Source of the DNA: Klebsormidium nitens
Taxonomy: Eukaryota > Plantae > Klebsormidiophyceae
Assembly (NCBI GenBank): GCA_000708835.1
Contig: DF237001.1
Coordinates: 205,790 to 269,789, forward strand
Length of the DNA: 64,000 bases
Direction: 5' to 3'
Shown: piece by piece, positions 1 to 64,000 of the stretch
How the letters are laid out: the number at the start of each line of letters is the position of its first letter
How positions within the stretch are numbered: the stretch's first letter is position 1
Notes under the pieces: generated by a model
Told to the model about the DNA's origin: nothing
Databases searched by the model: none
What the model saw: the letters and a program-made list of their open reading frames with translations, nothing else
Program-made: the position numbers and the translations under genes

Positions 1-323
1 GGAACAGACGTCAGTTGAAGGCATCAAACAGTCAGGGTAGCTTTTCACACTCAGTCGGCCAGTGCCTCCAAAAGGACGGAGTAATGGTGACAGAGCAGTC
101 GTTCAAAAGAGACAGTGACTGAGTACCCGAAAGGAAAGAGCAGCAAACGCGAGGACCTGCACAGACTCAACCAGGGACTTTAAGCAGAGTGCCGTACTCT
201 AGAAGGTGCAGCTTGCATGGTCGCATCTCGCTGCCAACTCAGCTTTTCAGCGTCTAATTGAACTTGAATTTGGTAGAATAACAGTCCATTCTGAAGCGCC
301 AATCCCGAGACCGCATCGCTTAC

Positions 324-3300
324 CCTGCGTCCATATCGTATGCTGCACGGCCAGGCGCTTCAGCTCCGTAGTCGTGTACGGGAACAAGAAGCTTCCAACG
401 ATGGTCCCGATCAAGGTCATAACTACCAAGGCCCGCATGACGCGCCACGTGGCGAGCCAACGCCGAAGGACGGGCGCGAGGGGCGCGGCTATGATTGCGG
501 TGAACAGCGAAAAGATGATGGCAATCGCCACGTCACCCACGTACGAGCCTGGAGGGATGGCGAGAGGGGCGTCACTAACAGCCCAGAACTAGCGCAGATG
601 CTTGGAAGTGCGCTAACCTCGATCGGGGGCCGTAATGGGCGGTGAGTGGTGAGATTAAGGGATACTCAGTGTTAGGAAGTACTTAAAGATATGCGGTAAT
701 GCTGTTCAATAATGCAGAGCGCCCCTGTTTCTAAGCAGGACGTGATACAATAGCTCCGAAGCAGGGAACAGAAGGGCCAACTCTGAAAGATGCATGTCGG
801 CAAGCAAAACGGGTCTTCTTATGCCCTGGCAGACAGAAGCAGGGATGAGATGCAGGGATAAATTTATTCTGCTCAAAAGAGAGCCGCGAAGGCGGTTCAG
901 CTCACCGATCGGGTCTGGCCAGTTGCCGCTGGCGCCGATCTTCTGGGCGGTAAAAGTGGCTATGGTAAGCGCGATGTAGAAACACTGCGCCATGGGAATA
1001 GCCGCGATAGTGAGGTAGACTGCGAGCCCAGGGAGGGTTTGGAAGCCGCCCGCCTCGGTCGCGATTTGAAAGCCCGGCAGAAGAACCATTGCCCAGAACA
1101 TGAATATGTAGCTGCCGCCCACGCCCAGGTAGATGAGCACCTGACACGTGGCAACACAAGTAAGATCAACTGACGGGGGTCGCAAGAAATGAGAAGGCTG
1201 CTTTCTTTCTTTGTGCAGGGGAGTAGCGCCCAAAGCTCGTGCTGGAAAGGGAATCGAGAAAGCAAATCTTCGAATGAGAGACCATCGTTTGTTTTTCGAC
1301 ATTGGGCTATCAACCTTGTTTAGAACGCATTGCCTTTGGAGCAGTTTCTATGCTTCATCTGGGCAACTTCAAGTTTTATCTGCAATTCCCAGCTGGATTA
1401 AAAAGCAGCCGTCACCCTCCTTGTCCTTGAAAGTCGATAGACAAAACGAAAGAGCCATGTTGCATGTTCATAGAGAGCACTGCAGTCAACGCAGCAAGCG
1501 ACGCACCGCGCTCAGGAGAGCGTTGAAGCCGACGGCGGAGCCCCAATGACCGGTGAAGTCCAGGGCGCGCTGCTGGCTGGAGGTTTTGGCAGGCGAACAG
1601 GAGCGGAGACTTTGGACCAACAAAATGCCGAGCAGCGCCGGCGGGATGTACATCAGAGCCGCAACCGACGGCTGCGCTAGCCTGCACAGGAGTTAAGGTC
1701 GTTGTAGTCGTAGGCAAAATGTTGTTGACGGCGCGAGACGACGTAACGCCCGTACGTTTCTTTGCAGACGAGCGGCAACTTCGAAGACATTGACGGCAAT
1801 GGACAAGCAACTTTCGGCCCATTGAAACAGAGAGGCCAATGTCATGACAGGTCACAGAATCCGTACAGTCGGGCTTCGACAGCCACCGTTTGTCAGAGCT
1901 CGCCCTATCACAGGCATCTGGTTGCAGACTTTCATAAGTTCCGGCCGCTCCGCTATCCAGTGCGTAGCAGGGTCTCTCATAGGTTCCAAAGGCAGCCTCA
2001 AACCCGAGTTTGAGTCGTCAAATGTAAACAAGCGTCTCACCAAGTGATGGGCTTCCCTGAGACGGCAACTCTAAGAACTGCCACACCGACCGCGAAAATG
2101 ACGGCAAGCACCCAGGCAGCGCCGGTTTGGAGAATCCCTGACACGATTGCGTTGAAGCGCCGGGGCATGCCCCGCAGTCCCGATGCGTGGTCGGAAGTAA
2201 AGAGGGGAACCACGGCCAAAACGGCAAGCGGCGTGAGGTGAAAGATGAGGGCGTTCCAGCGGGGGTAGTACACCTGGACGAGGAATAAGGCATCTTTCAG
2301 AAAGGTTATGCATATGAGTAAAGATGGATTGCAGAAACTACATGGAGCTTTTGGAACACAAAAAGGCGCCAATCTCCTGCGGTTGCTGTTTTGAATGAGG
2401 GGCAATCGAGCGACTCGTAAGAACGAAAGGAGGACGCAGGATACTTAAGCACGCACTGACTAAACGAAAGTAGGGCAACTGCCTCGTGGCAGGTAGACAC
2501 GTCGCAAAATGTAGGCAGCAATTTGACACAGCTCCACCCACACAAAAAGTCCACACACTAGAATGACGGCTGCACTGCCGGTCTGACATTGACCCACTCA
2601 AGTGACGACTGCACTGCCCGCATGGAAACGGCGCACCTGGATATACCCCAGGAAGTCCCAGAAGACGGCCTGCTGTTTGGGCAGGGCTGACAGCGGGTCG
2701 TTCAGCTCAGGCGCCACGCTGAGGCCTTTTGTCAGCGCGTACAGGTTCTCCCCCATTGCTTGGACGGTGCCGCGCCTGCAGCCAAGGCCCGAAAGTGTTT
2801 CGTCAGTTTCAATCAGTGAACGGTAAAGCCAGCGAACGGGAGCTTTTGACTCCAACAAAACCCTATACCAAAGCTTTACGACCCTGCACCCGTCCCCACT
2901 CTAAGCGATACAAAACTCCACCCGTCCTAGTTACTGTTCAACGGGCTTGATGGTTTTCAGAGCATTTGGAGTAGGTGTCTAGACGCTTCGCAAGGAAGTA
3001 CTCCACGGTGTTGATGGATAAGGGCGCTTTCGCAGAGAGTCAACAACTGTAGCGGCAACAAACAAACTGGGAGTTGGATGAGAAAGATCCACAAGAGCGC
3101 GTTGGGACAGACTTTGAACAGAAGGTACTCGAAAGGGACTTCAGTCCAATGCTTAAAGAGTCAACGTTCCTGGTTCCTCATCGCGCGAGATCAATAGTGA
3201 GCCGTCCACTATTGCGAACTTTGACTCCCACTTTTAGATTCACGAGTGACGTTGAAACGTGCAGAGGAGGAACGAAACCGATCGATATCAGCGTCTTTGA

Positions 3301-5980
3301 GGTGTCACTCTTCGCACTCACAGACGAACAAGCTGAGGGACTCTGCATGGGGGTCGAATGTACGAGCGATCGCACAGAACAAATGGTGGGCCAGAATTGA
3401 AAAGCTTCTTAGAATGAATCTTAATACCTGATGCGGTCGGGCGTATCCAGAGTGGTGTGATACGCATACGAGTCCAGCAAGGACAGCACATCGACGCCGG
3501 GAATATTCCCAAAGTCCTGGGCAAACACGCGAAAGTCGGTGTCCCCTGGGAGGACATGCATGTCAAACGTGTCCTGCAAAACGAGAGAAATGGATTAAGG
3601 AGAGGACTCCGCACAAGGTGAGTCGAGCGTTTGAGGGCACCGTTGGCATCCGTCGCTCTTTTGAAAATTGGCTGAAATTCAAAGAACGTCTTGAAGAGCG
3701 TTCCGTTTCACAAGGGCGTCCAAAACCCAACTGTGATAGGCGAATTTTACACTGGTTCATTGGAAATGCATGCGAATCTAAAGAAAACTTAAGATCGCCC
3801 ACACGACTGTTCAGGAGCCTCCTCTGCAAGATGATAAACTCATCAGCCAACACCTTCTACGCTTAAGAACACAACCATGATCATGCATATTCTCGTGCGC
3901 CTCAACTCGTCATGTCACACATCATTGGGATCCTCAGCCGTATAGAGGTAAGGAGGCTGTCGAAGAAGTCGGGGCAGAAAGCATGATCTGCAAACACAGT
4001 GCCAGAAGTGACCACCAGAGTCTTGTAGTAAAACTTTGTTTCACCTGCGCGATCACGCTTGCCCTAGGGTACGGCACCACCTCCGAGTACACCCGCACTG
4101 GCCACAGCTCCTTTCCCGCTGCTTGGAACAACAAGTCGGGACCGCCCGGCCCGGTCGACTCGATGTTTATCACCGCCCCGATCGAGTCGCTCCACTTGTG
4201 ACCGGAGAGGAAACCGTGTGCGCCCATGCTGAAGGTCTCCTCCGCACCATTGAACAGGAAGATGAGCGGGGCAGGGGGGGCCTCGGGGGAGGCGGCGAAC
4301 AAGCGAGCGATCTCGAGGCCGACGGCTGCGGGAAAAGTCTGACATTGGGTTAGTGGCAAAGTCGAGTCATTTAAGATAAGGAGAAACGAAACGGACGGCT
4401 GCCGCTTTTCAAGAACAAGGGAGGTTTTGGTGGCAAAGTGTGGTCATTGAGGGAAAGGGAGAACAGAATGACGATTGCCGCTTTTCGACCGAAGAAAGGC
4501 TTGTACATCAATCTTGTGTCAACATTAGCGGACTGAGGACATCTCTCTCGGACAACACAGAATGAACATGCAATTTTGGACGGACAAGACCTTGTCCAAG
4601 ATCGACCGACTCACCAACGCACTGCGCGCAATCTGAGGCGCCTGGCGACCCCACGGCAGAGTCAAAGTGAGCGTTCATAAGAACGGCCTTGCTTTCCAGG
4701 TTGCTGTTCGCCCCCGAGATCCTGCACAGTGCCCCATCGTCACAGTTTTCACCAGCAGTTACTTGTAACCAGGGGGGGAGCTAGGGATCACACATGGGCT
4801 GCCGATGCAAGTTGCAATAGCCTTGACGCCACTTTGGTTGCTCATTAGAGAGTATCCATGGGCTGGTCCCTTGCAGACTTGACCTCCTTTCTCTCAATCT
4901 GGCAGATTAATTGCACTGCTTGTGTGGGCTTACCTCAGCACGATATTGGTGACGTTTTCGTACTCCATTGCCTGCAAGTGACCCACTTTGGCAAGTCACA
5001 CAATAGAAGTTTGCCAGTAATGATGGTCTATGACCCAGTCCGCTAGGTCAAAACAGGGGCAAGAAACGGGGGCAAGAAACGCTTGGTCAGACTTGGCAGA
5101 AAAAAATGCCTTTAAAAGGTCAGTTCAAAGCGCAACACAGGTTGTGTGGTTGTTGTGGGGCACATACCATGTTGTGCGTCAGGATGTTCATCCAGAATGT
5201 CCCACTTATATGCTGCTCATCAATCTCAACGCGCAAGTGATCTCCCGCTATGCTTGCAATTTTGTCCAACTCTTCCAGAATATACGCTGCCGCTCGCATG
5301 TGATTGTCCGATCCCACCTGTATGGAGTAACAAAGTTGGTAAGATACAAATATTTTACTTATAGCATTTTACTGTAGAATTCCCACGTTGGTTCGATTGG
5401 CATGTCAATTGAGGTTCATTGACTATCCAAGTTGGCTTGAGCAAACACATCGATGTGAAACACAGGGAACAAAAAGGAAAGCGGGTTGAACAATCCACGG
5501 CTCCTTGCCTAAGGGAAGGCAGTGGTGGTGCTCAATTTGGCAGGGCAAGTTGGACCCCCGATAATTTCCCCCTTCTTTATTCATTTGTAACAGCATTACA
5601 ATTTGATCTAGAATGGCGAGATCATCTTCAAGATTCCAGCCTCCAATCACCACGCACGTCCACCACTGCAGTTGTCTCACCAGTCGAATGCCGATATCCC
5701 CTGCCAGTGCCTCCACATGTTGCAGCGCGCGTCCCTCAGAAAACATATGAGCTGGCGCCCTTTCCGACATCGGCTTTGGAACTCTGTACACCGCATGATG
5801 CACCACCCCCACAATCGCTGATGTGAACATCAGGAGAAGCAGCACGGCGGATAGCTGTGACGCAGCCTCCGGTGCATCTTTGTTGCGGACCCGTGCCTGC
5901 TTCAAAACATCTGAGGGGGCCTCGCTTTTCTCCTGTTCCTGAGGCTCCTTGGTGCCAGTCGGGCGCTGCCTGAGCGCCAT
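324..5980 (-). CDS. M28 family ER metallopeptidase (ERMP1/FXNA-like), multi-exon; 3' end continues past the left window edge
   Basis: ATG at 5980 (MALRQRPTG..FSEGRALQHVEALAGDIGIR). Spliced exons carry the M28 zinc-ligand motifs in order: MNAHFDS..GASDC (~4760-4615), LFNGAEE..INIESTG (~4340-4050), DTDFRVF..YHTTLD (~3560-3430). These are followed by transmembrane exons (~2790-2635, ~2270-2050, ~1130-920) and FPYTTTELKRLAVQHT (540-324, donor G|GTAAGC). Internal exon boundaries are approximate. Confidence 0.92.
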
Positions 5981-6610
5981 TGCTGCCCCTGTTTACATCC
6001 GATATCACAGCAGGGAAGTGCATGCCGGCTGCAGCCATGCTCCAAGCTACTTGTTTGGGCCTAGGGTTGGAAAACCCTAATAGTAAGAGGGGCAAGTCAG
6101 CATCAACCATTCAGGTGTAAAACTGACCCGTTCTCCGGTCGGTCATGACTCTAAAAGACCGGGTGAACTGAACCGGCTTTCTTTTGGCTGCGCAAGTCCT
6201 GTGGGGTTAGCCTACAGAGTATTGTACGACGTAGATCTGAACCTCGGTTGGACCGCAGAGTGACCGGTACGCAGCTGGCCTTCTCCCGGCTGGCAATTAC
6301 CACCATATTTTTATGGAACAAGCTTTGGCTCTGCAAAATCACAGCTCTGAGTCGTGACTCTGACTCTGAGTCTGACAGGTCTGCATTCGAAGCGGGCCCT
6401 GGCATGAACAGGACGAATGCACTCAGTGCAAGCAAAGAAACCCTTCTGAGCTGGTTGGGAAGCTTGCACGATGCGCCCGATGGACGTGATGGCGTCTGAT
6501 TGACTGCAGATTGAGCAGATTAGAGAATTAGGGTTGAAGGAGTGTCATGCTGCTTTTGCATACTCGCTATTTTCCCTCCAGTTTTTGTCCAAATAAGCAG
6601 CAGACGAATC
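5981..6610. promoter_or_regulatory. Probable bidirectional promoter/5'UTR interval between the peptidase and the SET gene, with telo-box motifs
   Basis: 630 bp between divergent ATGs (5980 and 6611). AAACCCTAA at 6072-6080, CTAGGGTT at 6061-6068 and TTAGGGTT near 6528. Confidence 0.6.
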
Positions 6611-9600
6611 ATGGAACAGCAGCAGCCCAGAGGAGCTGCATTTCCGTTCACAGTGATTGATGCAGACAGTGGGGCAAGCACAGGAGCTGAAGCAGCTCCC
6701 AGATTTGATGAGAGGCAAGCAGCTATGGCAAGTCTGCAAAGTGGGATTCCGGAGGTGGTGGTTGCAGCAGCAAGTGATCTTCAATCTAGAACTGAGAGCG
6801 AAGGCAGTGTCGTTCACCTGTCTGGAACTGGGACGGGTGGAGCTGCCAACGTGGTCGCAGCCAAGGATAGGGCGGCCGCGCTGAAGGAGAAGGCAGAGGT
6901 GCTGAAAGCAAAGGCGCGCAAGCTGAAGGAAGACGCAGAGGAGAAGCAGAGAGCAGCTGAAAGAGCGCGGCTTGCGATTCTGAGAAAGGCGCGGGAGAAG
7001 GAAGAAAAGGAGGAGAGGGAAAGAGAGCGAGCGAGGGAGCGGGAAAGGGAATTGGACCAGGAGAGAGAACAGGAGATGGAGAGGGAGAAAGAGATGCAGA
7101 AAGAGAGGGAGAGGGAGAGGGAACTTGAAAGCGCAAGAGAGAAAGAGCAGGAGGCAGAGGAGGAAAAAGAACGGGAAAGAGAACGGGAAAGGGAGCAGGA
7201 AAGAGAGGTGGATAGAGAGTGGGAGAGAGGAGCTGAGAACGGGGTGGACACTGTAATGCAGGATGCCAAAGCAGAGCAATCAGGCTCCTTGGTGGATCAC
7301 GAGCACGGCAGCTCAGCAGACGCAGCTCCCTTGGATGGCGCAGTGGAGGCGCTGGTGGTTGCCAGCATGTCTCTTGGCACGCCGCGCATTCCGCTGCTGC
7401 GGAGGGGCAGCCTTGGGAGCGGGGAGTTCAGCAGGTTCAGGAAATCAGAATCCTTTCCAGAGATTGCGAATGGGGATCACGAGATGATGGATGCTGCGGT
7501 CAGCTTGTCTCCACTGGGGCGGATGGGGAGGCTCAAGGTGCAGATTCCTGACCGGCTTCTAGAGCTGCAGATGGAAGACCTTCCGGAATTCCCAGGTGGA
7601 TTTGGCGAGAAAGCATCCCCTGCAGAGGACGCGGCAGCTGCGGCCATGCTTGAGATCAGCATGACACCAACCTCGGAGCTGCACGCAGGATTCAGAGACA
7701 CTCCAGCTCAAGGTGTCAACGTGGGGAGCGGTGGGGCTTCAACAGCAGAGGTAACAGAAGGCCGGACGAAGAGGAAGCGGAAGCGCAACCGCATGTACTT
7801 TGATGACGACGTGGCGGTGGGTTGGCATGATTTGGACACGCCAAGGGTGGCGTCGGAGGGCGAGAAGAAGAGCGACAGCCTCCCAAAGCCGAAGAAGAAG
7901 CTCAAGATCACGTTCAAGGGTCCGGCAGCTCTAGCTCAGAAGGACCCGCACTCAGGCAAGAACATTAGAAAGCTGAAGAGCCTCAAGCTGATCAAAGCGA
8001 AGGCAAGCAAAGCGGCCGCCGCGCCCCCGAAAGTCAAGACACCGGTTGCGAGAACGCCGCTTCCGAAATCTCCCCTGGAGCTCAAGTCGCCAGAGAGCCC
8101 GGAGGACGCGCAGTGCCCCGTATGCCAGGCGCTCCGCCGGTTCGACTGCGGCGCTGAGTCAGCACACCCGCGCTGCATCAAGGCAGCCGGCGCAGACAAC
8201 GCCGCCGTTCAGGGGGGGCCCAACGCCAAGGCTGCGGCAGTTGTCCTCATGGCCGCTTTGAATTCGAGGAAAGACGCCTCCTTTGAGCCCTGGGCCGGAA
8301 CTGGGGAGGAGCAACTAGAACGGGTGCCGGTTTGGGAGCCGGTCACTGGAAAACGGTTGGTCGGTGAGGACGGCCCCCGCTTGCGGAACCTGGCAAGCTG
8401 GCTGCTCCTCAATCCTGGCTGGGAGGTCCTTCCCCGGGGAGAGTTGGAGAAACCACCACCCCCGGCAGAACCAGAGCCCATCCCGACCCCTGCCCCCCCT
8501 GCTGAGATAGCAGTGGTTCCTACCCCCCTGGAGGAGTTGAAACAGTGGCGGGGGGTTCAGGCAGAGCTCGCGTTGCTCCTCCAAGCATGGTCGTCGTTGC
8601 GGGGACGGGCAGACGCGGGCTGCTTCGGGAGTTCGCAGGAGGCAGTGGCGGCATGCCGATTCCTGGACCCTGTGAGTCTTGCGCCTGTTCAGTCTTCTGC
8701 CTTTGACAGGTCGTTGGATCGGTCAAAATGGCAGAACACTGCCTGCTTTTGCAGCGGTTAAACAGATGATGCTTCTGTGCAATTTATGAAGGACTTGTCG
8801 TCTTTCACGGATGCCTTCTGCTTCAGCTTATTCAGCGGTGTTACTCGAAATTCGTTAAGCAGGTTAGAACAGATGCAGACTCACACTCTTCGCCCTTCCG
8901 CTGTGATTCGCAATACTGAGGCTACAGGACTAGATCGGCGTGGAGGACGGAGCCCACAAACCCCGCTGAGCTTCGCATCTTGATCTCGGGTTAAGATTCA
9001 CACAGACTGATTGATTGTCCACTCGGTTGTAGGACTTTGGCCCGCTCTGCGACCTCTTAGGCGAGGAGCGGTACGCCGACTTGGAGACCCTCCTGGCGGA
9101 CTTCTCCCGAGCTTGCAACGCAGCAGCCGTGGTCCGCATCAACGACCTGAAAAAGTGAGCCCGCACAGTGCGACTGTCCCTGCGCGTTCTTGGTTCCTGG
9201 CGCACTTATGGCAGATTCACCTCTAAAATGTTCGAGCTGGAAACAGCTACAAACACGTTCTTGACAGAAGAAAGGTTCCCAGGGCTTTTCTCTCGCATTC
9301 CCACAATCGACGCTCATAGAAGCCGTCGGCTTTAGTAGCTGCCTGCTATCGACGTTAGCAGCCCGTCTCCAGCTCGAAATGTGACGGGGGCCGCCGCCCC
9401 TGTTAGCCCCTCTGTGCTGAGTAAGGCTTTGCTGTGCTTTCATTATCAGCACGGTGCACCAGCGGCCTTTCCTAATGGCGCTCTGCTTCGTCCTCTCCTC
9501 CATTCTCGCTTTTCAGATCACACTTTCCTCCTCTCCGCCAAGGGCGTTTAGTCGAGGGCTGGAACGTCTAAGCTGCTCTCTTGTGTTTTGCAGGGGCTGC

Positions 9601-12600
9601 TATGCGCCGTCCAGCCTGCACACCAGCCCGGCGCGTTTTGTGGGCGCCGCCGAGATCCTGATTCGGCACGGCTCTGCGGACCTTCGAAGTATAGCGGACG
9701 GGGTGAACAGCGGCCGGGTGCTCAGAGACGGGGCAATGGTGATGCGCAGTGCATACACAAACAAAGAGCCGATGACAGCTGGCCCCTGGCGGCGAGAACC
9801 GTGGCCCCGCAGGTGAGAGAAACAAACACTTCCTGCGTTACTCTGTGGCGGACTTCATTCCAGAACGATACTACGAGTTACACCCGAAACTTCAAAGTGG
9901 CGAGCGCGTGTCGTTGTTATCTCTGGTTCAGGAGCATGCACGATGTTGAATCGCAAGCTGGACACTGAGGCTTGTCAAGCTCATTCTGGAACTCCTATCA
10001 GACGCTTTCGACACTGGGATGTTTGAAACAAATTTGCAGCGTTTTGCTAAGTAGGGCCAACTTTGCCTCCTTCGTCACTTGCTGACGCCGTGCGTCTTTC
10101 TTTAACTCGTGCAGCACAATTCCGGCTCTGATCGACACGAGAACGGATCAGCCGAGCGGAGGGGCGGAAGCAGGCGGGCTCGGGCCATCTTTGGCAAGTA
10201 CCTTATCCCTCACCCGTGCCTTATTATTCAGATATTGTCCGTGCATCATCATCAAGTTAATGGGATGCGGTTTTCTGTCCTCTTTTGTCCAGGTTATGCA
10301 TCGCAATCGAAGTCCTTCTAGGATTGCGTGTCTTGATGGCTTCTCTCTAACACGAAAGAAGAGGAGAGATTGAGGATTTCAAGATGGAAAAGTCAAGGAT
10401 TATTCTTCCCTTTTTCCCTGTAGAGTCGAAAATAGCCTGCTTTGACCTTGCTGATGTGCCCTTCGGTGCCAGATCCGAAACCAACTTGCCATTCCATACG
10501 AGCATCATTTCGCTCGTATGTTTCAAGAAGCAGTTGGTGTACTTATCAGGTGTAGAAGGAAAGCCCTGCCCTATAGATTCAAAACCCTTTACGTTCTTTT
10601 AGTCAAGTCTTGCAAGGGAGAATGGGCGGAATCCGGTAAAATCTGCTTCGGAAAATGGTTTGACTAATGCCATCAAGGCGACTCTAGATACGACTTTGGC
10701 CGCAAAAACAAGTAGTTGATGCTTGGGTCTTGTATACAACTCTTGGAAGTCTTTCCCTGGTTGAAACGTCAAGGGATGCAATCCTTCTTGATGTGGTCAG
10801 CGGAGTCATCGAACCTCTTCTCCCTGCGCCCTGTGCAGGCCTTCGACGTCGACGTGGGTGCGGTCGACGGGTGGGGCGTAGACCCGTTCACCCGGCGCGG
10901 CATCTTAGACGCTCTGCCCAAGGACGCCGCGCGCGAGGGAGGGGGCGTCAAGAGCCGGGCCAAGACCGTCGGGGACTTCGTCACCCAAAAGCTGCTCCCG
11001 GCGCTCAACGACCGGGTGAGGTGTTACTAGAAAATCTTCAATGTTCTGCTGATCGACTTCCCTTTAACAGCAGAGCCAGCAATGCGAGGCCTTCCTTATG
11101 CTGGATCTTATCACGGTTCGAGCGAAGCGATATGTCTGGAGGGGTCCACGAGATGGCGTTCCGCTTTTTGTCGGTCGATCAGAGGACGTGGAGAAGAAGC
11201 GGCACATCGTAGCTTGACGATGATGATACGTCCTTGGGCCTGCTCAACGAGCGACGGGCGCATCTGAAGTGACATGTTCTCGTCGCTTGTCCGTAGCTCA
11301 CCTCGAGTCCGTTCTCTACTTTCTGCCAAACACCCTATGGTCTGGTCAGAGCTAGCTGTTATGCTGCCGCTCCAACGCGCACCAGAAATTGCTAGGTTTT
11401 ACATCAATACTTCAATCACCCGCCTTAAAGCGTACGCGGTTCTGCGTTCCTGGATGAGTTCGAGTAGTGGCGACCTTGCCTTCTGACTCCACTCTCACCT
11501 CATAGCAGCCCCATCCTGACGCACACTGCCCTGTTTCGGCAGGGTCCCCAAGGGTGGGACATTTTCGAGTCGCTCAAGGCGCTGGGCCTTGCGGCGGGGC
11601 GCAGCCGGGACGCTTCCCTGGTGGAGGCAGTCACGGAGCTCGCGCACAAGATGATGGAAACGGGGCCGCTGTGGTTTAGAGTGCACCCCAAGGTGAGCCG
11701 ACGTGCGCGGGTGCGGGAATGAGGTTTGGGAGCGCTCCTCTAAGGTTAAGGCGTCGTTGTCAATGTATGGGTGCGGGCGTTGGGAGCGGCATCGAGCTGG
11801 AGAAATGTGTTTGACAGCGAGCGAGGGTACTGCTTATAGCCATAACTATGGTGAAAGCAGCTCGATACATGCAGCGATATAACTTTATCTAAAAATGTTG
11901 GTGCCCAAATTAGCCGCCAGGGTTGCCCATCCCCTTGTCGTCCAGCCGTGATCTGAGGAACGGAAAGGTCGCGGGACACATGCGACTTGAGACTTTCCCG
12001 TTCCTCTACACCAGATGCATTTCACTCCTTTCAGAACCTCAAAAGCAAAAGTTGCAAAGCAATGACTTTCATTGAATCTAGCTTCATTTTCGCCTCACTC
12101 ATGCCAAAAGCATTCTTCCTTTTAAGTCTGAACCGCATACGCTTTGGCTCCGTCAGGTCTTGCTAAACAGTGTATAAGCTCGCTCGTATCGCTCGTATCC
12201 GATTTTTGTATCGCGTGTTCCGCAGGGCACGTCCCTCGTTTGCCAGCGGGCAGGGGGACTCGATGCCGGCACTTGCGTGGCCTCGTATCCCCCAAGCACA
12301 ATTCTAAGACCATATCAATGGTAAGTGGTGACGAGTTTCTTCAGATTCGTGACGATGATTGAACTCAAGTGAGTGTCACGTGCGATTGCAGAAGGATTTG
12401 AGTGATTTGAACAGATCTTGACAGAGACACAGCTGGACAGGAGCGTCAGCCTGCTGTGCTCCCACAAGCACGATCAGCACGTGTATTGCAGACTCCTGGA
12501 AGAATACATGGGTAACTAAATAGAAGGAGGCCTACACAGTAGTCATACCGTCCTCAAGAGGCCTGAAAAAAGCAGAGGTCCGCAGTTGCTCGTGGAATTT

Positions 12601-15600
12601 GACACAAGAATGACTTAGGAGTTCGGTTTGCATCTGTACAGGTTCGAGTTGCAGGAGGGGCTACGGAAGCAGTCCAAAGAGGCTGAGTTGAAACCTCCGA
12701 ACCGGGTGGACTTTCTGCTCGTGGAGCAAGCGGCGACGAGCAAGGAAGGCTACGAGGTCTTCTTCGTGGACGTTCGGAACAGGGTGAGTCGCTGGGCTGA
12801 GACTGGCTATCAGCCTTCACACACGTTCGATGCGGAGCCGTGTCTAGAGCAAATTTCCAGCGTTCGCTTCGACTGGATTAGGTCCCCGGTTTCTCCCAGG
12901 CGGATGGCGGAGCAACCTCGGAAGAAGACGATATATGGGGAATGAGGAAATGCCGGGGTGTTTGGCTGCGTCGTCCTTTTATCCATCTTTCTCAAGGAAG
13001 ATATACGTCAAGCCAAGATACTAAGCCTTCGCTCTCTTTACCGATTTCAGAATGCTACAAGCCAAACCCAGTGGAGTACCCGTGCTCCACCCCCCGGACC
13101 CACTCCGAACCCCAAAGTAATTCTGCAACGTCCATTACGGGGTTCTCAGTGCCACGTTAGCTTACTGTTCTTTCTCTTTGATCGTTCTTTCATCCCGTGT
13201 GTTGCAGGAGGGCGCGCCGCCCACCCAGCTGCTCCACTCATGTCAGGCAACGTGTCAGCCCGTCATTCGGCGCGTGCAGGGGCGCCCGACTGTCGACATT
13301 CAGACCGCTCAGAGGGTGGAGCAAGGCCAGGAGCTGACGCTCAATTACACGTGCTACACGGACTCCGACGACGACGTCACGCGGAACGTAAGCGCCCAAA
13401 AGGAGACGTTACCAGCAACTACTTCAGGACTGGCTCGTGCATCGAAAGAAGTAACTGGCAGCGCGGCTGCGAATAGGAGATAGTGGTCGTTTTCCGTCGG
13501 TCAAAAAATACATGTTTCGTATGAGTGACTCTCTCGGGCCCCGGTATGACCAAGTTGCCGCCCCGTTTCCATGCGGATCTGAATGTACAGTTACACGTTG
13601 GAGCTTATTGTTTGTGGAGAAGTATACTGTCACAATACCCATGGCACTACAATTTTGAAGAAGCGGAGCAAGTAGCAGCGGACTACAGAAGCAGCCAATC
13701 CAACGGCGTAAGCGATCCGAGGCCCTGTTTGGTGCAGGTGTGCTTGTGCGGCATGCCTGCTTGCCGGGGCTCGTGTTTCGTGCACCTGGGACGAGGCCCC
13801 GCCACCGCTGTCCTCAACGAAACGCACTCGTTGCCCGACCGGCTCGCGGTGCTGCTTCGAGCGGTAGGTTATGTGACGAAAAGGAGATATTGGCGAATGT
13901 GACTGACGTCACGTTTCCAAGCAGGCGTTGGTTTATGTTCGAGGCTCTCTGTCGAGGAGTCTCAGTTGTGACTAATTGGCTTAGGCGCCTGGCAGTCACC
14001 GCGCACCCTTTTGGGTGACGTGTCTGACAATCTCTGGTTATAGCGCTGGCTCCCTGACACTAGTCAGAATATGGCGAGCTGCAATGCTGTGGCCAATTGA
14101 GTTGGTGCACCTTTGTCCTGATTCTGGGCAGAGAGCGTGTAGCATTTCGATCAGGATTGCTCGACGAAGTCAAGATGCGCGGAAGCACCTCACAGTGACA
14201 CGTAGAATGTTTCTAAACGGTTCAGTGATGCCAAAAATCAGAACCGCTCGCTTACGTCAGCATGACGTCACTTTCTGCAGAGCTCTGAGGACCTGACGGC
14301 GGCGGAAGAGGAGTTGATAGTCGGCCACGGCTTTGGGCCAATGCTGCCGGACAAAGGGGACGGTCACGCACCGGCGTGGCTCCGAAAGGTGCGCTCGATC
14401 ACTTGCAGACTCTTCTTTACCACCTAGTGTTCTTTTCGTTCACCACCTTTCGAAGCTGGTAAAAGGAGCCGCGCATCTCCGATGGCATGTTAAGCCAATC
14501 CAGTTCCCGACCGCAATCTGTTAGTATGGAGGGAAGGAGAACGGGGCCTCCCGGATGGTCAGTTTTGAGGACTCCTCGGCTATAAACTTGCACATTGACG
14601 ATCTAGAGAGCTCTTCCTGTCAAAGTCAACCGTCGATCCCCTGGGGGTCATAGTCAAAGGGGACCTTACGAGGGTTGGCCGGGAGTCCACGTCCTCCCTA
14701 TGTCCGTGCTGAAATGCTTCGGGAGTGCACAGGGGCCCATGACAGGCAGACACGGACCCACCTTCAAGCATAGATCACCTAAGCATACAAAGAAGACTTC
14801 AGCTTTCGAAAGAATATCAGTCATTCTGTCGTAGACCTTGGATTTAGGCATGCCGCAGCCGATGATCCATGTCAGCGATCCCTTCCGCGTAGACAGACAA
14901 CGTCCTCTTTCTGAAGCTGTCACACGATTTATTGTCTTCCGGTCCCGTGTTTGACCGCTGCTTGTGTGGGCTTCGCCAGTGGGCGGCGCTCGCGCTGGGC
15001 TACATCGAGCGCGAGCAGGAGCTGGTGGCGCGCGCGTTGCAGGGCCCGGAGCACGGCTACAGCAAAAGCGTGGCCGCCGCGGAAGCGAAGCACCTCCTGC
15101 CGCTGCGCCTGCAGGTACGGCCGCAAAGACAGTTCGTCTACGACCGACGCTGAGAAGCTTGCTTCTGCAGGGAGTGTTTCGAGTCTGGCGGCTGATTTTG
15201 GCACCATTTCGGCCTGAAGATTGAGTGGGAAGCGCAGTCTTTGAGTGAGAACGTGACAAAACTTCGATGAGTTCAGGCTGTACTCTTGCAACGAGGCTGT
15301 CCAATCGGAATACTGGTATTAAAGTGCTCAAAGGCCGCCATTCCGAGCCCAAAAGATCTAATCTACGTATTTGAGGCTCTCAAGAAGGTATAGCAAGCGC
15401 TATTGTGAGCACAGTGTAGAGTTTCGGTGTAACTGGTCAATTACACCCATTGCTGGCCAGGTTGGCAACTGTGCAAGCAACCCGCCCGCTGATGAGACCC
15501 CCAACCTCTTTGCGAGCGCCCTGCTCGTCGGACCGGCTCTCGTATCACAAATGTCGCGCGTCTCCAAAACCGGACCCAAATAAACCAACTGCTTGCCCTC

Positions 15601-18600
15601 CTTCCCCCAGCACCTGTACATCACGTTGGACCGCGTCCAGCACTGCCTGGCGGGCCAGCCGCCGGACGTCCGCGAGCGGCCCCCCCTGCGCGCGCTCAAC
15701 GCGGGCGAGGTGTGCGAGTACCTGTGGACGGGCCGCCGCTCCGTGGGGCGCTGCCTCGTCGGCCGGCTGGCCCCGGTGCTCTGCCCCGACTGCACCGCAC
15801 GGGGCAAGGAGAGGCTCAAGGTATGGGCGGGGCGTGGTTGGGACTCGTTTGCTCTTCTCACGGGGCACTTCGGTGATGCGCCATCTGAGCGGAAGGACGG
15901 GCGGTGTGGGGGCGGAGGTTTTCGGAGAGCTGATTCGCAGGACTCTTGTGCTGTCGCGTCTATTGTGCTATTTAGGATGCTAACATTACGGCTCGTGCAC
16001 GTAGAGACTGTTTTGTAGATGTTAGACTAGGAGATGTTGATTCGTCAGTCTTTCCACTTTCTTGTTCCCCTTGGTTGACGTTTTTCGCATTGAAACCCGC
16101 TCGAGGAGCCTCGCAGAAGCAAAAGGTAGTGTCGAGAGAGTGTACACTGTTGTGACGTCATCAGTCTTGCGCTTGCAGCTGATCCAGCACCCCACTCCGG
16201 GCTGTGCCGCGCTCCACCGCGCCTTGCGGACGCCCTCCACGTCGACAGGGGAGTCCCCCGCTGATGTCATCAAGGCAGCACTGAACCAGCTAGCAGCTGA
16301 TGTGAGTTGCACTTCAGCAGCACCATCCGCCATAGTAAAAAGGTCACTTTTTCAAGAATAGAAGTGCAACGTCACCCGTCACTTACGTCACATACACGTC
16401 ACAAAGATGCACTCGTCACATATGTCACACACCCGCACACGTCACTCTTATTTCCCCGTCCCTCGCGTCACACCACCAAACACGTCTCGATGCAACGTCA
16501 CACACGCATCGAAAAACCGTACGTCACATACTTCACAAGTCACATCAATGTACCAAAATTCCGAGCTGAAGATCTTGCGTGAGAATCTTTGATAGCGCGC
16601 TTTAGATGGAAAGGACACCTTGAAGCCGCTCGGAGTTTCGTAGTGGCAGTCAGGCGGGTACTAAGATTGAGGTATCATTCCTGAGTACGTGACTTCCCTG
16701 ATCTCTGTTTCTAATCATCAGCACCGTCAGCACCGATCCAAAAGGTCCTCCTTTGCGCACCAAATTGCGACGTCACAGGTCACACAGGTCACAGGTCAAA
16801 CACGTCACATACACGTCACATATACGTCACACACGTCACACGTCACTCAGGCCATACACATTTCAAAGCGACGTCATACACACGTCCTACACTCGTACGT
16901 CAACACATCAAATGTTGCATTTCACGTGTATTTAAATTTGAGACCCCGAGCTTAAGATCTTGCGTGAGGATTGTAAATTTGCGCCGTTTACGGAAAGGAC
17001 ATCGTGGAGCCACTCGGGAGTCACGTCGCCGACAGTCAGGCGGGTACCCGGGATCAGACATCAATTTTGGATTTCTTTGAGATACATTAAGATTATTTAT
17101 CGCTGAAATCACACCAATATTGCAGGGATCAGTTCAACCGCGCTTTCTATCTAATTGCTTCGGTGAGAAGGATGGATGTTTTTGGGTAGATGGAACTATC
17201 AGTCAGTCTAACTTAACGTACTTACTACTGACTACGGTCCGTCTGGACTGATTGCCCACTGTGTTTGCGCCTTCCGTCTCAAATTGGCTCTCATAGGGTA
17301 CTGAAAATGCTTGACGTCTTGGCTTGCACTTCTCCTATCTTCAGATCAGCGCCTTCGAGTCGGACGTATGCGTCGCCGCGCGCGATCTGCTCCGCTTCTT
17401 GACAAGGTAAGCTTGCACTTTCGGCGGTGCTATGACGCTCCTTTTCCACGCCCTTGACCGCCTGTGTCAAGCTGGCAAGCTCCAACAGTATTGCACGCCT
17501 CTCGCATTTCGTCCCTCTTCTTTTGGACGGCGGTTCCACAGCACAATGTAAGTCTGGTAATTGGCAAAGGCCCTGCATTCAGACGCTAAGGGGCCTTTTG
17601 CAGCATGCGAAAGATTCAGAAACCTCGACGCTGGGCCACTGTCTGGATGATTGGGATTATTGAGAAGACGGTAGTCGTGCTTAGATCCCAAAGCGACGGG
17701 GATCGCGACTTTGTGCAGGTGGAGAATGCGGTAGCTTGGCGGGTTGCTACCGGATCCTCCACCGTACTTTCACGCGCCTTGGCTTCGGCACTAGGACGAC
17801 CCCCAGCCTATTCTTACTGGGGGGAAGCGTCCGTTGTGTCCATTTTACTTGCCCAATCCAAGCGCCTATTGCCGGGGATATCGTGCAGCCCGCTCTCTAA
17901 AACTCTGAACTTACTCCCCCCTGCAGCACCGAGACCTTCATCCAAGCGCACCGCTACGATCCCGTCACCTCTGCCCCCGTCAGCATCCCCGTAGGTGACG
18001 TCAGCGGCGCACCCCTCTCGCAAGCTGGCCCAATTCCCCAATTGCCGCAACCAGAGGCCTCGGGACGGCTTACTGGATCGGAACTACGGCAGTCGGAGCA
18101 GGGGGACAGTGTTCTTTCGGAAGGTGCCCCGCTTAGCACTGCGGCACAAAACGCTGAGCCATTTTCTAGCATTTCGAAACCCTCGGTTTCCGCTGCGGCT
18201 TCTCGCCATCCAGACAGGGACGCAACCAACCGGGATGCACCGGAAAGCGGGCTACCCGGGACTCGGGAAGGAAACGGGGCGACGATGCGGGCGCAGGATT
18301 TTGCGGGGGTGGCGGCTCGAAGCCGCGTGTCAGATGAGCTTAGAAAGAAAACGGCTGGAGCTTCGAGTAGCGACGGGGTAGACTCGGAAGAAGCCCACAC
18401 GGGTCCGTCGACGGGGCGAGAAAGTGCGCACGTGGCAGCAGGAGCGTCGGCGGACGGCGCGGCCCGGCCCTGTGTGGTATCCTTCACCAAAACGTACCCC
18501 GGGGAATACATCCTGGCGCAGCTGCTGTTTTGGCACCGGAACGCGCCCGGGTTCGATCCCGTGGCGGCGCTCGGGGAAAGTCTCCGGGGCACGTGTCTGC

Positions 18601-18728
18601 TTCCGGACGCGGAGTCGGTGACACGGCCCGCGGTGCCCGGGGAGAGGGCCACGTGGCTGCGGAAGCTGACGACGGAGCCGGGGGGGCCGTGGCCGTCGCA
18701 GTGGCGGTTCAAGGAGGACGCGTTGCAG
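6611..18728 (+). CDS. ATXR3/SDG2-like SET-domain histone lysine methyltransferase (divergent) with N-terminal BRK domain; terminal exon not resolved
   Basis: Exons 6611-8671, 9033-9154, 9594-9812, (possibly ~10114-10200), 10839-~11016, ~11540-11690, ~12225-12320, ~12642-12783, 13208-~13387, ~13737-13863, 14281-14388, 14980-15114, 15611-~15820, ~16180-16302, ~17345-17406, 17927-18728. Collinear matches to remembered ATXR3 blocks: GVDPFTRRGILDALP (GIDPYTHNLLLDSMP), WFELQEGLR (WFEKQDGIR), HSC..ELTLNY, VCLCGMPACRGS, LYITLDRVQ (LAVTLDKVR), KTYPGEYILAQLLFW (KTYGENYCLGQLIYW). Confidence 0.88.
6850..7230 (+). repeat. Purine-rich low-complexity region encoding an E/K/R charged helix (EREREKE...)
   Basis: GAGAGG/GAAAGG-rich DNA; translation AAALKEKAEVLKAK..KEERERERARERERELDQERE. 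Confidence 0.85.
8318..8428 (+). other. BRK domain coding segment
   Basis: ERVPVWEPVTGKRLVGEDGPRLRNLASWLLLNPGWEV fits the BRK consensus (rVpV.n..tGk.l.G..aP....L..WL..nPgw.v). Confidence 0.8.
16350..17050. repeat. Intronic imperfect tandem duplication (~385 bp period), each copy a GTCAC(A)-rich array plus a unique tail
   Basis: CCGAGCT(G/T)AAGATCTTGCGTGAG at 16561 and 16946; GGAAAGGACA in both copies; CAGTCAGGCGGGTAC at 16647 and 17033; dense CACGTCACA-like repeats at ~16365-16545 and ~16770-16905. Confidence 0.85.
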
Positions 18729-19899
18729 GTGAGGGGTTCTGGTTTGAGATGCAGGGTTCGGAGAATGGCGAATGGGTTGTGTTGGGGTGCGTTTGTGTGC
18801 GTTGCAACCCCGCTCGCATCGGTGAAGGTTCAGCAACGACTCAATGAAAAGGCCGACGGATCCCCTGGTCTTTGAGTGCGTCGCTCGAGGAAGCAGGTAC
18901 CAATGTTCCGTAAAGTACTCCTGATCCGCAGACTACAAACAAGCGGCCGATCGGGTTGGACGTTTCCGGAAGGCGAGACTTTGCGACTTCGGGAATATAC
19001 CTACTGTTTCGCCTGATGCATCTGATCTTCATTAACCCCCACGACTGCCCGAGGAAGTAACCCACCGTCGACTCCGTTGGCTTGCTAGCCTTTTATATCG
19101 CACAGTCCTGTTGATCCTTCTTTCCAAGTGCTGCCAATCGCTGCTTGCAACGTTTCTTAGAGGTTGCTCCTTCAAGGCAAGTGCGAAGTCAAAAGGCCAA
19201 AAGCTGGAGGCTCGTGGAGATAAGCTCGACACCAACGAGGTGCTTCCACCAATGCGTGTGTGCTGAAGAGCCACTGTTCCCGCACGTCGTTGATGATATG
19301 GTTTCCAAGCGGTCACCTTTCTGCATGTTCCTATGAATACGATCATTGGGTGGGTTTCTGAAACTTAGCTGCCCGTATTCAAGAAATAATAGGAGAATGG
19401 TTCTCGTGCAGATTGACAAGCCTCTCATATCTTGATCATGCGCAGGCAACTCTTGGGAATCCGCTCGTGGACGCAGCTATTCGCCGTCAGATCACGTGTG
19501 AAAGTGGGGCCTTGCTTCTGCCACCGCTGCTTCTTGACAACATATAAACGGGTCAACCCTCGCCTCATGTACGGCGGAGTCGTTCGTAAAAGCTGTTTTC
19601 GTTGATTCAAACGCCTTTCGAGTGGCTGACAGTAACTTAACGATCGAAAGGATGCCACGTCGTCCAGATGCGGATGGCACGCATGAGGTCTTATTCGATG
19701 TGAACTTCGTAAATCTTAGCCGAGTTGTAGTGAACCATTATACATCAACTGGGCTCGACCGCCTGAGCAGTCTTTGGCTTTCGGGGGCTATGTGCAAAGC
19801 TCCGCCACTTTTTAGTAGTTTGAGCAACGTTTCGGACGCGCATGTGCAGAGCCTATGCCTTCAGCGCGTTGCTCGCTATAGCCGCCATGAATCCGCTTG

Positions 19900-21700
19900 A
19901 GCCATGTAGATTTGCTGCGGTCTCTCATTGATAGCAGCCGAAGTATCAGATTGAAGCAAGAAGCATGCTCATGCTAGATGACTATAACGAGTCTCGACGG
20001 CGAGTGTCCGACTCTTGACTCTAGCCATTCATTCTCCGACCAGATCATGGCATCATACTATAGTTGTCGGGCCAGTGCATGCATGACGGATCGATCTAAC
20101 TAAGATTACCGTAGTCCGCGTTGCAGGCTGAACATACGGTAGTACTGTATGCTCAGGTATGCAAGCTTCGCTGGGCCTCTGTAGATACATCATACGTACC
20201 GGTGAATCGGATCAATGGCCCTTGCTGAGCCTGGTCGGGCTGGATACCATTTCCATTTTCGCCGCTTCGACGAAAATTACGTTAGATATGTAGGTCCTAG
20301 GTCCTAGGTCCTAGGTATACCGGTAGCCTTCAATGAATACGGCGCCCGACGGTGCGAGATTCGGATTTGCTGCATTTTCGAAAGCTCAGAGCCGTCGATC
20401 GGAATCCAATACATTTACCTTCTTTTCCCAAGAGTATATCTCAACCGTTGCGAACACTCGCGGCCATTGCATCGACGGTCCGATCCTGATTCCTGACGTA
20501 CCAAGTCGTATACGGCATACGTACATTGAGATCCTTGACGTCACCTTGTTTCGATACGGACCGTACGATTGCTGACCCCAAAATCATTGGAATTCCAAAA
20601 ATACGAACTTTGAAATAGGTACTGGTAACAATCAGTGTTTCTTCGATCCAAGTTCCGGTACTGTACCGTGTACGTACGCAAGTCCTGACTCCTGTCGGAC
20701 GCCGAGGCCTCTGGGCCGGCTCTGGCCAGCCGAGGCTCGAATATTACAGTGGCCGGTTGACCGGGATAACGGCCGTTAAAGTAGTACTGGTATCTTACAC
20801 GGTATGTACCTGTGGTACTACCGTGCAGCTTATAAATCCGCCTCGATCTTCTCAATTATATTGGAAATATGTTGAATGTATGATGACGTCAAACAATCGC
20901 AGTCAATCATGTACGGTGATTGTTTTGGATCGTTTCCAATATTAAGGCATCAACCGGGCGCCATTCTCGATCACGGGCGGTCTACCGGTATCCATATTAG
21001 GTATGGCCTGTTTTGCCGACGGGTTCATTGAATTGTTTGCCCGTTGCCTGCTAGCGCTCGGCGGTCGGAGTCCGGACTCCAGACCCGGGAATTGGAAATT
21101 TTAAGTTCCGGCCACCAGGTGGGTTGGCCGGAGACTCGGAGCTAGGTCGGAGCCAGGGCTTTTCTTGCTTTTGCTTTGCTTTTGCGCACCGATTATGGCC
21201 CGTACGTGCATACTTAAGGCTCGGCTGACGACAATCCATCATCACACGTGTGATGACATGCCTCTGCAGATTGAGCCCAGAGAATCCAGCTGGCAGAGTC
21301 CGATGTCAACAGGAACAACCTGCACCCGGTGTTCCGAACGTCGAACTCCGGTAGCAGGTTTGCTAGCTATAATCACGACCGTCTGCAAATGATGAGCTCT
21401 TTCTTACCAAATATGGGCTGCCTTTTCTAAAGTGGTGTCAGGAACTGGTCCCAACTACCTACCCCGGGGCCCGTCGATCGAACGAGCTTGGGGTATTAGC
21501 GCGTGTCAATCCGGTACGGTACTCCAGAGTCCAAATCTCGAAAGCGGGTTAGACATACGGACACGTCGAAACCATAAACCGATACCTGGTTCAGGCCGAG
21601 TCGTCGACCGAACGCTTCGAACCTAACCTAGAAGTTCTGGTCAAGGGTGGGTAGCGTACCGCGCACCTGTAGTAGGCACCGGTCTAACTCCCAAGGTCCT
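19900..21700. other. Intergenic palindrome-rich (GTAC/TACC/GGTA) island
   Basis: (TAGGTCC)x3 at 20291-20315, perfect 14-bp palindrome GGAGTCCGGACTCC at 21067-21080, many GTAC/CGTACG/ACCGGT; no recognisable ORF. Confidence 0.6.
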
Positions 21701-24246
21701 TTCCGTCCCTTTCCGATACAGGCATTTTTAACACCACGACTATAGTGGGGATGCTCCATTTCCGCCGGACGCGCATCCGTTTCACGGTAGTGTGCACTGT
21801 GCACTCAGCACTGTGCACGGCGACGTTTGATCCAGCATTTGTGGCCACTTGGTACCAGGAAGCATGCTTGCCCGTGCTCACTGCACTGAAGAAAGTGGAG
21901 AAGCGAGGCCTGCCTTTCGTGTCGCCTCTTCTGAGCCCCTCGGGGTTCCGCTCGCTTGTCTGATGGTGACCGGAACATCTTGCACATCACTGGCCAATTC
22001 GATAATACGATATCCGCCAGAACTATTGTTCCGGTCCGAGGAGTCCGCTGCTCGCATTAATTTGTCGTTGTCAGGGCGACCAAGGTTCCGATTTACATCT
22101 CTGGTTTGTCGGAAAGTGCGTAGCAATCCGGCACGGAAATGCCGAAGTCGTGACAACCGTCGTCCCAGCTCCTCATGCAACTTGCGAGTCATGGCGGCAG
22201 TCATGAATGCGGCACTCATGAAACCTTCGTGAGGAGTCAAGCGCATCGTTTGTTGCGGCAACCTCCTCTGCACCCTGCATGCCTCCTGGCCTTCTCTCCG
22301 TCAATATGCCCATGCCACACGGCGCGCCGCCAACCGTGCTGAGTGGGGCAAAAGGTGGGGGGGGGAAGCAAGTGGCCTAAACTTCAAGTTGGCGGGTAGA
22401 CTCCAACACTTTGACGAGGAAGGAGCTTTGAGCTGTGACCAGTGCGTAGCTGAGCTGTGCAGACAGGATCCTGCAAGTAGCTGGGCCTAGGACTAAGAGA
22501 GCTAGCTGGTGTGAGCTTTGTCTAGGGTGATGCAGGGTTGGGGCGTTTTTGAGCGAAGCCCAAAGCTGTCGGCTAACAGTCAGCTATGAAAGAGAAGACA
22601 GCCGGCATTACGTTTTAGGGAGAGGATTTTGCACGACCGAAGCTAGAGGGTTCAACTGCACCCTCATCAACGCCTGTTTTGGCCTTCACGGGGTGGCCAC
22701 AGGTGGAATGCAAGTGGAACAGGTAATGATGACATGCTTCCCCGCGTCACCCCTTCATTTGACCATTGTGGGCTTCGTTGACCATTCCGCCATGATTTCA
22801 AAATCAGTGTCAAAGTTGGGAGCTTCTCTGTTGTAGGGCCGATTTCTTGTTGAACTCTGAGAAACGCCTTCCAATCTGGAGCTATGCGTTGCATGTGGCT
22901 GTCTTACAAGCAGTTCAGAACTGGAGGTACGGCAAATGCAGGGTTTTAGTCAGGATGGTAAAATGCTGTCCAAATGCTGTCTTGTGGCGGGCTCCTATAG
23001 CACTCTTGGAACGGGTAAAGTACGGAGGAACTTCTGTAGCACTTGTCAGGTGGGCAAAGCAGCAGGAAAGTCACGCTTCTTTGCACAGTTGGGCTGCTTG
23101 GGCCCACAATCCCCTAGCATGTGGCAGCAAAAAGCCCCTTGTGCTTTTCCTTCGCGCTTTGGGTGGACACGGGCTTCGTGGATTCTGGATGCCATGTGCA
23201 TTGATGTCAGTGGCAGTCAAGCTCTGGACAGTGTAATCTCTGTCTACATTTGCTGTGACCTTGACTTTGACTTGGTTTCAGCACCATTTGGTCCATTTGC
23301 TTTTGTGGCGGTTACGTGTTTCGGAGCCTTCGCTGGCCAAACCCGTCCCTTGCTCGTTTCTGAATATTACCAACACAGAGTCGAACAACTTTTACCTGGC
23401 CGGGCTGCTTACTAATAATTATGGAGCCTCTCACTCTTGTTCCGGGGTTGAAGCCTAACACTTGGTCAGCTGCTGGTCACAGGAAGCATCTGCTTCTCGG
23501 ATTCAGCTGTTGAAGGAACCCGAGTGCCAGTCAACTCAATTGAGGGGATAATGCCAGAGAATAATTGGTAGTAATGGCAGGATCACAGGTGGTCATTTCA
23601 CAATCTGGTGGGATTCTACACAATTCGCGAGTTCGGCCGCGATGTGACAAGCAAATACCCCCTGCCCTCTCCTGCCCCATTATTCTGGTGAAAGGTGCTA
23701 GTAAAAGGGCCACGATTTGACAAAAAGGGGAGACACCTCATTTTGCATGAGCTTTGCCGTTTAATTCGAGTCCCCTTGCTTAAGTGATGCAGCCAATCAT
23801 CAGCCAATTTTGACCCCCATGCTTACCCAGCACAGGTGCCCTACAGGCTGGGTGGCCTGTTCAAAAGAGTTGCTGCATCGTCGCTTGTTGCCCACCTTTG
23901 CCCATCAGCATTCACAAAATCTCGGTTTAAGGAATCACCCTCCATTGACAGTCCCAAGATAGGAGGCAACCAGATCTGGTGCGTGCCTCATGCTGTGCAC
24001 GTTGCCTTGGCCCCACTGACCCGCCCTCATTGTCGCATGCAGGCTTACTAAACGCCCTGAGAACAGCTGTCTCTGAGAATACCACCAGCAGCCTCCATCT
24101 TCAGCACAGCATTGACTGGGGGCTGTCCGCTGAGCAAAAAAAGAGGGTACTTTAGAGTAGGCCCCAGCTTGCATCTCAGTGACAATTGGCCGGGCTGGCC
24201 CGAATGCTCCCCCGCCGGTGCCCCCCCCCATGGTGCGGGCAGTAAG

Positions 24247-27226
24247 ATGCTGGCGCTGGAGGCTGTGAGCGACACGTTAGCTAGGCTCCATCCCGTGAGC
24301 ATCCCCCCCAGTCCGCTGGACCCGAATGGTTGCCTCCAGAAGCTGCAGCGGATCGATACCCCGCGGGGGGTGCTAGAGGGTGCGGTGCGCCAGCAGAGCT
24401 CCGTCACAGAGCACACGTTGGAGGGGGGGGGAGAGGTGAATGAGGGCGCGTCGGCGCAGAGCCCACTGGTGATGGAGAAAGGGGGAAATGGGCAGCAGGG
24501 GGAGGGCGTGGGCCAGGAAAACCGCCCCCCCCCCGGACAGGAGATGACGCCCGAGCAGATTGAGACCCTGCGCCGACAGGTGGCGGTGTATTGCGGGATA
24601 TGCGACAACTTGATGGCCTTGCACCGTGCGAAAATGAGCGGGACCCAAGGTGAGGCTGCATGATATGTTACCAATTTTGAAGTCGACACGAGCTGGGTTG
24701 ATGAATTGACAGTCCTGTTTGAACAACCAAGTTGCAAGCTGTACCAAAGTGCAAGATCATTGTGCACATCTGCAACCTGGCCTTGCTTGCAGGTGCCAAG
24801 TCCCCTTCAGCATCTTTGTTGCAGGACTCAACATTTCACACTTGCCCCCCATTCGTTGGCATTTCTCTATCTGCAGAAAAAGTTCAACCTCCTTAGAGCT
24901 AGTGGTGTTCTTTGCAGCATCGCCATAGGCTTGTTATGTCCTCCTAGTGCCCTCTTTTGGTGAAGAGCCCTCTCACGGATTTTCAGTCTACACTTCCCTT
25001 CCTGCCCTGCTCAGCAAACTGTGTCTAACCCACATATCCAATTCGGCAGGGCCCCTACAAGGGATGGATGCCTACTACCAGGACGCATCCGCGATGATCA
25101 ACCGGGGGGGAAAGCACCGGTGGGCCCCCGCAGAGGCGCAGAAAGCGGCGCTGGACCGAGTGTTTCAGGAGCTGGGGGGGGGCACCCCGAGCAAGGCGCG
25201 CATCAAGGAACTAGTAACGGAGCTGGGTCGGCACGGGCCAGTGACGGAGTCTAACGTGTACAACTGGTTCCAGAACAAGAAGGCGCGCAGCAAGCGCAAG
25301 GTGGCGGCCACCGAGGCGGAGAGCGGGATCGACGACCGGAACCCCAAGCGGACGCGAGAGGACGGGGCGCACTCGAGCGGCAGCCTCAACATCACGTCGT
25401 CCTTCGATGTTGACCGCATGAGCGAGGGGGGGGTTGTGTCGTCTGGGTTTGAGCAGCGCCCCGCGCCTGCGCAGCAGCTTCAGGTGGGGGGCTTGCGTCT
25501 GCTGCTTTGCCCTTTTCTCTTCCCCTCTTTCTTCGTTGTCCCTTTTCCCTGTCCTTTTCTTGCCCCACTTCCATTTCGTCTGCTGCAGCTGCTGGTAAGT
25601 GAGATCTGACCCAAAGACGATCTCTATGTTGTCCTTCCGTATCCAAGCCTGATGAACCACGCTTTTTCCCCAGATCTGCTCTGCGACGTCTTTGTTCTTC
25701 TTTGTCAAAGGAGTCCTTTACTGCAGAGCAATAAGGCTGGCTCCTGGGGGTAAATGAGCCCCTGCCAAAGGCCAATTGACATGTTCCGTTACCTATTGAG
25801 ATGTTCTTTGACCACGTCATTCTAAGTTTGCCTCTAAAAAGAATGCGCGGTGTGCTTCTCTTTGGATCACGTCTAATCGTTTAGATGGAAGTTCTGTGGG
25901 CACCCCAGATCCAAGCTTTTTATTCGAGTCTGAGCCAACTTCTCAAGTTGTGTTGCTTGGTCACATCAAGGGCTTTTCTGCAACTCCACTGTATGCCTGT
26001 TCACACCAACTCCTCCAACCAACTCCTCAGAAGTTACATTCTTGATTTCAAATCGTCATATAGTTCTGCTTTTACAGTTGACATTTGGCCGCCCGCCTTA
26101 CGGCCTTTCTTCCCCCTCGTGCAGACCCCATTGGGCTGGCGCAGCGGTGCCCTTGCTCACGACATCCCTGCCCCCCGCACGCAGCTCTTTGCCGACTCCA
26201 GCATCCAAGACGCGGCAGCCATGCTCCTTTACGCCGCAGCGGAGAACGCTGGCCAGGGGGGGGGTAGTGCAGCGCAAAGCCTGGCCAACACGCTGGGCCT
26301 GCTGGGGGCTGCGCAGGATGGGGCGTCCTTCTTCCAGGGGGGTCAGGGCGGCAGCAACATGGGGGGGGGGCTGGACCTGCCTTATGGCGCACTCACAGGG
26401 GAGAGCGCGTACAGCCAGCCGCAGGGTGAGGGGAGCAAAACATGGAAGCCCACGGGTGTCGATGCTCGGTGCCTAAGTGCGGCGAAAGCTGCACTGTACA
26501 GCCCAAGATTTAACAAGTTGCGCACTCTGATTTGAGGATCGATTCTAGCTTTGACTTGCTGACTTGATCTATCACCTTAGCTCGGATGGTGCAGCTTGCG
26601 GAACTTCTGAACGAGACACCCTCTTTCCGTGCTTCCACGAATAAGGGAGTGCTACTACAGTCACTTTCTATCAGAATCAAAGAGAGTTGAGAGTTGTTCA
26701 CCTCCGCCTGCAGCAAAGCCGTCGTTCAAGGCTGCCACGAGATTGTTTTAGAAAACGTTTTGCCCACTTTGATCAAAATGTCTGACCAACTGTTCTGGAG
26801 CGTCAAACTTTAGCCATTGGCCGTTGCAGCCAAGCCGACAGGGATAATCGGCCTGCCTCCAAGAGCAGTAGGAGTGCTTTTTCCCGGATCTAATCTTTTG
26901 TTGACGTTTGACCTGCAGCAGAGACGTCGTTGAAGGTGATGATCAACGGGCGGCCGTACGACGTCCCTGCGGGCCCGCTGGACGTGCGCGCCAGCTTCGG
27001 GGAGGGCATGGTGCTGTACGACTCGCGCGGGGTGCAGGTGCTCACGGACAACCTGGGGGTCACCTTCGACGCGCTGCACAACGGGGAGTCGTACTACCTG
27101 CAGAGGTCAGCCGCTTTTTCACTGGTGCCGTGCTCGGATACGCTGTGCTGGCAAGCATGCGCGCATCTCCATTGTGTAGCTTCAATCGCCGCGAAAGTTG
27201 CATACGTGTTCGTGGGGTCTTTTTGA
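24247..27226 (+). CDS. WOX: WUSCHEL-related homeobox (WOX13/T1-type homeodomain) with a WOX9/11-type C-terminal domain
   Basis: Exons ~24247-24649, 25050-25483, 26125-26425, 26922-~27104/27226, with consistent splice phases. Contains MTPEQIETLRRQVAVYCGICDNLMALH (WOX13 N-terminal motif), homeodomain HRWAP..GTPSKARIKELVTELGRHGPVTESNVYNWFQNKKARSKRK (25112-25300), and VMINGRPYDV..LHNGESYYL. Start codon and last boundary are uncertain. Confidence 0.93.
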
Positions 27227-28299
27227 AGGGTACGGTCGGTCTGAGTTTCTTCTATATTTAGTTGGTCGTTGCTATTCCTGCGACCGCGTTTGTGGTCTGG
27301 TTAGGCAGGTGGCGCTTCCGCCAGATGTCTCTTTCCAAATGATGTAACTGCATGACTTCTCTGCTTGCAATGGTCTCAGATCATTCGTCTTCCTTCTGTG
27401 AGCAATCTTCGGGGGACGCACCTGATACTCAAAAGACGAGCTATCGTGATGTTGCATCAGACCGTGACGGATTGTTCTGCGCTCGTTCCGCTGACCCGAC
27501 GCTGGCCTGTGTGCGTGCAGCGAGCTCCAACCCGGGTTGGGCCTGGATCACGACCGGCTGGGCAGAGCGGTAAGGAACATCGCGCTCGCTCCCGGTCTCC
27601 CCTCTACGATTTGGCCCGTTACCCGCTTGCACCTTCGCACGGAGCTTGCTAGTCTGTGACTCAGGGGCTTCGGTCCAGCGCAAGTGGTTTTTGGCCTTCG
27701 CTTCGTGCGGTCGCCTGCTCAACCTAGGGTGCACCCACGGGCAGTCGCAGGTCACGTCTTTAAAGATGAGGCTCCTCAGTTGGGGGCCCCATCGTACGGT
27801 TGACGGCTTAGCACAAGAAGTTCCTTCGACCGTGATAAAGGTTTCATTCGCAATTTCTGCCTGCGGCGTGACTCGTTCATTCTGTGCCTGATCGACTCTC
27901 TGTGCTGCGTGCAGCTGTTCCCGTAGCTGCGCTCCACGTCCATCGCTGACACCGCTAACCCCACAGAGCCGAGCTAACCCCCGCGCCAGGCGGGCAGTCC
28001 TGCGCGTGTACAAGCTGTTGCAGATGGTAGGCCGCAGAACGGGGCGCCTGACCCCGCTAGACCCGCACCAGATAGGCCAAGCTTTCCCTTCGAGCATCAG
28101 ACGCAGTCAAAGGGGCAGCCTGTTGTAATATCATGCTACTCGGCTGAGAGTTGTGCCACTATTTTGGGCGTTCTTCCGCATGCTTGCTCGGCCGACACCG
28201 TGACGACTCCGAAACAATAAAGTGGGCGCAACTCCCGCCCGTATGTCCGACTGGCAAACAAGTGTATTAAGTAGGACGTCAGCGAAAACGGCTTGATGG

Positions 28300-29760
28300 G
28301 AGGACTGCCGGCGCCAATAATCGTTGGAAGCTGCAGCTAGTTCGACATTCATAGACAGTTCATAGATTAAACTTGATTGAGTAGCTAGGTCGACTTCGTC
28401 CTCTTTTTGCCTAGCTTAAGTTATGGTCCTTCTGCAACATTGACCATCTTGGTGGATTGCCAGATGAGTTGTCTTGCCTTGAAACCACTTCGAGCAGTTC
28501 CGTAATTCAATATGGTGCATTCCGACCCATGCTGCCCCGGCGTAAGTTTGCGACCAGTATGACGATTTTTATAGCTAGAGGACACCTGAAGCTTATCAAG
28601 GGGCAAGCTAGCTTGCATCGCTATGCAGCGTCGAATCAGCTCGATCAGCTGGGCGACGGCTCATACATAAGATCATGTCGGCGCGGCCTATTGAACCGAG
28701 GCTGGCCGGGCTTCCTCCCAAGTTCACAAATTCAACGTACGATCATAAGCCCGGCTATACAATTAAGACTAAGAATTGCAGACCGTACCATACGTTCGCA
28801 CCGCCGCGCATGCTCAATCATATGTATGGGCCATTATTGCGGCCGCGCGGCGCTGATCGACTTATAGCTTATGAGCTGGCATGACCATAGGTATGCGTGC
28901 GCGTGACCGGCTCGGCGAGCTATCAGACTGCATGAATGCTAGCCTGGTATATATGTCCCCGCGGCCAAAGCTAGTGCATCATATGCATAGCTCGGCCGCG
29001 CCCCGGCTAGCTAGCTGCGGCCGCGACGCGCCTGCATGAGTCCACTGCCGCGCGCGGCCCAGAAGCCTGAGCTGAACATGCATATCGCGGGGCGGCAGCG
29101 AGTTAGGGCACTAGCTATAGATATGCAATTCACTTACTCCGACAGTTACGTTGCCGGCCGGGCCAACCCTGGTCACTGCGCATGGCGGCATGGTCACTCT
29201 GGCATGCCGCGCAATTAAATGCAACTAGGTTACTTGCACGCCATCGGACTTGCCCGCCCGCAAATGAAAACCTAGAAAAGAGATCCTATGATTTGCAAGA
29301 CATGCGCATGGAATACGCATCAGTTCTATATAATCTCAGATATACGAGTATTGGTATCCAGCCTTGTCACATTTACCGTGTGTGGGCACTGCGAGCTAGG
29401 CTCGAAGTCTGTGTACGTGTAATGATGTGCTAGCTTAGCCGCCGCTAACGGCCTTTGCTAAGTCTATCTCTTGACTAGTGAAGGTCGAGAGGTTCTGTAT
29501 ATAAAAATTGCATGATGATGCACGCGCTGATGCTTGGCCACGTACCAAAACACGTTGTGTCGCCATCCATCAGACTGTGTGCATTGCCAGATCCAAGGGC
29601 TAGCAGATCAATGTTCTCGCCTATGTTGTGCTGGCAGACAGACCGTACGGGACGTACGAACCTGCCACCTCCGTCTAAAACCTAGCGGAGTTTAGACCGC
29701 TCACCTTGCATCAAGAAGTCTGCAAAGACCGCGTGCGACTATATGTATAACGTGCAACAA
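28300..29760. other. Intergenic palindrome-rich island between convergent WOX and G-patch genes
   Basis: Dense GCTAGC, ATGCAT, CATATG, GCGGCCGC (twice), GCTAGCTAGC, GATC and CATG; no credible ORF. Confidence 0.65.
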
Positions 29761-29879
29761 ACTTCTCATACCAGTGTACTCCGTCCATGCTGCTCCATAC
29801 CTTGTACTCCGCCCACGGGCTTCACAACGACGTGATACGTCTACCAGCTGGATCTTCCCCCCTGCCCACACGGCCGCTC

Positions 29880-35545
<5,666 letters not shown>

Positions 35546-36152
35546 CGCAAGTACCTCTGTGATTGCGAGTAATGATAACCTCTACCCACGATTGGTCCTG
35601 TAATGTTCTGGGTAAATTTGTTTGCCTAATACCTCCTCTTACCTGGAGGCTAAATACTGTAGCTCGAGGAATACACTTCAACAACTTGTTCTTTGAAACA
35701 AGGACGGACATGCAGCAGAAGAAATGCTATGCTCGTTCCAGCTCCTACGCCCTTGTCCTGGTCCAGGACCAATGCCTAACTCTTAAAGTTAAAGGTCCAC
35801 CAAAGCGATTACGGTATTATAATTATGGGCCATCCTCCATGGCAAGTCTTTTGAGTTTCTTATGCGTATTTTGTAGGTATAAAAGCGTACCGGGCACAAC
35901 TATGAATGCACCCGGCCACTAACTTTGCCACTGGGGAGAGAGGCTGCGTGGGTTCGTCCGAATCTCCGGTTCTCACCATCCTTAAGAGGACCCCCCCGAC
36001 CGAGCCTACCGGTACATTCGACAATGACCGGGGTGAAACTTCGGGGCGAAAGTGAGTGCAAAATCAACATGAGCGGTCTGAATTTTGAAAATGCCTTCGC
36101 CCCCAACCCAAGAATCTACCTACCTAAGGCTAGAGCTGGGCGTCTGTTGAAA

Positions 36153-36160
36153 TTAGGGTT
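36153..36160. promoter_or_regulatory. Telo-box (TTAGGGTT) upstream of the G-patch gene
   Basis: Motif seen about 600 bp upstream of the ATG at 35545; function inferred. Confidence 0.4.
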
Positions 36161-38399
36161 CTGTCAACTGGCGTCGCCCGGCATGGCGCTGCATTCGTCA
36201 GGATGTGTTTGAGCCGTTCCATTTGCAGACGAGTAGGCCACAGATGGGACTCTGCAAAATGATGCTGAAGTATGGAGGCCGATGGCAGCTCAATGACGGC
36301 TCAGTCACATCCTTATTGCACTGTCAAAACAGCGGCCTTTGGTGTGCGGAGGGCTAAGATGGCAGGAGACACAGACTCCGCATTGCAAATGACATCTTCA
36401 AAAAGGAAGGGCAAAGAACAGAGCTGAGGCTGCAGCTTGGCTGAACTGGTTCAGTGAGTTCCCCTGATGGAGGCTCGCAGCAGGCTCACGCTTGTTCAGC
36501 GGCGGCGCTACTTTGGCGCCTTCTTGTGGGCCCTGGTCCGACGGCAGGTCCAGCTCATCTTATCAGGAGAAGCGGCTAGCGGCATCCAGGTGCAGTTCTC
36601 CTGCCTGGTAGCACTTTCCAGGTGAGAAGAAGCTGCCCTGGCTGTTGTTGTATTGATGCAGAGACAGATTCACATATGACATTCACAATGCTGTTGGGGT
36701 CATGAGCGTAATCAATGAGGTTTGTCTGTGACAGTCTTTGGCCATTGCAAACGAAGCTGCAAACACCAAGCGATTGTTTTGTGGATCTTGGATCCCAACC
36801 GTCTAAAGCAACTCGGAAGCATACTTTGTTTGTTGCAAAAAGCTTGTGCCCTGGAAGCACGACATGTTACCCTGCTGATCCCGACAGGCAGTCTGCCTGA
36901 TCAGATTCCCACTGGCATGAGAAAGCGCCAGCTGTTAGCTTTTTGTGCTCGCCAAACTGTGCCAGACTGTTAAGCTCACGGAGCAACGACATATGGGTTG
37001 CCATCATGGGCGTTACTTGTGCGTGAACCCCTTTCTCTGGTGTCTGCAGTTTGTGCTATTTATGGCCTGCCGTGTACTACTTTCTCTACGTCCAGTGCCA
37101 CATGCGCACTCTGCTCTTTGGCGCTGTCACCATTTGCAGCCTCTTCTCTGACAGCCTCTGCCCAGCATCCCCAACATGGCGCTCCTTTGATCGCCTCTTC
37201 GCAACTTTAGCAGGTTAGCAGAACTTTGTGCTCCAAACAACCCTGATATCTGAACTGTTCTATGTCCCACTCTCACCCACACTTGGCTCAGAGTACTCAG
37301 CCTGATCAGCTTCTAATGAAAGTCTTGGATGCAGACTTCCTATATTCCGTATTTCATGAAGGCTCCTTAACTTTACACATGGGAAGATCTGGAGATCTGG
37401 CTCCCCTTTTTCTTACTTTGATAAGATTCGGCACTTCAAAGTCGAGCTTCTCAGATAGATTGCCATGTAAGGACAGGACTTCAGCATGTAACCCAACCTG
37501 TTGTCTCATTTCCGTGCAGCAATAGTTGGACCTGCCTGGAGTCTAGCATGGAGAGTAGTGTTTGGTCAAGCGTCCGTCCTCTTTCTTGCCCAAGCGCTTG
37601 TGTTGAACGGCGTGGCTTTATCGATCCTGTTTTGGAGCCGTAAGTCAAGATGCCAAGCGCACTATGTGTTGAGACATAGCTTGTGGCATGTTACAAGTGC
37701 ACTTGCAATCTGTGGGACCCTGATACGAGACTGACAGTTGATTTCGGTCAGGAGGGAATGGTTCTTTTCTAGACGATCATTAGGTGTAACAGTTGCTCCG
37801 TGCAGAATAATTTATTGGAAGGATCAAGGTGACACCACTACAATCGCAGTCTGTCAAAGGCGTAAGTGGCCCAAGCATCTAACGTGCTGAGAACTGAAAG
37901 AACAGGTTATGCGCAAGCAGCACATCAACTTGGCAACCGGTGCATTCAAAAGAGAAACGAACCTTGGGACTGACCGGCTATACACTGGCTCGGACGGCTG
38001 ACGTGTGGAAGGTATCGCGTACCAAATGTAAGTTGTGTTGCTTATCTTGTGAAGATTCAAGTGACGAGTCGGATGTTTCACCATGGAGTTTGTCGGCCAG
38101 CAGGAATTTCATGCAGTACAATCTGCTTAGATGCAGGTGCTGTACCAGGCTTTGAATTTGATGAAAGGAGTCAGAGACTCGGTGTAGAACTGAGTCGTGT
38201 CGGATCGACGAAACTACATTAGTCTTGACTATCAACAATTTAGTACCATGATTGCCTTCGGATGCATGAATCATACTTGTACCATCTGTCGAAGCTCCCT
38301 CCAACACAAATGCTGCAGGAAAAAACAAGAAGTGTTCATATACCTATAGCTCAGTGCGCTGCAGCCTGTCTGGCAGGCGTTGAATCATTCGGATATATA

Positions 38400-38960
38400 T
38401 ACCGCTTAAGTTCCGATCACATGCGCTGGAATGCAGCGATCGGCCCGGCCAAACAGGCTATAGCTGAGAGACGTCGATTGGATCAGTCGGCCGTGTATAA
38501 TGATGCTCTAAGGCCCCCGAGGCTGGCAGGCCCTGTCCGAGCAATGTTGACTCATATCTAGGGACGGTATCTGGCATGCAGGGGCGCCGTCCGCTGCGGC
38601 TAGCTAGGTACGTGCGCCAGCCCAATGCATGCATGCAAATTCATCCGTCATGCGTTGGCATCATCATGTGACGCGCGACCCGGCAGAGCCTGCTGACCAG
38701 TGACGACAACGGCCACTCAGCTGCTGGGCCATATAATCTGGCATGCATGGTCGATATCATTGCATATGGCGGCTAGAATGATAGCCCTCCAACGCATCCA
38801 ATTAATATGACGGTATGCGCATCTCGGAATCACTGGAACGTACTGAGATCTGACTCGAACTCGGTCGAGCTACTCGCGGCGCTGAGCCTTGCCTCCAAAA
38901 ACTCAAATCAAATTATTGTCGACGCAAGATAAGTCAATTGTTAGGAGATTCACTGTCCCA
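38400..38960. other. Intergenic palindrome-rich island
   Basis: GCTAGCTAGGTAC, ATGCATGCATGC, GCATGCATG, GATATC, GCATATG clustered; non-coding. Confidence 0.55.
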
Positions 38961-40239
38961 GCAATCGACCACTTTCCAACGAATTTAAAATTCAATCTAT
39001 GGACATACTTTATTGTCTTCTGACCGAACAGAATGTGGCCTTCTTGGAGTGTCCGGGAACACCAAGTTCTTAAAATCCTGAACGATTCATGAAACGGACG
39101 CCCTCAAAACTGGTCCCTTCGTCTAGCTGGTAGGCCCGTGCCGCCACAGATGAACATGGTTGCCTGCCCCCAAACAACCTGATCTTGCCACTATCGGACG
39201 ACTCATTCTCGCAATAGCCCCCTTCCATATTCCCTTCAAGTTCATAACTTTTACGGCATTCACCGAGTCAGCAACTCTCAGGATGCCCCTGATAATCTAG
39301 CAACTATAACGACTTTCCTCACACGTCACACCTACTTAGCTCCCCTCTGCGCAGAATCAGCTCAAGCGACAATCACCGGGTACACTCCACCCACTCCGCC
39401 GCAAAACCTTGAACGTAGCTTGAGCTCACTAGACAGGACTTGCAAGTGGCTGCTAATCAAGAGCACAAGACAAATTCTCTCCAATCCCCTGGCCAGACCC
39501 CCAAGAGAGTACTGTCAAGCGACTCAGGTTGCTTCACTGCTCGGTCCACTCTGTGCCTAACCAATCCGGAAGCTGTGCTCACAGTGCGGCACAATTAGTC
39601 ACCCTCGAATAGGTCCTGACTACCAAAGCGGATGCCAGAGTTCCTCTATCGCCGCTATGAAGCCCTCCAGAAGCATTGGCTACTAGTCCGCTCTAAAGGC
39701 TCCTCTCCAAGTCTATACTCTAGGAAAGCGTGTCTACGAAGGCAGGGGCATGTGCTGCCGCACAAAGAAGAGGGTCGTCCCCATGGCTCGAATCCAGTGA
39801 ACCCCACGGCCGAGGCCGGCCAGACAAAGGGAACCCCCTAGGACAGAGCCGGGGTCCCGTTGCTCCACGTCACGTGCTGGTCGGCTCCTCCTTCAAGGCT
39901 GGCGGAAGCATTCTCCGGGTCGACGCCCCGATGTCACCAAAACCGGGCAACAGCTTCGAAACTTCGAAGAAGTTTATGGTTCCCAAACCGTCTGTTGTTG
40001 TCTTTCACTACCCGCTCTGCGCTAGCCCAACGAAACGGGGCTTGAATCGCGCTGTCTTTGCACGAGGCACGACGAAAGGACCAAGGGCGTTGCTAATAAC
40101 CGCAACACACCGACGGGCACATCTAGCTAGACTCTACTCTATGTTCCTCTCGCCCTTCCCTCGACGGCCTCTTCCCAACCAGGAACGCTCAAAACCACCT
40201 CCTCCCACCCCCAATGCGAGCTCAGAAGTCAAAAGTAGT

Positions 40240-43200
40240 TCACTGCAGAGAGCTCACTGCTGCGGACCCACTGTCCGCATCAGAGCCCCCATCAGCTGAC
40301 GCGCTCTCATCCGACACGCCGGTGACATTCAACAGCTTCGCTACCTCCGAGACTGCCACGTGGCCTGCTCCACTGCCATTTTGCCCGCTGCTCGCCCCGT
40401 TCTGCTGCTCAAAATGGGCGTCCTCTGACGGCGCCGCAGCCACGCTGTCCACCGAGACTGGCGACTCCTCGGGCGAGTCGTCCGCGGCCGGCTCAGTCTC
40501 CTCTTGGATGGCGTGCACTTCCTGGGCCAGCCGGCTGCGCAGCTCCGCCGGCTTCACGGAATACGCCGTCGCCTCGTGCGGCAGCACCAGCTTGCGGTCG
40601 GGGGTGGCGGCCACGGGCGTGGCCAGGCTGTCCGGCGACCAGTTGAGCGCCTTGGTGGGCTCGGGAGTCGCCCCCACCGCTAACCCGACAGGAATAGCCA
40701 CCTCGGGGCTCTGCTGCCCGTACGTCCCTACCGAAAGGCTGTGGGACTCGACCGCTTTCGCATGGCCAGCTGTTTCTATTGTTGCACCGACTGCGTGCAT
40801 CAGGTCTGCAGCAGCTTTGCTCAAATCCACCTTCTCGTGCGCCATCCCCAAAGTTGCAGACGGCTGCTCCGCAGGAGGGGTAGTCGTTTCCAAAACCTCA
40901 GCTGACACAGGGACTTGCGCCTCGGTTTGCACCACTTCCGAAGACGGGTCCTCCCCAGGTGCTTTGCGGGCCAATTCCGTCTGAATGGTGCTTGCCTCGG
41001 GCAGACTCAGCTCTGCTCCGGGCAGCAGCGACAAGCAGCCAATGGGCCCCACCGTTTCCCCGTCCTCCCCCTCGCTTGCGTCCCCATCCTTATCTCTATT
41101 CTCAGCGGCCACCGCAGGCTTGACCCCCAGAGTATGCCCCTCAACCGCTGCCGCCCGCGTCGTTGCGCTCTTCTTGACAGGGCTCCAGACCTTCCTGTCC
41201 GGCTTGCCATCTTGCGGGAGGGAGTCCTTGGCGGGCGTGGCGGTGCGCGCGTGGATCATGATGTAGGGGTGGAACGTGAGGCGGCAGCTGCTTGGCAGCG
41301 CCTGCAGCAGGTCGCGCAGCTTGGGGTACCCCACCGCCTCGTGGTCCAGCTGGTACCCGAACCGGTTCGCATACAGGATCTTGATGCCCCTGCGCAGCAA
41401 GACACCCGGGCATTAAGATGAGGCTGAATACGACACTGCCTCAAGTAACCGTCTGCGCAGCAAGACACCCGGGCATCTTTCCTGACGGATTGGCAAACAA
41501 CAAGCAGATTGTCAAAAATCAGCAGAGCGTGACATGTTTCAAAATACCCCCGATTGCACCGAGTACGTCAACAGCAGCCCTCCATTAAAATAGCCCTCGA
41601 TTCAAACAGGCGTCACAGAACTGCACACAAGCCACGTCAGCAGAAAAGCGGCCCTTCCAAACAAAAAAAGTCGATCACCTGTAGCGCATCACCCTGGCAT
41701 AACCTGTGCGCCCCTCGACGGTTCAATCGAAAGCCAGTGTCACATTACTCACCCTGCATTGACACCGTCAGGGTACTTCGGCAACAGCTCCGCCAGCAGC
41801 TGTGCCATGTCGCGCTTCACCGTCTCCCGGTCCACTGCCGGCGCCGCTTTGGCGCCCTCTGCGGCGCCCTTGTCCACTTCTTTCGGGAAGAAGGTCGCCA
41901 CAGGGACACCGGGACTAGCAGACCGCACCGCGGCTGCTGTTGGGGGGGTAGAAAGGGCCTCCGTGGAAGCGCCCTTGGGGGGGGGTGTCCATCCGGGGGG
42001 GTACAGCACGTAGTCCGTGTTGGTGCCGTGGTACTGCGGAACGAAAGTGGGGGCGGAGGGTCAGTGGCTTACAAAAGAAGGACGTTGCTTGGGTCGAGTA
42101 CCAGTACGAGGGCAGACCTGTGATGCACAGTTGTTCTAAGCTGCTATGCACTCTTGAGCGAACACACATAACATCACCAATCACGCACTTGCAAGCTTAT
42201 CATCTGCACTGAAGATATGCAGCCAAAGCTTGTCCGCAGAGCCGCAAATGTGCAGATGCAGCTTGAGAGTGGCTTGCTCACGATGACGGTATGCAGGGTG
42301 CAGACGTCGGGCATGGCAGCCAGCATTTGGCTGAACTTGAGGAAGCCCGCCTCCTTCAGATCGGCCTCGCTGATGTCAATCCCTGCACGCATCAGGCTCA
42401 AAGCCTCAGAACCCACCAGGCTTAACGCCCTAAAAGACCGCACTTCCGCCTCAACAGACGACTGCAATTGAGGAGTCTAACGCTCAAACTACGCAAATAT
42501 GCAGCAAAGAACCGACTTCCAGCAGCGGCTTGAGCGCAATTGAACTCGAAGCAGCAACAGCGATCTTCACAGAGCTCCACACATCCGCAATCAGCAACCG
42601 GGATCTGCTGCTGCATGCCGATTGCGCTTTTGAGAGTTTGCTAGTCGCCGTTGCCCTCACCGGAAGCGTTCCTGAAGGTGCCCTTGAGCGCGGCGAGCTT
42701 GAAACCCTTGGCGCCGATCTGCTGCAAGAAGAGCGGGAGCCACTGGCGCAGCTTGACCAGCCACGGCGGGTACTCCTTCTTCTTGGCACCAGCAGCGGCA
42801 GCAGCAGTCGAAGAAGCGGCCTTGGCGGCCGAGGGGGACTTGAAGCTAGAAGGGGCCGCGTCCGAAGATCCACTGGAAGGAGAAGGAAGCACACCCTGCA
42901 AGTCAAACCCTTTTGTATCTTCAGAGTACAACTCGCAACCGGTCGAAACGGCCCACGGGATGCCGCTGACAGAGGTTGGAAATTAGGCAACGGGAGTATG
43001 CAACAGGCGCACCACGATATGACTGACCGACAATGAAGCAAAATAAGGCACGACGACGATTACTGGAAGAGGCGAACGAAGGAAAAACGGAGGGGCAATT
43101 GTAAGAAGAACCTGACTGCTTCCCAGCAGTAGCTGTATCCCCTTGCGCACTTCAGGGTAGGCTATCATTGCTTTGTCAACCAAGCAGTCGTGGTATGCCT

Positions 43201-46200
43201 TATGTCGCGTGCTGCGAGACTGCTGCTCACCTGCTGGGGCGCGGGAGCTGGGGTGAGAGTGACGCGCGCCGGGCGCCAGCTAGGCCCGGGCAGGATCCAG
43301 CCCTTCTTGACAGCGGCCTGCAGCATGTTGATCATCTGGCCCAGCGCCAGCTCCTTGAGCGCCGGCCCACCTGCCTGCAGCATGCCACGGGCAGCCGCAT
43401 ACCTGCCAAAACACAAGTAGCAGCGGGGTCAGGACTGGATCGTGTGCGTCCAAGCAGACACGTCACACCCCCAAGAGGGAGTGCGTTTACAGTGGCAGGA
43501 CCGAAATACGAATCTTCATTGTCACCTATCTGCTCTTTGATTGAGTATATGTTTGTATCACTTTTGCTTTAAAAGTAAGTGGACAAGTAGACAAGGTAGA
43601 GGCACTCATGTTTTGAAGCCCTCTACGTCCGATGTGGTTGATGACAGGGGGCTGGCACGAAACTCAGGAGCTTCCGTAATGCAAACTTTGCAATTGCGCT
43701 GCACTCCTTTCGTGACTTGGAAACTTGTAGAGACCCCAACAAGGATCCAAGCTTGCTGCTTGGATAAGCCCCGACGCCATGGCCACATATGCAACAGTAA
43801 TCCAAAACATGAGAAATCGACAAGCAACCGTCTTCGCACACTACCCCGCCCTCCCACGTTTCCTGACCTGGTGTACGACCCCTCGATGACGGCGCGCCCC
43901 TTGGCGGTGCGCAGGCAGTCCTCGAGCGCGGCCCACTGCTGCGCGGGGTAGGTCATGGTGTAGTGCGGGTCCACAAAGCGCCAGCTGGGCATCCCCTGCG
44001 GCAGCAGCACCTCGCGGCTCGCCAGCGTGCTGGGCACCAGCGCGCCCTCCGCAATGGCCGCCTTCACGGCCGCCTCCCACACGCCGTCCGGCACAAACCA
44101 CTGCTTCACCTCCGTGCCCCCCGCCATGACCGACTGCGGCCGCATGAGCTGCACGACGCGCGCACGGATGTTGGCCTCCGTGGGCGCCATGAGGTCGCGC
44201 CGCAGGCTGGCCGCTGTGCCCTTGAGCAGCACCGGGGGGAGGGGCACCATCAGCGGCTCCGCCTCCGGAGGGTCCGCCGACACGACGACGCGCGGCTCGG
44301 GGGCGCTACGGGGGGGCTCGGGAGGGGGGACCTGNNNNNNNNNNNNNNNNNNNNNNNNNNNNNNNNNNNNNNNNNNNNNNNNNNNNNNNNNNNNNNNNNN
44401 AGGGGGGACCTGCACCGTAGGGCGTATCGGCTGGGCTGGCGTCGGGTTGGAGGGCGGGTTGGAGTACGGCATTCTCGGGGGCGGGGAGGGCTGGATTGCC
44501 TGTTGCGGGGGGTTCTGAGGAAAGTCGTAGGCGTGCTCTCCGGCTTTGGGGGTGAGGGCGAGGGCCACAGAGCCTGGGGCGGGGCCAGCACGGATGTCGA
44601 GGTAGCCAGCACGCTGCGCGGCTTCAATGTACTTGAAGGGCGTCTCATATGGGCCGTAACCACCCAGCGAGGCAAACAGCTCCCCGTGCTCGTTGCGCAG
44701 CATCGAGATAACCTGGCAAACAAGAGAGCAGCGAGTCAGAGACTGGCAACGGTACGAGCATTGGAAATGATAGGCCTTCTGCAACACTCCTAGAGGATCA
44801 AACTAGTCAGAAGAAAGACTTGAAGAGACTCCTCTTGAACAAGCCGCAAGGAGAGCGCCACCCAACACTCGTTGCTCACCTGTCTCTGGTCGGGTGGCTG
44901 TCCCCCTGCCTGCCTCTGCAGCTCCCACACCACTGCCACAAGGGTACGGAACTCGCCGGGAGCAACCGGGGGAGGCGCCGCACTCGAAGGCGGCCCCTGG
45001 TAGCGAGGCGGGGCAGGCCCCCTTGGCTCTGCTCTCGCTTCTGAAAAGGAGGGCCTTGGCGGATTCTGGTAGTAGTGAGCGGGCGGCGCCGGGCCCCTTG
45101 CCTGACCGTAAGTGGAGGGCGGGGCCACAGGCGGCCGGGGGTCGTACGGCCGTGGGGAGACAGCACCGTTGGGGCGAGGCCCCGAGAAAGCAGGCTCTGG
45201 GGTGTGCAACAGCGGGGACCCTTGAGAATACTGAACAGGAGGGGCTTGGTTGTACTGAACCGGAGGGGTTTGGTTGTACTGCACCGGGGGAGTCTGATTG
45301 TACTGAACTGGGGGCTTCTGGTTGTACTGGACTGAAGGGCTTTGATTGTACTGACCCTGAGAACTTTGGTTCGTGTGACTCGGCTGGGTCTGGTTGTTGT
45401 GCCCCTGGCCATAGTTCGCATTCGTCTCTGGCTCCTCCGCGAGGGCCCCGCTCGACCTGCGCGACGAGCCGGCAGACTGGCGAGCAGGATAAATACGCGT
45501 GAGCTTGAAGCCTTCTTTGGTGCGCACGTCCTCGTCCACGAGGCACACGTCGGGCAGCGCCTTGAGCAGCGCCAGCAGGTTGGGGAAGCCCATGCCCACC
45601 CAGTTAATCTTGAAGCCGTGCGTGCGCAGCGCCTGCATCACCTCGCCCACCGAGCACCCGTCCGGGTGGCCCTTCACAATTGTGGACAGCATCTCCCGCA
45701 CGGCAGAAGACACGCCGCGCCCCTGCGACTCTCCCCCTCGTGCTGCTGGAGAGTCCATCTCCTCGCCCCTCGACGCCTCTGTCTGCGAATTCCGAGGCTC
45801 TTCATCCCCCCACCCAGTCGACGAGCCTCCCTGGCGGCTGCCTTCCCCTTGATTGTAGCCCCGCGTCTCTTTCTGACTGTACTGCGGCCTCCTTTCCCCG
45901 GAGGGAGGAGGGCTGAGGACAGACTGGCGCTTGGCCTTCGGGACGGGGTCGAGCTGGTCGCCGCGCGCAAGGCCGGCCCAGTCCCAAACCAGGGAGGCAG
46001 CGTTGACGAGGCTGGGCTTGGCGGACAGCGTGGTGGCCAGCATGATGTTGTACTGCCGGAACTTGAGGCGGTGCAGCACGTTGGAGAAGTCGCGGTCGCC
46101 CGAGATGAGCAAAAAGTGCGCCGGGGGGGGGTGGTCCAGCGCCCATAGCACCATGTCCACCTGCCAACACGAGCGGCATGCGCTTAGAGATCACGCGCAC

Positions 46201-47339
46201 TGAGTGCTCCCTGCAACTTTCCAAGCGACACCACATTCTTGATGCTAATGCAATCTAGCACGAATTATTAACAGCTAAAGTAGAGGGCCCAAATCAAATC
46301 GGAGCAGAATCTAGTACAAACAAGTCAACAATCCTCATGCTTGAAGCAACCGTTCAATCTGTCCTTGACCTGACAACCCCAAATCTTGTTGTCCACCCCG
46401 CCTTCAGTGTGAACAGAGTATTTTCCATGGGTTTGTTCAGCAGCTAGCCCTCCTTGCCCTGCCAGGCTGCACAGCCTCACCAGGATAGCTTTATCGCTGG
46501 CCTCCTTGCGACCGCGCGCAACATGCAGCAGGTGCACCCCCGTGCTGCTGAGGCCTGAGTTGACCTCCACCGGCAGAATGGACGTGTCCGCATACGCCTG
46601 GATGTGAATCACGCCGGACAGCCCGCGCTGCCGCAGCGCCGTAAAGATGTGACCCACCAACTCTGCTGCCTCCACCGAGTTGGGGACATGGCAGTTCTCC
46701 AGGTCCCTGAGCCAGAGCGAGCAAAAGACGATCAGGGCCCTTGAATCTCTGAGCCATGACTGCTGTCAAGGCCGGCAAAGCTCTTCCACCTTATCTTGTA
46801 TAACCTACAAATGGTGTCATCCTCGAGCTGAAGGCTTGGGCTTGAAGCCTTTCTCCGACATAAGTGCACATGAGTCATAAGCATGGAAGAAGGAAATGTC
46901 GCCAAGAAAAAGGAAACCCTTGCAAAACCCTTGCAAAAGCAAGGATTTGCGAGCAACCTGGAATGGTCACCAGCAGCCCAGTTGAATGTTCACCGACAGA
47001 CATTGGAACAAGGACACGGCAAAGTCAAGAGGCTTGAATCTATCTTGGATCTTGGATGGCAATGCTCTGCATCCTGCAATGCAAGATGAACAAACTCAAC
47101 CCAACCTGCTTGTCATTGACCTTAATCCCATGCCAAGTGCTTTGCTGAACAAACAACAAACAAAAGCTCGAAGTCACTGCAGCAATCAATGTGCGCAGTC
47201 TAGAGCAATGCTCCGATCATTTGTGCCAGAGACTCCTGCAGACAGACTCTCTTGGGCTCCCGCATGCTGTGGCTCACCAGAAGACAGCCACCGGAGCCGT
47301 TGGCGCCGGCAAAGGTCCCACCGCCTCCTCATCCTTCAT
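40240..47339 (-). CDS. NYN-domain endoribonuclease with multiple OST-HTH/LOTUS domains (MARF1/Limkain-b1/DNE1 superfamily)
   Basis: Exon 47339-47278 (..VAVFW) splices in phase to the exon from 46706 (DLENCHVP..KEASDKAIL), then the exon from ~46160 (VDMVLW..LISGDRDFS). LOTUS motifs GFPNLLALLKALPDV (~45600), GFLKFSQMLAAMPDV (~42340) and GYPKLRDLLQALPS (~41310). Stop at 40240. One exon spans an N gap. Confidence 0.9.
44335..44400. other. Assembly gap (66 N) inside a proline-rich coding exon
   Basis: Run of N flanked on both sides by AGGGGGGACCTG. Confidence 0.98.
45222..45365 (-). repeat. 24-bp coding tandem repeat x6 encoding QYNQ(S/K/T/A)P(S/P)V-like octapeptides
   Basis: Units such as TTGGTTGTACTGAACCGGAGGGGT; translation QYNQSPSVQYNQKPPVQYNQTPPVQYNQTPPVQYNQAPPVQYSQ. 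Confidence 0.92.
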
Positions 47340-47821
47340 GGCCACGACTTGCAAGGGAGAAAGGTGGCTGCGACGAACAAGAAGAAGGCCCCACTGAGCT
47401 GTAGGAGAAGCGGCTTGACCCTGGGGCGTCGGACGACGGAAGGGCAACGAAGCGCCCTATCCAACTTCCGAATCCAAGTGATCGTGCTGGGCTCAGCGCA
47501 GTAGCCCAGTGGGGCAGCCTGTTCCTGCTTCCTTGGACTCGGAGAGGCAAATTCACGATCTCACCATGTCCATGCTGAAGTGAAACTCAGTTCATGCATC
47601 CCCAGGAAAGTTTAGTTGCACTCATTGCCAGAGCTAATAGACAACAGAGTGGGTAGGAAGTTTCTATTGCCCCAGCTAGGCGCCCGCATGGTGTTTAGTG
47701 TTCCTATGCCAGTGCATGGTGGTCTTCTTCGTGATCATGGTGGAGTGTGGGAAGTGCGCAGCAGCCTGATGAACAGATCGTTGGAGAAACGCAGCCGCTA
47801 AGTCGGCCTCACCACCGCAGG
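47340..47821. promoter_or_regulatory. Short bidirectional promoter/5'UTR interval between the NYN gene and the YLPM1-like gene
   Basis: 482 bp between divergent ATGs at 47339 (-) and 47822 (+). Confidence 0.55.
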
Positions 47822-50800
47822 ATGGCGTCCCATCCGCTGGTGACACCAGAACAGGTGGCCTCAGCTGGGCGTGCCGCCGGGGTGTGCTACTACTGCGGGG
47901 CGCCGCTAGGGGCGGCGCACCACTCGTACTGCACCCTCGTCAAAGCGCTGCCACAGGCGCCCTACAGCGCTCCGACAGTGCCACCGCCGCACCACCAGTA
48001 TGACTCACAGGCTAGCACCCCGGGGTACGAACAGTACAACCAGCTGCCCGCGTCAGGGCACACTTTCTTTCAAAGCGCGGCACCAGCGGCAGGGAGCGCG
48101 GTAGACCACGCGCAATGGCAGCCTTATGACAGCCAATGGTTTGACGCTGGGGCCACCCCTCCAGATCAAGATTGGCATGAGGTGGCGCCTCCATCCCCCC
48201 CACCCCCGCCTCCGGGCCCAGAAGAAGGGCCACCTCCTTTGCCCCCTGAAGACGGCCATGCTCCACTGCCACCAGCTGAGCAGCCACCTCCCCCACCAGA
48301 GGAGCCAGCCGAGGGCAGCTGGGAAGCTGGCCACTCGTGGAATGGGGCGCAGTCGGGGCAAATAGAACCTCCTTGGGGTTTGCAGGCCGGGTCCTCCGGA
48401 ATGCAAGTCATGTCATTGTGGACACACGAACAAGGGCCCGCCCCGCCGGACCAGCAGGACGCGTTGTCAGGGAGGGTGCGCTGGGTGGATGGACCTCACC
48501 CTCACGGTGGTAATCCCCAGTGGGAAGGGCTGGCTTGGGGCCATGCCGGGGGGGCTGCGGCAGCGGCCTCGAGCTCACCCCCTGACCACGAGCAGCCTCC
48601 CGACCACCTGTCTTCAGGCCAGAACCAACCGCTGAGCGCCCCCCAGGGTTCTTTTCATCCCAGCAGTTCAGCTGGTCCATTGGAGGGGCAGGTGTTTGCT
48701 CCTCCCCCCTGGCAGCGGCCGGCAGCCCAGCCGGACGGTGCGGGGCTGGCCAGTGGGGCAGCTTCAACAGCAGACGTCCAGCCCGCAGGCGGGGCAGGTC
48801 GAGGGTCGGGGATGGAGAGCATCCGCGACTATTACGCAGCCCCCGGCCAGCCGCAAATAGGCGCACACATGCTGCTGAGCATGCTGCAAGGGGGGCCGTA
48901 TTTGGGGGCTCCAGACCCACGACCAATGGTGAGTCTGCAGGATCCAACTTCTGCTGATGTGGAGTCTCTTTGGGGAGCGCTAGTCAGTGGCTCACTGTGA
49001 GGTGGACCTCCACCGATTCTCGATCCCCGTCGAGGAAGCTTGAAGGAATGCGGCGGGGCAGTAGAGCGCGCTGCACTGGTTATCGTTCTCATACCCCCTA
49101 AGCGGACACTCGCCTCATGTCTCCAGATGGCGCCGGCGATGCCCCTCCCCTTCCCGCTCCACCACACGCCCCCCCTGGTGTCTGTCCCTGAGCAGCCGCG
49201 GCGAGTGGATGCGCGCGACATCTTCAAGCAGCCTGGGCGCAGTACCCGACCTGACCGCTTTGTCGTCATCCTGAGGGGGCTCCCAGGTGAGGAGGGGGCA
49301 AGCTGCGATGATCTGAGCCTGCCATTGATTGTCTTCCCTCACGTCCACCGGATCTGCCATACCATTCGCATCTGTCCTGCCGTGCGACCTACTACATGGT
49401 TGGGAATCGATGCACGTTCGCACTCGTTATGGTCGTACGGGCCTGGCCTGAAGGGGGCTTGGTTTTGCCAGCTCAGGCTCTGTCGAAGGCCTTCGTTGAT
49501 TTGTCTGTTTCATTCATGTAAGTATGCGGGGCTTTATGGCGGTGGGCGTTACTACAGAAAGCACGGTGAGCTGCAGTTTGAAGTAGGTACAACCCACCCC
49601 TCTCTTGACTTCAGGCAGCGGCAAGAGCCACCTGGCGCGTGCGCTGCGCGACGTGGAGGTCATGAACGGGGGCTCCGCGCCGCGCGTGCACACCATGGAC
49701 GACTACTTTGTCACGGAGGTGGAAAAGGAGGTGAGTGCCTGCGCTGGGAGCCTGTTAGCGGTTGATGATGTGTAGGTTGCCTTGTCGCCTCCTTCGTCTT
49801 CTGTTGCCTCATTATTGGTTTGGGGAATGATGCATTGTACGCTCTTCTTCCGCCGCCTCCTCTTCTGTGCTTTCTTTCCTCGTCTTCCCTGGCTCGTTAC
49901 CAATAGGTTGAAACCGTATTTTGCAGGTGGAGGTGGAGGACGGGCGCGGCAGGAAGCGCAAGTCTGCGCATACGGCCATGGAGTACGTCTACGAGCCCGA
50001 GCTGGAGCAGGTGCGGCCGACCACCAGCCCCGCACAGCGCGGCTACGAGTCACCCAGAGGAACACGAGATGCTTCTCCTTCGGCTAGTGACTTCTGGCCG
50101 TCGTGGCATGTGGAATCTGATGGTCAGCAAATGCTCAACACACCTTTTCACATCGCTGACGAAGTTCTGGGTGGTGGTTGTTTCGCAGGCGTACGCCGCG
50201 AGCATGCTCAAGGCGTTCAGGAAGACGCTGGAGGAGGGGCGCTTCCACTTCGTCATCGGTATGTGCGCTCTGCAGGCGGCCCGCTGCCCCTCTCCGATGC
50301 TGCTGTTCCTTCCGGATATTCTGTCGTCGTTTTTGCCGCATGTTCCTCATCTCCTCTGTTTCCCGTTAACACGGTAAGAGGGGAAAGGTCTCCCGTAATG
50401 GTAACAGCTGTTGTACTTGGAAGCTGAAAGAACAACAGAACAACAGCTTTGTCATCTTGTACTCGCTTCTGAATCTTCTGCCATCCTCCTCGTTACAAAA
50501 GGGCATCGAATCGGGAAGCCCAAAAACCTGTCCCGTACTCATGTGCTTGATGGGCAGCCGCGTCAGCGTATTACGACGCCCATCCCGATGCCTTTGGCTT
50601 GCTTGCTGCCTGCGCTGACCCCGGTGCAGAGCTTGCGCTAACGCTGTTGTCCCCGGTGCCACTGAAGTGGACTACTGGAATCTTGTCGTGTCTGAGTTTG
50701 AGCCCTACTGGAAGGCCGCCAAGGTACACCATGCTCCCTTCATCTCGCTGCCCCTCTGGTCGGCTAAAAGCTCTGCTCAAAGTAGTTTCGGTATTCCTCA

Positions 50801-53138
50801 GAACTTCGATGTTTCTGCACGATGTGCTCTCGTGTTCAAATGTGGAGCGCGGGTCCAGGAAACGTGATCACGATGGATACGGCGTTCAGTCAATCTCGTT
50901 CTGATGTTGGCAGTCACTTAGCTCGTCTACCGGGTTTGTCCGTCGTGTATTGGCACGTCCGTTCTGTTCTTATTGATCCGCGCTGACGTTCTGTTGCCCT
51001 CCCCTGCCTCTGGCGACCGTCTTCCCCGCCGGCGTCCGTTCTCCCTCCCCCCCGTTGCTGCTGTTTGCTCTCGGTAATTGGCCCTGCTCGCTTGCCGCTC
51101 TCCTCCCTGCTTGTTGCTCCGCTATAGAGCTCCGGCTTTGAAGTGTACGTGTTGCAGCCAGCAAAGCTCGACCCAGAGGTGAGGCCACACGCGCTGCGGG
51201 GCGCACTATGCCCATCATAGTTTTCTAACCGAAGTGACCCTTTTTGGAGGTCAATCCGTGACACCATCGTTTGAATTGGCTAGAGAAAAGTGGCAGTTTT
51301 GTTCGTTCGTATGAATTTTAAGTGGCATTGTGTCTGTTGCCTACACCCCGATTCGCAAGATTCGTTTCTAGGTCGATTTCCGATTCGCCTGATACACGGG
51401 CATCGACAGGAGGCCTTGCGGCAGCCCGCTCAGCGTCCCCTTTGACGCGCGCCCCCTTGCTGTGCAGGCATGTGCCAGGCGTAACATCCACGGCTTCACT
51501 TTAGAAGCGGTCACGGACATGGCCCGCCGCTGGGAGCCACTGCCGCCGCAGTACCTCCAGCTAGACGTGCAGGTACCAAACGCTACGCAGCCAGCCGCGC
51601 TCGAATCAGGTTTGGGGCATGCTTGCGGGGATCGACGCAAGTAGGAATAAGAGGTCGCACCCATGGCGAGTGTGACCTTGCAGGGAGTCACACTCGCCTT
51701 TAGTTTCAGAGGCTTGCTTGAATTTTCAGTCTGATTGTATACGCTAAAAAGGCCGGATGGTCGGCCGACTCCTTGACGTTGACTTCTGCCTGGCCGCCTG
51801 ACGTGGCTTGTCGCTCGTGGTGACGGCAGTCGTTGTTCCGCGGCGACCTTCTTGATACGGGCGACATCGCGGAGGTGGACATGGACGCCGACCCCGATCC
51901 GGCCCCGCCAGCCGCGCCCGCAGCCGCAGCAGCCGGCAAGCGGCCCCTCTACGAGAGCGACGAAGAAGGTGAGTGCGGCATGCTCTCCGCCGTGCCTCTG
52001 CCGACCAGCAGTCGAGCCATCTGAAGTGCCGCTCTGAAGAGAGACCGCTTGTAAGATGAAGAAAGAGTTGCATTTAGTAGTCATTCTGAGTAGTCATTCT
52101 GCTGCGGTCTAGGTGGTCCCGCCTGAACCTACGGTACTATGGAGTACACAGGTGTGCTTAAGGACGCGGCAAGCTGCGATCCTGATATTTCTTCGTGCCA
52201 TTGTTAGCAGATGCGGACACTCCCCACCACGCGCCCCCTTCCCGCCCGTCGGCGCGGCCTGACAAGGGAGCCTTCCGCGAGCGCGACACGAAGTGGCGGG
52301 CAACAGACAGCCCGTCCCGCAGGCAGCCGCCCCAGCCGGGGGCGACCTCAGGCACGGCGAGCAAGGGCGGGCCGCGGAAAGAGGTCAAGTGGGCCGACCT
52401 CGAGGTAAGGGCTACCGAGGCGGTGTATTGCCACCGGCCGTGCAGCGGACACTTTGAGCTGCAAGTCGACTTTATGGCCAAGGCTGCGCTGTGCCTGGGC
52501 GCGGGAGCATGCAGGTGTTCCAAGGAAGGTGGCGGCCAGTGTTCAGCTCTGCTTTCTCGTATTAAGAGGGCTCAACTTGGCTTGCTGAATTGCGTTTACG
52601 TCTGACGGGACTCCTTCTACCGTGGCCCAGGGCGAGAAGGAGGCTGCCAAGGGTTTCCGCATCGGCGTGGACCTGAGCAAGAAGCGGAAGCTTGAGATCG
52701 GCCCGGGGGCGGGCTACACCCAGGTGCGCATCCGGCCGTTCAGCAAGCGCTTGCTTCCGCCGATCCCTGCCGAATCTGCCCAGATTGAAGATTTGTGGGA
52801 TGTGACTGCTTGCCTTGCCACTGGCGACTATGTTCCAAAGTCTGCCTCGCATTTTGATCGCTCTTTATGGTAAGTCAAGGCTGGGGCAGATTGAATGCTT
52901 GTTTGTTTAGGAGCCTAGAGAGGTGAAGTCTGCATGGCCAGATTGACTGAGATGTAAGCTCCGGTTGGGGTGTCCGGTTGCGCAGGACCAGACGGGCCCG
53001 CTCCAGCACAGTAGCGCGCACGAGCATGCAGCATGGGCGCGGAAAGTGAAGGCGCAGGTGCGGGACGAGGCGGAAGCGTTCAAGGCCGTTGTGGCACGGA
53101 GACGACAACGGATCGGAGTTGAGGAGGACGACGACTGA
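47822..53138 (+). CDS. YLPM1/ZAP3-like protein with Pro-rich N-terminus and C-terminal P-loop kinase-fold domain (At5g62760-like)
   Basis: Exons 47822-48928, 49196-49286, 49615-~49728 and further small exons. Spliced FVVILRGLPG|SGKSHLARALRDVEVMNGGSAPRVHTMDDYFVTEVEKE, MEYVYEPELE, SMLKAFRKTLEEGRFHFVI|VDYWN, GFEVYVL, CARRNIHG, IAEVDMD and KEVKWADLE match YLPM1 blocks. TGA at 53136-53138. Confidence 0.9.
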
Positions 53139-53379
53139 AGACACGGCAGACTGGCAGGAGCAAAATTGCCTGCACCGCTGACCATCTTGTACTGCAATTG
53201 TCTTCACGACAATGCATTGCTGATCGCCCATTGTGTACGTGCCCCTCCTTACAACGACTCTACTAAGGTGCGTCATTTGTCACACGGTCGCGCGCCGTCT
53301 GAAGCACGCGACGGTCGAAGAGGGTCACACTAACGAGATGCGGGACTTGGCATGAAGCCTGCAGCGATTTCGTTTGACG

Positions 53380-54300
53380 GCCGGGCCGATTAGCGCCGCC
53401 ACGCGTTGGTCGGACGCATGTGGGCGATCGACTGCCGGGTGATCAAACCTTTCATTCTCGTACATATGGACGTAACCACGGGTGTATGCTGGTTACATTA
53501 GACGGTTCACGGTTGCATGCAGTGCACAGCCGCCCCAATCAGAGCGCCCCAGCCCGGCGCATGCTTTATGCATGTTACTCGCCTATATGACCTAGTTCGA
53601 TCAACAGTGACTACCGCCGCGGCGCACAGCCGATCGGATTGCATCGCAAATATGCCTGACAACCCATGATTATGCGTTTTGGCAATTAGGCCGGCGCGGC
53701 AGGCTTGACGTGGGTTGCCAGCCCGGAGCGCTTGCCGCCATATGTGGTAATTGGAGCATGCGCACGTGGACTGCAATTGATTGTCAAATCCCGGTGACAT
53801 GTCATGTTTGATTTCAATCCGCATATATCTATAAGCTCAGTGAGCAGGCCAAGAATACTGGTACACGCGCCGTTTCAGTCCTGCAATATTTGAACAGCTG
53901 TCATTGTGCGCTGGCAATGCTTGGAGTTATTGAGAAACCTGAAATGGATGCAAATTCGTACGAATGTGAGGCTGCAATAACTTCGAGTGGCCGAAACAAG
54001 GCCGGTCCTGAGTGACCGGGCCCGGCCGAGCAGTGCGCAGCGCGGTCAGGCTGGCTTTGAAAAGATTCAATCTATATTCAAAAATCTTTGTAGTAGTTAA
54101 TTGGTGAACAGGATACTGAATTCTTCTCCATAACCGGCGCAGGATCCTGCCATGCTGCACCATGCCGCCTCGCCAGCATCCAGCTAGTCGGATACTGCTA
54201 CCTGGCACCAGCACGTGACCCAACACTGTATGTCCGCTAGCAAGCACCAAGCCTGCTAGTCTTACTACATAAAAACTAGCAGTCGAGCTCATCTCAGATT
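53380..54300. other. Intergenic palindrome-rich island between convergent YLPM1-like and Era genes
   Basis: GCATGC, ATGCAT, CATATG, GCCGGC, CGATCG, GACATGTC, CCGGTC..GACCGG, CAGCTAGTCG; non-coding. Confidence 0.55.
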
Positions 54301-54567
54301 CCTAAGTCCTCATTCTACCCAACCACCTTTTCGCGGCACAAAGGGTCATATGATCCAGATCCCTCTACTTGTGTCCGTCGGACCTGTACGTGGTCACAGA
54401 TGTTCGCTTTTCTCAGTTGTGTAGGACATTCAGAACAACCTGTGCAACATCTGATCAGTTCTATCAATGCATAATCTCCCCCTCGAATTTGACACTTTTC
54501 GATGCATGGCCTGTGTCAGGAGCCCTGTGGTCAGCCCCAATCCGGATCCGCGGTCGGCTGTCAGGAC

Positions 54568-57530
54568 TCACGCCCGGATGTCCTCGAAGCCGTACATGTC
54601 CAGGAGGCGCTCATCCTCCCGCCACCCAGCGGACACACTGACGCGCAGCTGCACATCCAAAAGGACAGCGCATACGTCACCAGCAAGGCTCTCATCCAAG
54701 ACAGAAGCAGCAGGGGCAACCCACTGCTGTAGCAGGGACAATCACATCGATAAACAGTGACAGGCCTTGACCCAGCGCTCCAAGCGGACGGATTTGTGGC
54801 ACATCGATGAGAAGAGCGGCCAGAGGAGGGGACGAGAGGCAGCTCACGTCGAGGAAGACCTCCTTCTGCAGGAAGTCCTCAATGTCTTTGCGCGCCGCCA
54901 TGGCCAGCTTCTTCAACGCCTCACCGCCCTGCACCATACTTCAGGCCGACCTTCAGAGACTTGCAGTCAAGCACTGTCCACGAAGAAAGGTCTTGCTGCT
55001 GCCACACTGCAGAAGGACCGGATGCGCACGTCCATTGACGTCTTGCGGGATTGCCCTGTTGGCTATGCTTTGTGCCACCAGGATTACGCCAGGGGGTGTG
55101 AGCGGCGCGCCCCACCTTGCCAATGAGGATGCCCTTCTGATTGTCCTTCTCGACCACAATCTCGAGGTAGATCATGTCCTTGCCCGCCGGCCGCGCCTTG
55201 TAGTCCACGCAATTCACCTGCCGCCACAACAAAGCCATGTCAACCACAGAATTGCGAAGGTGCCAACTCTGTTCTTGGCATCCAGGGCTCCAAAGTTATT
55301 TTGACGGAGAGCGCTTGGCTGTGACAAGGACATTTCTCCTTGTGAGTTGGCAGGCATGACAGACACCTGCTGCTCTTTGCAAGTCGTCCCACCACCGACC
55401 GTGTGCGGTACCGGCCGGCGATGGGCGCGCTGACCTGGCAGGCATAGGGTACCTCCTGCTTGTACTGCAAGAAGATCTTCTCGCGCAGGATCTCCGCTAC
55501 AAAGAAGCGCTCCGGGTGCTCGCTCACAATGTCCTGCACAACCATGCCGCAAGCTAAAACCCGGGCTTTGCTGATGAGACGGGGATTACGTGTACACCTC
55601 GCTTTCTCCCGAAACGATAACAAATGCCAAAGTCGCCATTGCCCTCAAACAGAGACAAACACGCCCGATCCTCTGAAGTAGGAAGATAGCTTGGCAAGGG
55701 CGTGGAGGTAGCCTCCTCCTAGCCTGCTCGTCTGTTTCCGAAGAGGCGTGAGGCGCCCACCTTGGGGTAGTAGGCGGGCCCGAGGGGCATCTTGGAGAGC
55801 ATCCACTGACGCACCGCGCCCACGCCCTGCCCGTACTTGGCACTCACGGCAATGACGTCATCAGCCCCGCTGTTCTGCTCGTACCACTGCAGATTGAGAA
55901 GACAGGTGCGCATCAGCAGGGCCAATTGTGCCCCGTTTCTAACAAAGGGCGCGGGGCCACCGCAACAGGCAACACAAGTGACAAACGATCCATGTTTAGG
56001 GAAGGGAAGGTAGTTTAGTTTTGCGCACTAGTGGTCGATGACTGCCCATCGAACGGTGAAAGCGAAATTCACTCTTTATCTTATAACAATCATAAAACTG
56101 GTCAGCTCAAGGCCGCATTCCTCACCCCAAAGCTGACACACTGTTCAGAGGTGTACACAACATCTTCATCAGCAATAACATCCAGCGTGTGCTGTGCCCC
56201 ACCTCGACTTTGTCCGCCAGGTCCCTGGGGCGCACCAGGTCCTTCTTGTTGAGCACCACCAGCAGGGGTCGCTGCATCGCGCGCAGCTCCTCCTCCTCCC
56301 CCACCTCGCCACCCTCGCCTCCGCTTCCGCCTGTAAAAATTCGCACGATATGGGCGTTGGTCATGTCTCCTACCCAGGAGATTGTTTCTGGTGTTACTGA
56401 CTGCAAGGGCCACCAGCTTCTATCCCCCCTCACAGACTGGTGTAGACTATTAAAACAAAACATTCGTAAACAAACGTGTTCCCAGACAACTTGAGGGCGG
56501 ACCAGCTCAAAGGAGCCCCCCTCTTTCCAAAGCCCACCGCCTCATGACGGGGTCAGAGACGAAAGGCTAAGCCAAGCCCCACGCAACGCTTGGTCCCACT
56601 ATCCTCGTTGTTCCTGCTCCCTCCCACTGACCTGGCTGGCTGGGTGGTGCTGTGCGGTCCACGGAGTCGTGCACAGCCTCCAGGATGCGGATGGGCTCCA
56701 GCGTGGCGTCCACGATGGCCAGCACGGCGCTGGCGTTGATCATGGCGGTGCGCACGTTGCGCATCATCACCTCCTCCAGCTTGTTGCGCCGCTCCGCAAT
56801 CACGCCGGGCGTGTCAAAGAGCACCACCTGGTACTCCTCCTCGCTGACGATGCCCAGGATCTGGTGCCGCGTCGTCTGCGGCTTCTGGCTCACGATGGAC
56901 ACCTTCTGCCCCACCAGCTGGTTCATCAGGCTGCTCTTGCCCGCGTTCGGCTTGCCCACCACTGCAACGTACCCTGCACCACACAACCACCACCGCCAGC
57001 ATCAGAAGAAACACCAGAAGCACCTCACCGCAGCGCCACACTAACACCGTACAGAACCTGTCACAACATGTCCGGCGATGTGCCTCCCTAGCGATGGGTA
57101 GCGGCGGCTCACCACTTCGATGGTGGGGTGGGAGCCGCGCATTGAGTGTGTCCATGTCCTCCTCCTCCTCCTCTTCCTCCTCCTGCCGCTGCCCCCGCTT
57201 GTCTCCCGCCGCATTATCCTTGGCTTGCTGATTGTCAAACAGGGGCGCTATGGAGGCTATCCGCTGGCGCCTTGCTGCGCAACAGACCCGCGCATATTCT
57301 CGTCTACTTGTAATGCAGACTCTTTTGCCGCCCAAGATAGAACCAAGACCCACTGAACCGTCTCCAGCGAGGACGTCTGCCTTCGCCTGCTGGCAGCTTC
57401 TTCTGTGATGACGCCTCTTTGTGATGACACAAGCTGCAATGCCGTCGTGTCCTATACTGGGCTCTGGGCCATAGCTCGTGCTGGCTGCAGGGAAGACAGT
57501 TCGGCCCCCTCGCACAAAAACGGCTTCCAT
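54568..57530 (-). CDS. era: Era GTPase (KH-domain), probably plastid-targeted
   Basis: N-terminal transit-like extension, then HRSG|YVAVVGKPNAGKSSL (G1), KPQTTR (G2), DTPG (G3), LNKKD (G4), VSAKYG (G5) and C-terminal KH (EILREKIF..QEVPY, QKGILIGK|GGEALKKLAMAARKDIEDFL). Last exon LRVSVSAGWREDERLL..; stop at 54568. Confidence 0.95.
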
Positions 57531-58440
57531 GGCGCCCTCGTCAGGCTAAGTAATATATTGGAATGAGGCAGATTGTGCTGCTTCAAATTCAATGTCCATG
57601 GAATACCATGTTGCCAATGCCAATGGCAATGGCTTGACATCCTAGCTCCCTCAAACCCTAAAAACTCAAATGGTCTTAAACCATTACCGAGGGGAAGACC
57701 ACCATTACCACCGGTGTGAAGTTATGAAGGGGGTTATGAATCAAACCTCCGGTTATGGCTACGTTACCAAACATGGCGGCAGAAGGCAGCCAATTTGGCC
57801 TTCGGTGGCAAGGTCACAGAGGTGGTCATCAGGGGCGCATCAGGGGCGCACCAGTCTGATCAGAATCGATAGCACCGTCTTCAGGATTCAAAAGCAGGTT
57901 GACAGGCTTAGATCTCTTCCTTTTCGTGGTGCTGGGCTGATTAGGACTGTCTGACTTGATAATACACAGCATGTCTTTGCTCGCGGGGCATCTTCACGTC
58001 CCAGCTTGGTGACTCTGAGGGGGGGGTTGCATGGCCTTGTGGGGAAGGCTGCTCATCCGAGCAAGTGAAGCGGGAGAAGGCGCACGTAGGGCTCTGGGGT
58101 AAGGAGTAGTCGCGCTGCATGCATGGCCACCAGTGCTCAGAGCGAGTGGGCAGCCATCAGCAACTAGCCTGAAGGCCACCACCTCATCTCAGCTTGCAGT
58201 GGCGCAAAATCGTTGTTAAGCAACGTTGAAAGCTGCCAGCTGCCCTTTCCACTTCTATATCATGTGTTCCTTGATGCAGATTCCTAAGAGGACCCGATGT
58301 TGAAACTTGGAACCCCCTAGCCTGCCTGCCTTTTGGCTGTCTTGTGTGCTAGTCACCCTTGTATCTTTTGTAGTTCCAGCAGTTTTCTGGGCATGATTTC
58401 AATCTTCTCCTCTCTTTCTAAAGGGCCTCGTCACTGTGCA
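57531..58440. promoter_or_regulatory. Probable bidirectional promoter between Era and ABC1 kinase, with telo-box
   Basis: AAACCCTAA at 57653-57661; ACCATTACC twice (57680, 57701); GTTATG three times (57721, 57733, 57752). Confidence 0.5.
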
Positions 58441-58706
58441 GGCATGGTCTGAGTGGCAGGTCGGGGGCGCAGGCGAGGAGGGCGCTGGGGAAGGAGCCTG
58501 TTCAGACAGTCTTGGCACAGGGCCCTCCGCTTCGGTGCGGCGCATCCGTGACGACAGTGCCGATTGGTGTAGCCTTAGTACTCACATCAAGCAGACAAGT
58601 TAGTAAAGCGGCCAGTTTGCTGCTGGCGCGCACCACCCGTTGCACTCTACATCCCAAACACTTCAGTTCTTCTCTTCGAGGAAAGTCTTTGTCCTACTCC
58701 GGCCAG

Positions 58707-61700
58707 CAGCAGCTTTCTCTGACTTCCGCTGCTGTGCGAGCCTATACCACTGGGGTAGGCCGCGGCACAGCCCGGCAGTGGACAGGGCCTCGCTCATGGA
58801 GCAGTGCGGTGGGGGCCAGGGGCGGGGGGCGGGCGGGCATGCACAGCGTGGCAGCGGGACGGGCGGGTGAGCTGCGGCATGGGTGGCGGGCGCTGTGGGA
58901 GGCGTGGGTGGAGGGCAGCCGAGGAGGGACAGCCCTGCCCCCAGCACTGCGCACGGTGGGGGCCATCAGCCTGGCCTGTGCGCGCTCCAATGTTGCGGCG
59001 CGCGCGTTTGCGGTGGTCGTGGCACAGAGCTGGCGCAGCAAGGTGTACGCGGAGCCGCTCTTCCCCGGGATGCACATCAACAGCAGGGCCGCGCCGCCGC
59101 CCTCCCCGCTGTGGGCCGCAATAAAGGCGGTGAGAGAACCACCCACGGGGCTTTGGTTAAGAAGCAGCCTTGTGAGACCACAGTCCAGTGAGGGCAAGAG
59201 CGACATAGGATGATCTAAAGTCAGTCAATTCGCTGTCAACCTCATTGTTGATGATCTGGCCCGTCACAGTGTGTGTGCCAGGGCATCTGCCCGCACCAGC
59301 TTACTGCCCTTTGACACAGCCCCGGTGTGCGGTGCAGTCTCTGGAGGGCCTGGTGCTGGTGCTGCGCAGCATGTACCTGCTGCTCCTCTTCACCCCGGCC
59401 GTGCTCATGGCCCCCCTGGCCGACAGCCTCGGGCCGCGCTTCCGCAAGCTCTGGCTGCGAGTGGTGCACGCCAGCCTCGAACAAGCAGGTGAGGGGCCTC
59501 TGAATCGATGGAGCCCCTTGGCGTCTTTGAACAAGGACGTCCCGAGCTGATGTCCAAGGGGTCTGTGCTTACCTTGTTTCTGGGCTCTTGGAATGTTGCT
59601 AGGCCTCAAGACTACGAATGTCTCCTTGTCCGACAAGGCAGTTGTCTAAGCGGAATGGATTTTGTGATGCAGTGCGATGGGGCTTGATGCACTATATCTT
59701 TGGAGAGGTTTGGAGACCCATGCAAGAGCCCGACATATCCCAATAGTTTAAAAAGCACAGTGTTGTGAAGCTTCGACTGGAAGGTTGTATGCGGATGACT
59801 TTGAAGTTGATGAAAATTTCGTTTGCAAACATTCTTCAGTCAAGCAGTCGATAATGTCGGTAGAAACTAGGGGCTTTCACGTCGTGCTTGAGTCCTGGCA
59901 AAAGAAGGTTGGTTCGATGAGATGATCGAGACACTTCTTTTCGGGTGTGTAACATTCTCTTGTTCTGTTCATGATTACTCCTCATTGCTTTCGGTGACCT
60001 GCTTCTCGACACATTGTAGCCCAGGACACGAGCAATATCCAGAAAATACCGTTCGACGAGGCCATGGTGTGTGTTCCCTGGCCTGTCTGACGCCTGCGTG
60101 TGGCGGCGTGTGCAGGCGCTGCGTTCATCAAGTGGGGCCAGTGGGCTGCGACGCGGCCGGACCTGTTCCCCAAGGACATGTGCGAGCAGCTGACGCAGCT
60201 GCACTCCAACGCGCCCGCACACTCATTCAAGACAACGCGGAAGATCGTAGAGGCCGCCTTTGGGCGCCGCATCTCCGAGCTTTTCGACGACTTCGAGGAG
60301 GTCCCCGTCGCCAGCGGCAGCATCGCGCAGGTCAGCACTCCTGTCCGGACTGCCGCCGCTTCGCCTGACAATACTGCGCTGTTTTTTCTCATCAAGGACA
60401 TTGACGTGGACGATGCCAAAAACCTGATCAAGCACGTATATGCAGCAAAGTGTCAGCAGCATCAACGAGAACGCCAGAATTTACGCTTGGCAAGGGTGGG
60501 GTGCTTGTGTGCCTCCGCCGTTAACGTTGTGGCTCCGTGCGTTGCGTGCGAGCAGGTGCACAAGGCGGTGCTGAAGCGCGGGGGCCCCGTGCGGCTCAAG
60601 GGCGCGGCCAAGCGGCAGGAGGTGGCGGTCAAGGTGCGGCACCCAGGCGTGAGCGAGATCATCCGGCGCGACTTCGTCATCATGAACACCATGGCGCAGC
60701 TCTGCTCCACGCTGCCCGGCCTGCGCTGGATGCGCCTCGACGAGTCCGTCGCGCAATTCGCCGTCTTCATGCTCGAGCAGGTCAGCCGCCGGCCGGCTCG
60801 CGAGGGGGCCTCTGTACCAGATTGCAGTAACCTGTGTGACTCCCTTCTTCTTCCCCAGCTGCTTCGTCAAGCGGCCTCTGTGATGCCGGTTCAGGTCTGG
60901 TTGTTGGAGATTGTTTATCTTAGCATGCAATTCAAAGGGTCTCGTTGCTGTTGTAAACTGTTTCCGCTTTAGCCTCTGCAAAGAGACGCTGTTTCGTTCA
61001 TGTTCCCTGTCGCACCTGGAAGTTTCGCACTCTGCTCACGACAGCGCCGCCCTACGATCCCGGCTTACCCTAGCCCGTTACTGGCGTGCAGGTGGATCTG
61101 GCGCGCGAGGCTGCGCAGCTGAGCCGGTTCCTGTACAACTTCCGGCGGTGGAAGGACGTGAGCTTCCCCGTCCCAGTGTACCCGCTGGTGCACCCTGCGG
61201 TGCTCGTCGAGACGTTTGAGCGCGGGCAGAGCGTGGCCGCCTTCATGGACACCTCACGCAAGCCCGAGCTCAACTCGCAGCTCGCGCACATTGGCACGCA
61301 CACCCTCCTTAAAATGCTCCTCGTAAGCACCGCCCCGCCCCCACCTCCTGCGAGCCGCCATGTTTGCAACTTGGCTTCTATCATTGATTCCTTTGACTTT
61401 CTTTGGCTTTCAGGCTCTATCAGTTCCGAGTTGTTGTCGAAGTGAAAACAGTGTCTAGTGTTCATCTCGTGCCCTTTGCCCAACCTCACCCGACGAATTG
61501 CTCCGGAAACGAGCGGGTCGGTTTCTTTTGCCCTTGTCGACCGTCTCCGCCCATGTGCGGAGGACGTCGCGTTTTTCGTTCTTGTGGTTCTTCGCGCATT
61601 TTCATCCTGTTGCTACGGCGCTATGCTGTGCCGCCGTATTGGTTGCTCTTGACGCTCTCCCTCCGGCCGCGCCATGACCTGCAGGTGGACAACTTCATCC

Positions 61701-62206
61701 ACGCGGACCTGCACCCGGGCAACATCCTGGTGCGCGTCGAGGGGCGGCGCAAGCACCCGCACCTGGTGCTGCTGGACGTGGGCATGACCGCGCAGCTCGC
61801 GCCCCGCGACCGCTACACGCTGCTCGAGCTCTTCAAGGGCGTCGCCCAGCGCGACGGCCGCCGCGTCGCGGAGATGACGCTGCAATTCAGCCGGCAGCAG
61901 GAGTGCCCAGACCCAGCGCGCTTCGTGGCGGACGTGGAGAAGCTATTTGAGAGCTTCCACGTGGACAAGCGCGCGAGCCTGCACACGGGCGAGTGCATGG
62001 CGGAGCTGCTGGAGGAGGTGCGACGCCACCGCGTCAACATCGACGGCTCCGTGTGCACCGTCATCGTGACCACGCTGGTGCTGGAGAGCTGGCAGCGCCG
62101 CCTGGACCCCGACCTCAACATCATGGACACCCTGCACGCGCTGCTCTTCAAGGCCGACTGGGCCACCAGCGTCGGGCACACCATCGACGCGCTCATGGCG
62201 CCGTGA
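58707..62206 (+). CDS. ABC1/AarF atypical protein kinase, ADCK2-like clade; start not resolved
   Basis: Exons with LRSMYLLLLFTP, GAAFIKWGQWAATRPDLFP, PVASGSIAQ|VHKA, VAVKVRHPGV, VDLAREA, DNFIHADLHPGNILV and VLLDVGM; stop at 62204-62206. Confidence 0.93.
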
Positions 62207-62539
62207 GGGGAGGGGCCGTCGTTAGTTTGATGCATATTGTGTACTGTGGCCAGAAGGTACGGATAGCAAGGTAACGTTGGTCCTGGATATGGCGATCTGG
62301 TTGCTACAGGTTACATCAGTCACTCAAAGTCATGTTCTCGCTTTGTTTTTAATATCAAGGCGTCGCTCCGGCTCAGGGACGTCCTTGAGTTTTCAGTCTG
62401 GTCCATCATATATTTGACTTGTGTGGTGACTTTTTTGAAGCCGCACATGCGGGCCTACTAGGCTATCTGTCAAATTTATGATGACATTCACAACATACAA
62501 CAGTTTCAAGTTTTGCGTCACTGAAACAGCTAGCGCGGT

Positions 62540-64000
62540 CACTGACTTAAGATTAGTAATCAAGCCAATGAGAATCCGATTGCATCGTGCGCGCTCACAT
62601 GACGTCACAAATTGATATTGGCCGGCGCAGCATGTCCGGAATGCATTATGGATGTATACACGTACGTACATTGAGGTAGATTATACCGCGGCGCTCATAT
62701 TGGCACATGTATGCATTTGCATGCGGCCCCGGGTATATAGGTGGCTTGGAGGAGTCATTGCAAGGCGTTTACATGGAGGTTAAAGTCCCGTCGGTAAGTC
62801 GATTTTCGGACTTTCCACCCCGACTTGCCTTTTACATGTGGTAGCGACTTACCGTAGTACCGTGGTAAGTCGACTTATCGATGGTAGGCCCCGATTTAAC
62901 TCCATCGAAATCGATGCATGAGGTAAACGGTGGTCAGTCGTGCATGGTCACTACCGGTAAGTCCAAATGAGTGCGGATTTGCCCTCGATCGATCGGGACT
63001 AATACCCGGCATCGACTTACCCTCGGACCATGCACTGGGCCATGTAAAACGCCGATCGCGACGAGCCCACGGTAGGTTTGGGCGGTACAAGTTCAGTCGA
63101 TATCGCGACAGTGCCCGGCAAGTCAGCACTTACCGTCGGCAAACCACCTCTCATGTAAAAGGCCTAGGCTCATTGAGCTCATTGCACATGAACATTTGAC
63201 TGTAAAATTAAAGAGCAGGACTACCGTACTTAACATGAGCATGACACACACCACGTACATCATTGTACGATGCCATGTATCCGAGAAGCCTATCTAGCAA
63301 TGGCTTTGCGCATGCATGCATGCTACATCGATCACAACGAAAAGCTAGAGACCTTTCATATGCAGCTAAATTGATTGTAGCATCTGGCAATACGTATATA
63401 TGTAGGTTCGATCCCCCTTCGATCCAATCTGGCTTGGCTTGGACTTCTGTGTCGAGTACGTTGTGGTGCATATATTTAGGCTTCGAGGATTGTGTATGTT
63501 CATGCGTATGTATCCAATTCGCTCAGTACAGGGCGGCCGGGCCAAGATCCTTCCAAGATCGAGCGGGAACTTGATGAGCGGGGCCGGAATTGAGCTCGAG
63601 ACACCTAGCGCGCACCTAGCTGGAAGACTCGGAGACGAGAACAGTGTGGAGACAATGGAACTTAGAAGCCCGCTCAGCCGGTGGGCCAAAAATGCCTAGC
63701 GTGTGAATAGCCCTCCAACGTGTACGTACGGTTGACATCATTATTGGCTTGACATGTATAACTTCAAAGGTACGTTAAACGTTCTCGATTGCATGCCAAG
63801 GATCACGTGTACACCGTACGGCATATCAATTGATCTATAATCAAGTTTTGCAGGGAAAGAAACGTCCGGTCATAGTAGCATGCTCATGAAGGAAATGTGT
63901 CGAAGAGTGGAAGAGGTCAATTGTCCACATGCGCAGACATGCATCTTCCGGCCAAGCATGACGGTGCACTGGTAGTGCAAAAGGCAGGCCAGCGGGGGGT
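62540..64000. other. Palindrome-rich island downstream of the ABC1 kinase
   Basis: CACGTACGTAC, ATGCATTTGCATGC, GCGCATGCATGCATGC, TGTACGTACG, CGATCGATCG; no credible ORF. Confidence 0.55.
62763..63165. mobile_element. MITE-like non-autonomous element with imperfect terminal inverted repeats and an internal GGTAAGTC/GACTTACC motif array
   Basis: Left AGGCGTTTACATGGAGGT..CCGTCGGTAAGT versus right reverse complement AGGCCTTTTACATGAGAGGT..CCGACGGTAAGT. Internal TIR-like copies GCCTTTTACATG (62827) and CCATGTAAAACGCC (63040). About six GTAAGTC/GACTTAC motifs. No clear target-site duplication. Confidence 0.6.

Follow-up and report, generated by a model that had tools for sequence, protein, structure and literature searches.

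An expressed T1-type WOX gene of the alga Klebsormidium nitens carries the C-terminal domain of WOX8/9/11/12 proteins

The alga Klebsormidium nitens expresses a WOX gene in which an N-terminal T1WOX motif, a T1-type homeodomain and the C-terminal domain otherwise typical of T2WOX proteins (CTDW) share one spliced mRNA. The gene lies in a stretch of 64,000 nucleotides of contig DF237001.1 (hereafter the window), and all positions refer to this stretch. We consider it quite likely that the locus is a T1 WOX gene of six coding exons with a CTDW, that this architecture is ancestral and was later reduced by losses, and that its terminal modules serve in docking. Our work uses public sequences to date an already known architecture anew and to widen its range; the system itself is of no new kind.

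Plant stem cells, the patterning of the embryo and the initiation of roots are under the central control of WOX genes, and arguments about the origins of these functions draw on the history of the three WOX clades. Wu et al. 2019 described a C-terminal motif of about 60 residues as specific to the T2 superclade, confined it to seed plants and placed the split between T1 and T2+T3 before the ancestor of Viridiplantae. Wan et al. 2023 (PMC9810776) reported “chimeric” proteins of Selaginella and Ceratopteris (SkWOX13b and CrWOX13a) that combine NTDW, AC-HD and CTDW, and dated the CTDW to the ancestor of vascular plants. The preliminary description of the window, made from its sequence, had treated the CTDW as a hallmark of T2WOX. 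The domain is indeed typical of T2WOX, but in view of the chimeric proteins the idea of a pure hallmark is outdated. These proteins also pre-empt part of the novelty, as the combination itself was already known; what we did not find, in a literature collection that lacks most subscription journals, is a published description of a CTDW from liverworts or from algae, including the Mesotaenium and Closterium proteins discussed below.

The gene model is based on contigs assembled from four runs of four studies, the RNA status of which is tool-inferred. As the contigs skip GT..AG introns, a cDNA origin is the likely explanation. They define a coding region of 461 codons in six exons, from the ATG at 24247 to the stop at 27924–27926, with the following features:

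22600–22722, plus strand: 3′ part of a non-coding 5′ UTR exon; joint 22722/24043 (GT..AG) in contigs of all four runs
24043–24649, plus strand: first coding exon, from contigs; Met and N-terminal region aligned in orthologous loci L001–L003
24544–24630, plus strand: T1WOX motif (WOX13 MOG, NTDW), MTPEQIETLRRQVAVYCGICDNLMALHRA, with gap-free alignment to T1WOX
25050–25483, plus strand: exon 2, homeodomain-bearing; joints 24649/25050 and 25483/26125 confirmed by contigs of four runs from four studies
25112–25297, plus strand: WOX homeodomain of T1 type (PF00046, T1 tree placement), with NVYNWFQNK at 25253–25279
26125–26425, plus strand: exon 3, a Gly/Ala/Gln-rich linker in open frame, from contigs; 66–90% conserved in orthologues
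26919–27105, plus strand: exon 4, C-terminal domain; joints 26425/26919 (run X7) and 27105/27521 (four runs)
26936–27100, plus strand: CTDW or T2WOX motif (VFIN and LQxG WOX8 MOG), VMINGRPYDV...NGESYYL, from phmmer, alignment, HMM and AF2
27521–27569, plus strand: exon 5, coding, which completes a Ser and continues with ELQPGLGLDHDRLGRA; joints 27105/27521 and 27569/27915 in four runs; 75–100% conserved
27915–27926, plus strand: start of exon 6, LFP followed by the TAG stop, from contigs

At least one 5′ UTR exon precedes the coding exons; it ends at 22722, and contigs reach about 450 nt further upstream of 22600. The first coding exon has in-frame stops before 24112 and, at 24204 and 24230, the ATGs of short uORFs. 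Translation most likely starts at the ATG at 24247, whose in-frame Met is kept in all three orthologous loci, and not at 24544, from which the preliminary description had counted the gene. At the other end, the exon encoding VMING had been taken for the last one, yet exons 27521–27569 and 27915–27926 come after it and add S-ELQPGLGLDHDRLGRA-LFP-stop. The LFP-stop is kept in the orthologous loci L002 (with TGA) and L003 (with TAG), and the 3′ UTR extends to at least 28400.

The connection between the linker and the C-terminal domain is provided by a 317-nt contig of run X7, which runs in frame from 80 nt of exon 3 through all of exon 4 and through exon 5 into the beginning of exon 6. A splice 26425/26922 had been proposed here; the VMING exon is joined to the WOX exons as expected, but the contig places the acceptor at 26919, within a NAGNAG site, adding one Ala. 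Both this acceptor and the joint 26425/26919 are seen in this one contig of one run. Most contigs break within exon 3, where they cover 26122–26325 and 26345–26424 without overlap, leaving a gap at 26326–26344 just before a run of ten G. Given the single contig and these breaks, the VMING exon could conceivably stem from another transcript or from read-through, with the WOX protein ending earlier. We regard such a gene-model artefact as extremely improbable, since the X7 contig joins exons 3 to 6 in frame, exon 3 contains no in-frame stop, the three orthologous loci agree in exon order, frames and splice sites, and the same order of modules recurs in annotated proteins of Mesotaenium and eleven other genera. 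A Pfam search found no domain in exon 3.

The N-terminal motif, already recognised as WOX13-like in the preliminary description, aligns without gaps with 18 T1WOX proteins, including WOX13 of Ricinus and Carica, MpHD6, CrWOX13A and SkWOX13B, and local phmmer matches reach E values of 1e-7 to 1e-10. In this alignment, conservation reaches 90% or more in columns M, T, Q, E, L, R, Q, I, Y, I, C, Q, L and H; in three of these columns the window motif deviates, with V in place of I, N in place of Q and M in place of L. The motif also resembles the Pfam family QLQ (PF08880), matching profile positions 2–17 of 35 with 17.3 bits, below the gathering score of 23.8. Such sub-threshold matches occur in 19 of 20 T1WOX motifs (best E 5.9e-4). 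Judged by these scores, the likeness is a resemblance only and does not amount to membership of PF08880.

The homeodomain is recognised by Pfam (PF00046, E 9.7e-11), its closest solved relatives are STENOFOLIA (4e-9) and WUSCHEL (1e-5), and the named relatives from sequence searches are WOX proteins, placing it in the WOX family. A word-index search with the homeodomain exon returned two orthologous fragments and two Acorus proteins, length limits excluding full-length relatives. The WOX13-type helix 3 is present as described previously, with NVYNWFQN at 25253–25276 directly followed by KKARSKRK; it carries the YN diagnostic of T1 but ends in K, not R, and the T2 signature NVFYWFQNR does not occur in the window protein. 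In an IQ-TREE phylogeny of 47 homeodomains, calculated without T3 sequences, a T2 clade with UFBoot 100 excludes the window protein, which sits among the T1 proteins on a long branch. With the helix-3 sequence NVYNWFQNK and a position outside the T2 clade, the window protein is not a T2WOX; it is a WOX of the T1 (ancient, WOX13) type.

The resemblance of the C-terminal block to WOX8/9/11/12, likewise pointed out before, is borne out by 148 phmmer matches at E≤1e-3 among 1.84e9 proteins for the 55 residues from VMING to ESYYL. Nearly all of these matches run end to end, they lie at the C-terminus in full-length proteins, and most of the long ones carry NVFYWFQNR. The best are a Taxus protein with NIFYWFQNR (E 7e-11) and a WOX9-like protein of Cicer (E 5e-9); other named matches are Silene WOX9-like, Cryptomeria WOX8-like and a Pinus WOX. 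An HMM built from 48 T2 domains, as had been suggested for a search across algal and bryophyte WOX, scores the window exon at 85.8 bits, a value biased upward because its members were picked by similarity to the query, and the CTDW was found in algae and liverworts as well. These alignments and searches show the block to be homologous to the T2WOX motif, and none of the three features (T1 motif, homeodomain, CTDW) is a chance match. Five long non-WOX proteins among the matches (P0081, P0084, P0087, P0099 and P0143) were rejected as chance hits: they are repetitive, two have typically bacterial domains, and their matches are summed from partial ones. A word-index search with the C-terminal exon matched two orthologous ORF fragments only.

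The CTDW occupies a single exon behind a phase-1 intron in 6/6 genes checked, the intron lying 4–13 codons before the domain. In four T1-type genes (window, Closterium, Diphasiastrum and Calypogeia) a phase-2 intron follows one or two codons after YxL, and exon 4 of the window gene is accordingly flanked by a phase-1 intron on its 5′ side and a phase-2 intron on its 3′ side. T2-type genes, in contrast, have a phase-0 intron at the 3′ position. The single CTDW exon and its intron phases, by which we define the chimeric type here, were taken from public gene models, and the window gene displays them. No motif common across lineages was found in the tails that follow the CTDW.

The protein identity of exon 4 across the three orthologous loci is 90–98%, versus 63–66% for exons 1 and 3 (more distant pair). 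Synonymous and non-synonymous codon differences stand at 14:6 and 7:1, and the flanking introns cannot be aligned between the orthologous loci. This pattern of substitutions shows exon 4 to be under purifying selection.

The CTDW, which has neither a Pfam model nor a solved structure, is predicted to be a small ubiquitin-like β-grasp. The AF2 model has a pLDDT of 95.4 and a pTM of 0.77, and in both structure searches the highest-ranking hits are nearly all β-grasp folds of the ubiquitin-like kind, with an rmsd of about 2 Å over 52–58 of 61 residues. The matches are moderate (Foldseek E of 0.027 or higher; VIA Z of 5.0–5.8, versus about 8 for a distinctive match). In topology and size the predicted domain resembles ubiquitin, NEDD8, UBX, the UBL of BAG6 and ThiS. 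Compared with ubiquitin, it is shorter (about 57 versus 76 residues), lacks the C-terminal Gly-Gly and has no detectable sequence relationship. A Pfam search with exon 4 and all 37 CTDW segments returned no family, and a PDB sequence search with the CTDW profile gave nothing meaningful and no sequence link to any Ubl family. The β-grasp likeness is therefore best described as a predicted resemblance of fold, not as membership of a Ubl family. Weak ThiS/SAMP2 rows in an ESM Atlas feature search (scores up to 0.85) served as a lead to the β-grasp idea only.

Database proteins with T1 motif, T1 homeodomain and CTDW were found in Mesotaenium, Closterium, Calypogeia and Riccia, and also in Selaginella, Diphasiastrum, Ceratopteris, Adiantum, Ginkgo, Taxus and Cryptomeria. 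The architecture thus spans the window alga and its relatives, two Zygnematophyceae, liverworts, lycophytes, ferns and gymnosperms. The two zygnematophycean proteins (Mesotaenium endlicherianum ME000025S04424 and Closterium sp. CAI5465992.1) combine T1 motif, NVYNWFQNR and CTDW like the window protein; their CTDWs are only 47–53% identical to that of the window, and the two proteins form a group of their own in both the CTDW and the homeodomain tree. The intron phases of the Closterium CTDW exon are the same as in the window. The CTDW was absent from Spirogloea, from the sampled mosses (Physcomitrium, Ceratodon and Sphagnum) and from the angiosperm WOX13 proteins of Ricinus and Carica. Marchantia MpHD6 has a degenerate remnant of 12–19 bits and Riccia a weakened copy, and T2WOX have no T1 motif.

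An ancestral streptophyte WOX with both modules, partitioned among later clades, had been put forward in the preliminary description, and this idea finds support in the taxonomic spread, the gene structure and the CTDW tree. The combination of T1 motif, T1 homeodomain and CTDW would then have existed at least in the ancestor that this alga shares with Zygnematophyceae and land plants. In T2WOX the CTDW would have been retained while the N-terminal motif disappeared and helix 3 changed, and angiosperm WOX13, mosses and some algae would have lost the CTDW. Trees calculated separately for the two domains, from about 56 and 64 residues and with weak resolution, place the window protein on the T1 side and separate T1-linked CTDWs from the T2-linked copies, as expected under vertical descent. 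With the algal and liverwort cases, the origin of the domain shifts from vascular plants back to streptophyte algae, and the Zygnematophyceae and liverwort counterparts with the same exon structure place it before land plants. An expressed and constrained algal CTDW contradicts both a seed-plant-only T2 motif (Wu et al. 2019) and an origin in vascular plants (Wan et al. 2023). For mosses, Marchantia, Spirogloea and angiosperm WOX13, the history is then chiefly one of loss and not of gain.

The patchy occurrence just described, with the CTDW missing from Spirogloea, the three mosses and angiosperm WOX13, could also mean that the domain is not ancestral but spread among WOX lineages through exon shuffling or gene conversion, with several gains in place of many losses. 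Its confinement to one discrete exon and the different 3′ intron phases of T1-type and T2-type genes would suit such mobility. We nevertheless think it unlikely: from algae to gymnosperms, the T1-linked CTDWs cluster with one another and away from the T2-linked copies, intron phase and position are identical in alga, liverwort and lycophyte, and the MpHD6 remnant and the weakened Riccia copy look like decay in place. Improbable to a similar degree is an origin older still, in which the first green-plant WOX had a CTDW that chlorophyte WOX and T3WOX lost and this alga retained. Were T1 and T2+T3 indeed separated before the ancestor of Viridiplantae, as in Wu et al. 2019, any domain common to T1 and T2 would have to be older than that split. 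However, no chlorophyte is found among the nameable proteins of the 148 matches, most of the short ones being unnamed, and Ostreococcus was reported with NTDW and AC-HD only (Wan et al. 2023, PMC9810776). If T2 arose from within T1 genes that had a CTDW, as under an ancestral streptophyte architecture, the data are accounted for with no extra losses.

As a likely mechanism, the homeodomain would bind DNA, while the putative β-grasp of the CTDW and the QLQ-like N-terminal helix would present docking surfaces for co-regulators instead of contacting DNA. One may go further and see in the CTDW an ancient ubiquitin-like docking module, present together with the QLQ-like helix in the founding streptophyte WOX; T2WOX, the WOX8/9/11/12 proteins of root founders and embryo patterning, would then descend from a T1-type gene of this kind and would not be a sister lineage of the same age. 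We offer this extension tentatively, as a plausible idea that we would stop short of favouring. If true, it would revise both the restriction of the T2 motif to seed plants in Wu et al. 2019 and the dating of the CTDW to vascular plants in Wan et al. 2023, and the alga would provide a system for finding CTDW partners; the proposed docking role is biochemically testable.

Comparing the window protein with known WOX proteins places it among the chimeric AC-WOX. CrWOX13A of Ceratopteris richardii and SkWOX13B of Selaginella kraussiana have the same three modules in the same order, each matched to its window counterpart: the NTDW aligns gap-free, NVYNWFQN is shared, and their CTDWs are picked up by the same profile. 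The window protein differs from both in being algal, in K for R after WFQN, in one extra residue in the homeodomain loop, in a long Gly-rich linker and in a 20-residue tail ending in LFP. Angiosperm WOX13/10/14, MpHD6 and PpWOX13L share the T1 motif and T1-type homeodomain but are without an intact CTDW. Seed-plant T2WOX (WOX8, WOX9, WOX11 and WOX12) have a CTDW that is 43–57% identical to that of the window over its whole length and lies in one exon behind a phase-1 intron; unlike the window protein, they have NVFYWFQNR, no T1 motif, and end right after YYL, where their phase-0 intron lies. The Closterium model, at 934 residues, has a very long stretch between homeodomain and CTDW.

The window's WOX gene encodes a T1-type (ancient, WOX13) homeobox protein that also carries a C-terminal block, VMING...ESYYL, known from seed-plant WOX8/9/11/12 (T2WOX). 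Its coding region totals 1383 nt, or 461 codons, and is arranged as follows.

Coding exons and protein modules of the window WOX gene (window positions)
24247-24649, + strand: coding exon 1
24544-24630, + strand: T1WOX N-terminal motif MTPEQIETLRRQVAVYCGICDNLMALHRA, by gap-free alignment
25050-25483, + strand: coding exon 2
25112-25297, + strand: homeodomain (Pfam E 9.7e-11)
25253-25276, + strand: helix-3 signature NVYNWFQN, read from the sequence
26125-26425, + strand: coding exon 3
26919-27105, + strand: coding exon 4
26936-27100, + strand: VMING...ESYYL block, in exon 4
27521-27569, + strand: coding exon 5
27915-27923, + strand: coding exon 6, then TAG

For transcript evidence, the assembled contigs of four public runs, each from a different study and presumed to be RNA, were aligned to 22600-28400; the strand of the contigs is uninformative here. 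Five introns with GT..AG ends (22722/24043, 24649/25050, 25483/26125, 27105/27521 and 27569/27915) are skipped in all four runs. Since contigs that skip introns with canonical ends are cDNA-like, we treat the gene as expressed. The joint 26425/26919 is carried by a single 317-nt contig of run X7, comprising 80 nt of exon 3, the whole of exons 4 and 5 and the beginning of exon 6. It bears out the preliminary description in placing the C-terminal block on the spliced WOX transcript, with two corrections: the acceptor used is 26919 rather than 26922, and the exon bearing the block is not the last, the protein running on as S-ELQPGLGLDHDRLGRA-LFP-stop. The coding start, previously placed at 24544, is probably 24247. 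In the exon starting at 24043 the reading frame is interrupted by stops before 24112, and the earliest in-frame ATG is that at 24247. Upstream of it, the same exon contains two short ORFs (13 and 12 codons, ATGs at 24204 and 24230), and the 5' UTR includes at least one further exon plus a 1320-nt intron. Exons of the WOX region have a GC content of 0.60-0.70 and introns of about 0.47. Contigs at depth 2-14 (exons 50-200) also cover intronic stretches (23455-23810, 26460-26863, 27130-27477 and 27540-27943) and are probably unspliced pre-mRNA or trace DNA. Homopolymer runs of G7-G10 and C7-C10 are frequent in the coding exons (24303, 24423, 24525, 25104, 25174, 25426, 26256 and 26361), and contigs of several runs end immediately 5' of the G10 run at 26361; where contigs span such runs, no length variation was seen. 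Homology searches were run per exon, with the exons unjoined.

No gaps are needed to align the N-terminal motif with T1WOX proteins, among them Ricinus and Carica WOX13, Marchantia MpHD6, CrWOX13A and SkWOX13B. Maximum-likelihood analysis of 47 homeodomains places the window's on a long branch among T1 sequences, outside a T2 clade with a UFBoot value of 100. By motif and homeodomain sequence, the window protein is thus classed as T1WOX and not T2WOX. The closest solved structures to its homeodomain are those of STENOFOLIA and WUSCHEL. The window protein shares the motif variants MTPEQ and Ala in LxAxH with Zygnematophyceae, which is suggestive of a streptophyte-algal source. QLQ (PF08880) is a GRF/BRM domain that binds SNH co-activators; it gives sub-threshold Pfam matches in 19 of the 20 T1WOX N-terminal motifs scanned (best E 5.9e-4), the window's own covering only profile positions 2-17 (E 0.0038). 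Judged from these matches, the T1WOX motif may be a QLQ-like docking helix.

A phmmer search of 1.84 billion representative proteins, with the 61-residue product of exon 4 as query, yielded 148 matches at E<=1e-3, nearly all of which span residues 3-60 and lie C-terminally in full-length proteins of 200-450 residues. Most matches of at least 150 residues contain NVFYWFQNR, the T2 form of helix 3. Named matches include proteins of Taxus (E 7e-11, 57% identity), Cicer (WOX9-like, 5e-9), Silene (WOX9-like), Cryptomeria (WOX8-like) and Pinus (WOX). Five of the matches, all to long, repetitive proteins outside the WOX family, were dismissed as chance. An alignment of 37 sequences is almost free of gaps, with G27, G46, L52 and Y58 invariant. 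Against an HMM of 48 T2-homeodomain-linked domains, exon 4 scores 85.8 bits, a value biased upwards because these sequences were chosen by similarity to the query. In Wu et al. 2019 this block appears as the T2WOX motif, in Wan et al. 2023 (PMC9810776) as CTDW and in Deveaux et al. 2008 as the VFIN and LQxG WOX8 MOG motifs.

Wu et al. 2019 described the motif as specific to the T2 superclade, which comprises seed-plant proteins only. Wan et al. 2023 reported 'chimeric' proteins with NTDW (the T1WOX motif), ancient-clade homeodomain and CTDW in Selaginella kraussiana and Ceratopteris, so the three-module combination was already known. According to these authors, the proteins of chlorophytes, Spirogloea, Physcomitrella and Marchantia have nothing beyond NTDW and ancient-clade homeodomain, and the origin of CTDW lies in the vascular-plant ancestor. 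In our survey, the phmmer matches and the results of a word-index search from the Mesotaenium protein were scanned for CTDW (by profile) and for the T1 motif. Proteins that combine T1 motif, NVYNWFQNR (the T1 helix 3) and CTDW are present in streptophyte algae (Mesotaenium endlicherianum, Closterium sp.), liverworts (Calypogeia fissa, Riccia fluitans, Riccia sorocarpa), lycophytes (Selaginella moellendorffii, S. kraussiana SkWOX13B and three genes of Diphasiastrum), the fern Ceratopteris (CrWOX13A) and gymnosperms (two genes of Ginkgo, Taxus, Cryptomeria). A probably truncated Adiantum nelumboides protein (214 residues) has a T1-type homeodomain and CTDW; the T1 motif was not detected in it. 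What is new is the combination in the apparent alga of the window, two Zygnematophyceae and liverworts. It shifts the origin of CTDW to streptophyte algae, and the species sampled by Wan et al. 2023 become losses. The sequences themselves are public; in the literature searched, of which coverage was incomplete, we found no published statement of a streptophyte-algal origin.

The profile scan found no CTDW in Physcomitrium, Ceratodon, Spirogloea, or Ricinus and Carica WOX13. Sphagnum gave none at useful significance, S. balticum showing a 12.8-bit trace with the profile of the 37-sequence alignment and nothing with a T2-only profile. CTDW scores in liverworts fall from 85 bits in Calypogeia, where the domain is intact, through 50-54 bits in the two Riccia species, where it is weakened, to a 12-19 bit remnant in Marchantia MpHD6; from these scores, the bryophyte CTDW looks to be at differing stages of decay. 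A tree of 144 CTDW segments, based on about 56 residues, is weakly resolved. It gathers the T1-linked copies into a single group (window, followed by Zygnematophyceae and then by gymnosperms, ferns and lycophytes) that is separate from two large T2 groups. Database names can mislead. Cryptomeria japonica 'WUSCHEL-related homeobox 12 isoform X1' (P0187) has T1 motif, NVYNWFQNR and CTDW and therefore belongs, on sequence, to the T1 type; 'WOX8-like' is attached as a label to many angiosperm WOX13-type proteins, and the Acorus 'WOX8' proteins (P0003, P0004) are likewise misnamed.

Annotated proteins were mapped back to their own loci, and CTDW proved to be a single exon in all six genes examined. 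This gene structure argues for a single origin of the module.

Structure of the CTDW exon (homeodomain type; 5' intron phase; codons before first strand; 3' intron phase)
Window: T1; phase 1; 6 codons; phase 2, one codon past YxL
Closterium: T1; phase 1; 10 codons; phase 2, one codon past YxL
Diphasiastrum: T1; phase 1; 9 codons; phase 2, one codon past YxL
Calypogeia: T1; phase 1; 9 codons; phase 2, one codon further downstream
Nepenthes: T2 (probably WOX11/12-like); phase 1; 4 codons; phase 0, directly past YYL
Cicer WOX9-like: T2; phase 1; 13 codons; phase 0, directly past YYL

The Closterium model (P0007, locus L004, CANIUD010000194.1) has 934 residues, about 590 of them between homeodomain and CTDW, and matches its locus at >=95% identity (tblastn) for residues 1-178, 842-909 and 925-934 only. 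The middle stretch may consist of low-complexity sequence or be split into many small exons, or the model may be over-extended.

The AlphaFold2 model of CTDW, built with the 37-sequence alignment, reached a pLDDT of 95.4 and a pTM of 0.77, with the predicted order strand, strand, short helix, strand, final strand. The best 50 Foldseek matches are nearly all ubiquitin-like or other beta-grasp domains (among them ubiquitin, NEDD8, ISG15, UBX and ThiS; E 0.027-0.18), and exhaustive VIA-align returned almost only Ubl domains (Z 5.0-5.8, rmsd ~2 Å over 52-58 of 61 residues). These scores lie below the search tool's level for a distinctive match, and we therefore regard CTDW as a probable beta-grasp fold, as modelled, rather than a member of a Ubl family. 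The CTDW sequence matched neither Pfam models nor solved structures. The homeodomain would serve as the DNA-binding part, and the beta-grasp CTDW and QLQ-like helix as putative recruiters of co-regulators.

Two word-index matches led to three orthologous loci, one in a Logan assembly (L003, ~98% identical) and two in JGI metagenomes (L001 and L002, ~85-90% identical).

Amino-acid identity of window exons to the orthologous loci (tblastn)
Exon 1: L003 89%; L001/L002 63%
Exon 2: L003 98%; L001/L002 85%
Exon 3: L003 90%; L001/L002 66%
Exon 4: L003 98%; L001/L002 90%

Judged by these identities, constraint on exon 4 equals or exceeds that on the homeodomain exon. Its synonymous to non-synonymous codon differences number 14:6 against L002 and 7:1 against L003. 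The introns flanking exon 4 gave no blastn match between the window and these loci; the splice sites are retained, as is the terminal LFP despite different stop codons. Three related loci (window 27521-27569 and 27915-27926; L002 ~5572-5887; L003 ~6596-6878) have the tail after CTDW in conserved form, E(L/I)QPGLGLD..RLGR(A/S) followed by LFP-stop, and no comparable tail was found in other lineages. Its LFP resembles the WUS box core (TLxLFP), with the upstream T-L missing. All three orthologous loci carry a minus-strand G-patch gene at a distance of about 2-3 kb downstream from WOX, adjoined by an R3H ORF called in L001 and L003 only (region L001 9244-10515; L002 7737-8318; L003 8226-9495), which suggests that synteny downstream of WOX is conserved among L001-L003.
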